From positions 1 through 11,314 of the forward strand of contig CAYRPF010000043.1 of the NCBI GenBank assembly GCA_964426185.1: 11,314 nt of DNA, written 5' to 3'. Of the stretch, positions 1 through 11,314 are shown piece after piece (within the stretch, counting starts at the first letter, position 1; each line of letters begins with the position of its first letter). The DNA comes from an uncultured archaeon (lineage in GTDB: Archaea > Asgardarchaeota > Lokiarchaeia > Sigyniarchaeales > Promethearchaeaceae). The notes under the pieces are model-generated. The model was not told where the DNA came from. It was given only the letters and a program-made list of their open reading frames with translations, and did no database searches. The translations under genes were made by a program, and so were the position numbers.

Positions 1-24
1 AGAATAGAAAGAATAGAAAGAATA
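1..24. repeat. 9-bp tandem repeat (AGAATAGAA x ~2.7) at the left window edge
   Basis: agaatagaa|agaatagaa|agaata at 1-24. On the minus strand it reads as a T/C-rich tract just after the aminopeptidase stop, so it may double as a terminator. It may continue beyond the window. Confidence 0.75.
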
Positions 25-27
25 AAT

Positions 28-117
28 CTAGTGGTAGTGGGGTTGAAGACGCTTTCTTAATAAGATAATGCCCACTATCACTGATATACTTAAGAAAGGT
101 GTAGAAAATCCATCTAT
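28..117 (-). other. PGF-CTERM/Loki-CTERM-like protein sorting signal
   Basis: Acidic Thr/Asp linker (THTDDTDDSS), then I-D-G-F (codons at 117-106), a hydrophobic helix (STPFLSISVIVGIILL) and a basic cluster (RKR). This is the tripartite layout of archaeosortase substrates. Confidence 0.6.
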
Positions 118-2025
118 TTTTAATTGTTGGGAAGAATCATCAGTATCATCTGTGTGTGTTGGAATATACTGTATGGAAAGCTCGTTAAAATACTTATATT
201 GTTCTCCATCAGATTGTTCTGCTAAACCTAATTCACCATAGTATAAACCGAGTTTTTCAATCTTTCCATTAAAATTTAGCGAAAAATGAGAAGTTCCATT
301 AACAGTTATTGGGATTATTTCTAAAATTTCATAAGTATTACTGAAAAAAACCACCGAAATATTCTGAACATACTCATACTCATTTAAATTTTCATTTGCA
401 TCTATGATGCTAAAATTGAGTAAGTTATTAATCTGATCATATATGACATTTTCGTATTCGTATTCGGGCAGATAGTCGTTATTATACCAGCTATTAAAAA
501 ACCAAGATAAATCCTTTTCTGCAGCAATTTCAAATGCTGTTTGCATATCATTCAACCAAGCGATTTGAAATTTCATACTATCAAAGAATTGCTGTAATCC
601 TGTAAAGAATGTATCATTCCCAAGATATTGCCTAAGTTTTTCCAAAATCACTGGAGCTTCGTCGTAAGCCAAATCCCAATAAGATTCTCCCGCAGTATAT
701 ACCGATTGGTTGAGTCGCTGTGAAGTATAATCTCCATAAACATAATTGAATTTTCTGGTGGAAGTAACCTCTTTATAAAAGGTAAGATATCCTTGATCGG
801 GATAGACGGTATTCATGTAAAAATCTTCCATCCAACATGCCCAACCTTCATCTAAAAAGCCCGCATCAACTTCATCATTTCCAACCAAATGATAAAACCA
901 CTGATGCGCGGTCTCATGAGCAATAATTAATCTTAACATTCTTATTGGATCTTGATATAATGATGCGGATTCAGTAATGTAAACTTGACATGGATGCTCC
1001 ATTCCACCATAATGAGTGTATTCTTCTACCACATTAAACGATGGATAAGGATACATGCCGACGCTATATGAATATAATCTAACTGCACCGACTGCTGTTT
1101 CCAAAGCAATCCCTGCCCATAAATTCGATTCTTTGGGAAGAAAATAAGTGGAAATATTTGTTTCTTGATACATTGTACTTTCCACTTGAAAATAGCGGGA
1201 AGCCGAGAAAGTGATTTCACGCACAGGATAAATAGGGTCGAAGTACCTCACAATTTCACTTCCATTCACTTCGTTATGTGTTAAAGCTCCTGTAGCCGCG
1301 ACTACAAAGCCAAAAGGGGTTTGAACAGCCAGTTTATAAAAACCCATATCTGTATAGAATGGATCTCCAATATTCAAATATGGATCGAGATTCCAGCCAT
1401 CTTTTTCATCCCAAACACATGGCATTGGATAAGCAACGGCAAATTTTACAATGCGAGATTGGGAGTCATCATAGCCTGAATCGCTACATCTGTCAATACC
1501 TCCATCGGGTAAAGTTGTGATAAAATGAATAGAGAAAGAATCAGTAGAATTTTGGTTTAATTCAGTTGGTAGATCTATCCAAAGCAGTTGGTTGGAAACA
1601 TCAACAGAGAAATTATAGGATTCCTTTCCATTTGATATATTTTTTACCGATTGAATCTGAATAGAGCCCGCCCGAGATTCAAAATCCATCCCAAAAACAA
1701 ACAAATGAAATGGTATAGAAGAAAATACAATAGGATCGGCATTGTAGTAGGTTATATTCATGATACCTTCTACTTGTGAGGTGGTTTCATGAAATCTTAA
1801 CCAAATGGAATAATTTGATAGTTGGGAAAAATCCACATTCTTAACAGCATTAGATGCTATGATTCCTTTAGTCTCTTCAGATAATTCTGATAAAAGAAGA
1901 TTTGGATTGTGATTAGATTCAAAAGGAAAGATAAAAGAAGATTTGGATATAATTATCATAACTGTAAGCAAAATCATACTCAAACGAGTTTTATATGAAA
2001 TCATAATTGATAGTCTAATGATCAC
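28..2025 (-). CDS. M1 family zinc aminopeptidase, secreted and C-terminally membrane-anchored
   Basis: GGMEH (GAMEN-type exopeptidase motif) and HETAH-x18-E (HETAHQWFYHLVGNDEVDAGFLDEG) zinc motif; downstream 'LAYDEAPVILEKLRQYLG' matches the M1 Tyr region. N-terminal signal-like segment KTRLSMILLTVMIII. C-terminal IDGF + hydrophobic helix + RKR. The track start is a GTG at 2025; the ATG at 2004 (MISYK...) is a plausible alternative. Confidence 0.9.
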   Translation of the reverse strand: MIIRLSIMISYKTRLSMILLTVMIIISKSSFIFPFESNHNPNLLLSELSEETKGIIASNAVKNVDFSQLSNYSIWLRFHETTSQVEGIMNITYYNADPIVFSSIPFHLFVFGMDFESRAGSIQIQSVKNISNGKESYNFSVDVSNQLLWIDLPTELNQNSTDSFSIHFITTLPDGGIDRCSDSGYDDSQSRIVKFAVAYPMPCVWDEKDGWNLDPYLNIGDPFYTDMGFYKLAVQTPFGFVVAATGALTHNEVNGSEIVRYFDPIYPVREITFSASRYFQVESTMYQETNISTYFLPKESNLWAGIALETAVGAVRLYSYSVGMYPYPSFNVVEEYTHYGGMEHPCQVYITESASLYQDPIRMLRLIIAHETAHQWFYHLVGNDEVDAGFLDEGWACWMEDFYMNTVYPDQGYLTFYKEVTSTRKFNYVYGDYTSQRLNQSVYTAGESYWDLAYDEAPVILEKLRQYLGNDTFFTGLQQFFDSMKFQIAWLNDMQTAFEIAAEKDLSWFFNSWYNNDYLPEYEYENVIYDQINNLLNFSIIDANENLNEYEYVQNISVVFFSNTYEILEIIPITVNGTSHFSLNFNGKIEKLGLYYGELGLAEQSDGEQYKYFNELSIQYIPTHTDDTDDSSQQLKIDGFSTPFLSISVIVGIILLRKRLQPHYH

Positions 2026-2180
2026 TTAAATATTTAAAATTGAAGTATAATAAAATAACAAGTAAAAATTCGATTGAGCAAAAGTATTCAACCAGCAAAT
2101 TTTTACGATGGTGTTTGTAATATTTAAAACAACCATCAGTCACTATTTTTTAATCAAACAACTGCGGGCGTATTGAAGTT

Positions 2181-3371
2181 ATGAATGAAATGAACACAAA
2201 CTGGATTATCATAGTTGACTGCACGGAAAATATGAAAAAAACAGATTTCCGCCCCAGTAGATTTCATGTTGCATTAAAAGGCGTTCAAAAATTTATTCAA
2301 ATGAAATTCAAACTCTTTCCAGAAGAATTTCTAAGTATTTATATGTTTAGTAATAAAACTCAAATTTTAGCTCATTTAAGTCGCAATTCTCAAGATATTT
2401 TAAAGCAGTTAATGTCTCCTAAGTTTGTTCGTAACCAAGTTCCAGAAGGAAACGGAGAAGAATTGTTTTTTGCACTACAGAATGCAGTAGATTCCATAAG
2501 AAATCAAATAAAATTAATCGGAGGGCAAAAAAGCCGCATTATCATTATTTCTGGTTTACAAAAAATTTCATTTACACAAGAATTTAAAAATTTAATTGAA
2601 ATCATGCAGGAATTAAACATTGTAGTTGATATATTTATCCTTTCTAATAATTCTACCAATGAAATTGCAATTACCTCTCAATTTACTCCTTTTTTTAATA
2701 AGTTACATGGAAATCTCAGAATTGAAACATCTAAGCGAGATTTTTTTGACCATTTAATTTCTTATGCTAAAAGAAGTGATATGTTGGTCAATGCTCATCC
2801 ATTGCAAAGAACTGAAGGAGAAGCTACCAATGAATTAGTTGAAATTGCACAAGATTTACGAAAACCCACTGCAGAAGAAATTACTAATTTAAAAGATCCT
2901 TTAAGCATGATGCGGTGCCAAATCTGCTTTTCTAAAAAATCACCCATTGATCACAAGCATTTGAAAACAACTGGACGTTTTTGCCCTCTTTGTGGTATAC
3001 CAATGCATTTATCATGTGCAGGAATGTGGACGGATAAGACGGAAGAAGGAGCTAACTTGTTTCGTTGTCCTTATTGCTATACTCTCTTGAAAATTCCGAT
3101 GTATATCTTAAAAGGAATCAGAAGTCGGAAGTTTTTGGTGTCTGAAGAAGATAAAGAGAAATTTACGGTTAAAATGATTAGGGTAAAAAAAATTCCTCCG
3201 CAGATGGAAGATATGGATTGTGCCTACTGTCAACGTCCAATTATTGATACGAATCAAGTTAAGAAGATTTACAAGTGTTCTCATTGTAATGCATTTTATC
3301 ATGATGATTGTTTGAGTAAAATGTATAAGAAATCGAAAATCTGTGAGTGTTGTGGTAGAAAAATAATATGA
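2181..3371 (+). CDS. VWA-domain protein (Ssl1/p44- or Rpn10-like N-terminus) with two C-terminal C4HC3 RING/PHD-like zinc fingers
   Basis: N-terminus IIIVDCTENMKKTDFRPSRF resembles the first strand/MIDAS region of Ssl1/p44 and Rpn10 VWA domains; 'SRIIIISG' is a further VWA strand. Finger 1 (2916-3077): CQIC...CPLC-x4-H-x2-C...CPYC. Finger 2 (3219-3353): CAYC...CSHC-x4-H-x2-C...CECC. Confidence 0.8.
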   Translation: MNEMNTNWIIIVDCTENMKKTDFRPSRFHVALKGVQKFIQMKFKLFPEEFLSIYMFSNKTQILAHLSRNSQDILKQLMSPKFVRNQVPEGNGEELFFALQNAVDSIRNQIKLIGGQKSRIIIISGLQKISFTQEFKNLIEIMQELNIVVDIFILSNNSTNEIAITSQFTPFFNKLHGNLRIETSKRDFFDHLISYAKRSDMLVNAHPLQRTEGEATNELVEIAQDLRKPTAEEITNLKDPLSMMRCQICFSKKSPIDHKHLKTTGRFCPLCGIPMHLSCAGMWTDKTEEGANLFRCPYCYTLLKIPMYILKGIRSRKFLVSEEDKEKFTVKMIRVKKIPPQMEDMDCAYCQRPIIDTNQVKKIYKCSHCNAFYHDDCLSKMYKKSKICECCGRKII

Positions 3372-3429
3372 AGATTTTTTTTGTTACTTAAATCCAAAAA
3401 TTTGAAAATTAAGCCTCAATACTAGTGTT

Positions 3430-5514
3430 ATGACCGATAAAAAAAGAAAATGGGTAATTACATCTGCTTGGCCTTACGTTAATGCAATCCCACATTTAGG
3501 TAATTTGATAGGTTCAGTTCTTTCAGGTGATGTTTTTGCTCGTTATTGTCGCTTGAAAGGAGATCAAGTTTTATATGTATCGGGTTCAGATGTCCATGGA
3601 ACTCCAGTTGCTGTGTCCGCTATAGAAGAAAAAGTAACACCCGAAGAGTTGGCATATAAAAATCACCAAACAATTAAAAAACTCTTTGAAAAATGGGAAA
3701 TTTCCTATGATAATTATACCCAAACACATAACCCTGTCCATATTAAGTTTACTCAAGATTTTTATCGCCAAGTAGAGAAAAATGGATTCGTCTCGACAAA
3801 GACGCAAGAAGTATTCTACTGTGAACATGATAATCTTTACTTACCTGATAGATTCGTCGTGGGAATATGCCCATATTGTGGTTCTGAATATGCTCGAGGT
3901 GATCAATGCGATACTTGTGGAAAACTTCTGGAACCTGAAGACTTAATAAATCCAAAATGCAAACATTGCCATAAAACCCCAGTTAAACGTGAAACCACGC
4001 ATTGGTATTTAGATTTTAATAAATGTGAAGATGGAATTCGTAAATTTGTTGAAAATAATAAATATATTCCTGCTAATGCACGAACAATGTCGTTAAACTT
4101 TTTAAAAGAAGGATTGCCAAGCCGGGCGATTACGCGTGATTTAGAATGGGGGATTCCTGCACCATTCAAAGGAGCGGAAAATAAAAGCATCTATGTGTGG
4201 TTTGAAGCCGTTTTGGGATATATTTCTGCAGTTAAGGAATGGGCGGAAAAAATTAAGGAAAATCCTTCCTTATTTGATGAATTTTGGCATGATCCTAATA
4301 TGCAATCTGTCTATTTTATTGGTAAAGACAATATTATCTTTCATTTAATCATATTTCCTGGGTTGTTGGTTGCATATAATAAAGAATTACCTCAAGAAAA
4401 GCAATTTACCATGCCGTATAATGTTTCTTCCACCGAATTTCTTAACTATGAAAATGACAAATTCTCAAAATCGAGAAAAGTAGGAATTTGGATTGATGAA
4501 GCCTTAGAACTTGCTCCCGTGGAGTATTGGCGCTATTCTCTTCTTCGAAATCGACCAGAAAAACAAGATACCAATTTTCTCTGGAATCAATTTGAAAATG
4601 ATATCATGGAGCTGAACGATATTATCGGCAATTTCATTCACCGAACCCTTTCATTTATTTCAAAAAGATTCGAAGGTAAAGTTCCAGAAAAACCTACTGA
4701 TGAAGAACTCGATGAAGAAGATAAAAAGCTGATTGTAATTATTCATTCTGCCCCAGAACGTGTTGGAAATTTATTAGAACATTTTCATCTCAAAGAAGCT
4801 TTAAATGAAATTATTAAAATAGCCAGAAATGGAAATGTATATATAAACAATAAAGCACCTTGGAAATTAATGAAAACTGATAAGAAAAGAGCAGGTTATA
4901 CCTTTTATTTAGCTGCACAAATGGTGAGAACTCTAGCAGTATTATTGACTCCATATATTCCTGGGGTAAGTAAGAAAATTTTTCTTGCGTTAGGTAATAA
5001 CGAATCGCCAGATAAAATTAGATGGGAATCTGCAGCAGAATTGCGGGTTCAACCTCATACCAAAATTCCTCTGGCTAAACCATTATTTCAGAAATTAGAT
5101 GTGAAAGAATTGCAAAAAAAATTGGATTTACTTCACGGAATTGTACCAAATGAAGATACCGAACTTAAAAAGCAATCTTCATCTACTCTAATTTCTTATG
5201 ATGATTTTATTAAATTGGATTTGCGAACTGGAACGATAGTAAATGCAGAAAAAGTTCCCGAAACTTCTCATTTATTGAAACTACAAGTTGATACTGGAGA
5301 AAAATCTCTGCGAACAATTGTCGCAGGTGTAGGAAAAACATATTCTGCAGAAGAATTGGTCGGTACTCAAATAATAGTATTGGTAAATTTAGAACCTAAG
5401 ACCATTAAAGGAATTACCTCTCATGGCATGCTGTTGGCCGTGGATTTGAAAAAGAAGGGTACAACATTATTACGTCCCGAAAAATCAATTCCAAATGGTT
5501 CCAAAATTCGATGA
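3430..5514 (+). CDS. metG: Methionine--tRNA ligase (archaeal type, with C-terminal Trbp111-like tRNA-binding domain)
   Basis: ITSAWPYVNAIPHLGN (HIGH motif), GSDVHG, zinc knuckles (CPYC...CDTC...CKHC), ITRDLEWGI, YVWFEA, FIGKDNIIFH, KFSKS (KMSKS motif), and a C-terminal OB domain (ISYDDFIKLDLRTG...NLEPKTIKGITSHGMLL). Confidence 0.98.
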   Translation: MTDKKRKWVITSAWPYVNAIPHLGNLIGSVLSGDVFARYCRLKGDQVLYVSGSDVHGTPVAVSAIEEKVTPEELAYKNHQTIKKLFEKWEISYDNYTQTHNPVHIKFTQDFYRQVEKNGFVSTKTQEVFYCEHDNLYLPDRFVVGICPYCGSEYARGDQCDTCGKLLEPEDLINPKCKHCHKTPVKRETTHWYLDFNKCEDGIRKFVENNKYIPANARTMSLNFLKEGLPSRAITRDLEWGIPAPFKGAENKSIYVWFEAVLGYISAVKEWAEKIKENPSLFDEFWHDPNMQSVYFIGKDNIIFHLIIFPGLLVAYNKELPQEKQFTMPYNVSSTEFLNYENDKFSKSRKVGIWIDEALELAPVEYWRYSLLRNRPEKQDTNFLWNQFENDIMELNDIIGNFIHRTLSFISKRFEGKVPEKPTDEELDEEDKKLIVIIHSAPERVGNLLEHFHLKEALNEIIKIARNGNVYINNKAPWKLMKTDKKRAGYTFYLAAQMVRTLAVLLTPYIPGVSKKIFLALGNNESPDKIRWESAAELRVQPHTKIPLAKPLFQKLDVKELQKKLDLLHGIVPNEDTELKKQSSSTLISYDDFIKLDLRTGTIVNAEKVPETSHLLKLQVDTGEKSLRTIVAGVGKTYSAEELVGTQIIVLVNLEPKTIKGITSHGMLLAVDLKKKGTTLLRPEKSIPNGSKIR

Positions 5515-5672
5515 ATGAAATTTTCTGTAATTATTCTTTTTTCATCTCCCTTGATCTTTTACTGTTCAATTAATAGATTTTTAACACCCGTATAAAATTC
5601 AAATCCACATAAATTGTTTTGATATATCTTGAAATAAAAAAATTGATAAATAATTAGAACTATAAATCAATC

Positions 5673-5680
5673 GGAGGCGA
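5673..5680 (+). promoter_or_regulatory. Shine-Dalgarno sequence GGAGGCGA for the selenoprotein gene
   Basis: GGAGGCGA (one mismatch to the archaeal consensus GGAGGTGA) ends 4 nt before the ATG at 5685. A GC-rich motif like this stands out in the very AT-rich intergenic region. Confidence 0.85.
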
Positions 5681-5684
5681 TCCG

Positions 5685-6008
5685 ATGGAAATCTCGGAGC
5701 AAGCCAAGGCATTTTTAGAACGGCACAAGAATGATTTTGAAAATCCAGTACTTTTAGTTTACTATGCACGATCTAAAGGTTGATGAGGAATTCAACGGAA
5801 AGTTAAGGTGAAGTATCAAGAATCGCCTTTTAAATCAGATAATCCTGATAATAATTTGCATTGGGGAAAAGCAAATTTTATCCCATATCCAGTAGAAGGA
5901 TGTCCCGTATCAGTATATCTCGATACGGAAATGCAAACTTTGGTTGAAAAGGCGATGATTGATATGGAAAAAATGGGAATGTACAAATTCCTTACCTTGA
6001 CCTATTAA
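5685..6008 (+). CDS. HesB-like (seleno)protein, 107 aa, with two adjacent UGA codons predicted as Sec33-Sec34 (motif KG-U-U-G)
   Basis: ATG 5685 is in frame with the track ORF at 5808 (123 nt = 41 codons); the only interruptions are TGA TGA at 5781-5786. Translation: MEISEQAKAFLERHKNDFENPVLLVYYARSKGUUGIQRKVKVKYQESPFKSDNPDNNLHWGKANFIPYPVEGCPVSVYLDTEMQTLVEKAMIDMEKMGMYKFLTLTY. The N-terminal 'M.IS..AK.FL', a beta strand leading to a Gly-flanked Sec/Cys, and C-terminal 'VYLD......E...ID' recall HesB/IscA-fold proteins and the methanococcal HesB-like selenoprotein. Strong SD upstream, SECIS downstream. Confidence 0.85.
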
Positions 6009-6013
6009 CCAAC

Positions 6014-6108
6014 TCAAGAAAAAGCATTACTAAATGATAAAATCTCTCAAAGTGAAGGAGTTTTTTGATAGAAATGGCAAAAATTCGTGCTTTTTCTTGA
6101 ATTTTTTC
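6014..6108 (+). terminator. Perfect 13-bp inverted repeat enclosing the SECIS, followed by oligo-T (probable transcript 3' end)
   Basis: TCAAGAAAAAGCA (6014-6026) is the exact reverse complement of TGCTTTTTCTTGA (6088-6100), followed by ATTTTTTC (6101-6108). Confidence 0.6.
6024..6078 (+). ncRNA. Eukaryote-type (form 1) SECIS element in the 3' UTR
   Basis: A6034-TGAT(6035-6038) opposite TGAT(6066-6069) gives the non-Watson-Crick quartet with tandem G.A pairs. Helix II: AAAA(6039-42)/TTTT(6062-65), a U.U mismatch, then CTCT(6044-47)/GGAG(6057-60). AAA at 6049-6051 lies 11 nt after ATGA, in the apical loop. Helix I: CATT-CT(6025-31)/AG-AATG(6070-76). Confidence 0.85.
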
Positions 6109-6133
6109 ATTATCTATTTAAATTCAATTTTTT

Positions 6134-6181
6134 AGAAAGTTTATTTATAAGGAATTTCTTTTATTTGAATAGAAAAGAAAT
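6134..6181 (+). promoter_or_regulatory. Possible BRE/TATA promoter plus 9-bp inverted repeat upstream of the 6203 gene
   Basis: Purine-rich AGAAAG, then TTTATTTATAA (TATA-like TTTATAA at 6144-6150). ATTTCTTTT (6154-6162) and AAAAGAAAT (6173-6181) form an inverted repeat. GAGGG at 6191-6195 precedes the ATG at 6203. The AT-rich background limits confidence. Confidence 0.35.
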
Positions 6182-6202
6182 CTATTTTTTGAGGGAAAAA
6201 TC

Positions 6203-6988
6203 ATGGTGCATTATAAGGATCCTGTTTTACATCATAACGACTCAAATGAGGAAAATGATAACAACTTCCAAGAATCGGATGATTCGATTGTAATTCCCGA
6301 GTGGACAATAGATGAAGACGGGATTCCATATTGTACAAAACAGACAGATTATCAAAAAATCATTGAGTCAAATTTAAAAAAACGTTTTCCTCATGAATTT
6401 GAAAAAATGCTTCACTGCCATCATTGTGAGCATTATCGTCAAGATGATTGTTATTTTCCCAAATCAGAAATAGATAAGATTGAAAATGATAGAAATTCTT
6501 TACGTATTCGCTGTCAACTTTGCGGAGCAAAAATCGATCGGTTATTTTCAATTTTGATGAGTCTTTATTATAAAGAGAAATTTGGAGTTAACATGCCAGT
6601 TATATGTTGTTCGTGTTATAATTCTTTGGAAAACAACACATATGAGCGAAATTCCAAACGTCGTATGATTTTATTTGTAATTAGTTTCTTAACTTCGTTT
6701 TACTTTCTTAGCACCTATCTTATTTCACTATTTCAGTTTCAATGGCTGGGATTTCTTTTCTTTTTGCTCCCATTTACATTTTGGGGATATATTTCAATAC
6801 GGGATTTAAAAAATATATACTATCTCCACAAAGGGCGCAAATATTATAAACAAATCACGCAAGCTTCTGAGGTAGAAGTTGAATCTCCTGAAGATCTCGG
6901 TCTTGAACGAAGAGAAGCATTATTAGATAAAGATGATAAAGAAAAACCAGATGGAGGTGCTTTTCATTCTCCAGGATATGAATATTGA
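6203..6988 (+). CDS. Hypothetical membrane protein with Cys-rich, putatively metal-binding N-terminal domain and two TM helices
   Basis: 261-aa ORF with SD-like GAGGG. Motifs: PYC, CHHCEHY-x4-C, CQLC and CCSC. Two hydrophobic segments (MILFVISFLTSFYFLSTYLISLF; WLGFLFFLLPFTFWGYISI). Both termini are acidic. Confidence 0.8.
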   Translation: MVHYKDPVLHHNDSNEENDNNFQESDDSIVIPEWTIDEDGIPYCTKQTDYQKIIESNLKKRFPHEFEKMLHCHHCEHYRQDDCYFPKSEIDKIENDRNSLRIRCQLCGAKIDRLFSILMSLYYKEKFGVNMPVICCSCYNSLENNTYERNSKRRMILFVISFLTSFYFLSTYLISLFQFQWLGFLFFLLPFTFWGYISIRDLKNIYYLHKGRKYYKQITQASEVEVESPEDLGLERREALLDKDDKEKPDGGAFHSPGYEY

Positions 6989-7001
6989 AAAGAAGAAAAA
7001 A
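6989..7001 (-). terminator. Oligo-T archaeal terminator after the UPF0147 gene (13-bp gap between convergent genes)
   Basis: The minus strand reads TTTTTTCTTCTTT immediately after the TAA stop at 7004-7002. Confidence 0.5.
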
Positions 7002-7301
7002 TTATACGTCGTGAATTTGTTCCAGTAAACTTAAAATCTGATAGATTTGAGTTCTGCTATGTAGTGGGCAGTTTAAATCTTGAGCAATATCTTCTAACAA
7101 AGAAATGCAATTACTGGCACATACGATTGGAGTATTCTTTTTGTTATCAATGTTCACTATTAAATCTAAAGATTCTTGGGCAATTTTTCGAATATTGCGT
7201 GGAACTCCATTATCTTCATTAATCATATTCAATAAAAATTTGACTTGTTCAAAATTTTCTTCATTTTCTGCAATCTTTTCACTTTTCGTTTTTCGTGGCA
7301 T
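7002..7301 (-). CDS. UPF0147 family archaeal protein
   Basis: Signatures 'I.ED.GVPRNIRK.A' and 'IS.LE.I..D.N.P.H.RT.I.QILS.LE'. The start is placed at ATG 7301 (MPRKTK, 99 aa) because GAGATGA precedes it; the ORF track extends to 7337. Confidence 0.85.
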   Translation of the reverse strand: MPRKTKSEKIAENEENFEQVKFLLNMINEDNGVPRNIRKIAQESLDLIVNIDNKKNTPIVCASNCISLLEDIAQDLNCPLHSRTQIYQILSLLEQIHDV

Positions 7302-7445
7302 AATAATCATCTCATTATGTGTAAAAATTTTCCTCATGCTTCATTGGTAACCTATAACCAGTTGAGAAGAAGATAAAAGAAATATAATTCACGTATTTAA
7401 ATACGACATATTTAAAAAAATTTTGCAATATCGCACTTCAATTCT

Positions 7446-9284
7446 TTATGAGATTGATTTTTTTATTAAATCAGCCCATTTCTGATATAAACGTTGCACA
7501 ATATAAAAACTGATTTTAGGCTGACGGTGTGCATCCACAATTCCTTTGTTATTTTGTTCTTGTGGTTTATCGCGAAAACCATTATACGGGCTTAAACGAA
7601 AATCGTTAAAATGCCCAATACAAGCGCCAGCAATGTAATCTTTCTTTATAATCTCAGAAATATAAGTTCGTAGGAGATCGTACTGAAAATTCTCACTCCA
7701 ATGAGCTATAGCAAATGATTTAAATCCAGTAATTGCTTCAGCACCAAATTCCAATAGAACCAATGGTTTTAATTTTCCATCTATATGTTTTTCTTTAATA
7801 GATTCCCAAATTCTATCAATAAATTTGGCAGACTCTGCCGGAGATTTATTATATTTTCCATACCAACCTGAATCAGTTCGGGTACAAACAAAATCCACTA
7901 AATCAAATGTGAGGTCTTCTAATGGAGTTTTGGAAACCAAAGAATGAGTTCTAAATGGATCTAATTCTCGAGACAAAGCGAGCAATTCTTCCATAAATTC
8001 TCTTCCTTCTTTAGAATTAGTCTCACAGTCACTTCCAACCAACCATGTAATTATAGAACAGTGATTTTTATCTCGATGAATCATTTCCCATAACTGTTTT
8101 TGAGCGATTGTTAAGTATTCTTTTGAATAATCTTTTGTAGTGAATCCACATACAGGAATTTGCTCTAATATCAGAAATCCCATTTCATCAGCCAATTCTA
8201 AGAGTGATTCATGAGGAGGAAAATAGGTAGTTCTAATGCAATTAATATTTGCATCTTTCATGATATTTAGATCATTGTAAATTAAACGTGGATTCAGAGA
8301 AGAACCTACATCTGGATGATCATCAAACCGATTAACTCCACGTAGGATTATACGAGAATTATTCAAATAGAAATTATGCTCATTGACATAGAATTCACGA
8401 AAACCCCATCTTAGTGTTTCTCTATCAATTTCCATTCGATTTTTTTCTTCAATTAGCTGGAAAACTACATCATATAAATATGGATTTTCTGGGGTCCATA
8501 AAGTTGGATTCTCTAAAGGAATAATGGCATTGAAAAATTCACTATTTTTATTCTTCATGTTAATGTTCAATTCATGAGTAGTGTGCATAAAATTGTCCTT
8601 TACTGAAACTAAAACACTTCCCTTAAATGGTCTGGCATAAGACCTATAGTCTTTTATAAAAAAGCGAACTTTTAGTTTTGCTTGGCAATTTTGATAACCT
8701 TGACCTAAAGGACGATCAAATTCAATGCTATTAGTTAATTTAATATCATCAAGGCATACCATGGAAGTTTGCTTTAAATAAACTTGGCGGTAAATCCCTC
8801 CATAATTCATCCAAGGAGGATTTAATCCCCAAGGTAGTCGGTTTGGATAATAACGATTATCAACTTGGATGATTAGTAAGTTTTCCTTGCCAAATTTCAC
8901 AAATTGATTGATTTCAAACCAGAATTTCGTATAACCACCTTCATGAAAACCTACGTAATGACCATTTATCCAAACTGAAGTTAGATAATTAGAACCATTG
9001 AGAACTAACGTAATCTTCTTTCCATTCCCTGAACCCCATTTAAATGGAAGGAAAAAGGAAGTTTCATACCATCCTGTTCCAAAATGATAAAAATTCTTTC
9101 TGTTTTGATAATAAGACCAAGTTGAGGGAACGTATACTTTTAATCGTTGATCATCAAAGGGTAGACCTGTCTCAAACCATTTATTTATGATTCCAGGATC
9201 TTCTTTGTCGGTATCATCTTGCGAAAGGCCAAAGTGAAATTTCCAAAAGGTGTTTGAAAGCAAGATCCGTTTTAAATCCGCCAT
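7446..9284 (-). CDS. Glycoside hydrolase family 2 (beta-glucuronidase-like) protein with atypical active-site motifs
   Basis: GH2 sugar-binding domain (VPSTW, GTGWYE, VWINGHYVGFHEGGY, NYGGIYRQV), LWTPENPYLY, GFREF, LRGVNR, LADEMG, EMIHRDKNHCSIITW, nucleophile region LLEFGAEA, and NNKG (NxKG glucuronidase motif). SD-like AGGCGA upstream. Confidence 0.9.
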   Translation of the reverse strand: MADLKRILLSNTFWKFHFGLSQDDTDKEDPGIINKWFETGLPFDDQRLKVYVPSTWSYYQNRKNFYHFGTGWYETSFFLPFKWGSGNGKKITLVLNGSNYLTSVWINGHYVGFHEGGYTKFWFEINQFVKFGKENLLIIQVDNRYYPNRLPWGLNPPWMNYGGIYRQVYLKQTSMVCLDDIKLTNSIEFDRPLGQGYQNCQAKLKVRFFIKDYRSYARPFKGSVLVSVKDNFMHTTHELNINMKNKNSEFFNAIIPLENPTLWTPENPYLYDVVFQLIEEKNRMEIDRETLRWGFREFYVNEHNFYLNNSRIILRGVNRFDDHPDVGSSLNPRLIYNDLNIMKDANINCIRTTYFPPHESLLELADEMGFLILEQIPVCGFTTKDYSKEYLTIAQKQLWEMIHRDKNHCSIITWLVGSDCETNSKEGREFMEELLALSRELDPFRTHSLVSKTPLEDLTFDLVDFVCTRTDSGWYGKYNKSPAESAKFIDRIWESIKEKHIDGKLKPLVLLEFGAEAITGFKSFAIAHWSENFQYDLLRTYISEIIKKDYIAGACIGHFNDFRLSPYNGFRDKPQEQNNKGIVDAHRQPKISFYIVQRLYQKWADLIKKSIS

Positions 9285-9288
9285 GCTA

Positions 9289-9319
9289 TCGCCTTAAAAT
9301 TTCACATACTTTATAAAAA
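9289..9319 (-). promoter_or_regulatory. Putative TATA box and SD for the GH2 gene
   Basis: Minus-strand TTTTATAAA about 26-35 nt upstream of ATG 9284, and AGGCGA at 9294-9289. Confidence 0.4.
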
Positions 9320-9361
9320 TTAATGCTACTAAAAAATGTTAAACGAAATTTGGAAAATAGA

Positions 9362-10333
9362 TCATTTCACTGGAAGTTCATATTCATGACATGTGTAGTT
9401 TTCCTTTAACTTTACTTGCCCATTTATAAATTGAGTGGCAAATTGCCCGCAATTGGAACCTATAGCATTCTCTTCCCATTCTCCGATGCTTAATATGCAC
9501 TCATAACCATATTCTCGAAAAGAATCCCGAACTTTTAGATTGTTTAACAGATTTTGAGTGATTTTACTTTTCAATTGATTTTCTTTTGCACGGTTAGTAG
9601 GATTAATTGGAGTAATTTTAATTAAGTATTTATCTGGATTAAAGAAAGGTAAAAGTTTTGCGGGTTGAAGATCAACAGATTCTTCTACAGCGAAATTTAG
9701 TGTAATTTTTCGATCACCTTTTTCAAACCAACGATCCCCAAAGGTGGAAATTTGTGCAAAATTCCAAATAGGAACTGGGATAAGAGATTGTCGCATTTTT
9801 TGATCGGTAGAATGTATTGAAAATTGTAATTGGAAATGGCCGTTTCGATAAAATTTTTGCTTGATTTCTAATAAATGTTCAAAAAATGACCCCGCATTTT
9901 TAGGAGCAATTGTACTAATGCATGGTATTAATCCAGGAGCTTTGATTAGATGAGGGAGGTCTTTTAATAATTCTAATACATTATCGTTTAAACTGGGTTC
10001 TCCCATTCGGGCAAATTGGATTTTGAATTTTTTAACAGGAATTTCTAAATTCGGATAATATTGAGTGATCATATGCTCTAATTGAGCCCACATTCCTTCT
10101 TTAGAAACTTTACCATGATAATATTCTCCTGCATCGCACATTAAACATCCGATAGGGCAACCAAATAAGGTAGAAAGGATTAGAACCCATTTTTCTTCTC
10201 TTGAATGGGGCGGTTGTATACTATGAACAAATTCTAGAATTTCCCCACCATATCGCCCAATATATAAAGTAGCCAAATTCTGTTTCCCAAACTTTCGAAG
10301 TATTTCAATTTCCAACAATTTCACCTTTATCAA
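9362..10333 (-). CDS. Radical SAM protein, RlmN/Cfr-like (class A methyltransferase-related), short form
   Basis: CxxxCxxC (GCPIGCLMC, first Cys at 10159-10157), RMGEP motif, LQFSIHS, and C-terminal SNCGQ (Cys at 9451-9449). It lacks the RlmN N-terminal helical domain. Start is TTG 10333 or GTG 10324. Confidence 0.85.
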   Translation of the reverse strand: MIKVKLLEIEILRKFGKQNLATLYIGRYGGEILEFVHSIQPPHSREEKWVLILSTLFGCPIGCLMCDAGEYYHGKVSKEGMWAQLEHMITQYYPNLEIPVKKFKIQFARMGEPSLNDNVLELLKDLPHLIKAPGLIPCISTIAPKNAGSFFEHLLEIKQKFYRNGHFQLQFSIHSTDQKMRQSLIPVPIWNFAQISTFGDRWFEKGDRKITLNFAVEESVDLQPAKLLPFFNPDKYLIKITPINPTNRAKENQLKSKITQNLLNNLKVRDSFREYGYECILSIGEWEENAIGSNCGQFATQFINGQVKLKENYTCHEYELPVK

Positions 10334-10399
10334 TTATAACAGATACCGATTCTATAAGATATTAATGTGAATAATTAAGAAAAACCTCACTATATTTTG

Positions 10400-11311
10400 T
10401 TATTTTATTAACTCGCTTTTGCACAATTCCATAGCTGTTTTAATTCCGTCTCCCATTGATAGGCTTATTTGCCTGTATTGAGGATGAACGAGGTCTCCAA
10501 TTAAAAAAAGCCTACGAGATTGGAATAATTCGTTTTTTTGTGTTTTTAAATATTTTTCAATTAAAAACGAGTTGGGGATTCGACCGATAGCCACTATAAT
10601 TAAATCAACCTCAAAATAGGGTAGATGTTTTGCAGATGAAGAAAAAATTCGAATTTGTTCATTCTTCAAGGATATATTGGAAATTGGAAAATTTAACTGG
10701 ATTTTGATGTTGTTCTTTTCTCCAACTAAGTTTTGTAAACGTGAAATTGCTCTTATTTTAGAAGATCTTACTAAAATTATAACTTCATTTCCTTTCTGGA
10801 CCAAATTTAAGGCATAATCAAACGCGACATCACCGCTACCAATTATTGCGATTCTCTTTTGAGTTGAATTTATATTTTTTATTTCGTAATAAAGCTTTTG
10901 CTGCTTAAATCCCTCTGATTCACCCGCTACATCTAGTTTTTTAGGCTGCGAGCCAGTTGCAAGTACTAAGTAGGATGATTGGAACTTTCCATATCTGGTT
11001 TCTATTTGAAATAAATTTTGCAAAAAATCTATACGATTTACTCGCAATTGTTTAAAATTGAGACGGTAATTTTGGATAATTTCAGTAAATATTTCACATA
11101 ATTTTTTCCCAGATATTCCTTGAGGAAATGTAATCAGATTTTCAATTAGAAAAGCATTTTTTACACAACCACCAATTTCTTCACCAATTAGTAAATAAGA
11201 GGTTCCTTCACGTTGTAGTTGTAAAGCAGTAGATATTCCTGCCGGTCCGGCTCCAATGATTATTATTGAATGATAATTCTCCCTATTTTTCATATTCTCC
11301 CTATTTTTCAT
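10400..11311 (-). CDS. NAD(P)/FAD-dependent oxidoreductase, thioredoxin reductase (TrxB)-like fold, lacking the redox CxxC
   Basis: IIIIGAGPAG (FAD), IGG, LATGS, IAIIGSGDVAFD (NAD(P)H), AIGRIPN and LIGD...YRQ...GDG. The 5' end lies in an 18-bp tandem repeat at the window edge, so the true start is uncertain (ATG 11293, 11311 or further upstream). Confidence 0.88.
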   Translation of the reverse strand: MKNRENMKNRENYHSIIIIGAGPAGISTALQLQREGTSYLLIGEEIGGCVKNAFLIENLITFPQGISGKKLCEIFTEIIQNYRLNFKQLRVNRIDFLQNLFQIETRYGKFQSSYLVLATGSQPKKLDVAGESEGFKQQKLYYEIKNINSTQKRIAIIGSGDVAFDYALNLVQKGNEVIILVRSSKIRAISRLQNLVGEKNNIKIQLNFPISNISLKNEQIRIFSSSAKHLPYFEVDLIIVAIGRIPNSFLIEKYLKTQKNELFQSRRLFLIGDLVHPQYRQISLSMGDGIKTAMELCKSELIK

Positions 11312-11314
11312 ATT
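11276..11314. repeat. 18-bp perfect tandem repeat ATTCTCCCTATTTTTCAT (2 copies plus the first 3 nt of a possible third), encoding MKNREN repeats
   Basis: Copies at 11276-11293 and 11294-11311, then ATT at 11312-11314 where the window ends. Confidence 0.9.

Follow-up and report, generated by a model that had tools for sequence, protein, structure and literature searches.

Positions 5685–6008 (forward strand) of the window, the 11,314-nucleotide stretch of Lokiarchaeial DNA analyzed in the present study, comprise a single real gene of 107 codons, the frame of which is conserved across two adjacent UGA codons. Both UGA codons are almost certainly read through, and selenocysteine (Sec, U) is very probably incorporated at each of codons 33 and 34. 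The predicted product has an IscA/HesB fold and belongs to the G-U-U-G subfamily of a Lokiarchaeial family related to the bacterial CC/Se motif proteins. Its vicinal Sec-Sec site is without a listed prokaryotic precedent and the archaeal family is uncatalogued in the open-access literature; the recoding signal and the fold are already known.

The frame opens at ATG 5685, 7 nt downstream of the Shine-Dalgarno (SD) sequence GGAGG (5673–5677, forward strand). It continues through 32 sense codons, GGT-TGA-TGA-GGA (the two TGA codons at 5781–5786), and 73 sense codons to TAA (6006–6008), exactly as a preliminary description of this DNA stated. Gene callers list a 66-amino-acid C-terminal fragment starting at GTG 5808–5810, and this fragment is also the database entry. 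This start is spurious; it is unconserved in orthologues and, as the preliminary description stated, lacks a comparable SD, no SD-like word being present directly upstream of it. The TGA codons ending frames at 3371, 5514, 6988, and 9362, which were described as ordinary stops, were verified in the sequence. The stop at 5514 belongs to the upstream neighbor metG (methionyl-tRNA synthetase; 3430–5514, forward strand; assigned by Pfam). A perfect 6-bp inverted repeat (5670–5686) overlaps both the SD and the first base of the start codon and could mask the ribosome-binding site. This repeat also scores as a minus-strand terminator-like site and is not evident in orthologues.

A protein-database search with the read-through protein returned only its own 66-amino-acid fragment, and the detection of orthologues needed genome-level searches that read through stops. 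GenBank splits the gene of P. syntrophicum MK-D1 into two hypothetical proteins, DSAG12_02424 (32 amino acids) and DSAG12_02423 (67 amino acids), and the N-terminal piece of the L. ossiferum gene is annotated there as NEF87_000067. The host, whose genome of 3.26 Mb is 92% complete, belongs to the same genus as Ca. Harpocratesius repetitus FW102. In a search of 61 relatives, the two-TGA gene was present in 8 genomes, alongside one-TGA paralogues. All 8 genome orthologues carry G-U-U-G at a protein identity of 35–72%, and the paralogues found first carry G-U-C-G. In-frame TGA-TGA was also detected in orthologues on metagenome contigs. Three closed genomes, those of P. syntrophicum MK-D1, Ca. L. 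ossiferum B35, and Ca. Harpocratesius repetitus FW102, carry an orthologue. A profile search identified the family in 17 of 400 genomes of the phylum, mostly within the host's own family (12/13), with at most four paralogues each.

Purifying selection acts on both halves of the gene. In the codon alignment, TGA-TGA is unchanged in all 10 orthologues and the flanking Gly codons vary among GGT, GGA, GGG, and GGC. The dN/dS ratios of unsaturated pairs were 0.07–0.44 upstream of the UGA codons and 0.05–0.20 downstream (10 orthologues). The preliminary description regarded a lack of conservation in the upstream 32 codons as evidence against read-through; these codons are conserved. No conserved restart codon was present downstream of the UGA codons in the 10 orthologues, and three of them have none within 30 codons. 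In the host genome, TGA ends 423 of 2281 open reading frames (ORFs) of at least 150 amino acids (18.5%), TAA ends 66%, and 16 end in TGATGA; TGATGA by itself is not beyond chance. However, the combination of a conserved in-frame TGA-TGA, varying Gly codons, constraint on both sides, the absence of a restart, and a lokiSECIS is beyond chance.

An exhaustive protein search gave 53 matches. Some were genuine Cys-Cys versions, others were N- or C-terminal pieces of the split gene, and others had W at the site. Trp at this position had been named in the preliminary description as a finding that would speak against Sec. The 'WW' and 'SW' proteins proved to be TGA translated under code 4 in 7/7 cases with readable DNA, and homologues have UU, UC, CC, or SU at codons 33–34. 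An independent Logan re-assembly of run SRR15988949 gave exactly the Harpocratesius protein, one of the W-containing entries. Independent assemblies, including this one, exclude in practice an assembly error as the source of TGATGA.

An element at 6034–6069 (forward strand) conforms to the published definition of a lokiSECIS, namely, AUGA, a 9-bp stem, an 11-nt A-rich loop ending in (A)G, and then GA or AA, located just behind the stop codon (PMC4989117). This eukaryote-like type I element consists of AUGA, a 9-position stem with 7 of 8 pairs canonical, an 11-nt loop that contains AAA, ends in AG, and has A at three of its first five bases, and then GA. It starts 25 nt after the stop codon and 247 nt after the second UGA. 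The same spacing was found in the host genome behind selD, a VhuD/MvhD-like gene with two UGA codons, and all four UGA-bearing paralogues. The strict pattern was matched by 11 of 14 UU genes and 18 of 28 single-U genes, in comparison with none of 5 Sec-free homologues and 5 of 2244 ordinary genes, with selD among the latter five. The three UU genes outside the strict pattern have a variant loop, an AGGA core, or a contig ending 78 nt after the stop codon. A looser test was positive for 15/17, among them each of the 8 UU orthologues taken from genomes. Among the UU orthologues, that at L071:705–790 has a SECIS-like hairpin with the core AGGA instead of AUGA. A Cys-Cys (TGC-TGT) gene nested among the U-C genes (L068:117–500) has a SECIS remnant in which the core AUGA is replaced by UUGA; this gene looks like a recent Sec-to-Cys conversion.

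In the unedited alignment of the stem, 80% of cells were paired and 8/8 pairs had double changes in the +1 register, the other slid registers giving 28–60%; kinship inflates these counts. A pairing count of 227/232 is circular because the elements had been selected for pairing. Folding of 6025–6078 (forward strand) predicted a short lower helix beneath the element. The minimum free energy was no better than that of shuffles (z 0.5) because non-canonical G.A pairs are unscored; folding of a single sequence says little about kink-turn elements. A covariance model, in which the stem was off by one column in part of the alignment, ranked the SECIS of the C86 paralogue first (E 0.98), and the window element was not among its 5 hits. 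No conserved RNA structure was found immediately 3' of the UGA codons (consensus energy −0.02 kcal/mol), which leaves a bacterial-type SECIS or SRE unsupported. The 3'-UTR element, at a distance of 247 nt, is therefore the signal. In several orthologues and paralogues, the terminator is a TGA less than 35 nt from the SECIS, and in one of them it is TGA-TGA; this fits the minimal UGA-SECIS distance rule proposed for recoding (PMC4989117). In one orthologue (L078/L079; match 1212–1523 in L078), TGA-TGA occupies codons 33–34 and apparently also serves as the terminator 18 nt before the SECIS. One hexamer in this mRNA apparently has two meanings.

The preliminary description called for a search for the Sec machinery. 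In the host genome, genes for tRNA-Sec (C3:27671–27757, above the Rfam cut-off), SelD with its own in-frame UGA and SECIS, SepSecS, and SelB/EFSec all passed their cut-offs. However, a PSTK-like gene was below the curated cut-off despite an E value of 1.5e-28. The tRNA-Sec is the sole UCA-anticodon tRNA reported by ARAGORN, and tRNA-Trp(CCA) is present. Asgard genomes were previously classed as Sec users on the basis of at least three machinery components and a known selenoprotein (PMC11227280). The host genome belongs to this class, with SelD-Sec and a VhuD/MvhD-like protein as the known selenoproteins. The VhuD/MvhD-like gene (C88:8397–9000, minus strand) contains two in-frame TGA codons, is followed by a lokiSECIS, and lies downstream of an HdrA-like frame with TGA codons, a known Loki arrangement. 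As in established selenoproteins, the in-frame UGA of the window gene is aligned with Cys of homologues, and both flanks are conserved.

The alignment with paralogues is gap-free, and they carry U-C, C-C, or S-U at codons 33–34. Further G-U-C-G paralogues are located at C86:1069–1365 and C16:15353–15655 (both minus strand), each followed by a lokiSECIS; the loop of the C16 element is long and type II-like. In a midpoint-rooted tree (72 rows, 99 columns), the UU genes fall into a single clade (100/96) within the U-C group. The UU paralogue of contig C15, which has a very long branch, changed position between two trees, grouping with the U-C genes in one and with the UU clade in the other. The S-U variant, which has its own SECIS, falls inside the UU clade, and judging from its sequence, this homologue shows that position 2 alone can serve as a Sec site. 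A U-C (Sec-Cys) paralogue is the most likely ancestor of the UU subfamily, its second Cys having been converted; the rooting is uncertain.

A SECIS scan of the whole genome revealed another gene (C42:2045–2566, forward strand; 173 codons), unrelated to the window gene, with Cys-TGA-TGA (TGA codons at 2408–2413) and a lokiSECIS (2550–2584) overlapping the gene end. It had no NCBIfam match. Of the 161 genomes of the class, 132 have a homologue. Adjacent TGA-TGA, as C-U-U or D-U-U, was found in all 30 inspected homologues, 21 of which passed the SECIS pattern. Among the unlisted selenoproteins of Lokiarchaeia, this one is probably the most widespread. Tandem UGA decoding therefore appears to be a general capacity of the lineage. 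This strengthens the case for Sec-Sec, and the window gene is less of a singleton.

The AlphaFold model (pLDDT 91, pTM 0.82) places residues 33–34 in the turn between strands 21–32 and 35–46, at the tip of a hairpin (DSSP of the model). Its best structural matches were IscA, SufA, and DsrR, with IscA 1r94 first in Foldseek (E 5e-6, TM 0.55); the VIA match had Z 8.9 and an rmsd of 2.9 Å over 89 residues. A sequence search of the PDB gave no match. The fold is thus predicted to be shared with the A-type Fe-S carriers IscA and SufA (PF01521). The sequence match to PF01521 is weak (residues 2–52, 17.7 bits) and under the cut-off of 26.3. In IscA, three Cys are conserved, two of them as ligands in a C-terminal Cys-Gly-Cys. 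In contrast, the C-terminal Cys pair is absent from the window protein, and none of the UU orthologues has a Cys in its last 30 residues. An extra C-P-C near residues 73–75 occurs in many UU orthologues and is not invariant.

The sequence is closer to the CC/Se motif family NF041239 (Moor_selen_rel; Pfam PF28096), which all 17 family members matched (best E 1.8e-9). The window protein scored 24.7 bits and the C15 Cys-Cys paralogue 33.8 bits, both below the curated cut-off of 40. HHalign aligned the family profile full-length with the bona fide NF041239 member P0061 (62.7 bits) at a probability of 96% (E 3e-9, 92 columns), with U-U placed exactly on C-C. The two share a similar size and the vicinal motif after the first strand. 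The CC/Se family is bacterial and has one Sec in a CxxU motif (PMC13188914, Table 1). In contrast, the window gene is archaeal and has two adjacent predicted Sec residues and a eukaryote-like 3'-UTR SECIS. The HesB-like selenoprotein of Methanococcales and bacteria (TIGR01911) is also a small IscA-related selenoprotein (PMC11097638). However, it has a single Sec in the motif UxGP (PMC13188914), whereas the window protein has G-U-U-G-I. None of the 17 members matched TIGR01911 at E≤10, and it was found in none of 5 genomes; the M. jannaschii control was positive. Therefore, the HesB-like label of the preliminary description is appropriate for the modeled fold, but not for the sequence. The protein has the architecture of an A-type carrier and is related to the CC/Se proteins, yet formally it belongs to none of IscA, TIGR01911, and NF041239.

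The preliminary description proposed that both UGA codons are decoded as Sec. The UU/UC/CC/SU correspondence, SECIS, machinery, and fold all argue for this proposal, which we regard as highly likely. The most serious alternative, to which we assign a small probability, is that both UGA codons are read through and only one is decoded as Sec. The other would be Cys or a near-cognate residue, and the product would be mostly U-C or C-U. Cys insertion at UGA occurs elsewhere, and here it would come about by thiophosphate mischarging of the Sec pathway or a dual meaning of UGA, as in Euplotes. The prevalence of U-C among paralogues indicates that Cys works at position 2. However, no second UCA-anticodon tRNA was found in the host genome. 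Moreover, if Cys were sufficient, TGA could revert to TGY in one change; TGA was kept in 10/10 orthologues with synonymous sites near saturation. The S-U homologue with a SECIS, in which position 2 is the only Sec site, also argues against this alternative.

Programmed termination appears very improbable as a full account. UGA-UGA would then act mainly as a selenium-sensitive stop, with the 32-residue peptide as the usual product and the full-length protein rare or regulatory (a selenium sensor). UGA stops are common in the host genome, two successive recoding events are presumably inefficient, and the L078 orthologue apparently terminates at UGA-UGA beside its SECIS. However, the 73 downstream codons are under constraint equal to that upstream and complete one compact fold, of which the 32-residue piece supplies one helix and one strand only. 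Attenuation is compatible with double Sec insertion as a side effect.

The probability of two separate small genes (32 and 63–67 amino acids) or a pseudogene is negligible. Databases hold the gene in the former way and TGATGA double stops exist in the host genome. However, the codon alignment and SECIS pattern refute this model: there is no conserved restart codon, the stops never drift to TAA despite its predominance, uninterrupted Cys-Cys homologues exist, and SECIS occurrence follows UGA occurrence. A reading of UGA as Trp throughout the lineage or globally, suggested by the several W-W database proteins, is similarly refuted because those with readable DNA are code 4 artefacts of gene callers, TGA terminates metG and the long ORFs counted above, and true-sense homologues carry Cys or Ser, not Trp.

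We propose that Sec is inserted at both codons as follows. EFSec would be recruited through the single 3'-UTR SECIS and would deliver Sec-tRNA-Sec to two consecutive A-site UGA codons, yielding Gly-Sec-Sec-Gly. UGA codons only a few tens of nt from the SECIS would keep terminating. SBP2 is not known from Asgards. The resulting protein would be small and IscA-shaped, and its central β-hairpin would carry a vicinal diselenol at the tip. Since two insertions are required, the yield of the full-length protein would drop steeply under scarce selenium.

The window gene stands alone behind metG. Harpocratesius and Lokiarchaeum share this synteny and Promethearchaeum does not; the metG neighborhood is uninformative on function. 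The gene at 2181–3371 (forward strand), which is next to metG also in Harpocratesius and Lokiarchaeum, encodes a protein of eukaryote-like architecture, in which an Ssl1/VWA domain is joined to RING/PHD-like zinc fingers at the C-terminus. On the minus strand, the window further encodes a 323-amino-acid protein with CxxxCxxC (9362–10333; radical-SAM-like by eye, no Pfam match at E≤0.1) and a thioredoxin-reductase-like flavoprotein (Pyr_redox_2) without a CxxC motif (10400–11311). In the host genome, an operon at C15:29712–33660 (minus strand) encodes an ArsR regulator, a Cys-rich 132-amino-acid protein, a ferredoxin, AhpD/CMD, a DGC-GcvH fusion, two DGC proteins, a Cys-Cys CC/Se-like paralogue, and the second UU paralogue of this genome. 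The latter is the last gene, adjoins the Cys-Cys paralogue, and has Q-U-U-G and its own SECIS. One bacterial CC/Se gene is followed by genes for an SBF (Acr3-type family) transporter, Usp, and ArsR. Vicinal CU/CC motifs have been described in metal-handling selenoproteins (bioRxiv 10.1101/2022.07.06.499078). Because of the C15 operon, the bacterial CC/Se neighborhood, and these motifs, we tentatively speculate, at somewhat less than even probability, that the protein functions in soft metal or metalloid binding or trafficking (As(III), Hg, or Cu type ligands); the metalloid part relies on two neighborhoods, both of relatives. A diselenide/selenol redox or selenium-carrier switch is a less likely function. 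An oligomeric Fe-S carrier with ligands at the hairpin tip is more doubtful still, and some other function is equally so.

The seven previously reported Lokiarchaeial lokiSECIS families are SelD, HdrA, VhuD/FrhD, VhuU/FrhA, Prx-like, AhpF-N-like, and DsbA-like (PMC4989117, PMC11227280). The window gene shares their SECIS grammar, SECIS position, and machinery. A survey of more than 400 Asgard genomes in 2024 reported seven selenoprotein families; its queries were mainly families already known (PMC11227280). None of them is HesB- or CC/Se-like, and neither the window family nor the C42 family is included. Thus, published Asgard selenoproteomes were undercounted; the family was missed despite 3–4 paralogues per genome in the family of MK-D1. 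The preliminary description considered back-to-back Sec insertion to be very rare. No UU motif appears in an inventory of 119 prokaryotic families from 2026 (PMC13188914), and the closest spacing of UGA codons cited for one SECIS is that of SelL, two codons apart (Mariotti et al., PMC4989117). However, the rarity is qualified by the second Lokiarchaeial family and by algal PDI_e, the GUGUU motif of which contains a predicted consecutive Sec-Sec, described as the first such case (PMC7539508). PDI_e also has a 3'-UTR SECIS; however, it is eukaryotic, has a thioredoxin fold and three Sec, and is unrelated to the window protein in sequence and fold. In the open-access literature, it is the sole precedent that we found for adjacent Sec-Sec and is likewise only predicted.

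Three closed genomes, two of them from cultured organisms, carry the gene, and the family provides natural UU, UC, CC, and SU variants of one fold. Consecutive-codon Sec insertion by SECIS and EFSec without SBP2 is therefore testable, as is the comparison of a vicinal diselenol with Sec-Cys or Cys-Cys. We consider it likely that Lokiarchaeia routinely decode adjacent UGA codons as Sec-Sec with a single eukaryote-like 3' SECIS, without SBP2, and in at least two unrelated families. If this is true, eukaryote-style processive Sec insertion would predate eukaryotes. The site would also be the first natural prokaryotic vicinal diselenol or diselenide, with a metal(loid) or selenium chemistry of its own.

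Follow-up and report, generated by a model that had tools for sequence, protein, structure and literature searches.

A probable lokiSECIS element behind a gene with two adjacent UGA codons in an Asgard archaeon

The closest described counterparts of the element considered here are the SECIS elements of Lokiarchaeota. As originally described, a lokiSECIS consists of an AUGA, a 9-bp stem, an 11-nt loop and a GA (rarely AA), and is located close behind the coding sequence (Mariotti 2016, PMC4989117). The first nucleotides of its loop favour A, and the last one is an ultraconserved G that is usually preceded by A (Mariotti 2016, PMC4989117). In the same work, lokiSECIS elements were found to escape archaeal, bacterial and eukaryotic SECIS tools, and SBP2 was not found in Lokiarchaeota. 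Huang 2024 (PMC11227280) later described type I eSECIS-like elements with a stem of 7-15 bp, at most two mismatches and a loop of 8-20 nt. That study listed seven Asgard selenoprotein families, with the CC/Se-motif HesB-like family not among them, and a 2026 review (PMC13188914) names only Prx-like, AhpF N-terminal-like and DsbA-like proteins as families exclusive to Asgard archaea.

Here we analysed a stretch of 11,314 nt (hereafter the window; positions 1 to 11,314, forward strand, of contig CAYRPF010000043.1, assembly GCA_964426185.1), in which an initial annotation made from the sequence alone had proposed a eukaryote-type SECIS behind a gene interrupted by two UGA codons. Based on our comparison of related sequences, we consider that the stretch 6014-6107 is probably, with a rough probability of 0.8, a functional 3'-UTR SECIS of the lokiSECIS (type I eSECIS-like) kind belonging to the gene at 5685-6008. 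The kind as such has already been described (Mariotti 2016; Huang 2024); what is new is the gene served, the adjacency of its UGAs and several structural details. The sequence of the element would be insufficient for this assignment, and the element can be called because its position, orthology and covariation are considered together. The features, as read or predicted, are the following.

5685-6008, forward strand: predicted CC/Se-motif (HesB/IscA-like) selenoprotein gene, 107 codons, open with TGA read as U, stop codon TAA at 6006-6008
5781-5786, forward strand: pair of adjacent in-frame UGA codons in the motif G-U-U-G, 248 nt ahead of the AUGA core; both TGAs present in 8/8 orthologs
6014-6027, forward strand: 5' arm of the predicted 14-bp basal helix (helix I), present in the minimum free energy (MFE) fold of 6009-6110
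6030-6032, forward strand: 5' strand (CUA) of the predicted 3-bp kink-turn C-stem, pairing with UAG at 6069-6071
6033-6037, forward strand: predicted kink-turn bulge A-A-U (6033-6035) and G-A (6036-6037); AUGA invariant in 18/18 elements
6038-6046, forward strand: predicted 5' arm of helix II; 6038 is in a non-Watson-Crick U.U above the G.A pairs, and 7 of the 8 positions past the first are paired
6047-6057, forward strand: predicted 11-nt apical loop UCAAAGUGAAG, AAA at loop positions 3-5, final AG
6058-6066, forward strand: predicted 3' arm of helix II, containing the T6 run 6061-6066
6067-6071, forward strand: core GA (6067-6068) and 3' strand of the C-stem, UAG (6069-6071), from the sequence and the 18-element comparison
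6072-6086, forward strand: predicted 15-nt internal loop on the 3' side, between C-stem and basal helix, from a constrained fold; may form a small hairpin
6087-6100, forward strand: 3' arm of the predicted basal helix, from the MFE fold; longest flank-to-flank stem
6102-6107, forward strand: oligo-U (T6) run, likely an archaeal transcription terminator; similar runs occur in the 3' UTRs of the family

The motif positions claimed by the initial annotation (ATGAT, TGAT and an AAA 11 nt after ATGA) can be read directly in the sequence. The AUGA core occupies 6034-6037 of the forward strand and is followed by a T at 6038, TGAT lies at 6066-6069, and the AAA at 6049-6051 is separated from ATGA by exactly 11 nt (6038-6048). 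A helix II of about nine positions with one U.U and one G.U pair had also been proposed, and this description is true in its own register, in which 6039-6047/6057-6065 yields four A-U pairs, one U.U, C-G, U-A, C-G and one U-G. In the register published for lokiSECIS, the nine-position stem is formed by 6038-6046/6058-6066 and comprises seven standard pairs and two U.U, at 6038.6066 and 6043.6061. The 11-nt loop closed by this stem (6047-6057) has A at three of its first five nucleotides, and GA follows directly 3' of the stem. The element starts 25 nt past the TAA stop codon of the upstream ORF. All sequence and spacing features of lokiSECIS given in PMC4989117 are thus present, the element also fits type I of PMC11227280, and its description as a eukaryote-like 3'-UTR SECIS holds.

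The gene in front of the element becomes a single frame, open over 5685-6005, if TGA is translated as U. Its product matches the NCBIfam family NF041239, 'CC/Se motif family (seleno)protein', with 24.7 bits, under the cut-off of 40, and shows a weak match to Pfam Fe-S_biosyn. A search for homologous proteins returned the window's own 66-aa fragment and nothing else. When 161 genomes of the class were searched in six frames, orthologs with 35-70% identity were found in seven further genomes, all from the same archaeal family, and both in-frame TGAs are kept in all seven. There is also a paralogous group with one TGA (G-U-C-G). According to a profile search of 400 genomes of the phylum, the family is present in 24 genomes, including 12 of the 13 genomes of this archaeal family, and a metagenome scan added one locus only, a near-copy of the relative L011. 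Almost all members of the CC/Se-motif family carry an in-frame TGA, and in relatives the Cys forms (CC) fill the same two columns as the UGAs. In Ca. Harpocratesius repetitus FW102, the orthologous UGA-UGA gene lies within the same MetRS locus, with synteny kept. Compared with this ortholog, the gene has a dN of 0.19 and has reached saturation at synonymous sites (pS 0.72), before as well as after the UGAs, and dN/dS is about 0.1 or lower in both parts. The CC/Se-motif gene family is new to the Asgard selenoprotein lists of Huang 2024 and of the 2026 review, and the adjacency of the two UGAs is new with respect to the described lokiSECIS genes.

The genomic context is consistent with selenocysteine being used. 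The assembly of the window (3.26 Mb, 92% complete) encodes a tRNA-Sec (51 bits, above the Rfam cut-off; SeC with anticodon tca according to ARAGORN), SepSecS (345 bits), SelB/EFSec (248 bits, above cut-off) and a SelD that itself carries one in-frame TGA. TGA serves as a stop elsewhere: the MetRS gene upstream, full length by Pfam, ends with TGA at 5512-5514. The same MetRS is 81% identical to, and syntenic with, that of Ca. Harpocratesius repetitus FW102, a member of Promethearchaeaceae, Promethearchaeia (Lokiarchaeia), Asgard in NCBI taxonomy, and the genome belongs to the genus of this organism. The initial annotation had taken the SECIS as a sign of Asgard origin and as support for Sec decoding of the upstream UGAs. 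The former is borne out independently of the SECIS by the identity and synteny of MetRS; the latter agrees with the retention of the UGAs in seven other genomes, the low dN/dS and the encoded Sec machinery.

Further evidence for the element comes from its relatives. We compared 18 elements, namely those of eight orthologs, seven paralogs and three other genes of the genome, HdrA-VhuD included. In all seven further orthologs, an element of the AUGA-stem-loop-GA/AA type is located from about 10 nt before to 35 nt after the annotated stop. The prediction that ATGA, AAA and GA should be conserved behind UGA-containing genes is confirmed: AUGA and the AAA at loop positions 3-5 are present in 18/18 elements, GA or AA follows the stem, and the final loop G is found in 14/18. 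At the first stem position, 14 of the 18 have a non-standard pair, and U6038.U6066 is therefore a feature rather than a defect. Stem positions 2-9 are paired through many differing sequences. The multiple alignment of all 15 relatives by MAFFT gapped the 3' arm and was replaced by equal-length subsets and anchor-based counting. In a structure-aware alignment of 14 elements that excluded the window, 88.9% of cells are paired and 42 are changed on both sides; the corresponding covariation score was reached by none of 500 shuffles, and slid registers pair in only 21-52% of cells. The window element itself can be compared directly with that of H. repetitus. The positions of AUGA, of AAAGU and the final G in the loop, and of GA are unchanged, and the stem has gone from UAAAAUCUC/GAGUUUUUU to UGGUGCAUC/GAUGCAUCG, with four pairs doubly compensated. 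Since synonymous sites between the two genes are saturated, a neutral UTR would be expected to be scrambled, and the motif positions are nevertheless kept. Compensatory changes in orthologous UTRs, which the initial annotation had proposed to look for, are thus found both across the family and in the pair that includes the window.

A separate observation concerns the ortholog in genome G016, where the true stop codon is a UGA that precedes the annotated one and lies about 30 nt before the core. This short distance implies a minimum spacing below which a UGA escapes recoding. A minimum UGA-SECIS spacing is known for eukaryotes.

The same comparison bears on how the core is folded. The nucleotide two before AUGA and the nucleotide after GA can form a Watson-Crick pair in 18/18 elements (A-U in 10, G-C in 7, C-G in 1). 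The quartet register, in which the nucleotide immediately before AUGA would pair with the one after GA, holds in 12/18 and was rejected in favour of the kink-turn register. In the window, the C-stem would consist of C6030-G6071, U6031-A6070 and A6032-U6069. As predicted from these pairings, the layout is a simple kink-turn with a C-stem, a 3-nt bulge (N-A-U), tandem G.A/A.G and a non-standard next pair. Below the C-stem there is an internal loop of 2 nt on the 5' side and 15 nt on the 3' side, and then the 14-bp basal helix 6014-6027/6087-6100. This helix is the longest stem that can be formed from flank to flank, its length was reached by none of 300 flank shuffles, and H. repetitus retains its GCA(U)/(G)UGC part. 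A helix I next to the core can be drawn in most relatives, where the internal loop is again asymmetric, with 2-6 nt on the 5' side and 14-28 nt on the 3' side, although for the relatives this is a reading of the sequence, and the longest-stem statistic in their A/T-rich flanks is no better than in shuffles, the window excepted. A run of T5-T10 occurs 23-60 nt past GA in 14 of 15 family 3' UTRs. The initial annotation had instead drawn a short helix I from GCAUU 6024-6028 and AAUG(G)C 6073-6078. Such a helix can be drawn, but we rejected it in favour of the C-stem and basal helix, which have better support: the GCA/UGC register is kept in H. repetitus, the core-flanking pair covaries and the MFE fold includes the basal helix. 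The covarying pair that flanks the core, together with the short 5' and long 3' internal loop, refines the structural model of these elements. Eukaryotic SECIS elements are thought to have originated in the Asgard lineage.

How often might such an arrangement occur by chance? We used a descriptor consisting of ATGA, one free position, 8 bp with at most one mismatch, a 9-13 nt loop with AAA near its 5' end, and GA or AA. Over both strands of the genome (6.5 Mb) it gave 49 matches, compared to 19 in the locally shuffled genome. Of the 49 matches 17 end in GA, and five of these 17 lie just behind ORFs with in-frame TGA or adjoin matches to the family. About 12 background matches per 6.5 Mb correspond to a chance of about 2e-4 in the 100 nt after a stop codon, a rough figure because the descriptor was written after the element had been seen.

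Model scores are less favourable. No Rfam SECIS family, RF00031 included, matched at E<=10 in 5600-6250; this result is uninformative because at permissive thresholds Rfam also misses four strong relatives, and because the same failure was reported for lokiSECIS (Mariotti 2016, PMC4989117). We also used covariance models built without the window element, R1 from seven elements and R2 from 14. The element obtained 16.1 bits with R1 and 13.7 bits with R2 (E 0.36, rank 3 in the window), and it is outscored in both by a chance match inside the MetRS gene at 4446-4500 (18.3 and 15.2 bits, respectively). Held-out relatives score 19-38 bits and relatives overall 19-61 bits, the window element being the lowest in the family. 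In a genome-wide use of R2, neither the window element nor the VhuD element was listed among the 150 scored out of 5837 first-look candidates. The lack of any covariance-model hit, which the initial annotation had named as a refuting condition, thus applies in part: the descriptor finds the element, but its model scores are at the background of the window and no Rfam SECIS family recognizes it.

Thermodynamics and composition also weigh against the element. Nearest-neighbour energies, which credit neither G.A pairs nor a bound protein, place the SECIS fold 5.5 kcal/mol higher than the MFE. Folded in isolation, the element does not exceed shuffles in stability (z +0.62); four of six folded relatives have z of about -2 to -3 or lower energies, and weak helices are also seen in the relatives L007 and L011 (-5.0 and -4.3 kcal/mol; z -0.2 and -1.1, respectively). 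Among the 18 elements, that of the window has the weakest helix II, which includes a run of four A-U pairs and, as in no other element, is mismatched at stem position 6. Its loop opens with UC, atypical when compared with the purine/A/U found at positions 1-2 elsewhere. The T6 run at 6061-6066 lies in the 3' arm; the other 14 of the 15 family elements have no T5+ inside the core. Judging by its sequence, this run could end some transcripts early. T6+ runs are indeed enriched 7-fold in the 150 nt after long ORFs (5.4 per kb compared to 0.78 per kb within long ORFs). However, long ORFs themselves contain one about every 1.3 kb, so that such runs do not act as absolute terminators, and read-through is possible.

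These weaknesses invite the view that the element is a lokiSECIS descendant in decay, poorly functional or non-functional, with the gene weakly expressed or becoming a pseudogene. Such a view would account for the lowest covariance scores of the family (13.7-16.1 against 19-61 bits), for the lack of thermodynamic stability of its own, for a T5+ in the core that is unique among 15 elements and for the atypical first two loop positions. It is less easily reconciled with the ORF, which is intact and, both before and after the UGAs, strongly constrained by purifying selection (dN 0.19, dS saturated). Seven of the eight helix pairs have been kept despite many substitutions when compared with H. repetitus, four of them through double compensation, which is unlike neutral decay; all invariant positions are present, and the helices of L007 and L011 are weak too. 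Decay is therefore unlikely in our estimation. We give still less credence to the idea that the structure is a mere terminator or mRNA-stability hairpin in which AUGA, AAA and GA have come together by chance, the UGAs being real stops or being read through owing to some other signal. The 14-bp helix and the T6 run do dominate the predicted fold, and the window contains chance SECIS-like matches of equal score, such as that at 4446-4500. Nonetheless, archaeal termination requires oligo-T only, and the terminators of the relatives have no need of such hairpins. Motif spacing is identical in eight orthologs and in paralogs, with covarying stems. Chance co-location would be rare (about 2e-4), the ORF is conserved past both UGAs, and no other candidate signal was found.

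It might also be argued that no SECIS is needed at all, if UGA were reassigned to Trp or Gly (codes 4 or 25) or read through without Sec. Public gene callers do put W into several family members (GWWG, GWCG), and three metagenomic orthologs show GWWG. However, TGA ends the neighbouring MetRS gene, and genes called with table 11 are of normal, full length throughout the window. Only a few families contain in-frame TGAs, and each of them is followed by a SECIS. The genome has a dedicated tRNA-Sec and Sec synthesis genes, and relatives have CC forms in the same columns. Taken together, these observations leave reassignment scarcely credible. We thus return to a functional SECIS as the preferred reading, under which the element independently supports reading the split gene 5685-6008 as a single selenoprotein in which two selenocysteines are neighbours. 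A lokiSECIS that looks functional can evidently drift a long way: in this one almost all of the helix is A-U, a T6 run is included and the covariance scores are those of the background. With scores at this level, Asgard scans that depend on models only will miss such elements, so that position and orthology are needed as well.

The way in which the element might act can be outlined from its predicted structure. The basal helix and the asymmetric loop would support a kink-turn made of the C-stem, the A-A-U bulge, sheared G6036.A6068 and A6037.G6067 pairs, and U6038.U6066. Above it, an 8-bp A/U-rich helix II would display the AAA in an 11-nt loop, and the oligo-U run after the basal helix would end the transcript. 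The kink-turn and the AAA loop could then be bound by an L7Ae-type protein or by an archaeal EFSec complex, and EFSec-GTP-Sec-tRNASec would be brought to ribosomes at UGA 5781-5783 and then at UGA 5784-5786, about 250 nt upstream. If both codons were read as Sec, a vicinal G-U-U-G redox motif would result. The most likely role of the kink-turn hairpin is recruitment of the elongation factor complex for Sec to ribosomes positioned at the two UGAs. An L7Ae-type reader was considered because no SBP2 is known in Lokiarchaeia and the genome has only two ORFs with an L7Ae domain. A much bolder conjecture would be that the Asgard SECIS is a plain kink-turn, read by the ordinary L7Ae of ribosomes and sRNPs and ancestral to the eukaryotic SBP2-SECIS pair, and that the present locus is a minimal system for processive Sec insertion. 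We regard this conjecture as rather improbable as it stands. Were it true, a single plain kink-turn for adjacent UGAs would represent a minimal natural system for processive Sec insertion.

The initial annotation had also stressed that one SECIS appears to serve two consecutive UGAs. We found no second SECIS candidate from 60 nt before to 250 nt after the stop codon, and the part of the claim that concerns a single candidate signal therefore stands. The arrangement is, however, not new in principle, being known for HdrA-VhuD and PrxL.1 of Lokiarchaeota. Adjacent UGA-UGA codons are present in at least three genes of the genome. One of them, on contig 15, is a paralog with Q-U-U-G; another, on contig 42, belongs to an unrelated family of 192 codons with C-U-U, in which both TGAs are kept in 8 of 14 genomes of the family. 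Behind each of these two genes, or overlapping its last codons, there is a strong element.

The distinction from prokaryotic SECIS types that the initial annotation had made is also upheld. In the case of bacterial SECIS, the fold of 5775-5860 shows no notable hairpin by the UGAs (z -1.0), and the Sec pathway of this genome, with SepSecS, is of the archaeal/eukaryotic type. The SECIS of Methanococcales and Methanopyrus, with its GAA_A bulge and G+C-rich stems, shares with the window element the location in the 3' UTR and the archaeal/eukaryotic Sec pathway (SepSecS, EFSec). In the window, by contrast, no GAA_A element precedes the terminator: when 6006-6200 was scanned with the loose eaSECIS model of Huang, none was found before the oligo-U runs. 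Its one loose match, at 6164-6195, lies beyond these runs and has no G-C pair in the upper stem.

There is also a resemblance to the eukaryotic form 1 SECIS (RF00031, SECIS_1). Common to both are the 3'-UTR location, the AUGA...GA kink-turn, loop adenines about 11 nt after AUGA and a helix I below the internal loop. At the same time, helix II of the window is shorter. The eukaryotic quartet has a U.U where 18/18 Asgard elements have a Watson-Crick pair, so that a simple kink-turn with a 3-nt bulge fits better. The assignment to eukaryotic form 1 made by the initial annotation is thus right as regards the AUGA...GA core, the AAA and the 3' UTR, whereas the element itself is a shorter-stemmed Asgard form that matches no Rfam family. 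Box C/D kink-turns have a 3-nt bulge, tandem sheared G.A/A.G and a U.U at the next position, just as the window element does. However, in contrast to the L7Ae-bound kink-turns of box C/D RNAs and ribosomes, the window element is located in an mRNA 3' UTR and has a conserved AAA loop, and no box C/D family of Rfam gave a match overlapping it in 5600-6250.

The best agreement is with lokiSECIS and the type I eSECIS-like elements. The same AUGA, nine-position stem, 11-nt loop, final AG, GA and post-stop position are present, and in HdrA-VhuD and the two-Sec PrxL.1 one lokiSECIS likewise serves several UGAs. Compared with described lokiSECIS elements, that of the window has an unusually A/U-rich helix, a U.U mismatch, a T6 run and UC at loop positions 1-2, and a 14-bp basal helix continuing into the terminator appears to clamp it. 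It also differs in what it probably serves, namely a member of the CC/Se-motif HesB-like family in which the two UGAs are directly adjacent.

The predicted kink-turn core of the lokiSECIS in the 3' UTR of the UGA-UGA gene is flanked by a further pair, which joins the nucleotide two positions before AUGA to the one directly after GA (6032/6069 in the window). This pair is of the Watson-Crick type in 18/18 elements of the lineage, that is, in those of eight orthologs, seven paralogs and three other genes of the window's genome, including HdrA-VhuD. Three pair types occur among these elements, with A-U found in the UU orthologs and G-C in the UC paralogs. Judged from sequence comparison, this pattern supports a simple kink-turn with a 3-nt bulge.

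A SECIS-like match lies elsewhere in the window, inside the MetRS gene at 4446-4500 (+), and has AUGA, a stem of 8-9 bp, an A-rich loop start and GA. It scores 18.3 bits in R1 and 15.2 bits in R2 (covariance models built from 7 and 14 related elements, respectively), in both cases above the window element itself. This is a chance match, and it cautions against SECIS calling by model alone in A/T-rich Asgard genomes. Next to the lokiSECIS core, a further hairpin stands in competition with the basal helix at its 3' arm:

6066-6117 (+), alternative hairpin, stem 6079-6086/6099-6106, loop 6087-6098, terminating in the T6 run

Its region reaches 17.1 bits in R1; because both AUGA and GA are absent, a second SECIS at this site can be ruled out. 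T6+ and A6+ runs on the sense strand were counted across the whole genome (1241 long ORFs). Inside ORFs, T6+ runs occur at 0.78 per kb, about a third of the 2.25 per kb of A6+ runs. Within 150 nt after stop codons T6+ runs are 7-fold enriched, and 54% of the long ORFs have one at most 150 nt downstream. This distribution is consistent with oligo-T termination.

Adjacent Sec codons are also found elsewhere in the genome. Contig C15 (29765-30142 (-)) carries them in a second paralog of the UGA-UGA gene (Q-U-U-G), and a strong lokiSECIS (ATGA, 8/8 pairs, GA) begins 18 nt past its stop codon. Immediately upstream of this paralog is a Cys-Cys one (R-S-C-C-S), and the CC and UU forms thus stand in tandem. 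Unrelated to the window's gene is a 192-codon ORF with adjacent TGA-TGA (contig C42:1988-2563 (+), equivalent to locus L076:947-1522), in which the motif around the tandem Sec codons reads D-A-Q-C-U-U. A Pfam search with this ORF gave no match. A strong lokiSECIS with 8/8 pairs (C42:2550-2583) overlaps its last codons, and both TGAs together with the downstream sequence are kept in 8/14 genomes of the archaeal family.

In the ortholog from another genome, G016 (loci L011:145-230 (-) and L082:700-790), the true stop is itself UGA, only ~30 nt before the SECIS core, and more in-frame UGAs lie between the two. This suggests that recoding needs a minimum UGA-SECIS spacing. Full-length family members among public metagenome gene calls (P0003-P0011) read GWCG or GWWG, with W in place of Sec, the gene callers having evidently translated TGA as Trp; the same columns read GCCG, SCCG or TCCG in true Cys forms.

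Another product of the window, a protein of 396 aa encoded at 2181-3371 (+), combines an Ssl1-like/VWA domain with a C-terminal RING/C1-like zinc finger (Pfam matches PF04056, E 2e-12, PF13519 and PF13639). Its predicted architecture is eukaryote-like, of the TFIIH p44/Ssl1 type.
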